A DNA stretch of 64,000 nt, from the NCBI GenBank assembly GCA_037379345.1, contig CM074513.1, positions 51,625,195 through 51,689,194 of the forward strand, written 5' to 3'. The position numbers were made by a program, and so were the translations under genes. Below are positions 1-64,000 of the stretch, piece after piece (the first letter of the stretch is position 1; every line of letters starts with the position of its first letter). The notes under the pieces were generated by a model, which was given only the letters and a program-made list of their open reading frames with translations, did not search any database and was not told the DNA's origin. This DNA is from Perna viridis (taxonomy: Eukaryota).

Positions 1-2329
1 CTGCATGAAATGCGAAAACAGCTCTGCCGATTGGTACTCAGCACCCCTTTTTATTTTTGATGATTTCCTTCCCTGCTTAACAACAAAAAGCTTATTATGC
101 GTCTAACATTTGTATACAACTTGAGTATTGAAGGTAATTGACTGGTCTTATCGAGTAAATGCATGGAAATGAATAGGTACTGATAAGAGGTTAGAGGTCA
201 ACTATTTTCAATTGGATCGCCTTGTTAATTCAAACCAAATTAATCAGCATATTTGGTTTGGAGTTAAAGTTTTGTATTGTTTTTGTTTGTAAATAACATG
301 ATATTGATCCTGATATTTTACAAATAACGGTTAAGGGTATGTTTGAACCTTAATGGTGTATGTCAATGGAATTATTTTCTTGCCGTGGTGTAAGAAATAG
401 TTGGTGATGCTAACAGGCTTTACAAATATATAGGCTCTGGAGACTGCTATATCTATTCTGATCTTCGATCTAAACACAAGATCTAGTTTCTGAACTGGTT
501 ATAACCTTTGAATGAACAGACTTGTACCTGGCAAAGAAAATGCAGAAATACCGGTAATTAGAATAATGACTAAGACAAGAATGGCCCTAATTGAAGTGTT
601 TGAAAGAGTAATCAAGGGAACAAGGTTATAGTGGTAATCAAAAGAATTTAATCCAGGGACAAAGACCAGACATGGAAAACAGACATAAAGAACAAAGAAC
701 ATAAAGTAACTAAAATCATACAAAACTTGTTTACAAAAAGTCATTTTCAGCTCATAATTTTATGCTCACCAAATCTGTACTTTGGCATAAAAAATGAAGT
801 TTTTATAAAAACATTTTTCAAATTTTTATCTCAAAATTGAATGCGTCCATCTTCATATATAAACCTATAAACAGCATTTCAAATCTCAGTTTGGTGTTGT
901 TTATGAGATTTTTTACTCATAAATTCAGATAACAAAAATACATAACAATTAAATAAAACAGTTAAATAACTTATATTGTTATCCACGTTAGGAAAGGAAC
1001 TCCAAACATACTTAAATAACAAGGCTTATACATGTATGGACCTGCACGGCAGTAATATATTTGTCAGCACATAAGTGTCTTCAATATGTACATTAACTCT
1101 AATGTGTGGATTACAAATTTCCTTAAGATAGCATACATGTACATGTGTATTCTGTACAGGTGAAAAAAAATGGGCAAGTTCGACATGCTAAAAACACAGA
1201 ATTTTTTAAATTAATTTTTTCCACAATACAAAGTGCACATCTTCAATATGTATAGAAACTAAAACACTGTCCAAAGTTTGAATAATATTGGTTAAATACT
1301 TTCTGAGTTACAGATTACACAATGTAGATAACCCCTAAGCACCACTAGACTGCTTTCAAAAATATATCTGGTTCTTCAGAGATGCAAGTCTGTGTGATAG
1401 GTATTGCAATTATTTCCTCTCAAACTAATGTATTCATCAAATAATTGAAGAATGACTAACAATCCCTATGAATTCTTGAATAAAAAGGCGAAATCAATTC
1501 AAAGAGTAGGTGCTTTACACAGAAGTATTGACAATTTTGCCATCACTTTGTTCCTAAAAGAGATCCAGGCAATTAGACGGTAAAATAGCAATAAATTTTG
1601 AAAGTATTCAGAAGGGATTTTGTGGTATACATATTACGAAATATTTTTCTTTATCGTTATATTTTTGCATTATTTTATATGATCTATTCAATTTAGGACC
1701 TTGAAAATGTGCTGTATCAAATAAAAAATTAATACAGATATTGTGCAAATTTCTGAAATTATACAATATCATTGAGGCAAAATTACGTCTGAATCACCCA
1801 CCAAAAGTTATAGGCAGAGTTTGAAATGACCACAGAGGTCTTACTCTGAATAGTCTGGGCAAGTATAGACACTATTAAAGCTCAATACAGTACTTTATTT
1901 TGATTGCAATAAAAAGTTGACACAGGACAAAGATTTTACATGAATCAAAGTGGTCACTTTTTAAATCTTTTTTAATAAATTGTTCCAGTCAAAACCACAA
2001 AAATCAGTCCCACCCTTCCTTTGGTTGTATGGCACCTTGTGAAACAATTTCAAAGAAAAGTTATCGTCCAGACATTATTCTAGCCAGCTTTTGGCCACAT
2101 ATTCCTTAATGATTCAAATTACAATTTCCAAAATAAATCCCAACTTTCCTGTTGTAATGTGGAACCTTGTGGAACAATTTCAAAGAGATCCATTTGCTCA
2201 AAGTCAAGTGAATCTTCAGACATAATAACAACACATATATACTTATACCAACACCCACAACCTCCCAATTTTGATGAACCATCATACCATTATATGGCTG
2301 CATTATTTACCTACCTACATGCCCAATCA

Positions 2330-2332
<3 letters not shown>

Positions 2333-2376
<44 letters not shown>
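2333..2376. repeat. (TC)22 microsatellite
   Basis: Direct reading. Confidence 0.97.
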
Positions 2377-2378
<2 letters not shown>

Positions 2379-5300
2379 AATTGACATTACATGTATGTTT
2401 TGGTCATTCCCTGTATGTTGTAATTTTTTATTGCCCATTTTAATGAGTTAAATTAAACAAGGGGTTTAATTGAATGGTTCTTTAGTTGTCATCAGGAAAT
2501 GTGATGTTCAAATTGATAGACAAATATCCATAAACATTAACATATATTATACAACCTAGGTTGAGCAGAGATACAAATAACGGTATTACTAATAATATTT
2601 TTTTCAGCTGTCAGAGCTGCAACAAAAAAAAGAATGCTAGCTTCTATACTATATTATATACAGTAGTGTAAAATGAGTCTGTCAGTGAAAATGGTCATTT
2701 TTGTCCATTTATGGCCATTTTTTGGTATATATGGGGTTCAACAGGAGCAAAACAGGAACCAAAGCACAGTCATCCCACAGCATGTACACTGTGAAGGCCA
2801 CTGAAGCCAAATAAGGTTCATTTCAGTCACAAGTGGGAGGTCAGGAGTCCCCTGAAGTGTCACTTGGATTTTTTTCCCAATTTTTGGCCTTAGTTTGGCC
2901 TAAAACCAGAAGTAGTCAATACAAGGGGTCAACACAGAAATAGTGGTAAAAGACATCATTCTTAATTAGTTTCCAGGCAAATTAAAGCACTATAGATTAA
3001 TTCTGGTCTGGCGAAGGGCCGAGAAATGAACCCTACTCCCTAAAAAATCTCACTTTTTTGGACAGTGGAAACTCATGACTCCTTTTTTCAGATTCCCAGT
3101 CATTATTTTTTAACTATATCTGTATCAGATAGCCTCATTTTAAAGCACAGTCACTGCTGCTTGCACATGGAAACAAACTGAGCTTTCCTTAACTAAGGTT
3201 AACATTGCCAGAACTGATAGAGCAGAAACAGGGCCAATCTCGGATAAATCCAAGAGCAGCATGAATAGGTTTAAACACAGTATTTTACCGGTTATAGTCA
3301 TAGAGGCTTGTTCAAAGTGGAGCAAAGTGCGATCTTTTTGCCAAGGAGTTTAGAATTTTTTATCTTACATTTATGGCAACCATATCATTGTCTAACTCTC
3401 ATTGAAGTCTTTGTCGGAATTACTTTGTTTACCAAGAACCATAGCTCATTTGCCTCTGCCTTCTTCCTCTTAGACACATGATTAAGAAGTGAAACATACA
3501 ACCAGTAATTATTTAGTAAAACAATGCTTTATATGGTAGCAGACCTCAACAAAAACAGCCATGATACATTACTATTATTAAACCAGGAAGTAGATCCTTT
3601 ATGAGAGATTGCTACCTGACAGTGTGATACCAGGGCATTAATATCCCTGTAGTAGATCACCAAGTTAAGATAAAATTACACAACATCGATTTTTAGTTTC
3701 TGAAAGTTGCTTGGGTGCAGCTGAGGTTAAATTAAGTCCTGGACCTTGACCACCACCAATTAGGTTCAATGAACACTGTACATTCTCTGATTTAATGTAC
3801 CCTTGTGTCTACTAAAAGATAATGGGGTATAACTTAAAAAAAATATATGTCAAATCTACCTGAATCATCTTTTGATTTCTGTATACTGGTCAGAGAGTAG
3901 ATATAGCCATTTTTGAGACAGAAGCATGTCTCGCCAATCTGCTCACCAACATTTAAAAATGTTGTATGGTAGCAAAAATATCAGCAATCTGTTAGATGTT
4001 TGGGCATGAATTTGTTTCACAGGAAAGGAAAAAAAATGGGTTGGCAAGAACTATTCCTTGACCAGTAGAATAAATATGAAATTCTAAATGCATAACCACC
4101 TTTATTTCTCCCCAAGATATTAAGTGGCATTCTAATTCATTGATTTTTGACCCATTTATTGCAACTAAAACTAGTTTCAGTATTAATTTTGAACTTTTCT
4201 CATAACGAGCTATAGTTTTATTATGAAAAGTTGAAATGTGTCAGCACCTTTTTCAATGATTGCAGAGCCTAATCAAAATATTGATGACAAGGAGAAATTT
4301 CAGTAAATTCTGTTTAAAAAATAACAACATGGAACAATTTTTGTCTACAAAATTTACGTAGTCAGAGATCTATAATTCAAAAGGTAAGAAACTTGTAAAT
4401 TAGTCAGTTTATCGATATAATTATCATGCAGCAGAGAATGAGATTCCCTGACCTTTCCACTTATTTATTTAACTACATTTTCCCCTTTTGATGAAATGAT
4501 GTGAAATAAATTGTAGCAGATGCCCAGATGATGTAAAAATGGGAAACCTGAAGACTTCAATTATCTTTAAAAAACAAAAAAGTTGTTATAGGTTAATGTC
4601 AAAATAATGAATTCAATTTTGAATTATTTTCATCTATGTGAAAATCAAGAGGTACATGTAGCAGATATCAACAGGACCCTCCAAATGTTTTGAAGCAAGA
4701 CCTGTGATAGAAGTTGCTTTGTTTAAGCTAATTGAGTTTAAATCATGTCTTAAGAATATATAAATTAATAAATATATATATATATATATAAACATGAAAT
4801 AAGTAAAAAATGGTTGTTAAGAGCGTCGCTAAGAAGACATGTTCCTAACAACAACAAAAAAAGTATGGAACACTGTTTAAAAAAAAAAAAACAGTCTTTT
4901 ATTATGAATTTTGTACATCTCTCACTAGTCATTGTAAAGTCTTTATAGTTTCACTTTTATTGTTTTTCCTTAATAAATTAGAGTGAAAATAATTATTTTT
5001 TGTCCCTCTGGTTGATTCATTGCCTGGAATTATCTATTATATAATTTTATTTCAATTACTTCATGTCCAATGTGTTTCCATAAATGGAGGGTTCTATGTA
5101 GCATTTTCAAGCTTACGGATAAAATAGATATAAAGTACGTTGTTATATATGGCACCAACATTTTTAATACCGAGTGATATGTAATACATTTATTATTTAT
5201 TCTTTAATGAGCATTTATAAGTCCACTAAATCATTGAAAATAATATGTTCATACTACATTTAGTTTGCATGCGCTCAGACTTATTTATGATATTGTTTTT

Positions 5301-5574
5301 TAGAGTAGCAATTTTTGTCCAAAAATGAAAAGATTTTTTTGATTAATTTAAGAACATATACAAACACAAATAAATTATTTATTTGAATGTCAATAATGGT
5401 GTCAATTTTGCACATTTCAAATGACAAATATTTATAAAATAGACATATTGAGAAATAAAAAATACATAAATAAAATGTAGCATTATTAAAACTTTTGAAT
5501 GCCTGATAATAATTATTCTGTTCAGTGTTGGAACAACTGGAAAATTAAGTAATAAGAATATTTTTCATTACAGT

Positions 5575-8500
5575 TAACACGAAGAAATGCATAGTGTGCT
5601 TAAAATATGATAAAGCTTCATCCCTTATCAAACTATGACACAAAGGCTGTCTTGGAATCAGCAGAGCAAGCCAGGAGAGAGGAGACTATCTGCAAGCTTC
5701 AGATGGTACTGTGAAAGTACTATTGGTCGTGGGGTACTAATTTTCGTAGTTTTCATGGGTAGGCCAAACCAGGAAATTTGGTTCCAAATGAAAAGGAGAT
5801 GTCCATTGATGCGTATACTGAAAACCACAAAACCATGAATTTAAGAATCCATGAACTTGTGTTTCTTCCCTTATCCACAAAAATTGATATCCACTAATTA
5901 AAGAACTTGCACAGTAATTTTGTTCACCAACTGTGCAGGAAAACATATACCAATCCAAATGATATAAAGAAATATAAGAAATATAAGAGAAAAAAATTAT
6001 TTGTCAAGAAATTAACACAAACATTGAAAGATCAATATCTCAGACACATTTTAATATTAGATGTCATTGTTTATTTTGTAGAAATGAAGCTATCAACTCA
6101 AATAAAAAAGATGAAAAACATATTTCCTGTCTGAACTGATGATTTTGAGAGTCAAATACTTGATGCTTGTGATCTTCGAAATGTTGATTGAGCAGCTGAG
6201 GTTCGCAGAAGACTCCAGAGCATGAGTGATCTGCATGCAGCAGATGCCATCTACCATTCAGGCATGCAGTGTAAACTTCCACAAGTGCAAAAGTACTCCA
6301 ATTTCACCAGACTCAAAACCCACAAGTAAAAGAGGATGTCCAGCTATGCAAGACAGTTTCTACAAAACAGTAGATTATCTGAAAAACCATGATGATAAAC
6401 AAGTTTCTGTTTCAGATCTTGTTGAAAAAATGGATGAAAAGTGTTAAGGAATGTTTTTAGTCAAGTGTACATGAAGAAAAGACTGAAGCAACATTTTGGA
6501 GACAAAATCCATAATACCAATATATCCAGTAAAAGAAGCATTGTAACTCTACAAAACACAGTAAATAGTATTCTTCAGACTACTGCCACAGGCCAAGTAA
6601 TCTCAACCCAGAAGATGAAAAGAGAGCTTTGATCAAAGCAGCTGCAAAACTTATATAAAGCGACAGTCAATCTGTAGATCTCATGAAGTGCAATTATTCA
6701 ACCCCAACCGATATTGCTTCAGTAGATTCCAATCTATCATACTTACCTGAAAGTCTTCATTTATTCCTCTCCGCCATGTTTTCTGAAGGGATTTGTGAAA
6801 ATTGCATCCATGGGACAAGCAGTAATGGAAGCTTCACAACCTTAAGCACTTATTACAACATTTCAACAAGGCCTAGGAGTACAAGTACACTGCAACTTTC
6901 CTTTTCGGTTTATGGTGTCTGAACTGAACAGCTATATATAACTTATTCTGATAAAACCTATGTAGTACAAAGGTATGCAGAAAAACATATTATTACAAAT
7001 GGCATTGAGTTGTACAGTTGCGTAGGGTAATACAATCATAGTTTTTTAGGTTTTTGTTCCTCATATTATGAAGTTTGAATCAAGTGCTGCTGCTGTACAA
7101 GGAGTTGACCTACCAGGCGATGTAAGCAATAGTTTTTGTACAATTTGTAGCAGATAATGTTAATCACAACACCAGAACAATAGATGGTCTCGACACTTTT
7201 CATGGCATGGGTATAATAGCTGGAAAAGGGCCTGGTACAAAGAAAACACAGTCTAGTTCAATAATTACTGCTTCTACAGAAGAAATCAAGGCATTAGCAA
7301 AGAAAGATATCAAATATTATAAACCACTAACCGATCTTATGAGTGAATTGACTTATGCTGAGTTGCAGAACCTGAAGGCACTGGACAGTACACTCCGTGT
7401 TGATCTGCTGGCGCTTACTGCCTGGCCTCTTAAGTATCCAACACCAATAAGGTCAGGTTTCACGCAGATGGTCCAGAGAGGTAACTATCCAGGTATATGA
7501 TCAGTTTCATTTCTGCCTATGATAGATTAAAATGCATCAGACATGATCTGTATATACTTTACTTTCAACTTTGTTTCAAATCAAGCAAAACGTTATGACA
7601 TAACATCTATCCTGACTTTTGATCAACCTATTTGTATGAAAGCGTTCTCCATCATAAAAAACGAAACTCCAGGAAGTCAGCTTAAGTCTGTAGTATTACA
7701 ACTGGGACCGTTCCACACTGAGACGAGTTTTTTTCGGGTCTATTGGAAATCTAATGAGTAATACTGGTTTGAAAGAGATGATGGAACTCATTTGCACTCC
7801 AAATGCCGTTACTCATACAGGTATCTATAGTGGTATAGCTGTAGCTAGAGCCATAAGAAACCATTTGCTGATGTACACAGCACTGCATTGTGTGCTGATA
7901 TCAGTCATTTAATTCTGACACATCTTAACAGGTGAAACTGTTAGAGGAACCCCAATCGACCATGTCTTTAACTGAGCTGAGAGAGGTTGGTTAACTATAC
8001 TTGCAACTAGCTTGAGGAGAGCTGTCTGTCTCAGAATTGTGTGAATCAGATGTATTGAAAACCCTTGAAGCAACTATCTGGAGGAAAGCTGAAATGTTGA
8101 AAGAGAGTTGTACGGCAAAGCTGTGGCTTCATTATTATAAAATGGTTCACACAAATGGTTCAGATCATAGGCCAACTTATCAAAGCAGAGAGAACCAGTA
8201 ACTGGCCTCTTCATTTACAACGTATGCAATTGATGTTACCCTTTTTGCTGCATCTGGACATAATCTTTACACAAAAACAGCTTATGCTTACTTGATGACA
8301 ATGCAAACTTAAGAGAAAGATCACCCAGATGTATATGCAAGTTTCATTGATGGCAATCACGTCATAAGACGCAGCACTAGATAGTGGGCATGTATATCAA
8401 CAGATTTATTCATTGAACAAGTGTAAATGAGGAGCAGGTGAATTGATGAGAGGGCATGGTTTGAATGAAGAACAATGGTCTCTTTGATCTATGTCCATGC

Positions 8501-10160
8501 CAGCATGTGCCAAAATCAATCAAGCAATGCAAGATTTTACCAGGGTAGGATATTTCTCTAGTGAACAGCACAAAGACGAAACACATATAAACTCTTCTCA
8601 TCTTCTTGAAAAATCAGAATCCATTCATAGAGGTAGATACTTTACTACGAAATATTGAGACAAGAGTAGTAGATGATAAAACTGTGAATATGGATGAAGC
8701 CAAAAAGATTTTGAGTGGCATTGTACAAGAATTTGAAGAAAAGAAAATAGCTGATCACTCGATTAAAATAAAGAAGCAAGCCATTAGACTTGGAAACCAG
8801 GTTCAAACAAAACTTGATGGCAAACCTTTACAAAAAGATTCTCGGCTCCTTTTTCATAGATGCACTACTGCTAAGAATGGTATATTTGACGATATTTCAG
8901 ATATATTTCATTATGAATTATGTGGTGTTCCTTTATCACTGTTTGAAACAACAGCATTTCCAAGAGAGGTCCAAAAATCAACATTGGAATTTGAACAAGC
9001 TGAAACCAGATGCACCAATGAAACCTACTACTAAAGGGGCAACAGTTGATACCATATGTATAACTTACGTTAATTATATGAGCAATCACTATTAAGATGC
9101 AACTGTTGTGTTTAATGGTTATCCGTTACATCCAACCACAAAAAAATGTAGCTCATATCAGATGTACAAAAGGAATCTTATCACCAAAAGTCAATTTCAA
9201 CAACGATATACCCATTAAAACAAAAAAGAGGAATTCCTTTCTAATCCAGGAAATAAACAACTCTTTATTAACACTCTTGGAGAAAAACCTAAGAACAATA
9301 ATGTTGAGGTTATATATGCAGGTTATGATGCTGATCTCAATACTGTTTTTACTGCAATAAACAACTACTGTCATTGGAGAAGATACTGACTTGAAAGTAT
9401 TGCTCCGTCATCAATTTCAAGAAACTTACATTTACTTTAAATCCGTACCAACGCAACACACTTCAAAAATTAAGATCCGAGACATTGCCGAGAAAAATTG
9501 GGAAAGATTGGACCAACCGTTAGCAATATTTTTCCACTCATTCATGCTTTTAGTAGATGAGATACAACATCTAAGATTTTCGTTCAAGGCAAAGGTACAG
9601 TTCTCAAGAAAGTTAGTGCAAATACTCAACTCCAAAATCCTGCAGCTGTATTTTGCCACGATTCTAATAATGAACATATATACAAAGCGGACAAACAAAT
9701 CCTCGTTACATTATATGGAGGTATACAAGAAGTCAAAACATCAGACATGCTGCGTTACAAAATCTTCCCCCCAAAGATTTGCGAAATATATTTGTTCAAG
9801 TACATACATTACCACCTTCATCAGCCACAGCTAAGTTACACAACATGTAACACACTAAACCCAAATATGGATTGGGAAAAGTGATGAAATAGAACCTAAG
9901 GTATAAGGGTGGCATGTTGAGGACAATAAATTACTTCAAATAAGAACAACATTACCACCAGCTCTGGAAAAGCTTCTGAAGATCATCAAGTGCAATTGCA
10001 AAATGAATTGTGACACAAAGAGATGATCCTGTTGCAAACACGGAATAGAGTGTTCTCAAGCATGTAGTGAAAGTCAGGAAATTAATTGTTTAAACACAAG
10101 TAACATTTTACAAGAAGACAAACTTGAGGACATGTGTGGGAACATTGCATATGATAAACT
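5575..10160 (+). mobile_element. Decayed Academ (AcademX-type) DNA transposon coding region: transposase + XPG/FEN-like nuclease + C-terminal Cys-rich finger
   Basis: Ordered fragments broken by stops and frameshifts: QFVADNVNHNTRTIDGLDTFHGMGII (7141), LTFDQP (~7612), LGPFH (~7702), SGHNLY (~8253), DLFIEQ (~8403), VIGEDTDLKVLL (~9370), IHAFSR*DTTS (~9540), CNCKMNCDTKR*SCCKHGIECSQAC (9991). Family assigned from recalled domain architecture. Confidence 0.75.
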
Positions 10161-13100
10161 TTGTATTCGGATGCTTTTCTTCAAAATGGTCATTGAATTT
10201 TTTATTAATAAATTTTTTTGAAAGATAAAAATGATTTTAAAATATTTTAAAATAGTTGAAATTTGAAACAAAAAAGAAGACTTTCACAAATCATTTTTTT
10301 TATTTTTCACATTAATCTTAGTGACATATGCATTTCAATGATTTCTGAACAATATCAAATTTGGTTTATTTCACATTTTTCTTGATGTTCACTACAGTGA
10401 TAATCAAATAATTAGATTCTTAATATGAACGAGCATTTTGAAAAATGTCCGGAATATTTAAGATTCAATATCTACAGTTATAGCGAGGTTTTTAATGAGT
10501 GGTTCTATATTGCAGTCTCTGTAAAGACATTTAAAAGAAAAAATCAAATATTTTTTTTTTGTGGCAAATTTAGTAATTCTTTACTTTAACAAAATAGTAT
10601 TTTTACCAATAAACATAGTGATGGATCCAATTTTGCACAAGAAATATTCCAAGGTGTCTGAACAATAAGAGAATTAGATATAGTGTTTGCGGTCAAAAAC
10701 TACACAATTTAGATTTTTTTAAAAATTGTCACAATTTTCAGCATTTTATTGGTCAAAATCCACGTTTTTCCATAAAGTTAATATAATTTCCAAACCGTTG
10801 ATTTCAATTCTTTTGCAATTTGTTTAGATTTCAGCCAAATTAAGCGTAGACAGACTAGGCTATTTAGTAGAAAGAAAAATGTGGTATGAACACAAAGCTA
10901 AAATATTGTAGAATGGGAAACTGAAGGTTTAATTTCAATATTCGCAATACCTTTTTTTTATTTATTATCATGTGTGATCATTTCTCCATCCTGATTAGGC
11001 ACTGCCACTGGATTGAATCATTGTGCCCTAATTTCCATGCTGAACACCAAGGTGTCAGGTTAATCTACCCCAACTGGACAGAAAATGTAACAGGTAATTT
11101 CAACACTGAGTGTCAGATAATATGCATGTCACAATGTGAAGGAGACACACTTACAGTTAAGTATACATATATTTATGAATAATACGGGTGAAAATAGTTT
11201 TACATAAAAACATTGAAAATATGGTATGGGCAGTTTTGACAATAATAGGTTAAGAGTGGGCTTTTAGAGGTGATAAAAGATATCATGGCACGCACCAGAT
11301 CCAGATGGTCCAGGGGAAATTGTTGATGAGGACATTGTTTGTAGAAACAAAGCTGATTTGTTGAAATATTTGAGAAAATATTGTTGACAACTTGACAGGA
11401 ACAAAGACTCTCGCCAAGTCTCGGATTTAACGATACTTCATTCATGTTATTATTATTCAGATAACTATCCTTGATCGTACCCGTAGCATAGGAACATAAA
11501 AATTAATAACTTGCCGATTGGAATGTGTATTAGAATAATAGAAGCACTGGCGGATCAATATCGTTTCAATAATACAATATCATATTTGCATGATCTAATC
11601 AACCAATTTTTTTTATAGTAGACAGGGAGTAAATGTACAAATACAGTGAGTGTGTAATGTTAAGTCCTTGACTATTGTACACTCCCTGTAGTAGAGTACT
11701 ACAAAATAACAATTTTCTTTTTTTAGATTTTAGATTCATATGAAGGCCCTTGCCACCCCTTTAAAGTTCCACCCATGGGATCTATTGTGGGTGACCATAC
11801 GTGTTCGCATTTATATTTTTTGTTTATAACTCTATTCGAAGAAAAAATAAAAATAAAAGGCAAAACCAATATTTTCTTATATTAATAAGAGAGCAACCAT
11901 TTAATTTTATGTGGTGGTCGGTGGGGGGAGGTGGGGCTAAGATCAAGGATTGACCAGACGGAAAAAAATATAAAGGCAGGATCTGTCATTAGCCTAATAT
12001 TTTTTGGTTTATAGAAAATAGACAATATATATTTGCGCAAACACATTTACAGTAAGTGGTTATGGCATGGAAATAAACAAAACAAAAATACAATTATAGA
12101 AACATCTATAAACTTACATTGAATGGTAATGATGGTGGTGTGGCAGTGTTATGTAATTTGATGAGCTGTGAGTTTTTCCTGATGCACAAACATTCGTTCA
12201 AAAATTTTATTGTTAGCTTGATAATATTGATTGAATTTAAAATATTGGATATATGCTTTATAGTAAAGTGTGGTGAATGTTTTGAACTATATATTTCGCT
12301 GCGATGTGTATAGATACGTTAAATTACCCCTCTTTACACTACGCACCCTGAGCGTAGTGTACGTGGGGTTACATTATCGTATCTACGGTGTGTAGTTTGG
12401 ACACATCCAAAATAAATGTAATTCATACCCAATGTTCACACTATTGCAAGATTTACATAAACGTTCGCTTCTTTCAACATTATGGTACCGGTCCTCCTCT
12501 TCTATTTGCTAATTAGTGCGCACTTACACGGAATTTACATATGGTTGATCTCTCGATCCCCTTGGGATTTGCAAATATCAATATATGCAGACCGTTTTGA
12601 ATGTATACAGATTATAACATGTATATAAAATTTATTAAAAAATGAAAGTTTTGTACTTTCAATTAAAGAACTAACAACATTCTGTTTAAATTGATCATTA
12701 ATTCTTTGATTTATCTATGACTGAAAATGACTGAAAAGTTAAGTGTTGAAAATTGCCCATTAGATGCCAAACAATCTACTCCTGATTTTTGTACATGTTG
12801 TAACTTGTGTGACACGAAAATACAAGTTGCAACCCCCGCACCATTATTTCTGTACATGTTTCAACTTGAACAACAATTATTATTGGTTGCAAATTATACA
12901 AACCTCTTTTCTAGACGTTGTTAGTATCAAAATATATCAAGTATGGAATGCAAATGTGTTTAACTTACGAACACAATAAAAAATAAATAGATAAAAAAAT
13001 CATAAGTATTCACAAAATATCAGTAATGGATGTTCTACTTTCTACTACAGGTTGAGGATGCGTGGCATTTGTAATAACAAATGTATACGTATTACCAGGA

Positions 13101-13879
13101 TCATGGTGTGTATTTTACTAGAGACTTGCATATATAGGCGGATCCAGAAGTAGTGTAATGCTCGAAAAGTTTGGTTGATTAGATTAAAAAAAATGAAATC
13201 ACTGGAGCAACCCCTTTAAGACTAGTTGGCACTCCTTTCGGAATTTCTGGTATCGGAGGACACAAACCCTGATATTACTAAGTCGAAAAATATGTTCGTT
13301 TCCTTTCACACCATTGAAAAAATAGCTTAAGTAGGAAGGGATATTTTCATTTCATTATTATTTATACATTGAGTCTAATAAAAAATAATATTCTAACTTC
13401 GACAATTCTTATTGAAATATGACTTCAGGAGTGCATTATTTCTAACTAAAAAAAAAAAATGGGGTGTGTATGGTAATAGGAAACACATATCATTTTTGGC
13501 CCAACAAATCTTTGAATCTCCTGGTTAGTTAGATTAATTAGTGTATAAATGTTATTTTCTCTGTTCGAAAAAAAAAAACCAAACAGACAAATTACAAAAT
13601 CAAAACAACACAACACAACAAAACTTACGACCAACAAACAAACAATCAAAACAAAAACAAGAAAAGGTCAACCGTTTGATATTTATCGGCATTTTTTTAA
13701 AATCCCAAGCGTCAGCAGTGGGATAATTCAACCGAATCGCAAGTATGCTAATGAGTACCCTAATCAATTAAAACATCATTCAAATATGTCAAAATGCAAA
13801 ACACCGGAAAAATACGATCTACATGTACAATGTAACGAACTGAATAAAATAGATTGTACACATAAAAACTGTACACATA

Positions 13880-14080
13880 AAAACAGAAGACGTCACAAAA
13901 GTATAAAGCACTGCAAAAGCTGGGAGTGATAGATCCGGATATTGAAGTGCTCAGTGAGGACATCGCGGCTGCATAGTACTATAATTCAAGTTGCTACTTC
14001 CGGTTGAATTCTGCAATTTCTGTCAGAACAGTAAACTATAGAGAAAGGACGAAGAAAATGTAGTTTTGCATTTGACCATA
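13880..14080 (+). promoter_or_regulatory. Homer proximal promoter / 5' UTR
   Basis: CRE-like AGACGTCA 13888-13895, TATAAAG 13902-13908, ETS site ACTTCCGGT 13996-14004; CpG-rich relative to the gene body. Confidence 0.55.
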
Positions 14081-14091
14081 ATGAGTCTTGG
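14081..14091 (+). CDS. HOMER: Homer coding exon 1 (MSLG, phase 2)
   Basis: ATG AGT CTT GG|gtaagt, a consensus donor. Joined to exon 2 it gives MSLGEQPIF, matching the conserved MGEQPIF start. Sits in a CpG-rich promoter-like region. Confidence 0.85.
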
Positions 14092-17000
14092 GTAAGTGTT
14101 ATGCACATTTTAGACCCTCTGTTGTATAAAGCACAAAATTATAATGCTTTTAAGATAGTCGACAAGATCGCGATTCACTGAATTGAAAAGACATGTCATA
14201 GCTCCTGCTACAATTATTTATAATTTCATGTAATAACATTTGCACCTTTAGTAACTTTTCCAATGTAGGTAAACAATGATTTTTTTTAATTTGAGGTAGG
14301 CATTTGTCTTAAATGGGAGTAAAGCATTTAGTAGATTCACTGACATGCCGTAACTCCAGCTACAATTCAATTATTTCTGATGTCATAAAATCAATGTTGC
14401 ACCTTTAGAAACTTTTCCAATGTATGCAAACAACAAAGTTTTTAATTTGAGGTAGGCTTTTGCTTTAAATGGGAGCAAAGCATTTAGTAGATTCACTGAA
14501 AAGACATGCCATAACTCCCGCTACAATTATTTCTGATTTTATAAAATCAATTTTGCACCTTTAGAAACTTTTCCAATGTAGGCTAACCATGAAGTTTTTA
14601 ATTTGAGGTAGGCATAAGGCATTTGGGGTCTCCCGTACTTGGCGATCGCAATACTGGTATAAAAATTTGTTCCATTATTGTGATTTTTTTTTCAAAATTT
14701 TGAATACTGGCATACTAGTATTGTAATTAGTATTGTAATTAAGATATTGGCTTTGCCTATCCATTGTTTTCTAGACATTTTTATATGTTTAGCGTACATT
14801 TTTCCAAAACAATTTCTTGTGACATCCTCTTCCCCTGAAAAATAATACAAGTGGGTCCTAGTCAAAGTACTACAAGGGCAGGGTCCACTTAAGACTAAGA
14901 CCATTGAAGATTTTAGACTCACTCTAATGACAGTGGCTGTGTATCACCACCTTAATATGTAATTTTATCATGATAATATGATTTGTTCTAAAATGTGCTT
15001 TCATTAAAATAGTGCTCAATTTTCTTCTAACATGTACAAAATAAACATCATACAACAGTTTTTGCAGTCTTTCATATCAAAGTCAACATTGCTACATCAA
15101 TAAAGTTAATCCTGTATAGAAATGGGTAATGACAAAACAGTCCTTGAGTTAAATTTTCACAATACTCATGACAATACTTACTACACTACTATATATATGG
15201 AAGTAAAATATATTTGTTTAAAAATCACAATACTGGTACAATACTGGTATACAATACTGGAACAAATATTTAGACCCGTATTGCGATCGCCAAGTACAGA
15301 AGATCTTGCATTTAAGTGAGAGCAAAGCATTTAATAGGATCCCTTTTAAATAAAATGGATTTCCTGTCATTTACATTTGTACCATTTTGCTAAATTTTAA
15401 TGGGATAATTTCATCTGTCAGAGCTGGCAAGATATTCTAAATATTTTTAAAAAATTTTATTGGTCAAACAGTTTTGGGATTGGCAAAGATTGCCTTGTTT
15501 ATCACAACTGGAAGTAGATTTTTTGAAAATGTCCAAGGAGTTGCCATCAAGTAACGTGTGGGTCTTTGAAATGTTTTGTCTAGCAGGTGTTTTTTTATTT
15601 CATTTCGAAGCTTCAATAGATAGAGATGTAGCATATTGCCGTGCTGAAAGTTTTTCTAGTGGTAATTATGATAAATTTTTAGATGAATTTTCTGTACATT
15701 TAAGAAGGATCTTTGCTTGCTTATTATTCGAGCAAAATGAAAAATGCTAGAACTAATGTTTAACTCAGTACATTGTAATTATTGTACAAAGGATTCCTGT
15801 ACATGTATATCTGCAATGGTTTGGAATGAAATTTTGAGATGAGGCTATATTCAGGATTTTTCAAAGATATTTACAATCAGAAGAAACCTTATACAGTGTT
15901 AATTCCAGACCATGTCCTTGTGCCATTGGCATGGATATTTTATGAATGGAGAACAAAAAGTGTAGCTTATGGGCAATGCTGACACAGTATTCGGTAGGCC
16001 TATCTATGAATTTCCTGATTTTTTTTGGTTTGGTGTTGGTATGCATTTCCATTATTTTGTGTGCCAATGGCCTTGACTGTGTTGTAGTATATTTGTACAT
16101 TTGTAAGCTTAAGCTTTTTTGGGTCAAAACGACTTGGGGAAATTGCAGACAGTACGCCATGACCCTGCTGACAGCACCCATTGAATTACAGATGAGCTGA
16201 TGTGGATGTGACTGGTAAACCTGGAGAATTTCCAGCAAAATGGAAAACCGAATGTCCATAGGCCTGGGTGGGATATGCCCCAATATGAACAGAAAGATTC
16301 TTAGTGGAGCTGCAACATCAAAATGAATGACAATATACCTTTTTCATATTCCCAACTTTGACCTTTTTTTTTTAAATTTTGAGCAAAGGAAAATAACCTT
16401 TCAACCCAACAGACTGGTTTACTGTCTGATTGGAGCAATGGACTGCAGTAGACTTCAAATTAAAATATTTGACTTATTGTAGCTGTGGTACGTATAAATA
16501 CTTGGTTAGTTTTGAATAATTAATTTCAAACCAATTGGCTACTTACCGAAGTGTAAACAGGTTAAGTTTCAAAGAAAAATGTTTACTGTTTTTCCTTTCC
16601 CCAATGAGACCGCCAACCCTCCTAAGAGCTGTAATGGCAACTATGAATACTATGAAACCATTTAAATTGGTTGTTCAGTTTAAAGGTAAGAAATTCACAT
16701 TAAATGTTGGCCAATGTTACCCAAACATTAGGCATCCAAATATCTCATTATTAGCCCATTACCTGTAATAGATATTGCAATATTGTATTGGTTACCGGTA
16801 TGCTGGTTATGCTAATGAACAACATACATAGTCATCTTGGTTACAAAAATGTTTTTATAGAGCATAGGGGTGAAAGTACAAATTTTAAGTTTGTTCTTAA
16901 GAAAGGAATTCAGGTAATACTCCTTCCTTGGTTTGGACAGCTCTACAAAAGTCTTGATAGTGTAAAAGTTGTAGCCTACACTAGTCATCCCTTATTAGAT

Positions 17001-20000
17001 TTATTGCCCTTGAGAGGAGAAAAGAGAAGAAGAAATTTTTGCAGTTTTTATACAGTTATTATTGCAGAATCAACTGGGTTGTGGTAAGAAAAGACTCTTA
17101 CCGGGAGTTTTTTTACTGCCATTGAAAGGTAAAAATATCCATTATTGCAGTTTTTGGGCTTATATTTAGAACCATAGCAAATGAAGAGGTTAAGGCATTC
17201 CTATGTTATGATTGGCTAGATAACTGGATTGTTTCCATCAGATGAAGACAATTGAAGGTTCTGATTGGTTAGATGTCTGGTTTCTTGCTGTCAATTGAAG
17301 GCTTCTTGGTTAGATATTGTTAATTTCTGCTACTCTGAAATTAAAAGTTTTGATGCTTATATGCTTTACAGCCTGCCATGTGACTGTGTCTTTTCAGGTT
17401 TTTGTTAGGAATCCTATTTGCTCAGCAAATAAGCAACACTACCTTATGGTTTAGTTTAAAGGCCAATATGAACATCTATGAAATTGCTTCATCCCTAGAG
17501 TGACCTGCTTTATTGTGAGTGACTATGAAGCACTTTGAGATAAAGATTTTTAAATCAAATATTTTACAAAATTATTATACACACCTGTGTAATACATTCT
17601 TACATCAAATACTGTACCCACTTTTTCTTACATTGGTTATATATAAGTATGTTAATAGGTCTTAGTATACTACATCATTGAAGTTTTTGAAGGGTATTTG
17701 AACAACGTTTTGTATATGTTGAAACAAGATAATACCTCACTCCAATACAGTAAATTTATAGCATTAAATTGAAATGTTTACAGGTAATACAATATATTTC
17801 TAATTTATATAATAAATGGATGTTGACATAGAGTTGCTTCCCTTGTTATGTTATATACAATGTCGTTTTGATACTGTATTATACTGCAACATGTGATAGT
17901 TATTTGAACTGGAATCATTACTCTTATACTTTTATAGGATATGGTAGTTTATTTGAAATCAGAAATATTTTGCCATCGAGAGAATTTATCAAAATAACTG
18001 AAACTGGGTGCAAGCAGAAACACCATGATGAAAAGCATTGATTTTAACAGGTATTTAAAATTGTTTTTATGTTTTTGCAGGAAATGTTAAAATTCATCAA
18101 ATCGAATAAAACCAAAGAGATTTCTGAACATATGAGGTAGAATTTGTAGGCTTGTACTTATAAATTTTAATTTTCTTTGCTTATTGACTTACTGCTGATT
18201 TAGTTTTTGTTTTGCTAGTAATTCCAAGGGATTTCTTAGTATTTCCTTATTCTTGATTTTTTTATTATTTAAGATGGGAAGATGTTTGGTAGACTTCAGT
18301 TACTTTCATTTTTCAATACCTACAAAACGTACATGTAGCTTTTTAATAAAATAAAATCAGTACTTTTACAATATACTTTTCATGCTATTTGTCTTATACT
18401 GCATGTAGAATTTATGTGATTTAGGTCATATTTTCAGTGAGGAAATTTTTGTTTTTCAAAGGAAGATCTACGTGATTCACTAAACAACTGATAACCAAGC
18501 TCTTAAATTAATAGATTAGCAATGTTGACACAGTTACTAATGACATCAAAACAATGTGACACTAATATTCCAGTATAACAATGATACAATCAGATGAAGA
18601 AGACCTTCAATCTAAAACAATATATAACATATGTCTGTCTTTCAGTTTATCTGTCACAAAATTTATATCTTTCATAGCTCCTAAATCATTTTATGGATTT
18701 TTATGAAACTTGCAGGGAATGTCATTATGACATGCTATTTGAATTTTTGATTTGTATGAATTAATGTTTTCTAATAACACAACCTGTACTTCATCATTGG
18801 TTCTAATATAGAGGTATCAAATTTGTTCCTCCTTAGAGGATGATTGTAAGATACATTGTAATACCATTGTGCATCTGCTGTTTAAATATTGGATCCAGAT
18901 GAATTTTTGGTTTCTATTAGCATACATATAACATAATTATATGAATTGAATTGACTCAGGTAGAAAGTAGGGGTTACCATTTTGTATCTGCAATATGTAC
19001 ACTCCTAATATACTGACTGTATCTGGGAAACCATTGTGTACTGACTGTATCTGGGAAACCATTGTGTACTGACTGTATCTGGGAAACCATTGTGCACTGA
19101 CTGTATCTGGGAAACCATTGTGTACTGACTGTATCTGGGAAACCATTGTGCACTGACTGTATCTGGGAAACCATTGTGTACTGACAGTATCTGGGAAACC
19201 ATTGTGTACTGACTGTATCTGGGAAACCATTGTGTACTGACTGTATCTGGGAAACCATTGTGTACTGACTGTATCTGGGAAACCATTGTGCACTGACTGT
19301 ATCTGGGAAACCATTGTGCTTCTGTTGATTTTTTATCTGAATTAATTTTGTTACCAAACTTAAACTTACAACTAACTTAAATGAGATACCAACTGTTAGC
19401 TGCTAAATCGTAGCTCTTGATCTTTTTTTTTGATTTTGTGATCTGCAAAGCCGATAGCCACGAAACGAAGTGAAAATAGGTGCGAAAAAATCAAGGTCAC
19501 TGAAATTGCAATTTTTTTAACAGCCAAAATCGTAGCTCTAACGTTAAGAAAATACAAAAAAAATAGTTAGAGCTATGTTTCGCAGCTAACCAACTGTATA
19601 TCTTTAAATGTCTTATGTGAATTAATTTAAATTAATTTATATTCAATTTTTAGTAGTGTAGAATTTTAGAAAGTATTTGTTAACATACATGCCACAGGAG
19701 TGTGGGGCCTATTGTGAACATACATGCCGTAGGAGTGTGTGGTATACTTTTTGAGCAATACTTACAGTACTTCTTCTTTTATAACAAGGAATGGTCAACA
19801 CTTACTTAAGTGGAAGAAGATTTATAACTTAGACTAGTACTCAAGGTATCAGTCTTGTATTACATATTCCTGAGCGGGTGTACATCAAAATATGGAGGCT
19901 AAAAAATATAGTGCACTTCCTTTTTGCCATTTCCTGTTTTTGTTTCTTGGCAAATGACTATCATTATCAAACATCAGATATCAAGCTATGACACAAAAAA

Positions 20001-23000
20001 CTTGTTTTTGAGGAGAACAGTATTTTCATGAAAAATAGTGCTCCAGAAAAGGGGTCTATTTTATGAGCTCAAAATAAAAGTGAAAGTAGAAAAAGTATAT
20101 TTTTAGTTTGACCTGTCCTGGTGTACCAAAGTTCGTGCCTTTTTTCTAAAATGGACCTAAAAATTATTTTTGACATTTCCTTAATTGAAAAACATGGTCA
20201 AAAGTTAGATTGAAACTCCTTGTCTATTTTTTAAAAAATCATGAAAATTTAAGGTATATTATAGGAGCCTATGGGGCAAAGAACAAAAGACAGACCTCAA
20301 ATAGTCAAGTAAAACAAAAAATTGTTTTACATTGAGTTATTTCCCTTTACACAATATATCTCATAGTAATACAAATGATCTTTTGTCATATCTTTTAAAT
20401 TTTTATTGAAGATTTGAATAGTATTTTGGTGAAATGGAGCAAACTGTTATTCATATGTCAATAATAGAATGCATTGTAATTTAATGTTGAGAATATTATT
20501 TACATATTTAAGTGCGGTATGTATTTTATAAAGGAGTTCACTTAGCAGTCTTTATTTTGTTTGGAATCTAGAGTTATGAATACCGTTATAAGGTTAGTTT
20601 TAAACTTTTTTTTAAGAATTGACTCAATCAGACTACCCCTTCTTAATTTTGTAGAAGTTCATTCAAAATATTTATATAATTCTTTGTGGAATGCAACAGC
20701 ATTGGTGAGAGTGGTGTAAATTTGTTTATTGCAGTTTTTGATTCAGGAATGTAAAAGTAATTCATACATTCTACTTTTTGTCTTTGATCTAGTAATGTGC
20801 TCGGCTGCTCCTTAGAAAGTAGTAGCAGTGTCCGTAAGCATGATTCTAGGAACAGGTCTTCTTGCACAAAAGCTAATATAAAGGATTCTTCGCTTAGATC
20901 GGTAAGAACCTGTGAGTGAACAGCTCTGGTTGCGGCACATGTGAATAAAGATATATACGATTTTGTGATTTCATTATTTTGCCCTTTTGTAATCATAGCA
21001 CCTGTAAAATCTACACCAGTGACTGAGAACGGGAATTCGTAATTTATTCTATCTTTGGATAATGGTTGAGGGTCGGGGGCAGAATACGGTTTACCTGTTA
21101 TCCTTCTACATGCGACTTATTTTCAGAGTTGGGACCTTACGACTTGTTGTATTCTTGGTATCAAATACTGTTGCTGAATGTAAGGTATTGTACTGTTAGC
21201 TCCCCCATGGTGTGTGTTCTTTTGTGTGCTTCGTTTAAAACTAATGTGGTAAATTGTGAGTTTTTGGTAATAATGATGGATGCTTTGTCTCTTTTGTATA
21301 GATGCATGATGTATTCTTCCGGCGCATCGTAGTACCCCTTTTCAGTCTGAGTAAAGTTGAAGTTTTGGTACAAGTGCAGTTGCTTTGGTTGATGATTCTA
21401 AACAAGCGATCTCTTCTCAAAATACTTCTTCTTGTACCAATTTCACAAGCAAAGTTAATGCGCGATTTCGTTCCAGTAAGCATAGCCGGAATTGATTTTC
21501 CCATTTTTTACCACTTGCTAAAAAAAGCAAGTGCTATGTTTTTTTACTTGATATAATAAATTGTCACTTGCTAAATTTTTTTAATATATAGTAATATAAA
21601 ACAATTCAAACAGCTAAAATACAATCAAAATACAACAAACAACCATTGGTTAGGGCCATAAGGGACAGTATTTGGCCTCTTTGTTTTCTGTCCATTATAC
21701 CAGTAGTGTGTAACAAAGGCCTTAACTCAAAACTGTCCAGTGCCTTCCCACTCATGTCAATTCTCATTAAATGATTTGAAATTCCTTCCCCCATTTCCTA
21801 ACAGTCTTTAAAGAAGCAGTAACAGCTTGATTAATGACAATGTTGTTGTTATTGTCTGGCTGGCTTGTTGTGCCACTATCTGCATGATCTAAGTCTACTT
21901 CTGAGAGTTTTTGTTTGTTAGTTATTAAAAAAAGCCGTAATTTGTCGACTCATGCTGGCATAATAAATATTGACCTTTCAAGGCCGTTGAATTTTCTAGT
22001 ATATTACCCCGGTCAGTAAAACGTTTTAAGGCAGAAGAAATAACCCTCGTATCAAGTGTTCTAATGATCCTGACGATCGAAAGTGAAACTTGGCAATAAA
22101 AAAAACACTCGCTAAAATTTGCTGGCATGATGTAGCTTCAACTCGCTAAATTGAAATTCGCATTTAGCGAGTATTTCCAGTAAAATTTGATTCATGCATA
22201 GCAGTCAATATTGTCGTTTATCTGTGGATTCATGTAAATTCTTGGTAAAATACAGAAAGTAACAGGTTGTTTGGATTAGCTTTTGTAACGAACTATACTT
22301 TGATGTGTCGATGAATGAGTTTGTTCAGTTTTGCACTCATTTTCAACCTTTCCTCTTCACTTATCGTTGTTAGTATATTGCATTCGTGCAATTTTCAATT
22401 CCAGGTGGGCCAATTATCTCTATTTGAAATCTATACTGGTCCGTTTTTCCAGGTACTATTCTCTTCTAGTTGTTTGGTGCTTAACCCATGTGTAAAATAA
22501 TCTGCCAGATTATCATTGGTCGGACAGTAGTTCCACAGACAAATAGTTTCCAACTTTTGCATTTCTGCAATTTGATTTGCAATGAACAGTTTGAAGGTTT
22601 TTGTTGACATAATTCAATTTAAGACGATTTGACTATCGATCCACATATAGATGTGTTTAGTGTCTATTATTTTTGTAGGGTGACTGACTAATCTTGCTCC
22701 AATGACTGCTGCTATTAGTTATAAATGTGGCAGTGAAATGGTTTTTATGGGTACAAATCTGTTTTTAGCCATAATGATCAGTGACGAATTTCTGGTTACT
22801 AAATAGGTGGATGCTTCATAAGCTGATTGACTGGCATCTATGAATATGTGCTGGTATTTATCTTCAAGCTTATTTGATTTCAACAGAGTTTATGGAAAAC
22901 TCAAATGAGTTGCGTCCTCAATATCTATAGCAATTCCATGCCATTTTTTGTTGAGATCTTCTGGTAGAACTTCTGCGTATGGAGTGTTCACATCACAACT

Positions 23001-26000
23001 CATACATTATGCCAGAGCTTGCCAAAACTATGCAGACCTTTTGTATTGCGCTGGACTTCTGACAAGTAGGCTTTGGAACAGAGTTATGTTGCTACAAGAT
23101 TGAAGTAATTGCTAGAGAAGTTTTATGGTCATGAACTTGTGGATTGTTACACGTGTCCATCAGTGCCATGAAAAATGATTTGTTCACATGTCATAATTTT
23201 CTTTCCTCTGTCATCTACCTGGGACATGACTTTTTATGAGCAACTCGGCTGGTATTTCTATTATCAAACATTTCTTATATTTGTGTATTTTGTTTTTAAC
23301 TCAATGTAATACTCATCTGTCTCGATTTCATCTTCGATTCCCTCCATCTCAGTGCTGTGCAGAATTTGTCCAGACCTTTCAACGTAGATATCTTCTTGTC
23401 CACAGTGTTTAATAAACTTAGTCCGAATCAATAGTTTGTTCTTCAATAGCATCATCCAGTTTCTATAGTATTTTCGTCACAACTGCTCTGTTCCCTGCTC
23501 TCATGGATTTCTGTCATTGAACATCCATCCTCCATTTATCCTGGTCACGGTACCAATGTATTGTAGTCAAGACTTCGCATTTTGTCACTTTATGCAGGGT
23601 GTAAAAAGAAGCATTTTCCTTTACAAGATTCTAATTTTCCAGTGAGCATTGCATATATAAATTATGTCACAAGTAAAGCAGCTGTGCCGCAAATAGCAAC
23701 ATCAATATTTAGTGCAATTTACAACAGGATCAAAACAAGAATCCAGAATTTCCCCCCAAAGTGATATGCCTGTTTCCTGCTACCCTATATACCCTGTTTT
23801 TTGTGCCTACTCTAAACATTAAATGGCTGTTTTACCAACAACTGTTAAAGTCTATATTATTTTCATATAAACTCAATGTGAAATGCTTTTTAAAAAAATA
23901 AAAAAATTTCCCTACCTATCTACCTACCTCAGTACCCTATTTTTTTTTCTTGTTTGTAGTAGGAAACAAAAGATGTTGTTTTTTTTTACGTTATGGTGAT
24001 GCATACACTGCATATAATGTAGACTACTGACACAGATACTATTGCTCACATTCATTGTACAAAAAAGTCTTCATCATTATAAATTTAGTACAGTGTATTG
24101 GCTATGTGGGAATGTTGACCTGTAATGACAAGTAAAAGGACTATATTTATTGTTAAGTTTTAAAGTCAAGTGTAAATGGATAGTATTTATTTAAGTTTGT
24201 TGCCATATATTAGGATTGTTCATAATCATGTTTGTTTAGTTCTCAATAGTTTGGTTATGATTAGCTGTGAATGTATGTTTACTTATTATATCAATTCTAA
24301 TTGATTCTGTGACAAGGAATACAAACATTTGTTCTTTTATACAACAAAGAATAAAGATTTCATGTATGTTGTTGCAATATTCAAGTTTTGATAGTTTTCT
24401 TATCACTGGGGTGTCTTGACCTCTTGGACAAAAGGTCACATTTGATGTACTTTCTCCTTTGTTGTTTTCGTACATGTGCAGTTGTAGACATGTTGAAACT
24501 TAGTGTGGACAGATTTTTAATGTAATGATGCCGAGGACTGGTACCTGTTTAACTGATCTTTAAATGGATAACAGTTACATGATACTACCCCGATTAAAGT
24601 GAAGATAAACGACTTATTGAAGCTTATGTATTTGTCTGGGATGTTTTTATGTGTTCACAATGGTTCAGATGGCACCTCGTAAACTTCCGTAAGTTTATAA
24701 AAAATATTATTGTTATTGTTTAGGTCGTACAGGAATTATTTATAACATACAATATGTATAATGCTTTATGATGACTAAAACATCATTTCTAAAAAATAAT
24801 GCTGATGTGCCTTTTAAAAAATCCAGTGATTTGGAATTGTTTGACTTTTGTAGTGTTTTTAAATAAACAAAAAATGTTTTGAAAGTAACATATTCAGTAA
24901 GATGATTGTAATGACAAGACAAAAACAAATACATAGATTAATTAGAACATTTTAAATGACTATATGATCTTATCTAATTTGCATAGAATGTTTTTTAAAG
25001 AACATTAACATTGTGTCATCACCTGTATAAGCAGGGTCAAGACTATAAATTATAACCTAAGTTAAAACTATGTTGATCTTAAAGAAGATAGCTGGTCATT
25101 TAACCATTTATGTAATAACACTGGTATATTTATGGATTGTAAGAGTTTATAAACACATAAATGTGTTGACATAGTGCTTTTCTCACTAGAGTACCGCCTA
25201 AGTCTCTGTCTGATGTTTGGCTCATCACACATGGATAAGTGATGCTGTGTGAGAAGCTGTGAAGGATTGGTCACAATCAAAAAAATTATTGTACCGAAAT
25301 CCAATGGATGATATAGTTAAATTGCTGTACACAGAGCTTATTGTTGCATGTATATATACACACATATATACATTTTAAATGTGAAACCTAATAATGTATA
25401 TTTTCATCTAGAAGATTGTAAACTTGCCTCATTTTGGTCAGCTTAGTGGACTTTAGATAGTTTGGAATATTTTACACATTAATCTGATATAATGAAAGGA
25501 AAACATGAAATTGATCCTCACTGCATGGATAATCAACCTTGTTTAGAATTAAAGTTCCTCTCAATCACAGATAATGACATATACTGAGGATTTAATGTTC
25601 AACAAGAATCTTTATTCCCAAGAATACTTTGTTAAAGGTTAAATAGCTTGATAAAGGTCTGAATCAGATTTCAATGACAGGGTCCATAACAATGAATGAA
25701 CTGTTTTAGGAAGGTATTCACAGAAAACCAAGTGATTTGGATCAGTTGCTCATTTCTTTCAACTGTTTATTAATACCGTGGCAATAAAAGGGATTTCTTA
25801 TTCCGATATTGTTATATTTTAGAAGAACCCCATTTGAAACATTCCCTTTTAGGCTTTGTCTTTTATTATTTCTATTGGACGGATTATAATGTTCTTATAA
25901 AATCTTCATTTGGTTGGAAAAATGTAATTAAAGACTTGAAGCAGGGTATCTGTGGTCTTGCAATCAGCACACAGGAACTTGTACACCCCTCTCTTTAAAT

Positions 26001-29000
26001 TGAGAGCTTAGATTTCTTAGACTGACTGCTGATTTCTGTGTTATATTATAATAAGTTGTTTCACATTTGTTAGTTTCCCTATCCCTAAAAAGTTTCCATC
26101 TTATAATGGTATGGTGCTTTGTCATCACTAAGACATTTGTTTTGTTTTTTTTCTCCATTAATTTTAGTATTTGTATTAGTTGGTTGATGTTCCTAAAATT
26201 TTACGACAAGGTTCCAAACAACAACAGGAAAGTTAATTATGATCCTGACTATTTTGTAATTAGGGACCAGTTAGGGACAAAAACTAGCATTTCATAGTGT
26301 TTAACTACATAACTCCAGTAAAAGTATATGATGGGACAAAAATGAGCATTTTCCTGATTTTCCCATATTTTCCCCAACTGTACAGGTTTACCTCTGTGGT
26401 TGTATCAAGCTGTGCTCTGTGAAGCACTTAATTTACATGCTCTTATGACATAGCTTCTCATCAATAGAGCCACATGGAAACTAGATCATATTCAACATGG
26501 ATTTAATTGGTATGATTTTAAGAAATAATGAATCACTATGCTTACCATTGCCATAATTAGTTCTGGGAATTATATGTTGTATGTTGCCATGGAAACTTGA
26601 GTATGCAAGAAAATGCATTATTTTATAGAGAAGCGTATGTTTATATAATTGTTACAATCAGGCAGAGATCAATCACAAAGAGGCCTTTAATCAGTTGTTT
26701 TATCTTTTTCTTGAATTCCCTCATCTACAATTTATTTATAAATTAGAAAAAAAGATAAAATTAGTGAAGAATGTAGTAAAATGATTATGTTTGTAGGAGT
26801 TTGTTATATAAACAAGGGATTTCTATTTCTGGTTTGCGGACATTAATGATCAATGACTATACTATTTTAGTTCTTTTTATTTCATTTGTAATTGAGTTCA
26901 ACATAGTATCATACATAGCCATCTTCTCTTTAAGATATCACCACTCATAGAAGCTATTTTTTGACTGTATTCTGATGTTGTAGTACTACTCTTCGGACTG
27001 AAAAAATGGCATATTTCTTAATTTAACTGAGGACTCCTTGTTGTAAAATGTATGGTCTGACCTAACCCATAGTTTGTCTAAGGAAGTGTGTAAGTTACTG
27101 CAGCAAGTCTATCAGATTTTCAGATTTTATTATATACGCTCAGACACATACATAAATGTGTTACATGAGGTCAATCAGTAATACATAAAAAAAAAACACA
27201 CAGAAATGAGCAATAATAAATACAGAGATATATACAGATACTTATGGAGAGCGAAATGTGATAAATCTATCATAGCATTGCAGATATTGTTTTAATGAAC
27301 ACAGAAAGTTTTTTTTAACACATTTGAATTGCAAAAAGAGAGTAAATCACCCATTTTGTTATGATTTGGATACTCATAATAATATCTTGCCAAATACTAT
27401 AGTCTTAGATTTTTAACAGCGACATTTTCACAAACAAAAAATATGTGGAATTCAACATTCTCGTTGCCAAAAGAGCATATTCTCTTAGGTTTTGGAATGT
27501 TATACCACCTTCCTTTTTGAATTGGTAAATGGAGATTAGAAGTTCGTAATTTTGTGATCCAAATCCTGTAATACTTAGGTAATTTGACTATATATGGTTT
27601 TCAATACCGAAGGATGTCTTGAAAAGCGAGTAGAATTTAGTCAATTTAGGGGTCACCCGTCCATCTCTGTCCATTCATCCGTTTGTGCCACTCTGTGTAC
27701 ATTTCTTGTAAGTGCAACTCCTTCTAAATCACTCAAGGCTATTATGATAAAATTTATTGGAAGGCTGGGATACATTGATGTGCATGAAGAAATATAAGAG
27801 TTGTACATGTTCAAACCTTGTAGCACAACTACTTTGAAACTACTATTGATAAAATTATGTAGGAAAGTTAAGCATCATAATAAGATGTACATGAACGGGT
27901 ATAATTACTGTTGGAGGACTTTAATGTGAAGCAGGGGTATTTTGTTTGTCAGCTTGATCACAGTATTTCTATCTATTAGCCCCAACAGTTATAAGGCCAA
28001 TTAGAATAAATACTAGATTTAGTTCCCCTGCTACTTTACCCTTGAAAATCCTCCTGCCCATTTTTTTCAAAACCAAACTGGTTATCTAACAAAAAATGGG
28101 GCAAAGTACATGATGACACTTGTAATGTAATCTATATTTAAAGCTGACAATAGCAGGGATGTAAAAATTATCTCCCTTTTCTGCCCATGACTGAAAAATC
28201 TTGTAATGGTTCCAATAAAGACTCTATGCTTATTTTATACAACTAGAAAATATTTGAATGTATTAAAAAAGCACCCTAAGGCATAGTGACAAAGTATTGT
28301 CCACTTTAAATATGGTTTTCACAAGAAGGAGTTAATTAAAGAACAGTTTATCTATGGAAGTTGCTTCTTGCAAACATTCATGTACATATAAGAATCCTTT
28401 TGCCCACCCAGTCTTGTTTTTTTTAGGGTGGATGAAAATATAGCAATTAAATTTAGCTTGCCATATCAAATGTGTTTTCTTTTTATATATTCTGATAAAG
28501 TTTCCTAAATTTTCACCTGCACAGCCTGTATCTTTCTTTCTTGGCACAAATTAAGCACTTCACAGACCTATTATCATATAAGAGATAGTCTTTTAGGCAA
28601 ACCAATTAGAGAATATAAAATAGTTTAAATATTGTCACTTGATGAAAAAGACCTAGGCTTTCCATTAGATATGCTGTGTAATTTACTCAGATTGTATCTT
28701 TGTGTAGAAAGGTTTGTTAAATTGATTGAGACTTTTATTAGCTGATGTGTTCCAAATTAAAGTTTATAGGTATCAATCAGCTAACAAGTTAATTAATTAG
28801 TGATAAGTCATTATTAGACCCACTTAAATGTAACATTAGCATGAGTTATCTGTTAACCACCTGTATCTGATTAAAGTACAGATTCTTTTAAGTTTAATTT
28901 TGTGTAGAGGCAAGAATGACTTCAGAAAAGGGAGTGGTTAGATGGTGCTTTTGCTTAGGATTTTAATATGTTGTGCATTGTAATCCTGGTGCAGATATGA

Positions 29001-32000
29001 ACTATCAAATGGTAATAGTCTTTACATGAAAATACTTTATTTTGATACTGAGACAATGATGAACACAGAAAAAGGCTTCTGTTGTGAAAATGTATTCATT
29101 GATTCCAAAATAAGATATTAATGACATTCATGAGAGGATTACATGCCTTCAACTGATCCAACTACAATAGTCACAAACACTAAACAGATGAATTCATCAG
29201 ATGTGTACATCCAGAACAGATGGTATTTTAATATCAAACTAGAATAGATGTTAGATTGGAAGCCAGGTACCTTCAGATATTGATATTGTTGGTGTGTAAG
29301 CAAAAGTGATAGTAAAATTATGTAACTAGGAATTCTTAGCATTATCTTGTAGATGTAACATTTAGTGCAGATCCATGGCAGCTATGCTGTTAAATAGAAA
29401 TGTTTTGTTTAATTAATTGGAGTCTGGTGGAGATAACTGCCAAAGTCTGCTTCATTAACTGTGTGACAGCAGTAACCACAGGTGCACATGCTTTCTTGGT
29501 GTACACTATTTAATTGAGGACTTCATTGAGGCGAAGGATCTTTATGGGTGAATAAATAAATTGGCATTACTTTCCTTGTGTGAGCACCATACCGTGAATA
29601 CAGCTAACACACATACCATCTCCTCTAAGCAGCCATTGGATCTTTTATTCATTGATTGGATGGATAATATATTTTATGGATTCAAGATGAGCACAGTGTT
29701 CTTTGTTGATAGCAGGAAGGTATAGGATACTACTGTCCTTTTACATGTCCAATCCTCATTATCAGAGCATAATGTCTAGCACTGAAGGAATTAATGAGTA
29801 AGCTATGGGATATAGAAATCAATGACAATTAGCAACAGACACTGACGATGTTTTGATAGGAGATAGTGCATCCCATCTTCTTCCCTTTCTCTACAGGATA
29901 CCATGTTTTTCTGTCTGTAATAAGGTGTTTATTCTCTTGTAATGAATTGTAGAACCACAGGTCAAAGTATTCATGTATGTATTTGATTAGGAATCTACTG
30001 TTCCTATGAAGGCTGGATAGCAAAATGTTGTAAACTTCTTATTCACTTATGAATATTGGATAAGCCAAAGCTTTATTTGTGATTTTATATTAGATTTATC
30101 GTAAAATGTCTTGGTTGTCCTCATTTTCACCAATGGATGTCCGGAAGAGACCACCTACTCCAGAGTTTCCGGTTTCTCCATCAGATTTTGATGAACAGGA
30201 AATTGAGGCTAAGAAAAACAACACAATGACAATGCCTAGATCACCAAGCAAGTCTCATAGAGCAGGCATATTTCGTGGGAGGTCGGCTACTCCAGATCGT
30301 GGTAGAGCGCCAAGTCCTGTAACCATTCCAAGTATACCTAGCCAGCAGAATGCTGCTGCAGTTCCCCCATCACCCAGGGCTGGAAGGATGGTAAAAGTAT
30401 TACCAGAAAGTCCTCAGTTAGTCAAATTGCCTGGACGACCTCCAACTCCTGATGAGTCTGTTGTCCAAGACCTTTCGTGGTTACAACACTTTGTTATATG
30501 GAATGAAAGGCAAGTTTCTGGCATGGAGTGTGTATAAAGCATGCATGTATTGCTTTGATCTGTCCTGAAAAGTGTTGATACATGTATCCATGGATATAAA
30601 ACACATTTTTAACAATGCAAGGCATAAATTATGTTTTTATGACTGTACCAATGATATATGCATCTGTCTTCAGAAAAAAATTTCTTGTGCTTGTTTGTTT
30701 TTGTTGCTTTGCTGGTGTTATTTTAACTGTAAAAGAAATTCATTCCACAAATGGTTAAATGCATATGTATACCTCTGAACTTTAGGATTCTAATACACAT
30801 ACTTAGTATTACTTTTTATATGGAAATAAGGGGCTAAAAACAAACATTTTTTCTTGTATGAACCATTTCTGCAATTCAGTAAAAGTGTATGAGTTGTACT
30901 TACCGTAAGTTTGAAAATAATGTTGAAATCAGTCTTTATGACTACAAAAATAATAATGGTATGGCCCTGTTGTTATGGTCATTGGTATTGCTTGGCTCCT
31001 TAGACACTTTGGTTTACAGACGATAATTCTTTTGATTTTAATGACCTTGTAACACAAGATGCCATTCCACAAAAGGGGATTAGCTTTGAGGGTTTTGACT
31101 TGAAAATTAAAGAATTATTGACTAAAAAGGGGACACCAATAAGCATTTTCCTGGTGTCAGACTACAACTTGGGTGTAAGTGAATAAATCTCCATGAAATC
31201 ATATCACAATGATACCACAAAAGAAAGACTTGAATTAATTTTTATGTTTTTAAGGGATTATGGACCAAAAAGGGTCCAGAAACAGGCATTTTTCTGATGT
31301 CCAGACAATTACTTGACTAAAAGTGTATGGATCTCTGAAATTATAATACAATGCCTTACCAAAAACTGGAAGGTTGGGTTTGGCTTTTAGGTTTGTGATA
31401 TGTAAGTGGCCTAAAGGGGTCCAGAAACAAGCATATATGATTTCTGGACAATTACTTGAATAAAAATGTATGGATGGTGTGTATGTTTGAAATTTATTTA
31501 CAAGTTGATATACCTCAAAAGGATGACTGGGTTGGTTTTGGAAGTGTTACCTTGAAACATTTAGGAATATGGGGCCAAAAAATGGCCAGTGAGAAACATT
31601 TTATTGGTTTTTGGTTTTAACTTTTGTAAAAGTGTTTTGATCTCTATGAAAAAGTATTACAAGGTAACTTAGGAAAGTTTTGATAGATTTCAAGGCTTTT
31701 AAGAATGAGGGGCAAACAAAATAGGTCATTAATAAGTAATTTTCTTTAACTCTGGATACATTTCTTTATTGCAAATTTTAAGTTCTTTGACATTTTTCAT
31801 TCTTGTCAGAAGCTCATACTGTGTCAAAAATTGGATAACAATCCAAAAATGAAGTTTGAATGTTGTGTCCATACTGATCTGGACTGTACAGGGGTTGACC
31901 TCTGCAGTGGTATCAAACTTTGCCCTTTTTGCACAATAATTTATTTAATAGATGTGCAAATTTCTTTGAAACTTTTATTACAATGTTTCAATTTGGTTTG

Positions 32001-35000
32001 ATTTGAAAAAAATTACTTTTGGTAATAAAACTGGAACATTACACAAAACTAAAATGTCATCAAAATTGTTTCAGGTAAGATTCATACCTGATTCCTTCAG
32101 CTCATTTCCCTTTACAATGTTTTGAACTTTTGAAATATAGTAAAATTACTGAATTTTACACAATTTTATTAATTTGCTCTTTGAATGCAAGTTTATCTAG
32201 GAATAAAAAGGAATATAGATATTAAAGGAGTCTTAAGTACAAATTATGATATCAGTTACCTTCAGTATTTAAAATAAGCACAAATTTCACTAACATCAAT
32301 TTCTTTGTTAAATTTTAACATCAAGGCTTAAACCGAATTATATTTATATATATAGCAAAATATTTATTACAATATAATTTCTCTCTAAGAATTCAATCAT
32401 CTAAATAGGAAGGTTTGGCATGATCTGTAGATGTGCATGGATGAGTATTATTGTTGTCAGAGTACTCCATAGGGAGATAATCCAACTTGAAGGGTTAAAA
32501 TCTTGTAGTAAGCACAACTCTTCCTATACGGCTCAAGGGGTTTTGATGAAACTTTATAGAAAGGTTGGGTATCATATGAAGATGTACATTAAGGAATATA
32601 ACAATTATAATGAGAATGGATATGGTGAATATTTCTAGGAGACAACAACCTTACGGGGTTGAAAAAATATCAGATAAAAGCCACCCATATATGAGGATAC
32701 CCTCACACCAAAAGGCAGGCTTCCCTGTGGTGTAAGGGTTTGTCTGGAGACTCTAAAGGAAGGAAATTCAGCTGAAAGGTTTTGATTGCACCAAACAAGT
32801 GCAACTCCTTCTTGACCATACAAGGTTTTTTTTATGAAATTTAGTAGTTAGGGCTTCATATGTTTTTGTCAGGGGAATGTCCAACTTCAGAGTCTGTACA
32901 TATTTAAAACTTTATTTGAAGTGGGAGCATTCTGTTTGTGAGCTTGTTCACAGCATTTCTAGTTTTATTTGTAAGTACTCTTTCCAGTCATAATTAATGG
33001 AGAATAGGAACTGCTCTCTTCAGAACAATTTCTGAACTAGAAGAAAGTCTATTGTTATATTTGCTGTTGACTTTGATCAGTTATTTATAAGATGAAAATC
33101 TTAGTTGAATACTTATTACAGAAAATATACATATCAGTTTACATATCTGTGTCATTGTCATTTAAAATACTGTTTCATTATCAAACATAATCTTAAAATG
33201 CTACAAGTTTTTGCAGGATGCTTCTAATTATTAAATAATGTCTGGATCTTCTGTTATGGTAACATTTTATCAAGAAATTATAATGATTTACTTTTCTTAA
33301 TGTAGAAATGTAATTATTCTTTGACCAATAAGTTAATTGTAGTTTTTCTTGTAGTTTATGTCCACTTTTCACTCCTATTTATTATTAGCTCACCTTGCCC
33401 AATGGGCAGGGCCAGGTGAGCTTTTGCCATCACTTAGCTTTCTAGGTTGTCATTGTCATTAACAATTTTTCAAAACTTTTCTCCTCTGATGGTATTATTG
33501 CCGCTTTTCATGCCCCTGCAACGATAACTTGGGGCATATTGTTTTACCCCTGTCAGTCCGTCCGTAATTCCGTCCATAATTCTGTCCATCCCATAAGTTT
33601 TCTGCACTTTTTTGAAAATCCTTGAAGATATTGAACTGATTTTTTGTATGTGAGTCTTTCATGATTAGTTATAGAATGAGTTAGTTTCGTTCTGTTACTC
33701 TGAGTTTTACCAAAAATATGGGCCCTAGTCTTTAAAAATTTCATGGAAATAACAGTTTTCCACACTTTTTTTGTAAATCCTTGAAGATATTGAACTGCTT
33801 TTTGGTATGTGAGTCTGTCATGATTAGTTACAAATCGAGTATAAGTTTCATTATTCTACGCTGAGTTTTACCAAAATAATGGGCCCTGCACTTCAAAAAT
33901 TGTATTGAAATAATAGTTTTTCTTTTTTGTTTTGTAAATGCTTGAAGATATTTGACTGGTTTTTGGTATGTGAGTCTGATATGATTAGTTACAGATTGAG
34001 TTTAAGTTTCGTTCAGCTATGCTGAGTTTTACTCAAAACCACATGCGGGGGCATCATTTTTGTCTCACAGACACAATAACACATCTGACAAAGTGCTTTT
34101 TACAATTATGAGTTATGATATATAGCTGTATGAATGTCAAATGTGGGGGCATCACTTTATCTAGTTTGACATTTGTTTTGCTATTTTTTATATTATTATG
34201 TTAAAAAAAAACCTCTTTCTTTGACACTACTGGACCAATTAGAACCAAACTTGGTTTGAATGTTCTTAGGGTATAATGCCTAGAACTGATATAGGGATTT
34301 TTTTTATCTGTATGTAGACAAGCATGAATAAATAGGGGCAGATATTTTGCATATCTCCAAAACCATTAGTTTTAGCCAAGTTCTGTGTTCAGCATGATGA
34401 GATCTTTTTGTGGTCAAATTTTTTTGAAAATCTGTTAACCTCTGTTGGAGTTAAAGCCCGTTTTGGACAATTTTTGTGCTACTTTTGATGTTATTGCTTT
34501 CAAAATCTTCTCCTTTGACACTACTGTACCAATTAGAATCAAAATTGAATGTTCCTTAGGTTATTTTGCCTAGAACTGATGTTGGGATTTGTGATCTGTA
34601 GGCAGACATGGCTGCTGTTACCATAAAATAGAACAAAGGGGTCAGACAGCAGGTTTTCCCATCTCCAAAACTGTAAAATTTAGCCATTTCTGACATGGGT
34701 AAAAAATGTTTAGAGTGATCTTTGGTCAACTTTTTGTGAAAATCTGATTACTCATGTTGGAGTAATTGTCCTTTTGGGACATAATTTTGCTATTTTTAAT
34801 GTTATTACTTTCAAAAATCATTTTCTCTGAATCTACTGGACAAAATTCAGTGGGAATTATCTTGCACAAAAGAATATTGGGATTTTTGATCTGTGAAAAA
34901 ACATGGCCACTGTTACTAAAAATAGAACATTGAGGTCAGACAGTTTTTGGCATGTATTTCCTAAACTGTTAAGTTTACCCAGTTTAAGACAAGGGATAAA

Positions 35001-38000
35001 ATTTTCAGCATGAATAGAACTTTCTATGGTAAAATTTTGGGGAAAACCTGTGAACCCATGTTTGAACTTATGCCATCTTTGGATGTTTTTTCTTTGGCTG
35101 TTTAGTTTTATTTTATTCAAAAATCTTCTTCTGTGATACAAACTACTGGATCAAATTCAATGAAACTGTAAATGCATTCCTACATTTTGATATTGAAGTT
35201 TTATCTCTTCGGTTTACAAGAATCATTGTAATGAAGTCAACAGTTCTAAATCAAGTTAAAAATAGATGTTATCAATTGAAATGAAGTGAAAAACTTATAA
35301 TCTGGCTTTGCTTCAATCTTTACCATGGCTTGAAGATGTAAGCATAATGATTTTTATAAAATGAAGTGCAGTTGATTTTACACATTGTTACCCTCAGGAT
35401 TGGAACATTGCATATTTTATACAAATATTTAGTTACCAGAAATTGATGTACATTTATTAAAGCATGAATGACAATTTCATTTCAATTATTTGTTTCTATT
35501 TATTCTTCTAATTGTGCCTATGTATTAACCACATTTCATTCTTCTGATTTTTCACTTCATCTTTGTTATTCTGTTGAAGGTATGTGATGTGATACTTGAA
35601 CTTCTTAATTATGAAATTCACTTTTAATTGACTTGTTATATGACCTTTTGACCTACTTACAGCTGCTTACTATGGTGAAAAAGGTTGAATGATAAATATT
35701 ATGTATGAATCATTAATGATTTGATTAATTTGATGAGAGTGATTGTCCCACAGAGGAGGACTGGGTGATGGATTGAGATGTACTATGAATTGCTATAGTT
35801 TTATCAGTTATTTCATTATCATCTCAAACTTATAGCAAATTGTCCAGGATGAGGTGGAAAAGAAAATACAAATAGTGGGATAACTATGACTTAACTATGC
35901 CTGTGTTGTTTGGACAAATTTAGGTTGCAATAAATTTTGTACCTTCAAGTTTTCTGTTAAGAAATAGGTTTACTTTCTTACCTATAAGACCTGGAAATTA
36001 CCTTTCAATTATGTTTACCTCTTACCCAGATCTGATAACATTGTTTGTTTACATTTCAATTCAAATTCTATTTAAAGTCATAAATGTTTTCATTAAAATC
36101 TGTTTGATGTAAAATTGACCTTAGCTTGAGGGGTCAGAAAGGTCGAACAAGACACCATAAAACAGTTATATGATTGACAGAGAGTGACAAAGATTATCAA
36201 TCAGAAGGACCTGAACATTAATGTCTTGACTTTCAGGGGACATAATCTGGGATCTGCTCTCTTCAAACAGTTTTGATTGTGATAAGCAGATTAGTATAAG
36301 GAGATTGTTGATAATTCATTGAGGAATTTCATTGCTGACCAATTGTTTATGTTTATGTGACCTAGTTAGGGAAAGAAAATGCCAGAAGTAATTAGCAGGT
36401 AGGAAACCTTTGATGACCTCCAGGTAATTCATGTCATGTTCATCAAATTTTTTTAAGTAATTAGTAAGTAATATCTGTGGTCAAGTCAAGTGTCAGGCAT
36501 AAATAACCTCAAAATAATAATTTTTCACCTTTTCATTATGATTTAGGACCTGGTCTTGTAGATTTTTGTCATGTTTGTGTGTATAAGGAAAGACAGTGTG
36601 TAGTAGTATGTTATTACCATATAAACATGACAATGTTGTATTCTATGGAGACTCCTGAATAAAGGATTTGACATAAAAGCAAAAAAACATGAAACTCTGA
36701 AACCAGATAAACTCAATTGTGCAATAGCAAATTAGAGAACACGGTTTTATCAGACAACTAGATAAGGTTTAGACATTACTGAAGGAAAGTGAATCAAGTC
36801 TCTGATATCTGACAAAACTCAAAACTCCTAAGGAGACTGTATGTATTGATGGAAAATGTCGCATCTAGTAGCTGGTAGTTCTCTTGATTCCACCAGTTTT
36901 GCTGGAGTAGATTACACAGATGATGATGTTTTTGAAGAGCACTTGATAGTGAGGAGAGAGTAAGAAGAAGTTCTCTGTTGTTTTAGAAATGGTTTCTCTT
37001 TGAAGGGGGTTTACAAGTGATTGATTATTATACTGTTTTACTGACTTGTTAATTGTGTTGGAGAATAATATGTTAAGTGAGGAGGCTGGGTAAATGAGTT
37101 GATATTTTGTGAGCAACTGAAGGATTTACCACTGTTCTCTGGCATTCTTTTGTCTCTCAGGATAATCACTCATAATTCCTTGTTCTCAGTGTCAAGTCTT
37201 ATACATGTAAATACATGTTTAAGTTTCTTAGTAGGAGAGGATCTTTTTCAAAGAAATGGTCTGTACAATTTCAATGTTTGTTGTATATTAACATATCAAT
37301 TTCTAACACTGGAGAATTTTTTACATAAATTTGCATGTCTTTTTTATTTTAACCAAAAGCTATGCATTTTCAAATATTTATGTTACAATTTATGTAATTT
37401 GAATTCATTATTTTGCCTGAAAACATTTTAAACAAATAAAGATGAGTAACATTTCAGAAGTGTTGATTCTATCTCGAAACAGGAATGCTGTTCGAGATAT
37501 CACTGAGCATCAATTCAAAGGTGTGTTATGCATGACATCAAGAAGAACTTAGTGTGTGTACAATAATTGCATCCTTATTATAAAAACATTTGCTGTTAAA
37601 TGCTTTTTGTGCATAATTTGTACGGTATGTAGTTCGGTTGTTATCTATGAAGCATACCATTTATAGACTTTTTGCTGTGGTATCCTAGACAAATACATGT
37701 ATTTACAAACAATTTTTTTATTTCATCATAGTTAGCTGAAGGGTAGCTGTCAAAAGCTAACTCTTTCTTCTGCTGCTACTTCATGATGAAATGTTGAAAG
37801 TCCTTTACATCATAACAAGTTTTACTTTGAAGCTAAATCATGATATAAAATTAGAAATGATTGAATATGGGAATGGGTCCTTTTGGTAATCTGTGTTTGG
37901 TCAAAAATCAAAGTTGAAAATAATTAAAAATGATATGATATGAGACATGCTTTATACACTGCCATCCTATTATCTTGAATTTCAGTCCTACAGCTACTCA

Positions 38001-41000
38001 CATGCAGTTAACAAGAAGTCTCTTTAGAACAAAAAACACTTCATTTCTTGCTAGTTATCACCCAGTTTATGGTAGTTGCTGAAAAAAGCATCTCTAATAA
38101 TAACATTACATTTTTATATTTTCAGGGAGCAGCCCATCTTTACTACAAAAGCCCATGTGTTCCAGATAGACCCTGATACTAAAAAGAACTGGATCCCAGC
38201 CAGTAAAACTGCAGTCAGTGTGTCTTACTACTATGACTCGACAAGAAACACCTACAGAATTATCAGTGTTGATGGATCTAAGGTTGGTTACACATAATAT
38301 AACAATAAATACCTACATAAAAAGTCACGCTGAAAACTGAGTAGTATTACATTGAATGTTTGGAAAACTTCGATGAAGTAAAACTAAATTAATTCCAGGA
38401 AGTATTCATAGAACACACCAATCTCATGGAAAAAAGTTCTACCTTGACAGAATCTGAGTTGGATTTTTCATTTTTTTGTCATCTTTATGTAATTGCCTTA
38501 TTATCTGACATTCAAGGCTGTTCATTAGGAAACCAGTTAACCTGTCTGTTACCTATCATCCCCTCTACTGTCTAATCCTGAGGACAAATTAGGCAATATA
38601 AGGCCAAAATGAAAATCTGAACAGAGCTATGGATGGGTTACATTTACTTTGATGAAAAATATTCACCTCTACATCTTCAAGCTCTGTTGAGGATTATTAA
38701 AAATAAATTTTTGGCTAGAAAAAGTACTAAAATTAACTGCTCTCATAGAAAGATTCTGTTTCTTTTTTTCTAAAGTATGTCAAATGTAATTTTTGAAAAG
38801 GTTTAATGTTGAAAATTTTATTACTAGGTTCCAAACCACATTAGGAATATTGGTGTTTAGATTTTTGGGTTTATGGACTCAACCATTTTGAATTTTGGAC
38901 CAAAAAGGGCCAAAAAAGCATTTCATTGCATTTAATTATATAACTCCAGTAAAAACATATGGATGTTGATATATTCTATATCACAAATGTCAGGCTGGGA
39001 TTGATTTTGGAGGTTAATGCTTGCACCGTTTAAGAATGAGGGGCCAAAAGGGAGCCATACAAGCCTATTCCTGATATTAAGAGAATAACTTGTCTTTTGA
39101 TCTTGTTAAAATTGTAACACAGGGTGTTAAACCACCATAGCAAGGCTGGGATTTCAACCAATTAGGAATTATGGCAAAAAATGAGGCTTAAATAAGTATT
39201 TTCCTGGTGCCCAAACAATAATTATATAAGAGTATAGTGAATGAATCTCTTAAATTGTACTGCAAGGTGCCATACCTAAAAAAGGACTGGAATTAGGGGC
39301 CAAATATAGACAAAAAAACACGAACATTTCTGATTTCTGGATGATTACTTGAGTAGAAGGGATGGATCTTTTTGAAATTCTACAAAATACAGTCCGCCTG
39401 AAGGAAGGATGGGATTGATTTTTGGAAGTCGTGACTGGAACCATTGAGGAATAAGGGCCAAAAAGGGTCAAATTCTTATCATGGTGTGTCCATAACTGCC
39501 CCAACTGTTCATGGTTCAACCTCAGTGGTTATATCAAGTCATTTTTATTATATAATGGTGAATTGGTAATACATGTAGTATTGATTCATCAGATTTGACT
39601 ATGTAATGCTAGTAAGTTTGTCATAAGAATGAGTTGCCAAACTATTACAAAAACTTGAATGTTAAAATGGTAAAAATAAGGAGATATAATTAACTAGAGA
39701 GCATAAATTTACAGTGTTCTGGTAGATTAGTAATTGGTTAATTAAGTATAGATTTTTTTTGGCCATGCAAACTTAGAACAATGGAACACTGTGATACTGT
39801 CTATTATACTGTATGCAAAGCTATGTCATTTCCAGCTGTTCTGTCTGTACTGGTAATCAAAAGATAGTATTAAAACAGCTCTCCGGTCCATAAAAGTTAT
39901 AATAATTAGAATTAGTTAGCGGTTACTGTCTCATTTTGGCTGTTTATTTAATTAATATGGCATAAAAAATAACTGTAAAAAGAGAAGGTATTTTCTGCTT
40001 GTATGACAACATGAGATATATACTGTATTATGGTTTTATTGCCACCTACCAAACTGTCAATAAGATATATAGGTATAGGTTGAATAGGACTTACAAAACC
40101 TTATAATTAATTTGATATTAAAACTAGGTATTGAATAGTAAATTTGTAATTCAAAATTGATTCTGGAACTATCATTTTCTATATAAAAACAATGGAGATA
40201 CATCACATATGAATAAAAACATCTAATTAAGAAAAAAAATTAAACTTTGCCTTGTCTGTAAACGGCTTGACTGAATATTTAATTCTGTATGTGTAGCATC
40301 ATTCTGATACTCTAGTCACATGATAAAATCAGTTCAGAATCTGTCTGTTTGCTGTCACTACCATCATTAATGTCTGTTTTTATAATGTATTTATTTATAT
40401 GCAGACATTCAATACACCTCAACAGACAACTATATAATTTAATTACTTCTGTATTAAAATTATTGGCCTTTAGTGATATACAGATAAAATATTCACACAT
40501 TAGCAATATACACATGAAATGCTAACAAACTAGCAAAATACATATGAAATGTTAACACACAAGCAATATACACATGAAATGTTACCAGACTAGCAGTATA
40601 CACATGAAATGTTAACACACAAGCAATATACACATGAAATGTTAACACACAAGCAATATACACATGAAATGTTACCAGACTAGCAGTATACACATGAAAT
40701 GTTAACACACTAGCAATATACACATGAAATGTTAACACACAAGCAATATACACATGAAATGTTAACAGACTAGCAGTATACACATGAAATGTTAACACAC
40801 TAGCAAAATACACATGAAATGTTAACACACTAGCAATATAAAGATGAAGTGAAACACACTAAACCTTATTATTGTGTAATTTTTTTTACAATTTCTTATG
40901 AAGTGTTGATAGTCGAGCACTGATTTGTAATTAGTACTGATGGCACTTGATGCTTATGAGCATTTTATATTTTGTATACATGTATTTTGATGAATTTTAT

Positions 41001-44000
41001 CAAAGAAAGTATCTTGGCTGTTGTGAACATTTATTGCACTGTACAAGTCACATACATAGTTACATACTGTATTAAGTGATAATTTTCACAACCTTTTATA
41101 GGCCATCATCAATAGTGTTATTACCCCAGGGATGACCTTTACCAAAACATCTCAGAAGTTCGGACAGTGGTCAGATCCTAGAGCTAATACTGTATATGGT
41201 CTTGGGTTCACATCAGAAGCAGACCTTGCTAAGGTAAGAACTACTTAGATATACATACCATTCTATGGTCTGTGGTTTACAACCAAAGTGGACTCAGGCA
41301 AGGTAAGAATCACCTAGATATACAAACCATCCAATAGTCTAGGTTTCACATCAGAAGCAGACCTTGCTTAGATAAGAACTACCTAGATATACATACCATC
41401 CTATGGTCTTGGTTTCACATCAAAAGTGGACTCGGGCAAGGTAAGAACTACTTAGATTTGCATACCATCCTATGGTCTATGGTTAAAAAAAATATGATTT
41501 TTCTGATAGGTTTATTGAGTTTTTTCTTTTATCTAACTCGAATACTATTTATTTAAAGTAGAACATAAAATAATGTCTGAAATTTAATTGTATGTTAGAA
41601 CGGAAGATTTTATATTTTGATTCTGACTTACTGATATATTTATTTCTTGGCGATATTATTATTTTTTATGAATGAAGATGCATCAGTTTTGTGTATTATG
41701 AGCTGAATAGATAATATAAATAGAATATAACCACAAACCAACATATATACCTGATAGTTCTCTATAGTAACAATACATGTGAAGATATTACTAATTAAGA
41801 TACCAGCAAGACATTTGATACTATTTTCATTTTATACACCAGGAGTGATTTCATTTTGTTTTAGATGTTTTTATTACTTCCTTCTGAAGTGTCTATATAA
41901 TGTGAAATTGATCAGGAAATTATATAGATTTGCACCTGTCAGTCTGAGTAAAATGTTAAATATTTTATGTGATTTATAGACATGCAGCATCAGTTTTGTA
42001 GTTGCTTGGTCTTTACAATAATTGAAACTGTACATTTATTTTTAGAATGTATTTTTTTTTCTTCCAAGAGAGATAATTTTGTAAAGCAACAGACATCCTA
42101 AATTTCTCAGAGTAGGCATAAGTTTTTTATACATAGAAAAAAACTAGCATACGAAATAAATCTGAATTTTGAACTTAAATCTTTTTGTGTCTCTTGGAAT
42201 CATAGAATTAAAAAATAAATGCATTGTATATATATCAACAGTTTATAGAGAAATTCAAGGAGATAAAAGACTTGACCAGACAACAAGTTGCTCAGCAACA
42301 AGTTCAACAGACAACTCAGGTTAATGGCAATGTTGTTGATGAGAATCACACCGCTAGCCAATCTCCTCCGCAGCCTTCCCAAGGTGCACGGCAGATCCTG
42401 CATCATCGAAGCTCTAGTCTTTCTGCTGTTCAGGTTTGTTGCTTCAAGCATGCTCTAACTAAAAACCCTAACAATGTTGAGATGATCCTGTTAAAATAAA
42501 GCAATATTAATCTTTGTTTGGATTGACATTCCAAAGTTTATCATTTTAGATACAAAAGGAATTGATACTAGACATTCTTTACAAGCAAGCATATTGTACC
42601 TTAACTTCACAAACAAACTCAAAATTTTTAACTGTTAACATTTGAAGTTATTATATCAGATTGTCTCTAAAGCCTTAAATCTTTTTCATCTGTCCTTTCT
42701 GCCTTACACAAAATAATAGCAGCAACTATCAACAACAATATGATATATAGACTGTAAACATCAAATTTGACCATCTTGACAGAGAGTATCACCCTGCCAG
42801 GTTTGCTTTGAAACTGGTGATACATTTCTTCATGGACTTATGTTGTTATATCATCTGTTGTTATGTTTTGGAGTATTATTTCATATCTCTATAGTAAGAG
42901 TTTTTATTAAATCATAACAAAAGTTTCTGTGTTTATGTTTATATTCTTGTCTGAAAAGAAAAAAAAACATTCTACAGTTATCACATTTCAAGGGAGGCAT
43001 CTCAACAATGTGTATTTTTTGTTTTGTTTATAATGATCATATCAACAGCTGTTTTTATGCCTAAGATGCTTTTATCATGGCTATTGATTTTGTTTGGTTT
43101 ATATGTGTCTGATCTTAAAATAAAATCTTTTGAAGATAATGTACTATCTTGAAGATTTATAAAGGTAGCTAATTCAACCCCTATCTAAATGTAATTGCTA
43201 TTACTGTTATATACATACAGATCTGTACCGAAAATTGAATTGTAATGGAAGGATATTTTTCTATCCTTAATTTAATGTTTTATTAGTTACATCATTACAT
43301 GCTGTTGGTCTTCTCTTGATACTATCAGTCTCACCAGTGCTTCTAAAGTGTTCAAACTTACCTGCATGTTAGGTAATCATTCAAAGCCTTATAGGAGTAC
43401 TGATACATGTACTACATATACATGATTTTTGCAGACTGATAGCCCAGAGGCAACACCCACACCAGAAACATCAGAAAAATCATCTGATGACAAAGTATTA
43501 CGACATTATCTTTTTTTTTTCTTTTTTTTTTGTTTCTATAAAGTACTCTCACTCTGTGATTGCTGTGACTGAATATGATCACAAAAGCTCAACATACTCA
43601 GAAACTTTACTCATGGAGGTATTGTATTTATCAGTTGTATTTACCAATAGTTGTAAATCTTCGTAAACTATCTTTAAAAATCTCTGATTTTATTCAGATG
43701 AACTAAAAGTGAACAACAAAAGAATCTTTACAGTATTTAGTCAAAAAACTTCAAAATAGTGCTGAAAAAGGGATTATCTATGGGTAAAGTTTCTTTGAGT
43801 AAGCTTTTATGAGTTAAGATTTTTATTGTTACATGCCTTTTTGCATAGAAATTCATTGACAGATCCAGAATCAGATTATACTTGTAATGAACTAGATCTT
43901 TGTTATAAGTTATTTCAGTACCACAAAAATTTTGTGGTCCTGTAATGGTATGGCCCTGCTTTTGTCTTTGTCATCCTATAATGAAATGGCCTTGCTTTTT

Positions 44001-47000
44001 GTCTTTGTTATTGTCCATAGACTCTTGGTTTTTGTGCATTAATATGAATATTAGTTGGTGGCTCTTGATGAAATTTTATAACCAGTTTCCATACCACAGA
44101 GGCAAGGTTGGTATTGATTTTATGGCGCTATCTGTTATGGAATTACTGGTAATGGCAAAAACAAGCATTTCATAAATTTAACTATTTAACTAGACTGTAT
44201 GTGTATGTATCTCTGTGAAATCACATCACAAAATGAATGTTTAGATAGATCTTTGGGCTAAAACATTAACCATTTAGAAAAGGGTACAAAATAGGGGGGC
44301 AGAAGCAAGCATATGTATGAATTTTAGTTACGTTGTATATAACCTACGTAGTATAAATATTTTCTTTACCTTTGTGTAAATTGCTTATTTCTTATGCTTA
44401 GTTTAAAATTTTAAAGTTCTTTGACCACTTCCATTTTGGTCAGAATTTTATTTTGTGTCTAACTTTTTATCACAATCAAAATTCAAAGCTGTATTAAGTT
44501 TGATTGTTGTGTCCATTCTTGTACCCACTGGTCAGGGTTTGACCTTTGCAGTTGTATCAAGCTGCACCCTGAAAAACATTTTATTGTTGATTTTTTAGAA
44601 ATTATAATAAGATCGGATGATTTTTGATTCTATTTTAACACTTTATGATCATGTAACTATTTACGTTACATTGGTTGTTACAGAACCATGAGTACGAGAG
44701 TACTTGTTTTACGTGGGTAGAGGTGCCATAAACTTAATAGTATACACCATTAATTACCATTATGCATGTTTTTGTGGTTAATGACTAATTATTGCATGTC
44801 TTTTTTTATTTCTATAATTAATAGATGCTAAAAATAATCTTGAAGCATATTTATTTTTGGAATTGGATCCTGTAGGTGATGCATGAATGTATTTTTAGTG
44901 TTTTGCTCAAGTTGCATGAACTGATATGCAAAAATATTCTTTGTGCAGTTAATGTCTTACATTTCTTAAGAATTTTATATGTTTGATAACCAGTGTGTGC
45001 TTTGAGATATCTGTGTTTGTTTATCATGTACTTAATGCAACTGCTTTATCTCTTAAAATTTTGCCACAATGATTTTCTCAGATAATCACCACTGCTTTTA
45101 ATAATATAAATCTATGTTGCAGTTTGTGTGATAATATTTCTTACAGTCAATGTATCTTAATTTGGCAATGATATTTTTTAGTTTGGTAGGAAGAAGATTT
45201 CATGTTGTTTGCTATATTTCCAGGGTTCACAAGAAGGCATAAATCTAAAAGAGAGAAGAAATTCCTTCAATACTCCAGGGTCCAACTCAGGAAGTCCTGA
45301 AAGTCAACTCAAATATGAGAATGACAGACTGAAATTGGCTTTAGCCCAGAGGTAGTTATTTTATTACATGCTTCTACAAGAGTTTTGTAGCTAATTGTTC
45401 CCATGTTATAATAAGTAATGAGAAATAAACATAAGAAGGACCAAAAAGTAAACAATACGTACCTATGTAGTAAAAACCCTGACCAAATGAGTTTAAACTG
45501 TTAGTTGTGCTCTCAACTGTATTGGTCAAATGTTCTTAATACAGCAATCTACAAGCACTGTATGTAAAGTATCTCTGGTATTTAAAAATATTCATTGTTA
45601 TGTAGTCAATTAAGTGTAAAAATCTGATTATCAGCTCAGCTAATGCCAAGAAATGGGAAGTAGAACTACAGACTTTAAAGAACAACAATACCAGACTTAC
45701 AGCTGCTTTACAGGAGAGTACAGCTAATGTAGAGGAATGGAAGAAACAACTGGCAGCATACAAAGATGAAAGTACAAGGATGAAGAAAAAGGTAGAAACA
45801 TAGAATAATTATTGTCATTTTTAATTATTTCAATATCAAAATAAAAAAAAAACTATTACATGTAGTAAGTTTATCAGTTATCCAGGAAAAGGAAAAAATA
45901 CAGCTTACCAATAAATATTAATATATTAAATTTATATAAATAGGTGAAAATATATAATTTCTCTTTCAAAGGTAAAACAGGAAAAGGTATGCTTGTAACA
46001 GTAAGAAATTAATTTAAAGACAATCATCTCATTTTATACTTAAACATTTTTATTAACAAATGTAAAGTGTCTCTGCCAAATGCTATGTCATGAAAGTGTC
46101 TGATTCCTATTAATATGTAAACCAATCCATTTCTGTAGTCCTAAATTCTGTCTATACACTCGCTTTGCTTGAAATTATGAAGGAGTAGTGTCATGAAGAA
46201 CATTCTGAGTTGGTTTACTTGTTACAAAAAGGAATTTCGAAGTGAGAAAAAAAAACCACTCCCTGTAAACGTATGTTAGGACAAGGAAAGAGAGCTTCAT
46301 CCTTTAGTGTCTGGCACCAAATAGATGTAAGATTCTTAACATCTTACTCCTAAGAAGTTATAGTATATTTGAATATTTAAAAAAATAGTTATCAAGGGAA
46401 CCAAGATTATAGCCGAAATCTAAAGAATGCAATCCAGGGACAGACACCATACATGGAAAACAGACATACACAACAGAGAATATAGTACTTAAATAATACA
46501 TACAAAGTAAGTAAATGAGCAACTTGGACTCCACCAAAAACTGGGAGCATGGACCAGGTGCTCCGGTAGGGTAAGTGTCCTTTGCTTTTCTAGAAACACC
46601 CGACAAGTTGGTCATTAAAAGTCAAATCAGGGGTATATGAAAGAGGAAAGGAAAACTATGTCAGTTTTCAAGAAATTTCAGTTTCATGTTAATACTCTAT
46701 TTGTTCCATCTTTCTGTTATTCTTTGTTTTCTTCTTAAGGTGGTAGAAATGGAAAAGCAACAGAACAACACAGAACAAATTGGGGCATTACAAACAGAAC
46801 TACAGCAACTCACTGAAAGATTGGAGAGGGTCCAGTTAGAAAGTCAGGATAAATCTGATGTAAGTTGGTCATATCACAGAAGGGGTAAATATATGAATGT
46901 TATGTATAGGGTAATATTAGTTGGAAAATCATAATAATACCTGGTCTGTAGATCATCCTTTAGGGTTTTAAGGCCATAAATGTGGGTAATTAAATGGAGG

Positions 47001-47999
47001 TGTATCTAACTAATATTAGAGACAAAATGGCACATTTGGTAATGTATGAGATATATTTAAATTGATTTAACTGTAACAGGTTACTTGTTTGAATCACAAG
47101 TAAAGTTGAAATGTGGAGAAAATATGCATGTAACAATCCCAGCAGCAAATATTTCCATGCACTTGTAAAAGATTAAAAAAAAAACTCATAGTAAACAGCA
47201 AACCCTAATAAGTCAAACGTGAAATTTAGATTTTTTTATGAGGGATGTAAGCCAGATGTAAAGGATATGTATTATGACTGTACATTTATTTGACAGGAAA
47301 TTAATCAGCTGAATCGTAAAGTAGAGGATCTCAGTGCCAAAGAAACACGAAACAATAATATGCAATCCAGACTACAGGTAAGGAGTTATCAAGGAGTTAT
47401 CATTGTCTAAATGTTACATAACACAAACATATACTTATAGGTTAATAAATAGAGGCATTGAATTAACTAGAAGTAATGTAGAACAATGTAACTTGAAATA
47501 AATGATAATGAGAGAAAATACTTAAGGCAACCTGTTGAATATATTTATAAATGTTTCAGTTCTAACAGATTTTATACTCATTCCATTCAAATCTAGTTTA
47601 ATCACAGTTTTAAATATAATTTTTTTAACTGTCCAATAGATGACAGTGATCATTGCAATAGTTAAATGAAATGTTTAGAAAGGTTGACTATAAAAATCAG
47701 ATAAGGAAATCTTTGTGAGTTATTAATTATATTGTTAAGTTTTTAGTTCATTGTACATTTTTATTAAAAGTTTGATTTAATTCAATTACTTTCTTTGTCA
47801 GACTCTAGAGGAGGAGAATAAATTATTGACTTTAAAAGTGCAAGATTACCAAAGACAGTTAAGTGAAAGTAGAATGAATCGTGACAAAGACACTACTGAA
47901 GTCCTGAATCTTCAACAACAACTAGGCAATAAGGTTACAGAATTATACGAGCTTCATGAACAAATCGTTTCTGTCATACAGAAAGAGTCAAACAGTTGA
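14081..47999 (+). CDS. HOMER: Homer family scaffold protein (EVH1 + coiled coil), whole gene
   Basis: Exons 14081-14091, 38126-38282, 41102-41233, 42242-42433, 43435-43494 (cassette), 45224-45351, 45635-45791, 46740-46859, 47297-47377, 47802-47999. All GT-AG with consistent phases; 1236 nt = 411 aa + stop. Diagnostic motifs: [82 protein letters not shown]. Confidence 0.96.
14173..14624. repeat. ~157-bp tandem repeat, ~3 copies
   Basis: gcaccttta at 14242, 14399 and 14555; the third copy is interrupted by the MITE and resumes at ~15308. Confidence 0.85.
14625..15307. mobile_element. MITE with ~55-bp terminal inverted repeats
   Basis: Left gtacttggcgatcgcaatactggtataaaaatttgttcca vs right revcomp gtacttggcgatcgcaatacgggtctaaatatttgttcca; no plausible coding content. 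Confidence 0.8.
19011..19318. repeat. 28-bp minisatellite x11 (tactgactgtatctgggaaaccattgtg)
   Basis: Near-perfect head-to-tail copies without spacers; 308 bp. Confidence 0.97.
19384..19603. mobile_element. Small MITE-like inverted-repeat element
   Basis: gttagctgctaaatcgtagctct vs revcomp gttagctgcgaaacatagctct at the other end. Confidence 0.55.
22975..23160 (+). mobile_element. Fragment of a retroelement RT C-terminal region (probably Penelope-like), nested antisense in the BEL element
   Basis: [22 protein letters not shown]...EKFYGH, matching the recalled invertebrate YGVYISQLIRYARAC...RKFYGR motif. Confidence 0.6.
23538..23555 (-). promoter_or_regulatory. Primer-binding site (tRNA-His type) of the BEL/Pao element
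   Basis: Minus strand TGGTACCGTGACCAGGAT, one base after ...ATACA (LTR-end CA); near-complement of a tRNA-His 3' end. Confidence 0.75.
24660..24688 (+). CDS. Candidate alternative Homer first exon ([10 protein letters not shown])
   Basis: acaATG GTT CAG ATG GCA CCT CGT AAA CTT CC|gtaagt; phase 2; upstream in-frame stop; local CpG retention. Confidence 0.4.
29660..29719 (+). CDS. Possible upstream exon for the Pro-rich Homer isoform ([20 protein letters not shown])
   Basis: Ends AAG|gtatag in phase 0; acceptor ttag|30094 reads ATT TAT CGT AAA ATG in frame with the 30106 ORF. Confidence 0.3.
30106..30509 (+). CDS. HOMER: Candidate alternative Homer N-terminal exon, Pro/Ser-rich, GC donor
   Basis: Clean 134-codon, locally GC-rich open frame in intron 1 with aaaATG context. 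Ends GAA AG|gcaagt (consensus GC donor) in phase 2, giving ...WNER-EQPIF with exon 2. Confidence 0.72.
30950..31930 (+). mobile_element. Dispersed non-autonomous repeat family with internal subrepeats (other copies ~26060-26430, ~38820-39545, ~43930-44585, minus ~62500-62780)
   Basis: Shared 3' end ggtt(t)gacct(c/t)tgcagt(g/t)gtatcaa(a/g)ct and ggggccaaaa / aagcattttc subrepeats. Confidence 0.7.
33505..34078 (+). mobile_element. HINE/Helentron-like non-autonomous element with ~160-bp internal tandem repeats, nested in a second element starting at ~33385
   Basis: atgcccc...ggggcat inverted motif, gtcc microsatellite, repeats at ~33616/33775/33935, 3' gggggcat. The host element begins ttattagctcacc...ggtgagc and continues to ~35170. 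Confidence 0.6.
36856..36959 (+). CDS. Candidate alternative Homer first exon ([35 protein letters not shown])
   Basis: aaaATG, 34 open codons + 2 nt, donor AGA|gtaaga in phase 2, compatible with exon 2. Confidence 0.5.
38126..38282 (+). CDS. HOMER: Homer exon 2 (EVH1 N-half)
   Basis: ttttcag|G GAG CAG CCC ... GGA TCT AAG|gttggt; 157 nt; [27 protein letters not shown]...[10 protein letters not shown]. Confidence 0.97.
40495..40860. repeat. 30-bp minisatellite, ~12 copies (tagcaatatacacatgaaatgttaacacac)
   Basis: Direct reading; produces the spurious ORF 40493-40828. Confidence 0.95.
41102..41233 (+). CDS. HOMER: Homer exon 3 (EVH1 C-half)
   Basis: ttatag|GCC ATC ATC AAT ... GCT AAG|gtaaga; 132 nt; [44 protein letters not shown]. 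Confidence 0.97.
41177..41484 (+). repeat. 69-bp tandem repeat, ~4.5 copies, spanning the Homer exon 3/intron 3 junction
   Basis: Donor-equivalent positions 41234, 41303, 41372 (mutated to ataaga) and 41441; A-B-A-B alternation. Confidence 0.9.
42242..42433 (+). CDS. HOMER: Homer exon 4 (EVH1 terminal helix + linker)
   Basis: aacag|TTT ATA GAG AAA TTC AAG ... GTT CAG|gtttgt; 192 nt; [11 protein letters not shown] then a Q-rich linker. Confidence 0.93.
43435..43494 (+). CDS. HOMER: Homer candidate 60-nt cassette exon ([20 protein letters not shown])
   Basis: Strong acceptor tttttgcag|, open frame, phase 0/0, protein-like composition; weak donor AAA|gtatta. Confidence 0.6.
45224..45351 (+). 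CDS. HOMER: Homer exon 6
   Basis: tttccag|GGT TCA ... GCC CAG AG|gtagtt; 128 nt; ...[18 protein letters not shown]. Confidence 0.95.
45635..45791 (+). CDS. HOMER: Homer exon 7 (coiled coil)
   Basis: tatcag|C TCA GCT AAT ... AAA AAG|gtagaa; 157 nt; [45 protein letters not shown]. Confidence 0.96.
46388..46620 (-). mobile_element. Short interspersed repeat; second partial copy at ~606-730
   Basis: Both copies share atcaagggaac.a.g.ttatag...aatccagggaca.a.acca.acatggaaaacagacata. Confidence 0.7.
46740..46859 (+). CDS. HOMER: Homer exon 8
   Basis: Long pyrimidine tract, cttaag|GTG GTA GAA ... TCT GAT|gtaagt; 120 nt; heptad-rich. Confidence 0.92.
47297..47377 (+). CDS. HOMER: Homer exon 9
   Basis: tgacag|GAA ATT AAT ... 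CTA CAG|gtaagg; 81 nt. Confidence 0.92.
47802..47999 (+). CDS. HOMER: Homer last coding exon (leucine zipper, stop)
   Basis: tttgtcag|ACT CTA GAG GAG GAG AAT ... AGT TGA; TLEEENKLL...[15 protein letters not shown]. Confidence 0.93.
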   Translation, partial: TLEEENKLLTLKVQDYQRQLSESRMNRDKDTTEVLNLQQQLGNKVTELYELHEQIVSVIQKESNS

Positions 48000-49173
48000 T
48001 AATTTTCTGATCATGTCAAATTTTGGTTTTAAGTCTACCAATAGAATATCCAGCCAGGACCAAAACATGGCAGCAGACTTTTGTTTCCAAGGAAATGCCA
48101 AGATAGTAGTTGTGCAGAAGACTATGTGATATTTGTGATATATCTATGTATAGTAAAATATATATATTATAATATGAAGAGCAATATAGTGTTACATGTT
48201 TTTTTTTGTCTCTTTTTTTTCCACTTTATATATCCAAGAGTAGATCTGATTTATTTATTTTTTGATTAATACTAATATTCTGTGTTTCTATGATGGCCAC
48301 CCCATCTTCTCAATCCAAAGTTTGATGAAAAGATAAGTACCTACATGTAGAAGAAATATGAACTTGGAAGTAGATCAATATAATTGTGTTATGTACATGT
48401 ATGATGCTAGAATTTCTGTTTCTGTCATACCATGACTTAATTATGCAGTGCCATATTTATTTCATTTCTCAAGGTTTAAAGAATGTTCAGACTTTTGGGT
48501 AAATCTGACATTGCCATAGTACAGCTTTTTCATTGGAGGGCTATGTTTATCATGCTGCTTTATTTATAATTTTTCTGGTGATAAATGATTCCAAAGCTTT
48601 TTTTATTTTAGTTTGCCTATTTAATTTACATGTTTCTATGTATAAAATGTACAACTTAGGTGTTTTGGTGGAGTCCTAGTCTTGTGTTCTACTCATATCA
48701 AACTAACTCTACCTCTAATGTTATGTTTATATACCATGTAAAAAGATCCCAGACACTAGAATGCCAATAAGTGTAGTGAATTTGTGGCATTAGTTTTGAT
48801 GAAATTTTAAAAAGTGGGTCTAAAAAATGCACTATGAAGTACTTGATTTTCACTATAAACATTAAGAGGAAGAAGTTAATAATTTTTTGTGATGGTAAAT
48901 ATTTATATTTTTGACTTTAAGATTAATGACAGGTTTGTTGTTAAATTAAGTGAACACTTGCACTATCATCTCCATAGCTTTTATCACTGTATTAAAGGCC
49001 AGTATGTTTGGTGTAATGGTACAGCTATTCTTTTGTTGTTAAAGCAGACTTTGTAATTGAAGTATTAGTCAAGATTTTATACCTATTAAAACAAACGTTT
49101 GTCATTAATCATTTTATCGGCATTTGGAAATGAATATTTAGGGACAAATTTTGTGAAAGCTAACTTTTGTTTT

Positions 49174-49190
49174 AATAAAGTGTCAATAAA
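49174..49190 (+). terminator. Candidate Homer polyadenylation signals (two AATAAA)
   Basis: AATAAA at 49174-49179 and 49185-49190, followed by a T-rich tract, ~1.2 kb after the stop; other AATAAA occur further on. Confidence 0.4.
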
Positions 49191-51830
49191 AAAATTTATC
49201 TAAGTTTTTTTTTTCAATTTAAACATATTTCCTGACATGTAGAACCAAATTAAGTTTGAAAAACCTTCATGTTTGGCAACTTAAAAACAGTCAATGTTAA
49301 ATTTAGAGCTTCAGATTAATTATTAAAAAAATAAAAATCTGATATTGCCAATTAGGCCAAAAAAAATATCTTAGGTTCTTATCCCCTCCCAACTGGATTT
49401 TTTTCACCCTCCCCAAAATATTTTATTTTGATTTTTTGGCCCAGTTTAGGCCAATTTTCATCAAAATGACTGCATTTTTCACTAAAATTTATAGAAAAAA
49501 AAAATTTTGAAATAAAATTTTGCCTGTCCACTCCAAAATTTGAACTAAACTGGATGAGAAACTTAGAATATTTCTATTTTGCTTCACTGCTTAATGAAAA
49601 TACCATCAACAATGACAGTCAAAGGGAGGTAACTCCACTTTATGACTGAAATAGCACAAGCAATCATTTTTGAACTTCAAATTATTTTTATTCAGTGTAT
49701 TAAAGTTTCAGTGCTAGTGAAATAATCATTCAAATTTCATTTTCATAGTGACTGTGATGAAATTAATGCTCAATGTACAAAAATGACATAGCAAGAAAGA
49801 TTATTTCACTTGTAAGTTATTTTGGTGTTTATTAATAAACACACAACACACAAATGTACTGCTTCAGTATACTTTTTACTAGGTTATAAAGATCAAAGCA
49901 ATTATTAGCATTGTCTAATTATAGTATATAGCTGATGTGAACGTTAAATATTTTTATCACTTATGAAAGCTCTTGCCCAATATACTCAGTGAATATATTT
50001 TTTTTAAACTCTAATTTATCCGATCAAAAGACAGTATTTGTGTCAAATCATGGTGTATTATTCTGTTGTTTTTGGCATTGAGATTTATGTAGTTTTATAT
50101 AGATGTAGTATTTTTTACAATATTTTCACTTGACAATATATTAAGCACATGGACATATTAATCTCAATCTTTTTTTTTTCCTCAAGGTTGTATATTTGTT
50201 TTTACACATTTTGTTTTGTATACAGGTAACACAACATTATTTACAGATATCTTATTAGTAGCCTTAATTATTTCTGTGTTTTTCTTTGTTTTGTTGAAGG
50301 CTGTTAAAGCATTAAATGTTATGCATATCATAATGATTACTATATAAAAACTAAAATAATTAATAATTGTTTCTTTTCCTTAGAAAACTTCTATAGGTAG
50401 GCATAGCACATTTGTGCACCTTTGGACTTTTCAATGTTTGGCCAGCTAAAAGGTATGCTGTTATATGACTTATATAAGAATATGTTTGAGTTGCCTATCA
50501 TTTTTATTTCTAGTGTAGTACCTCATTATTAGTCAGATGTTACTATTACAGGCTACACATTTCTTCGTGTCGAATATTGAGCGGAATTTGTTTAAGTAGA
50601 AAAAAGTTGGAAATACAATTTACATTTTCTGAGGCATTTGCTATTTAGCAATATTTTTTAATGTTTTTTGTACAACTGCAATGTATAATGGTATCATGCT
50701 TTTGTAATTATCAGGATCCACATTGTTGTTTGTAGACAATTCAGTTTTCAGACAATAACTTAGGTATAGGTGTATAGATCTTTATGAAAACTATATAAGA
50801 CAAGATAAATACTAGAAGACAAAATTCAGCACATTGGGATTTAATATTAGTGACTCTTTATAGGAAAAAAAATTTTAGTTGATAAAATTTTTAACACATG
50901 ATTTTTCACTGTTTATTTTTCCAATCTTAACATTATTCATTGCAACAAGTAATCTCAAGACAAACACTAAAACATCAATTTTAAAACTATCAACAAAGGT
51001 CTGTCAATAATAAATATACATAAATACCCCCTGAAAGCACTCTACATTATATCCTGGAAACATGGTTAGTTAATGAAACTTTATCATAACAAACCAAAAA
51101 CATGCAAGAAAACCACTTATATTCTTCTTGAAATTGCTTCCAAATAATTCACTGTAAAACTTAAAAAGTAATTTATTTGATGAAGTCTCTCTTACTGCCA
51201 GAGAATTATTATCACTTATTCACAAACATAAAAATAATGCAATCATTTCTGAATTTACTGTATTATGAAATGAACATAGAATGTACACCAGTACATGGCA
51301 CCATATGATGATTACCTTCAAAATTTCCAAACATTTAAAAGAATTCTCAGTTCACAAAACAATGTCTAAAATGAGAGTATATACTGTGTAGAAACTATTT
51401 TCCTTAGTACACCAATTTTCATGGTTTTGGGCAGTAAGGTTATACTACAAATTCAATTTTATACTGATACGAATTTGAAAAACCCAAAATATTGATAACC
51501 ACAATCAAAACATTTACAGAAAATTCAATGTACTTTTAACACATGGTATTTTACATAAAATGATATGAAACAGAACTATGTTAAGCTGTTAATACAGTGT
51601 TGATAAACCATTCAACATCACCATTAGATGGATCAATTTCACAATTATCACAGGCAAAATCAATAAAAAAAAGTAAATCTTTACATATGAGTAAACCATG
51701 TAAAATGAAATATAGATGTCTAATTTGCATCAATTGCAACTTGTAGTTCTTTCATAGACTTCAGCCAGCCTGATGTCAGATTACTCCCACTTCAAGTCCT
51801 TACATATACTTAAGCAAGCCCAGTGTCAGA

Positions 51831-51983
51831 TTATTTGTTGCCTTTAAACCAATTTGAGATATCTGACATACTGCTCATACTTCCGACTTTACTGAACAAG
51901 GAACTAGTCATATCTGTCTGTGAAGAGGATTGAGGAAGTACAGCAGCAGCAGTCTCAGTAAGGCTGCGGTCCATCTCCATTGG
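51831..51983 (-). CDS. COG1: COG1 last coding exon
   Basis: PMEMDRSLTE...MSDISNWFKGNK*; 153 nt; acceptor ctctttaaag. Confidence 0.85.
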   Translation of the reverse strand, partial: PMEMDRSLTETAAAVLPQSSSQTDMTSSLFSKVGSMSSMSDISNWFKGNK

Positions 51984-54900
51984 CTTTAAAGAGAAAGTAA
52001 ATAATGATCTGTCATTACAAGACACACTCTTTACTATTATTTACTACCAGAAGATAGTTATAATCACATTCTAAGGTACCAGATCTTAATTCAGTCATAC
52101 AAGACTTAAAACATGACGTACTAATAAATGAGGAACTTAATCCACAAGGTCATAAAAGTGTTTAGTAGTGATTAAATAAAAGATTGTTACTGAAACTCAA
52201 CTTATCATGAAAAATAAACACAAAATTGAAAATGTAGATTTTATTAATCCACTTAAATAATAGTTAGAAAAAATATAACGTCACTCAAACCTTTTGAAAT
52301 GGCTGTTTGAGTACTGGTTGTACTAGAGTTGATCTAGTTGATTGTGTGCTGAGAGGAAGCAGTGTAAATCTGTTCTGACAGGTAGACAGAGGTAACACAT
52401 TGTGTTGTTCTTGTTGTCCTGAAGCAGTCATCCTTCCACCTCCATATAAACTTAATCTATCTATGTTGGTCACAAGTCCAAACAATACCTACAAACAATA
52501 TAGTGTACAATAGTACATTAATTCACACATTACCGGTACCTGATGAAGTACATGTACAACTAAGTATGATGAAAATGAAAGTAATCCAATTCTTGATTAT
52601 ATAATAAACTTGCAATTATAACAAACTTGAGCGGTCACAAACCTGTTTAACCCTGCCACATACTTTATGTCCCAAGCCTGTAATCTAGTGGTTATCATTG
52701 TTCTTTTTGTTACTTGTTTAATGTTTTTACCATATACATTACGTCGATTTTTGTCTTTTATGAATAGTTTCACTACACATGTTCTATGGCTTTTTACTGT
52801 TACTTTATGGTTTGGGTTTTACCCATCATTAAAGACCATAGGGTAACCTGTAGAAGTTTAATTGTTTGCTGCTTGGTATTTGGTGGATGACTGCCCCATT
52901 GGCAATCATACCACATCTCGTATTTTTATATTAATATAGATGAGAAAATGGCTTCTTCAAGTACAAGTTAATAACACTTCCTACAATGTTATTTTACAAC
53001 TTATGTTTGTTAGGATAGAATGAAAAATAAAAAAAATCAGTGTTGAAAATGGTTAGGCATTGAATGAAGAAGAATTCTAATAAATGTACCATACTTATAA
53101 TGAATTATAATACCATAATTACAAATAGAATATCTCCTTCTTTTACACGCCATGTATTGAAAATATCATCAAATAAACAACCCAATATTAACTTATTGAT
53201 GACTATATATCATTGCTGTGGTAATCAACGACAAACCAATATTAACTGTACTTATTGATGACTATATATCATTGCTGTAGTAATCAATGACAATCCAATA
53301 TTAACTGTACTTATTGATGACTATATATCATTGCTGTGGTAATCAATGACAATCCAATATTAACTGTACTTATTGATGACTATATATCATTGCTGTAGTA
53401 ATCAATGACAATCCAATATTCAACTTACAGCAGATCTCTGGGCTTGTTTCATTAAATGTGACTGAATGTAGGGACTAAAAACATCTAAATCAAATGGATC
53501 TACTTTCTCCTCAAGGCCTTCTATCACTTGCTGCATTCTCTGCTGGTATATCTTGTTTTCCTAATGAGAAGATAATACAAGTTAATGAGTATTTCTGTAA
53601 TTTAGTAGATTATGGGGTACGTTTACCATGACTTAAGTTAACAGATTTTATCTTTATGTTCCAGATTGTACCAGAATTTGGAATTAATGTGTATGGTTGG
53701 GAGTCAGTGACTTGTATAATAGCACTATCTAGATTCTATACATTTGTTTTGACAAAATCTATAAATTCACTCAAAACTATAATATGACGTCCAACAAACA
53801 TCAAACAATATGCTACCCAATATATCTACCCCTGGGCATTTCAGATGCATACATAGTTTCTTCTGCCACATTAGAATAGAAACAATTCATGTTAGGTATG
53901 GTGCTGAACTCATTTACCATGGATTAGTCTTTATATTCTTTTTTATACCTTGCTAATGTTCAGTTTTAAACAATTGATTATAAAGATCCTATGCAGGTGT
54001 AAATGAGTACAACCCCCTACCCAAAGATTTTTCTTAATTATTTGTCATAGATTAATTTTTCATTTAAACTTCAATTTCAAAAGTTTATTTTTTATCACAA
54101 CTACATAGTAACCTATTCCTTGTTATTGCAATGGAAACAAGAACTAACATACAAAGTTCTATAAACTTCCACTGTATACCTTAGTATCTTCCTTCCTTGG
54201 AAATATAGACAGCACAAATCTGACATCAAATATTAACTGCAGTGCCCTTTGTTGTGGTAAAGGAACATAACTCTTGCTTTTAGAATTTTTACTATTGTGA
54301 ACAATTTCCACATAACAATCCTTCATTTCTTCTGATACTTTATTGACAAGCTTCTGTAAAACAGACCTGTAAGTGAAAGAGAAGATGAATTACATAAAAC
54401 TTGTCATAAACAGTGTACAATAGTCAGCTGTATACACATTTTTGATTAATTCTTGAAACAGGATCAGTGTTATTTCAAATGTTTACCAGATGCCATAGAA
54501 TTTATGAAAGTATCACTTGAAGTTCTTATGTAAATTATCCATACTCAAAAATTCCAAACAAACCAGAGTTAGGTTCCTACCTTGACACAGCATGTCCACC
54601 CACTCTGTTGATCTCTTGACACAGGAAGAACACCAAACCTTGGACATACCATGATGGCTAAAATATATTTGAAAGCTGTTTTAGTATAATTATACAATAA
54701 TCAAAATTCAAGAAGAAACAAACTCTATACAAAACCAAACTAGAAGAAATGTGTTCATAGGACACAATTGCCCCGCAATTCCAGAAGTACAGAGGAATAT
54801 TAATAAGCAGGAATAGAATGAAACAGTAGTCTCACAATACAATCAATCAAACTAAAGATGTAAACCATATTCTAAAGCTTTCACTTGAAATTTCAATTTG

Positions 54901-57900
54901 AATATCTAATTATTCCCATGAAGGTTTGCTGAAGAAAATTTATAAAGCTCCAAATAAGCAACAAAAGCATTCCAAAAACATGACATTGGTGGACAACCAA
55001 GCTTAATAGCTTTCAGGTGAACCTGCATACCCCTGCCTTACCCATGACACGGCTGAAATTTGAAGAAGTAGTCTTTGTAAGAATCATGCAAATTCCGTAA
55101 TATGTGATACACCCCCACAAAAAGCTACACATTTTTATTTTTGTTATGAAGTTGATTCATAGGTCGATATAATAAAATGTATAATTATTCATTTCAGTCT
55201 GTCTGCTCTTAGGAGATAATCCACATTAAAAATCCAACAGTTTCTATCGTATTTTAGTGTTATTTGCAGAGTTGTCTCCCTTTATTTTGAATTCTACAGT
55301 ACATCATATATAATTTTTAACTCCTACAAACAAGCCACATGTTCATTTTTGTTTACTAGAACATTTTAAACAAAAATTTACAAAATTAAAATGTGTAGGC
55401 TTTCCAACCATAAATCACGGTTTGAATGATTCTTATCTGGAGTACTACTTAATGACAAAAAAATCATGGGACAGATGAACATATGTACAGACAACAACAT
55501 TAATTGAATGATCAAGACACCCTAAAAGTAGGGGATGAAAACAATTATATTAAATTCATTTGAACCTTAACCTTGGGCAGGTAACTTAAACAATACACAA
55601 ACATAAAAAAAATTGTGGATAAAATACTTATCATTTCTACCATATAAAAATTTGTACATGGATATCCAAAAAAAAATACTAATGCTTTGTGGTATATTTG
55701 TCACTATAACAATTAATTTTGGTTTTTTGATACTATTTAGGTCAACAGTCAAGATAATGAGTTACAGTACCTGAACCGATACCTGCAACTTAAATTGTGA
55801 TCTGTCACCGATCACTGATCAGTTTCTGTCAAACCAATCCATTAAACCAGTAACAGCATTACATTACCACAGAGCGGTTAATATATTTTAAGGATTCTGA
55901 AGTTTCGTTATTCGCATAATGCAATAAATTTAAATATCAACTTATAACTTTTATTGTATATTTGTTTTATTTTAAACAAAATAAAATTTAAGGTAAATTT
56001 AATATGGTAGAATATTGGATTCGTTTCAACCAAAATTTTTTAATTTACTTGAACAAATCATCTGTCATTTTACATAAAAAAACTGCGATCAGATCGGTCA
56101 CCGGTTATCAATCCCTCAGTGATCAATCAGTCAGCAGTCATCGATCTGTCAAATACTCGAGTGGATCAGTTCAGGGACCTTAATATTTTAATATTTTGGC
56201 CAATCTATTACTATACCTGCATAGGAACTTGTATTTTGGATTTAATCTTTTTCCCATCTTCTGTTTCTTCCTGAATGTCTACCTCATCCCATCTCTGTCA
56301 AAAATTAAATTCCTTCCTTTTTTATTATGATTTCTTTGATACATCTATTAAGGACATATACTTAGATGTTCCTTAAAACTCTAGAGATTTTGAACAAGAA
56401 AGATTGTTTCAAAAGTTGTAACTATGATAATTAAAATATTTTCTATTTCTCTTTATTTTTGCTTTTGTTTATTATATATAATAATAGTAGTCAAGACAAA
56501 CAACTTACTGTACATGTAGAAATATTATCCCTGTACTCTGGTGTTGTCAGACCAGATTTAAAGTCATTCAGGGCTACACATGAAAGATGGTCTATCCATA
56601 TTCTATAAATACAGCAGAGTTTTATAAAGGAAGATATAATGCTTCCTTTTAGAAAAGACAAATATTTTATCATTTCTAGTACCAATAAACAATATATATA
56701 TCCTTTTGTTACCACCATGAGTTTACTTGTACAGTTTTATTCCATGGGTACAAAGAATCTTCAAATTTGTGATTTCCTTTAAATAAATTTACTTTAAAAA
56801 TTGAAAATGTTCATTGATTCCCAACCAAAACAAAAAAAAAACTTTGAAATTAAAAAAAACAAAAAAACAAAAAAACTGGTTCCCTACAAACAACTTTCAA
56901 TTTGTAAACAGTGGAGAGGGTTACCAGTACCTGAAAGCTTCAGTTTGACATCCACTCAGTTGTTCCTTTATTTGAGACCAAACAGGATCTTCAGCAGGCT
57001 TGGATCCTTTACTGCTAATTTTTTTCAGTCTTTTAAATAAAAATAAGATACAGTATTTCAATCAAACAACCAGCCATTACCACCTAACAAAACAGGATAG
57101 AAATCTTATGAGTGCTATCTGTGTAACAAGAAATTTGAGATTTTTAGAACTAAGCATAAGAGACAGAGTATATAAAAAAGGAATCATTTTACCTCGAAGA
57201 AACTTAAAAAGAGCAAAAAATGTCCAGGTAAAACATAGTACTTTAAGTACATAAGTAAACTGTCAAACAGAAAGTAGGGTATTGAAGAAATAGTAGACTT
57301 AATATGAAATAATTCTACCCAGTTTCAGTATTAAATAAAAATGCAACAAAAAATCTATACAGACTTGAAATTTTTTTTTTCACAGCAATTATTATTTTCC
57401 TGTCAGATAAATTTCAGAATAAACAATTTCACATTATGTGTATGACTTACTTTGTAGGATCCTCCTTTCCTAAAACACATTTCTGTAAAGATGGCACCAG
57501 TTCACTAATGGCAGTACAAAGCCTCCCAACCAGTAAAACTCTGCTCAATACATAACCAACATACACAGTTACTTAAGTTATTGGAGTCATTCACATAATA
57601 TATTAAAGTGAAAATAATAAGCATTAAATTTCCATTCCAATCCTAATGATTATCATCAATATTCTTATCCCCCACCGCAATGCGGAAGGGTATATAGAAA
57701 TACCAGTGTCTGTATGTGCGTTCAATAACACCTGACATTTTGGATGCAACTGCTCAGAATTCATTCTGAGGATATTGTTCAAATTTTGTAAGACTGTTTG
57801 TCACCATAAGTAGTTGATCATATTGTGCTGCAATTGTGATTCAACAAATTTTACAGAAGTTATGGGAATTTGGCAATTTGTCTCTTTTGTGCTAGCAGGG

Positions 57901-60900
57901 GACATGTAACTACCCATAGAAATCTTAATTTTATTTATAATTTCAATTAAAAGATCAAATTATGGCATTTCTTACAATCAATAAGAGAAAACTTTAGATG
58001 GAAAATATTTACCTATTTTTTGTAATTGCTCTAGTGGTCATGTCAGGAATTTGTTGTAAGGATTTCTCCCAAGACTTTAACTGTTCATTTAAATAATCTA
58101 TCAATCTAAAAGCATAAAACAGAAGATGTTTATGAAGTTTACAGTTCGTCAGTGAAATTGAAAAAAAGATACAAAACATAATGACATAATGACATAACAA
58201 ACTTTGCTTTGTGATGCTAAGTATACCTGCAGCCCCCTCATACAGGAAGTTGATACCAAATGATACCCCTGCTGCCCTCCCTAGAAACCAAATTGGAATC
58301 CCAAAAGGTTGGAAAAAAAGAGGTGCACAATGTCATTGTATGATAAAGAATGTGTGAAAGTTTCCTCAAATTTAATTCAGTGGTTTTAGATAAGTTGCTG
58401 ATTGGAGATGGTCCCCCTTTGGTCAACCAATGAAGATGCCTAAGTTTTGCATCAGGGAATCTGTAAAGGTCATTCAGATGAAAAAACAAAATAAGAGGTG
58501 CACAATGGCATCATGTGATAAAGATGTGTAAAAGTTTTAAAAAACTCCATTCAGCAATTTTAGAAGAGTTGAAATATTCTGCAAATATCTTTATCCAGTC
58601 TAAACCCTCCAATGTTACCACTGTAACATTGTCTCCTGGGTAAACAGACATTCTGTAAAGCTTAACTGAGATGCCCTGAACTCTGTAATGTTAACAATTG
58701 TCTATCAATTTGTCTGATTCTATAACTTACCCCTTTATACAGTCATAACATGATGATTTAATATGATTGTAGACATTATCAGTGTCAGAGAATCTATCAA
58801 AAGCCTTTTTCCCTCCACTATCTGCAGCATCTTGTGGCATGTAAGTTGTAGCATCTTCTAACATACTCCTCAACTTTTCATCAAAGTTCTTACATAAACT
58901 GAAATACAATTGATGAATTGAAATTCATTTAATCCATAGAAAATGTTTTGAATAATTATGAATAACAAATAGATATACTGTGAGCAAACTAATAAAAAAG
59001 ATCACTCTTGCTGGACCTGAATTATATTAAATTTCATCAAAAATCACATCTGACACTGAATAAGAAGGCTTATGAGGACTTAACATTTTCAAACGTTAAG
59101 TTAAATTATACCCCTTTGCATGCATCTGACAATAATACATTGCTTTAAAGCACATCTTCTAATAAATTTCAACAAAATTCAATTGTCATTTTAGGAGTTG
59201 TGCATGCAAGGTTACATGTACAATACAAAGGTTGGATTATCTCCCTTTGCAGGCAAAGTGCAACAATTATCTTCCTTCACGTAAAATCTACATGTAATGC
59301 TGTACCATCCTAAATTTTGTCTTAATCCATTGAACCTCCCTTTGCAGGCAAAGTACAACAATTATCTTCCTTCATGTAAAATCTACATGTGATGCTGTAC
59401 CATCCTAAATTTTGTCCTAATCCATTGAGTGCTTACAAGATTTGTAGACAGTTGGACAGACAGACATACACAGTGATTCCTAATGGGTATATTCATAAAT
59501 ATATATCCCCTAAACTTTGCTTTTGGAGGAGAGATGACAGAGAAAATGAATCTTCTGTTAACATGTATATAATATAAGGATTAGGATTTGTCAGTATTAT
59601 TTATTGAATGTGAAGACTTAGATATGCACTATATGTAAGGGAACAATGGCATTCATCAGCTGTGACATCCTTTGTCATGCCCTCCTGAGTATTAAAGCCC
59701 TGTCTACCTTTGTACCACTGGGGTGAATGCCCTTGCTTTCATTATTAGCCCTCCAGGGTTATCTGATGAAGATCTAGCTGTTGAGGATATCCATGCCATG
59801 TTCTGTGAGATGTCACCTGATGTTTCATTCCACACATACCACGATAAATCAGTATCAGCTGTCACTACACTGTAACATTTGATAAACTGGAATTTGTTGT
59901 CTCTCATACCTTACTTAATTTTGTAATACACTATAGAGTGCTTTAATTCATTGATTATATAATATATAGAGGCAATGTAAAAGATTGCACTTAAAAATTA
60001 GTTTGAGTTTTCACCTATTTGTTATCAAGTAGCATTTTTTAAACAGAATCAAAATTTATTTTTTATCAACATGAATTAAACATTGATAAAATCAACAGAC
60101 TTCAAAATCAAAATAACAAGAGATTCAAAGTACTTTTTCATAGAAATGCACCTAAAAATGCATCAATCAAGCTGCTTTAAAGAAGAGAATTAATTAACTG
60201 TATCTCACCTGTCCTCTGTATTCCTAATTTCCATGACAACTTTTGATACCTGTCGCTTGGTCAGTTCTGTTGATGTCTCTAATTGGTATTTAATCAATGC
60301 CTAGAAAAAGGCATGAATTCATAAAAGTTACATTTGATTTTTAATCAAGGAAATACAACCACGAGTATGTACAATGAAATACAACCACGAGTATGTACAA
60401 GGAAATACAACCACGAGTATGTACAATGAAATACAACCACGAGTATGTACAAGGAAATACAACCACGAGTATGTACAATGAAATACAACCACGAGTATGT
60501 ACAATGCAATACAACCACGAGTATGTACAATACAATATAACCATGATTATGTACAGTAAACAATATGGATCAGACACAAGTAATGTAACATACTTATGAC
60601 ATCTTCTCCCAAAATAATTATAATTACAATAAAGTACAGGCATACACTAGTGTTAATCCATGTTTTACAAGACAAGACAGTAAAATATAAAATTAAGTGA
60701 TATGATGTGATGTGTACCAATCCAGCTCAAGCAATAAGAAATATTTCAGTGCATTTTACAAAGGAATATACATGGTCCAACATAACCTGATACTGCAATT
60801 CTGACAGGTTTTCTGCATGACCAGCAAGTAGTTTTATAGTCCATTATTACATCAACAAACAAGGTAAACACTGCAACACTTACAGAGTCTGACTGAAACA

Positions 60901-63813
60901 CTTTCACATATCAAATATGCTTCAACATACCTTCACTCGATCAACAAACAAGGGTTGAAGAATACCAGCCCATATGGCCAGCTGTCTGTTCATTATTCTC
61001 TGGCAAATCACATCCCAATCTTCCATACTTTCATCCTGTAATCATACAGTTTGCATGTACATGGTAAAAAATATTTTGAAATAATTCATAAAATACATTT
61101 TAAACTTTTCAATTATTTGGCAAGACAAAATGAGCCTTTTTGACATTATTGAAAGAATGCAGTTATTATTTTCATCAACATTCCTACTAGCGAGATTAAG
61201 TATTATGGAGTATTCAGGGGATTTGAAGAGATTTTAAAATCGGTAAAACTTCCTTTACCTGAGATAGGAGATTCCAAATTGCATCTCTGATATCAGCCAA
61301 ACGTTTGACAGTGTTGATAAAATTCAGAAGTTTATTTACTCCTGTAGTCACATCAGTAATACATCTGAAGAAAAATGTAACAGCCATTAAAAAGTTCCTC
61401 CATTATCATCAGTTGTTTCTTTAAAAGAAGTCAAAAAGTTTGAAACATATGTATCAACCCTTCTCTACATTCTTGCTAAACTCTTGAACATGTACAACAT
61501 TGAAAGGGATAATTGTGTCTCCAAAATATACTGTACTGAATAATTGGGTTTTTCTCTTGATATATGAAAGTCAAAAAGAAATGTTTTAAGAAAAAAGCAC
61601 TGGGCATATAAAAACAACTCTATAATCCTTTGTATGTTCATAAATCTTACGTGTTGACCCATTGTTGACAATTATCCTGCAGATGTTGTTCTGATACTGG
61701 ATTAGCATGAGATCTTAGACTTGGACAAAATTCTGTAAGACAAAAAAAAAAAAAAATTCTCTTGATTTTTTACAAAGAGTAAGCAAAAATCAGTACTTAG
61801 TAGGTAATACTCACACAAAAAGCAACCAAAAGACCAGTTATTTTTAGTGGTGCACCAATCATTGTGAACAGTTTTTGGTTGTTTGGAGACCTTTGATTTG
61901 ATAATCAATTTCAACAACAAGATATCAAGATTGATTTGTTCATGTCTTAAAAATAGGAAGATTTTACCTTTATCCATCTTTTTGAAGTCAATATTTCTCT
62001 TGTCTAACCAGACTATTTACCTTTCTGTTGACACACAAGTTGTTCTATTTTTAACCATAACACTGAACGACTCTATTTATTATCTGATGGCCTCAAGTCA
62101 ACATTTGACTTTATTGATGATGGTATCACACATTTACATAAGATATAATAATATCCAAACTAGGTAATGGAGGCAGTTCTGTATTGAAGGGTCATCCTAA
62201 TCAACCTCCCAAACACAGATCATTGGTCAATGTTGATACAACAATCATCAATGTGGAAATTGTGATCGATTCACAACACTAGTTGCCAATGATCTCATTA
62301 AGATTTACTTTGAAAATATCGCATTCACCCAACTAGATTCTTGTAAGAATTACTTTGATGTCACAATCAACCTTAGACTCTAGTGAGAATTAATATGATA
62401 ATGTAACAATTAACTTTAATAATCCTTTATAAAGAATCTGACAGTAAGATTAAAGAAAAATCAATAAACAGTGATAATAATACATATCATAAATGTTTTG
62501 CATGGCACAGCTTGATACCACCACAAAATTCAAACCCTGAACAGATGGGCAGAGTATGGACACATCATTCACAACTTGACACAGCTTTGAATTTTGATTA
62601 TGATTAAACATTTGACACAGGATAAAAATTTAATCAGAACAGAAAGTGATCACTTTTTTGCCCTTATTTCTAAATGTTTCAAGTCAAGACCTGCAAAATC
62701 AATCCCAAACTTTCTCTGGGGATATGAACGACAGCACCATACTTAATTTTTTTTGTGGTCGTATAAAAAATTGAAAGGGTCATATTATACTTAAATCTCT
62801 ACTTAATATCAATTTCCTTGCTTTATATGATAACGTAATATTTCATTATGAATTTTAAATTGCTCACCTTACAATTGTTAAAGCATCATTGTAAAAGTGT
62901 TCATAACTTACCTGACACAGACTTGGGCAGACATTTTGATGAAATTGAAGTATGTAAATCTAACAGACCAGTCTCTACAACAGATTTTAATCTCAGAATT
63001 AAAGCTGGTATTGTTCTTTATAACAAAGCTACTTCATCAGTATATGACATCACTGTCCCTTTATAACTCATTTTTATACTAAAATGAATATTTATGATAA
63101 GACTACTGCTGATTGACAGCACTGCTCTGTTAGACCACCCCCAAAAACATGTGCACACAAAAATGCATCAATCAAAATGGATCTGACATGATAAACCAAT
63201 AGGAAATGATCTCATTTTTGAATGAATAAAGTTCCATAACTCGAAAATGTGAAAACGGAAATTAATAAATTGAAAAGGAGCTTTTATCACTATAAATGAC
63301 ACAATTCACCAATGTTTTTATTGAATACCATTTTGTTTCTTTGTTGTCACATCTGTCAGTAGGGTTAGAAGTAAGTTGTTAGGAACTGAAAAATAGAAAG
63401 CAACCTTATTTTAATACTTCCTATACATATTCCATCTGTAATAATTGATTGTTCCAAACATATACCAGTAAATAACAAAATTATGATATCTATAACTAAA
63501 TCACACAGCTAAACACCTTATATGCTAATCTGTGGATAATTTGGTAAATAGTTACTGATTGTGAAATTTGTGAAAATAAGTACTATTACTGTAAATTACT
63601 GCTGATGAGTGCAGTTGCCAACATTCCTATTGGAAATAAGTATTGATATAGGACTGATAAACAGAAGGACATACTCTGATCAGAATCATCACCAACATAG
63701 AATACACTATGTATCTGATGTACAGTATGAATTATTAACTGTACTACTGTACAAATCTGGTCTTTGATACTTGCAGTCTGTTGACTGGAGTGAAATAACT
63801 GCTGAACAGCTGT
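51831..63813 (-). CDS. COG1: Conserved oligomeric Golgi complex subunit 1, 3' part (5' end outside window)
   Basis: 19 phase-consistent GT-AG exons, 2175 nt = 724 aa + stop. COG1-like motifs: SIKDQICTVV, LADIRDAIWNLL, GLIMKARAFTPVVQ, AFDRFSD, WDEVDIQEETEDG, LCQEINRVGGH, RALQLIFDVRF, DPFDLDVFSP, HNVLPLS. Confidence 0.95.
52291..52488 (-). CDS. COG1: COG1 exon
   Basis: VLFGLVTNIDRL...EQHNVLPLSTCQNRFTLLPLS...QK; 198 nt. Confidence 0.92.
52628..52930 (+). mobile_element. Deu/Nin-domain SINE-like remnant
   Basis: gtttaaccctgccaca...tgtcccaag core and ttggcaatcataccacatct tail; resemblance to bivalve SINEs recalled, not searched. Confidence 0.5.
53182..53420. repeat. 59-bp tandem repeat x4 abutting a COG1 donor
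   Basis: ccaatatt at 53182, 53236, 53295, 53354 and 53413. Confidence 0.93.
53429..53560 (-). CDS. COG1: COG1 exon
   Basis: ENKIYQQRMQQVIEGLEEKVDPFDLDVFSPYIQSHLMKQAQRSA; 132 nt. Confidence 0.94.
54180..54366 (-). CDS. COG1: COG1 exon
   Basis: SVLQKLVNKVSEE...PQQRALQLIFDVRFVLSIFPRKEDTK; 187 nt. Confidence 0.93.
54581..54657 (-). CDS. COG1: COG1 exon
   Basis: PSWYVQGLVFFLCQEINRVGGHAVS; 77 nt. Confidence 0.93.
55765..56180. mobile_element. MITE-like element in a COG1 intron
   Basis: agtacctgaaccgatacc vs revcomp aggtccctgaactgatcc; gatc/ccgatc subterminal motifs at both ends. Confidence 0.45.
56217..56294 (-). CDS. COG1: COG1 exon
   Basis: RWDEVDIQEETEDGKKIKSKIQVPMQ; 78 nt. Confidence 0.93.
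56509..56602 (-). CDS. COG1: COG1 exon
   Basis: IWIDHLSCVALNDFKSGLTTPEYRDNISTCT; 94 nt. Confidence 0.88.
56931..57029 (-). CDS. COG1: COG1 exon
   Basis: LKKISSKGSKPAEDPVWSQIKEQLSGCQTEAF; 99 nt. Confidence 0.88.
57451..57540 (-). CDS. COG1: COG1 exon
   Basis: VLLVGRLCTAISELVPSLQKCVLGKEDPT; 90 nt. Confidence 0.9.
58013..58105 (-). CDS. COG1: COG1 exon
   Basis: LIDYLNEQLKSWEKSLQQIPDMTTRAITKN; 93 nt. Confidence 0.88.
58731..58898 (-). CDS. COG1: COG1 exon
   Basis: LCKNFDEKLRSMLED...AFDRFSDTD...CIK; 168 nt. Confidence 0.92.
59241..59428. repeat. 95-bp direct duplication
   Basis: ctccctttgcaggcaaagt at 59241 and 59336. Confidence 0.88.
59708..59869 (-). CDS. COG1: COG1 exon
   Basis: VVTADTDLSWYVWNETSGD...GLIMKARAFTPVVQ; 162 nt; acceptor chosen to match upstream phase 2. 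Confidence 0.9.
60209..60300 (-). CDS. COG1: COG1 exon
   Basis: ALIKYQLETSTELTKRQVSKVVMEIRNTED; 92 nt. Confidence 0.88.
60350..60554. repeat. 26-bp minisatellite, ~8 copies (gaaatacaaccacgagtatgtacaat)
   Basis: Direct reading. Confidence 0.94.
60931..61035 (-). CDS. COG1: COG1 exon
   Basis: DESMEDWDVICQRIMNRQLAIWAGILQPLFVDRVK; 105 nt. Confidence 0.92.
61259..61364 (-). CDS. COG1: COG1 exon
   Basis: CITDVTTGVNKLLNFINTVKRLADIRDAIWNLLSQ; 106 nt. Confidence 0.92.
61651..61732 (-). CDS. COG1: COG1 exon
   Basis: FCPSLRSHANPVSEQHLQDNCQQWVN; 82 nt. Confidence 0.9.
62912..62974 (-). CDS. COG1: COG1 exon
   Basis: TGLLDLHTSISSKCLPKSVS; 63 nt, donor gtaagt. Confidence 0.82.
63329..63385 (-). CDS. 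COG1: COG1 exon
   Basis: PNNLLLTLLTDVTTKKQN; 57 nt, phase 1/1. Confidence 0.8.
63675..63813 (-). CDS. COG1: COG1 exon
   Basis: TAVQQLFHSSQQTASIKDQICTVVQLIIHTVHQIHSVFY...; 139 nt, AG/GT. Confidence 0.9.
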
Positions 63814-64000
63814 CTGTAATAAAATGCATTTATTATTACTCTTAATTTCTAATCCAAATTACATTTATATATGTTTGTCAAGTAGAAAGTAGTTCTTTCT
63901 TCAATGAAAATTTCCAAATAAGTAGAATCTGATAAATGAAAAAAAAAAATGAACTTTCAAAACATGTGGTTGAAAACTACAAAATCTATTTCCATTTAAA

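Follow-up and report, generated by a model that had tools for sequence, protein, structure and literature searches.

Homer is a core scaffold of the postsynapse and of calcium signalling, and its EVH1 domain is normally taken to be the free N-terminus of the protein. In vertebrates, the diversity of Homer isoforms sits at the other end of the protein, at the C-terminus, where the coiled coil is lost. We found nothing relevant in the literature on an N-terminally extended invertebrate Homer; a paper on the Aplysia synaptic transcriptome only counts Homer genes. The motif measured for ligands of Homer EVH1 is [PIALV]Pxx[FWY], in which the proline at position 1 and the aromatic amino acid at position 4 are needed (PMC11237882). 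GC-AG sites make up ∼0.8% of splice sites in protein-coding genes; they are enriched in first introns and are linked to alternative splicing (PMC7242645).

Here, we examine a Homer gene in a 64,000-nt stretch of DNA from Perna viridis (the window), in which one exon, 1b, is very probably a real alternative first coding exon that yields a long Homer isoform through a GC-AG intron. An earlier note on this DNA had proposed such an exon; its reading of a real, conserved exon spliced in frame through a GC-AG intron stands, while an additional splice junction upstream of the exon, the idea that the exon encodes EVH1 ligands and the premise that Homer begins at EVH1 do not.

Results

Exon 1b is part of an ATG-initiated ORF of 143 aa (30106..30537, + strand), the frame of which is shut on its 5′ side by an in-frame TAG at 30091. 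The coding part of the exon (30106..30509, +), delimited by the ORF, by spliced contigs and by homologues, comprises 134 codons including the ATG, plus the leftover AG of a split Arg codon, and encodes a Pro/Ser/Arg-rich N-terminal extension of 135 residues when the split Arg is counted. As had been claimed, the exon ends in ...GAA AG at 30509, directly before gcaagt and in phase 2 for exon 2, and the frame agrees at 38126, where exon 2 supplies the third base of the split codon to give ...WNE-R-EQPIF. We dropped the length of the ORF as evidence, since stop-free stretches of 160, 157, 157 and 147 aa are found elsewhere in the window; the case for exon 1b therefore rests on RNA and conservation. 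None of the remaining long ORFs of the window matches Pfam above the cut-off. The exon 1b peptide has a single locus in its own genome and is thus not a retrocopy.

Exon 2 (38126..38282, +; acceptor tattttcag/G) begins the EVH1 domain, with a match to Pfam WH1 at 1.8e-14. It aligns to residues 3–54 of solved Homer EVH1 chains, and the top PDB matches are all Homer 1/2/3 (E 4e-26 to 6e-23). The next EVH1-coding exon (41099..41236, +, converted from chromosome positions 51666293-51666430) covers WH1 profile positions 60–103. Judged by these matches, the gene has a Homer-type N-terminal EVH1/WH1 domain.

Assembled contigs connect exon 1b to exon 2. Contigs bearing the exon come from four runs of four studies (X1, 3,928 nt; X3, 956 nt; X4; X5). 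The RNA origin of these runs is a labelled guess; the contig sets behave as RNA because they are small (36–105 Mb, against a genome of 723 Mb) and because they cover a 6-kb stretch only in patches. All of these contigs are in line with the genome until 30510, where they diverge, and the 30 letters that follow in X1 and X3 match exon 2 from 38127 on, past an ambiguous first G. The predicted junction 30509->38126 is thus present, and the X1 contig extends 2,485 nt beyond it, which is enough for a full-length long form. The intron that is removed (30510..38125, +) is 7,616 nt long and has the features of a U2-type GC-AG intron: a GC donor with consensus flanks (GCAAGT, 30510..30515, +, following the exon end as AG/GCAAGT), an AG acceptor and removal in the contigs. 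No contig of the four runs covers 30511-30892 or enters the intron.

These contigs also bear on whether the ORF could be an independent small gene of 143 aa, nested in a Homer intron and ending at the stop at 30537. The ORF is indeed intact with its own stop, and gene callers report the corresponding read-through ORFs in every species, one of which was deposited as ‘homer’. However, every contig that bears the exon departs at the donor, with exon 2 next wherever the continuation is shown, and none in the four runs passes 30510 or represents a transcript that ends independently beyond the 30537 stop. Moreover, the residues past ‘RQ’ in the read-through ORFs differ wholly between species. A separate gene is therefore hardly credible.

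We searched for homologues with phmmer against 1.8e9 representatives and with a word search. Homologues of exon 1b are of nine kinds, with 33–84% identity and 37 invariant residues, and only orthologous read-through ORFs matched; within the length filter of the protein libraries, and with the exons searched separately, no full-length spliced protein was among the matches. The arm encoded by the exon is probably confined to bivalves. The donor AG/GCAAG is identical across the DNA of eight kinds. Similarly, the presence of ‘RQ’ in all of the read-through ORFs requires a GC donor, since GT would yield a stop codon. Nucleotide conservation with two mytilids spans the exon, from ∼5 nt 5′ of the ATG to 5 nt 3′ of the donor. 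Nonsynonymous differences (pN 0.32–0.40) are well below saturated synonymous differences (pS 0.71–0.80), and dN/dS is ∼0.2 where it can be computed; by this measure, exon 1b is under purifying selection. The retention of the GC donor where synonymous sites are saturated suggests that a weak site is being selected for.

The position of the exon is conserved as well. The EVH1 exon lies downstream of exon 1b on the same strand in two mytilid contigs, at 9,750 nt (L008) and 6,413 nt (L009), which are the lengths of the orthologous GC-AG introns, and at ∼3.9 kb in the contig of P0015, from one distant species. Thus, the conservation that the earlier note had named as a check is found in all three respects: position upstream of the Homer EVH1 exon, purifying selection and a GC donor kept in eight kinds. 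We also scanned JGI metagenome contigs with the alignment of the arm, and none of 191 pattern matches was confirmed. Three JGI contigs (L005-L007) are palindromic or chimeric assemblies, and their odd MFCEFWFGTVGMVTGL N-termini are artefacts rather than alternative exons.

The consequences of a GC donor for gene annotation, which had been predicted to be either a missed exon or an orphan gene where only GT donors are allowed, are seen in Mytilus galloprovincialis. A 171-aa ‘homer’ model in this species (P0012) holds the orthologous exon, with 82–84% identity, and reads through the GC donor (...WNERQEICL...), making the exon a separate gene. Immediately downstream, with the same orientation, is a 430-aa WH1 gene (UYJE01005184.1). 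This WH1 gene begins at yet another first coding exon, 1c, which in P. viridis lies at 36856..36960 (+), is defined by conservation in L008 and L009, and comprises 34 codons plus GA (phase 2; donor GA/gtaaga), beginning MSHLVAG. The premise that Homer proteins start directly at EVH1 is therefore untrue in mytilids, in which the 35 residues of exon 1c also precede exon 2. A putative distal first exon, 1a, has its coding part at 14081..14091 (+; ATG AGT CTT GG/gtaagt, giving MSLG-EQPIF), with a strong GT donor in the correct phase, and with a GACGTCA element and TATAAA ∼170–180 nt upstream. Thus, the alternative 5′ coding exons that share one phase number at least three, encoding 4 aa (1a, putative), 135 aa (1b) and 35 aa (1c).

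Upstream of the exon 1b ATG, a stretch (29068..30105, +) is colinear with the exon in contigs; it may be 5′ leader sequence or, alternatively, signal from pre-mRNA. The contigs begin at 29068, 29498, 29972 and 30070; contigs of this kind reveal neither transcript starts nor abundance or rare variants. The earlier note had placed an acceptor at 30094, joined from 29719, but all four contigs run colinearly across 30094 and none shows the joint from 29719; this junction is unsupported, and exon 1b appears to behave as a first exon, presumably with a promoter of its own. Conservation of the upstream stretch with other mytilids is confined to 29195-29237.

The upstream stretch raises the alternative that exon 1b is spliced but non-productive, a regulatory or noise 5′ exon in which a leader rich in upstream ATGs blocks the 134 codons. 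There are 31 upstream ATGs within 29068-30105, which would make translation from 30106 inefficient if this were a true 1-kb leader, and GC-AG first introns occur frequently among non-coding transcripts (PMC7242645). However, the species share the reading frame, the ATG start (MSW) and a −3 purine, and the indels between them preserve the frame. The low pN relative to pS is likewise at odds with a non-coding exon, and the extent of conservation matches the ORF and excludes the leader. In addition, the shortest contig begins 36 nt 5′ of the ATG, past the last upstream ATG at 30049. More plausibly, the leader is short and starts near 29970-30070, and we consider a non-productive exon very improbable; the exon is presumably translated from the ATG at 30106.

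The arm resembles no known domain. No Pfam family was found in it, a PDB profile search returned only a chance Pro-rich match to testis GAPDH (E 0.03), and the best score in the ESM Atlas (0.81) is within the range reached by shuffled proteins. AF2 on the alignment of nine arm sequences gave a mean pLDDT of 56 and a pTM of 0.14; the 135-residue arm is thus predicted to be disordered.

The motif counts that had been reported for the peptide (nine S/T-P sites, six Px[S/T]P, two copies of RPPTP(E/D), PPTPEF and PPSPR) are exact. In 20,000 shuffles of the peptide, we expected a mean of 3.8 S/T-P sites (P = 0.003) and 0.6 Px[ST]P motifs (P < 5e-5). Five S/T-P sites are invariant in the nine sequences: T18, T62, S89, S102 and T/S114. 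The PxSP context is always present at S89 and S102, in seven of nine species at T18 and in six of nine at T/S114, while T62 lies in the context RGRxxTPDR. A strongly conserved block at the C-terminal end of the arm adjoins EVH1. An S/T-P cluster that is both enriched and conserved in a region with no predicted fold is what would be expected of putative phosphosites, which would presumably undergo proline-directed phosphorylation. A phospho-regulated platform of linear motifs is the function that we favour for the arm, although only tentatively.

A different function had been suggested by the motifs themselves, which were described as resembling EVH1 ligands: the arm might be a tethered pseudo-ligand that causes auto-inhibition or self-crosslinking and is switched by phosphorylation. 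Indeed, the arm is directly attached to EVH1, and F21-P22 is invariant after the first RPPTP. The sequence FPVSPSDF, in mytilids and one other species, has the Pro1 and Phe4 of xPxxF, and its F-P flank resembles the Ena/VASP-like flank that enhances binding to Homer1 (PMC11237882); four other sequences have VPVSY or PPP[GS]Y elsewhere in the arm, fitting [PIALV]Pxx[FWY]. However, neither PPxxF nor [PIALV]Pxx[FWY] is matched in P. viridis exon 1b. Both of the named motifs fail at the essential positions 1 and 4: PPTPEF has a residue too many, and PPSPR lacks an aromatic one. In two species, the first motif has AP in place of PP. The relaxed pattern xPxx[FWY] occurs once (SPSDF), compared with 1.3 expected from shuffles, and thus is not enriched. 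None of the candidate motifs keeps its position across all nine sequences, and one species has no candidate at all. Finally, even when conditions were avid, ∼97% of true motif matches in a human peptide library showed no binding enrichment (PMC11237882). We therefore regard a pseudo-ligand arm as unlikely, and we return to the arm as a possible phospho-regulated platform below.

Discussion

With three first exons in the same phase, the choice of promoter among 1a, 1b and 1c would set the N-terminus of Homer. In the account that we favour, transcripts that start upstream of 30070 use the weak conserved donor AG/GCAAGT at 30509/30510, and splicing then crosses 7,616 nt to the usual exon 2 acceptor at 38126. 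The product is a long Homer isoform, with 135 additional residues, predicted to be disordered, just before EVH1, where phosphorylation of the arm might act on EVH1 or on the recruitment of partners.

A broader and more speculative proposal, which we rate as rather unlikely as a whole, is that in bivalves it is the N-terminus of Homer, and not the C-terminus, at which regulation takes place, by three promoters that would leave EVH1 bare (1a), acidic-tagged (1c) or phospho-armed (1b). The weak, deeply conserved GC donor would make the last form conditional, and the phospho-arm, through its conserved helix-prone block, would either gate ligands or recruit partners of kinase, Pin1 or 14-3-3 type. 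If true, this N-terminal switch would be the functional counterpart, by another route, of the activity-dependent Homer1a switch.

A conserved arm with five invariant S/T-P sites suggests that, in one animal lineage, isoform choice also regulates Homer at its EVH1 end. The locus also provides a concrete case in which a GT-only gene model turns a real coding exon into an orphan gene in deposited annotation. The M. galloprovincialis models have the same exon order and strand as the P. viridis locus, but they keep the exon apart, while the P. viridis contigs join it to the EVH1 exon 2.

In its mechanism, the Homer 1b intron is like other U2-type GC-AG introns: the donor is otherwise consensus, the acceptor is a normal polypyrimidine-AG site, the intron is the first of an alternatively spliced gene, and there is no mechanistic oddity. 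What sets it apart is the C at +2, which the donors of eight kinds retain even though a T there would leave the protein unchanged and make the site stronger. Compared with the phospho-regulated ligand of group I mGluR, TPPSPF, the arm is likewise Pro-rich with S/T-P sites, and PPSPR and PPTPEF are superficially alike, but Pro1 and aromatic 4 are not in register in the arm motifs. Another comparison is with vertebrate Homer1/2/3, of the same family, in which a single gene similarly gives isoforms that differ in scaffolding (Homer1a versus the long forms), and in which the solved EVH1 chains start 2–10 residues ahead of the point at which exon 2 starts. In P. viridis, the variation is instead an N-terminus of 135, 35 or, putatively, 4 aa from alternative first exons; the long N-terminal isoform is a variation on a known protein.

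A Homer exon with a GC donor is joined to the EVH1 exon

The alternative first coding exon of Homer, exon 1b (coding 30106-30509), lies in an open reading frame at 30106-30537 (forward strand, 143 aa) that starts with an ATG and is closed 15 nt before it by an in-frame TAG at 30091. As the earlier note had read it, the exon ends in TGG AAT GAA AG/GCAAGT on the forward strand, with 30509 as its last base and two codon bases left over, in a phase that fits exon 2. Exon 2 starts at 38126 on the same strand, behind tattttcag, and reads G GAG CAG CCC ATC, such that its first G completes an AGG (Arg) codon at the join. From its matches, exon 2 is assigned to the Homer EVH1 domain: it matches the Pfam family WH1 (1.8e-14), and its closest solved structures are all EVH1 domains of Homer 1, 2 and 3 (residues 3-54 aligned, E 4e-26). 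A further WH1 exon is at 41099-41236.

Exon 1b is present in 20 public runs from nine studies; in 14 of the 20 the contig set is small (36-105 million letters versus the 723-Mb genome), and for these the RNA label is a guess. We aligned four contig sets from four studies (X1, X3, X4 and X5) to positions 26000-31999. In each set a single contig is colinear with the genome (from 29068 in the 3,928-nt X1 contig, 30070 in the 956-nt X3 contig, 29498 in the 1,040-nt X4 contig and 29972 in the 685-nt X5 contig), matches it to 30510 and then continues with letters foreign to 26000-31999. The match overruns 30509 by one base because 30510 and 38126 are both G. For X1 and X3, the two sets whose onward letters are listed, the 30 bases beyond 30510 match the start of exon 2 from just after its ambiguous first G; thus, the proposed junction from 30509 to 38126 is found, with four contigs leaving the genome at the donor and both of those with listed letters going on into exon 2. 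No contig of the four runs covers 30511-30892, and we see nothing to suggest that transcripts read on to the stop at 30537, as those ending independently after that stop would do. The patchy cover of this 6-kb stretch, together with the exon join itself, indicates that the four sets are RNA-derived. A processed copy was rejected as the source of the joined form, since the arm peptide, the N-terminal extension of about 135 residues encoded by exon 1b, maps to one locus only in its own genome. These contigs speak to presence only, and not to transcript starts, ends or levels.

Four further runs, X21-X23 (from the studies of the exon-holding runs X1 and X10) and X24 (same species label), hold next to none of the words of exon 1b, which suggests that its transcript is tissue- or condition-restricted.

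The first exons of Homer

The earlier note had also placed an acceptor at 30094, joined from 29719. This is not borne out: all four contigs cross 30094 without a break, and the joints listed for the four runs do not include this one. Because the contigs are colinear across 30094 without an upstream joint, exon 1b looks like a first exon. There are 31 ATGs in the stretch that the contigs follow back to 29068, and this stretch is unconserved with other mytilids except for 43 nt at 29195-29237; the contig that reaches least far upstream begins at 30070, after the last of these ATGs (30049). We infer that the transcript starts close to the ATG at 30106 and that the upstream signal is unspliced RNA from a distal promoter.

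The distal first exon, exon 1a, is placed by its sequence at 14081-14091 (ATG AGT CTT GG/gtaagt, in the same phase as exon 1b), and reckoned from this putative exon the 24-kb intron 1 of the earlier note measures 24,034 nt. About 170-180 nt upstream of the exon 1a ATG, at 13890-13915 on the forward strand, a CRE-like GACGTCA with a TATAAA 8 nt after it resembles a classical inducible promoter. Within the long intron, short colinear forward-strand blocks at 18066-18139, 24257-24348, 24573-24695 and 29195-29237 are conserved at 75-86% with M. galloprovincialis and may represent regulatory elements or exons that are not translated. The segments at 26309-26433, 31294-31317 and 31849-31871 give short matches, in several runs, to high-depth contigs that continue elsewhere, and are probably fragments of expressed repeats.

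Colinear conserved blocks also led to a third first exon, exon 1c, at 36856-36960 on the forward strand (ATG, 34 codons and GA, with the donor GA/gtaaga in the phase of exons 1a and 1b). Its product, an acidic tag, begins MSHLVAG; L008 and L009, the two other mytilids, both conserve the exon, and in M. galloprovincialis it opens the annotated 430-aa Homer. Together, exons 1b and 1c give mytilid Homer at least two extensions of its N-terminus, alongside a presumed bare form. Non-coding forward-strand blocks just downstream of exon 1c (36961-37265) and ∼400 nt upstream of it (36344-36483) are 70-84% conserved with the two other mytilids, and may be a promoter, UTR or longer form of the exon.

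Exon 1b is conserved together with its donor

A full HMMER pass of the arm against 1.8 billion representative proteins yielded six significant relatives and nothing else, and a profile-based word search, which is confined to proteins 0.55-1.75 times as long as the query, raised these to twelve (59-258 aa). The pass gave no long hit, which argues only weakly against an already annotated long isoform, as isoforms may cluster under another representative. Each of the twelve relatives is an ORF from a gene caller that runs on past the same point; they share DLSWL(Q/E)Hxx(V/I/L)Wxx-R-Q and then diverge completely. The RQ implies a GC donor, because AG/G CAA gives RQ while a GT there would give a stop. 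Three library proteins (P0003, P0004 and P0006) are spurious; they derive from L005 and L006/L007, related-mussel contigs (JGI 3300042712, 3300042710) that are palindromic or chimeric, with the same exon pieces in both orientations within 1 kb.

The relatives agree with the expectations of the earlier note on position, constraint and donor. The EVH1 exon lies 9,750 nt downstream of exon 1b in M. galloprovincialis and 6,413 nt downstream in the second mytilid; a distant species, at 37% identity, has a WH1-matching ORF ∼3.9 kb beyond the exon, also downstream and on one strand with it. Nucleotide similarity with the two other mytilids extends from ∼5 nt before the ATG to 5 nt past the donor. Pairwise comparison of the four sequences that are most complete gave a pN of 0.32-0.40 versus a saturated pS of 0.71-0.80, with dN/dS ∼0.2 where computable, and 37 residues are invariant among nine sequences. 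AG/GCAAG occurs at the same position in DNA of eight kinds (the window, L008 from M. galloprovincialis, L009/L005, L001, L002, L003, L015 and L019). A C-to-T change at donor +2 would be protein-silent and give a better splice site, yet it is absent from all eight kinds, which suggests that the weak GC donor may be maintained by selection, the independence of these lineages being limited.

A predicted disordered arm rich in S/T-P sites

The arm has no Pfam family match, no relative among solved structures and no useful neighbour in the ESM Atlas. AlphaFold2 with the nine-sequence alignment (pLDDT 56, pTM 0.14) gave only a weak helix at residues 115-127, which predicts a disordered arm. It is composed of 16% Pro, 13% Ser and 8% Arg, and holds the nine S/T-P sites, six of them Px[ST]P, that had been counted from the sequence; both are enriched (9 versus 3.8 expected, P=0.003; 6 versus 0.6 expected, P<5e-5). 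Five sites are invariant in 9/9 sequences: T18 in Rx[PA]PTP[ED]FP, T62 in RGRxxTPDR, S89 in PPSPR, S102 in PxSP and T/S114 in the terminal block R[PA][PA][TS]P[DE][ED]..x.DLSWL[QE]H..xW. S89 and S102 are always in a PxSP context, and T18 and T/S114 are in a Px[ST]P context in 7/9 and 6/9 sequences, respectively, with Ala at -2 in the remainder. The most plausible working model is that the arm would act as a docking or gating element under phosphorylation control.

If a Pro-rich motif of the arm instead bound EVH1 as a pseudo-ligand, we would expect a match to the Homer1 EVH1 motif [PIALV]Pxx[FWY] from a proteome-wide screen, in which Pro1 and the aromatic at position 4 are essential, an [LF]PP flank is favourable and ∼97% of motif matches were without enrichment (PMC11237882). 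The window's arm has 0 matches, and the relaxed xPxx[FWY] occurs once versus 1.3 expected. PPTPEF and PPSPR, which the earlier note had read as EVH1-ligand-like, miss essential positions: the Phe of PPTPEF is one residue too distal, PPSPR has no aromatic, and two species have Ala in place of the first Pro of PPTP. The nearest match, FPVSPSDF at residues 21-28, which the earlier note did not mention, does have Pro1, Phe4 and an F-P flank, but is restricted to mytilids and one other species; four further sequences have VPVSY or PPP[GS]Y at other places, and one species lacks any candidate. Binding of this kind is therefore unsupported and, while possible, improbable.

Annotation and relation to known introns

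Exon 1b and the long Homer isoform are solidly established as real and under selection, and we found no description in the searchable literature of a Homer in which a conserved arm precedes EVH1. The prediction that models restricted to GT donors would turn the exon into an orphan gene is seen in M. galloprovincialis, whose arm is ∼82-84% identical to that of the window, as suits a window from another mytilid mussel: a 171-aa protein recorded as ‘homer’ (P0012) contains exon 1b and reads through the donor (WNERQEICL), with a separate 430-aa WH1 gene after it. The case is a neat annotation lesson, with a lineage-restricted range and a putative function of the arm. The splice type itself is an ordinary one, since GC-AG introns, ∼0.8% of sites in protein-coding genes, are over-represented among first introns and associated with alternative splicing (PMC7242645).
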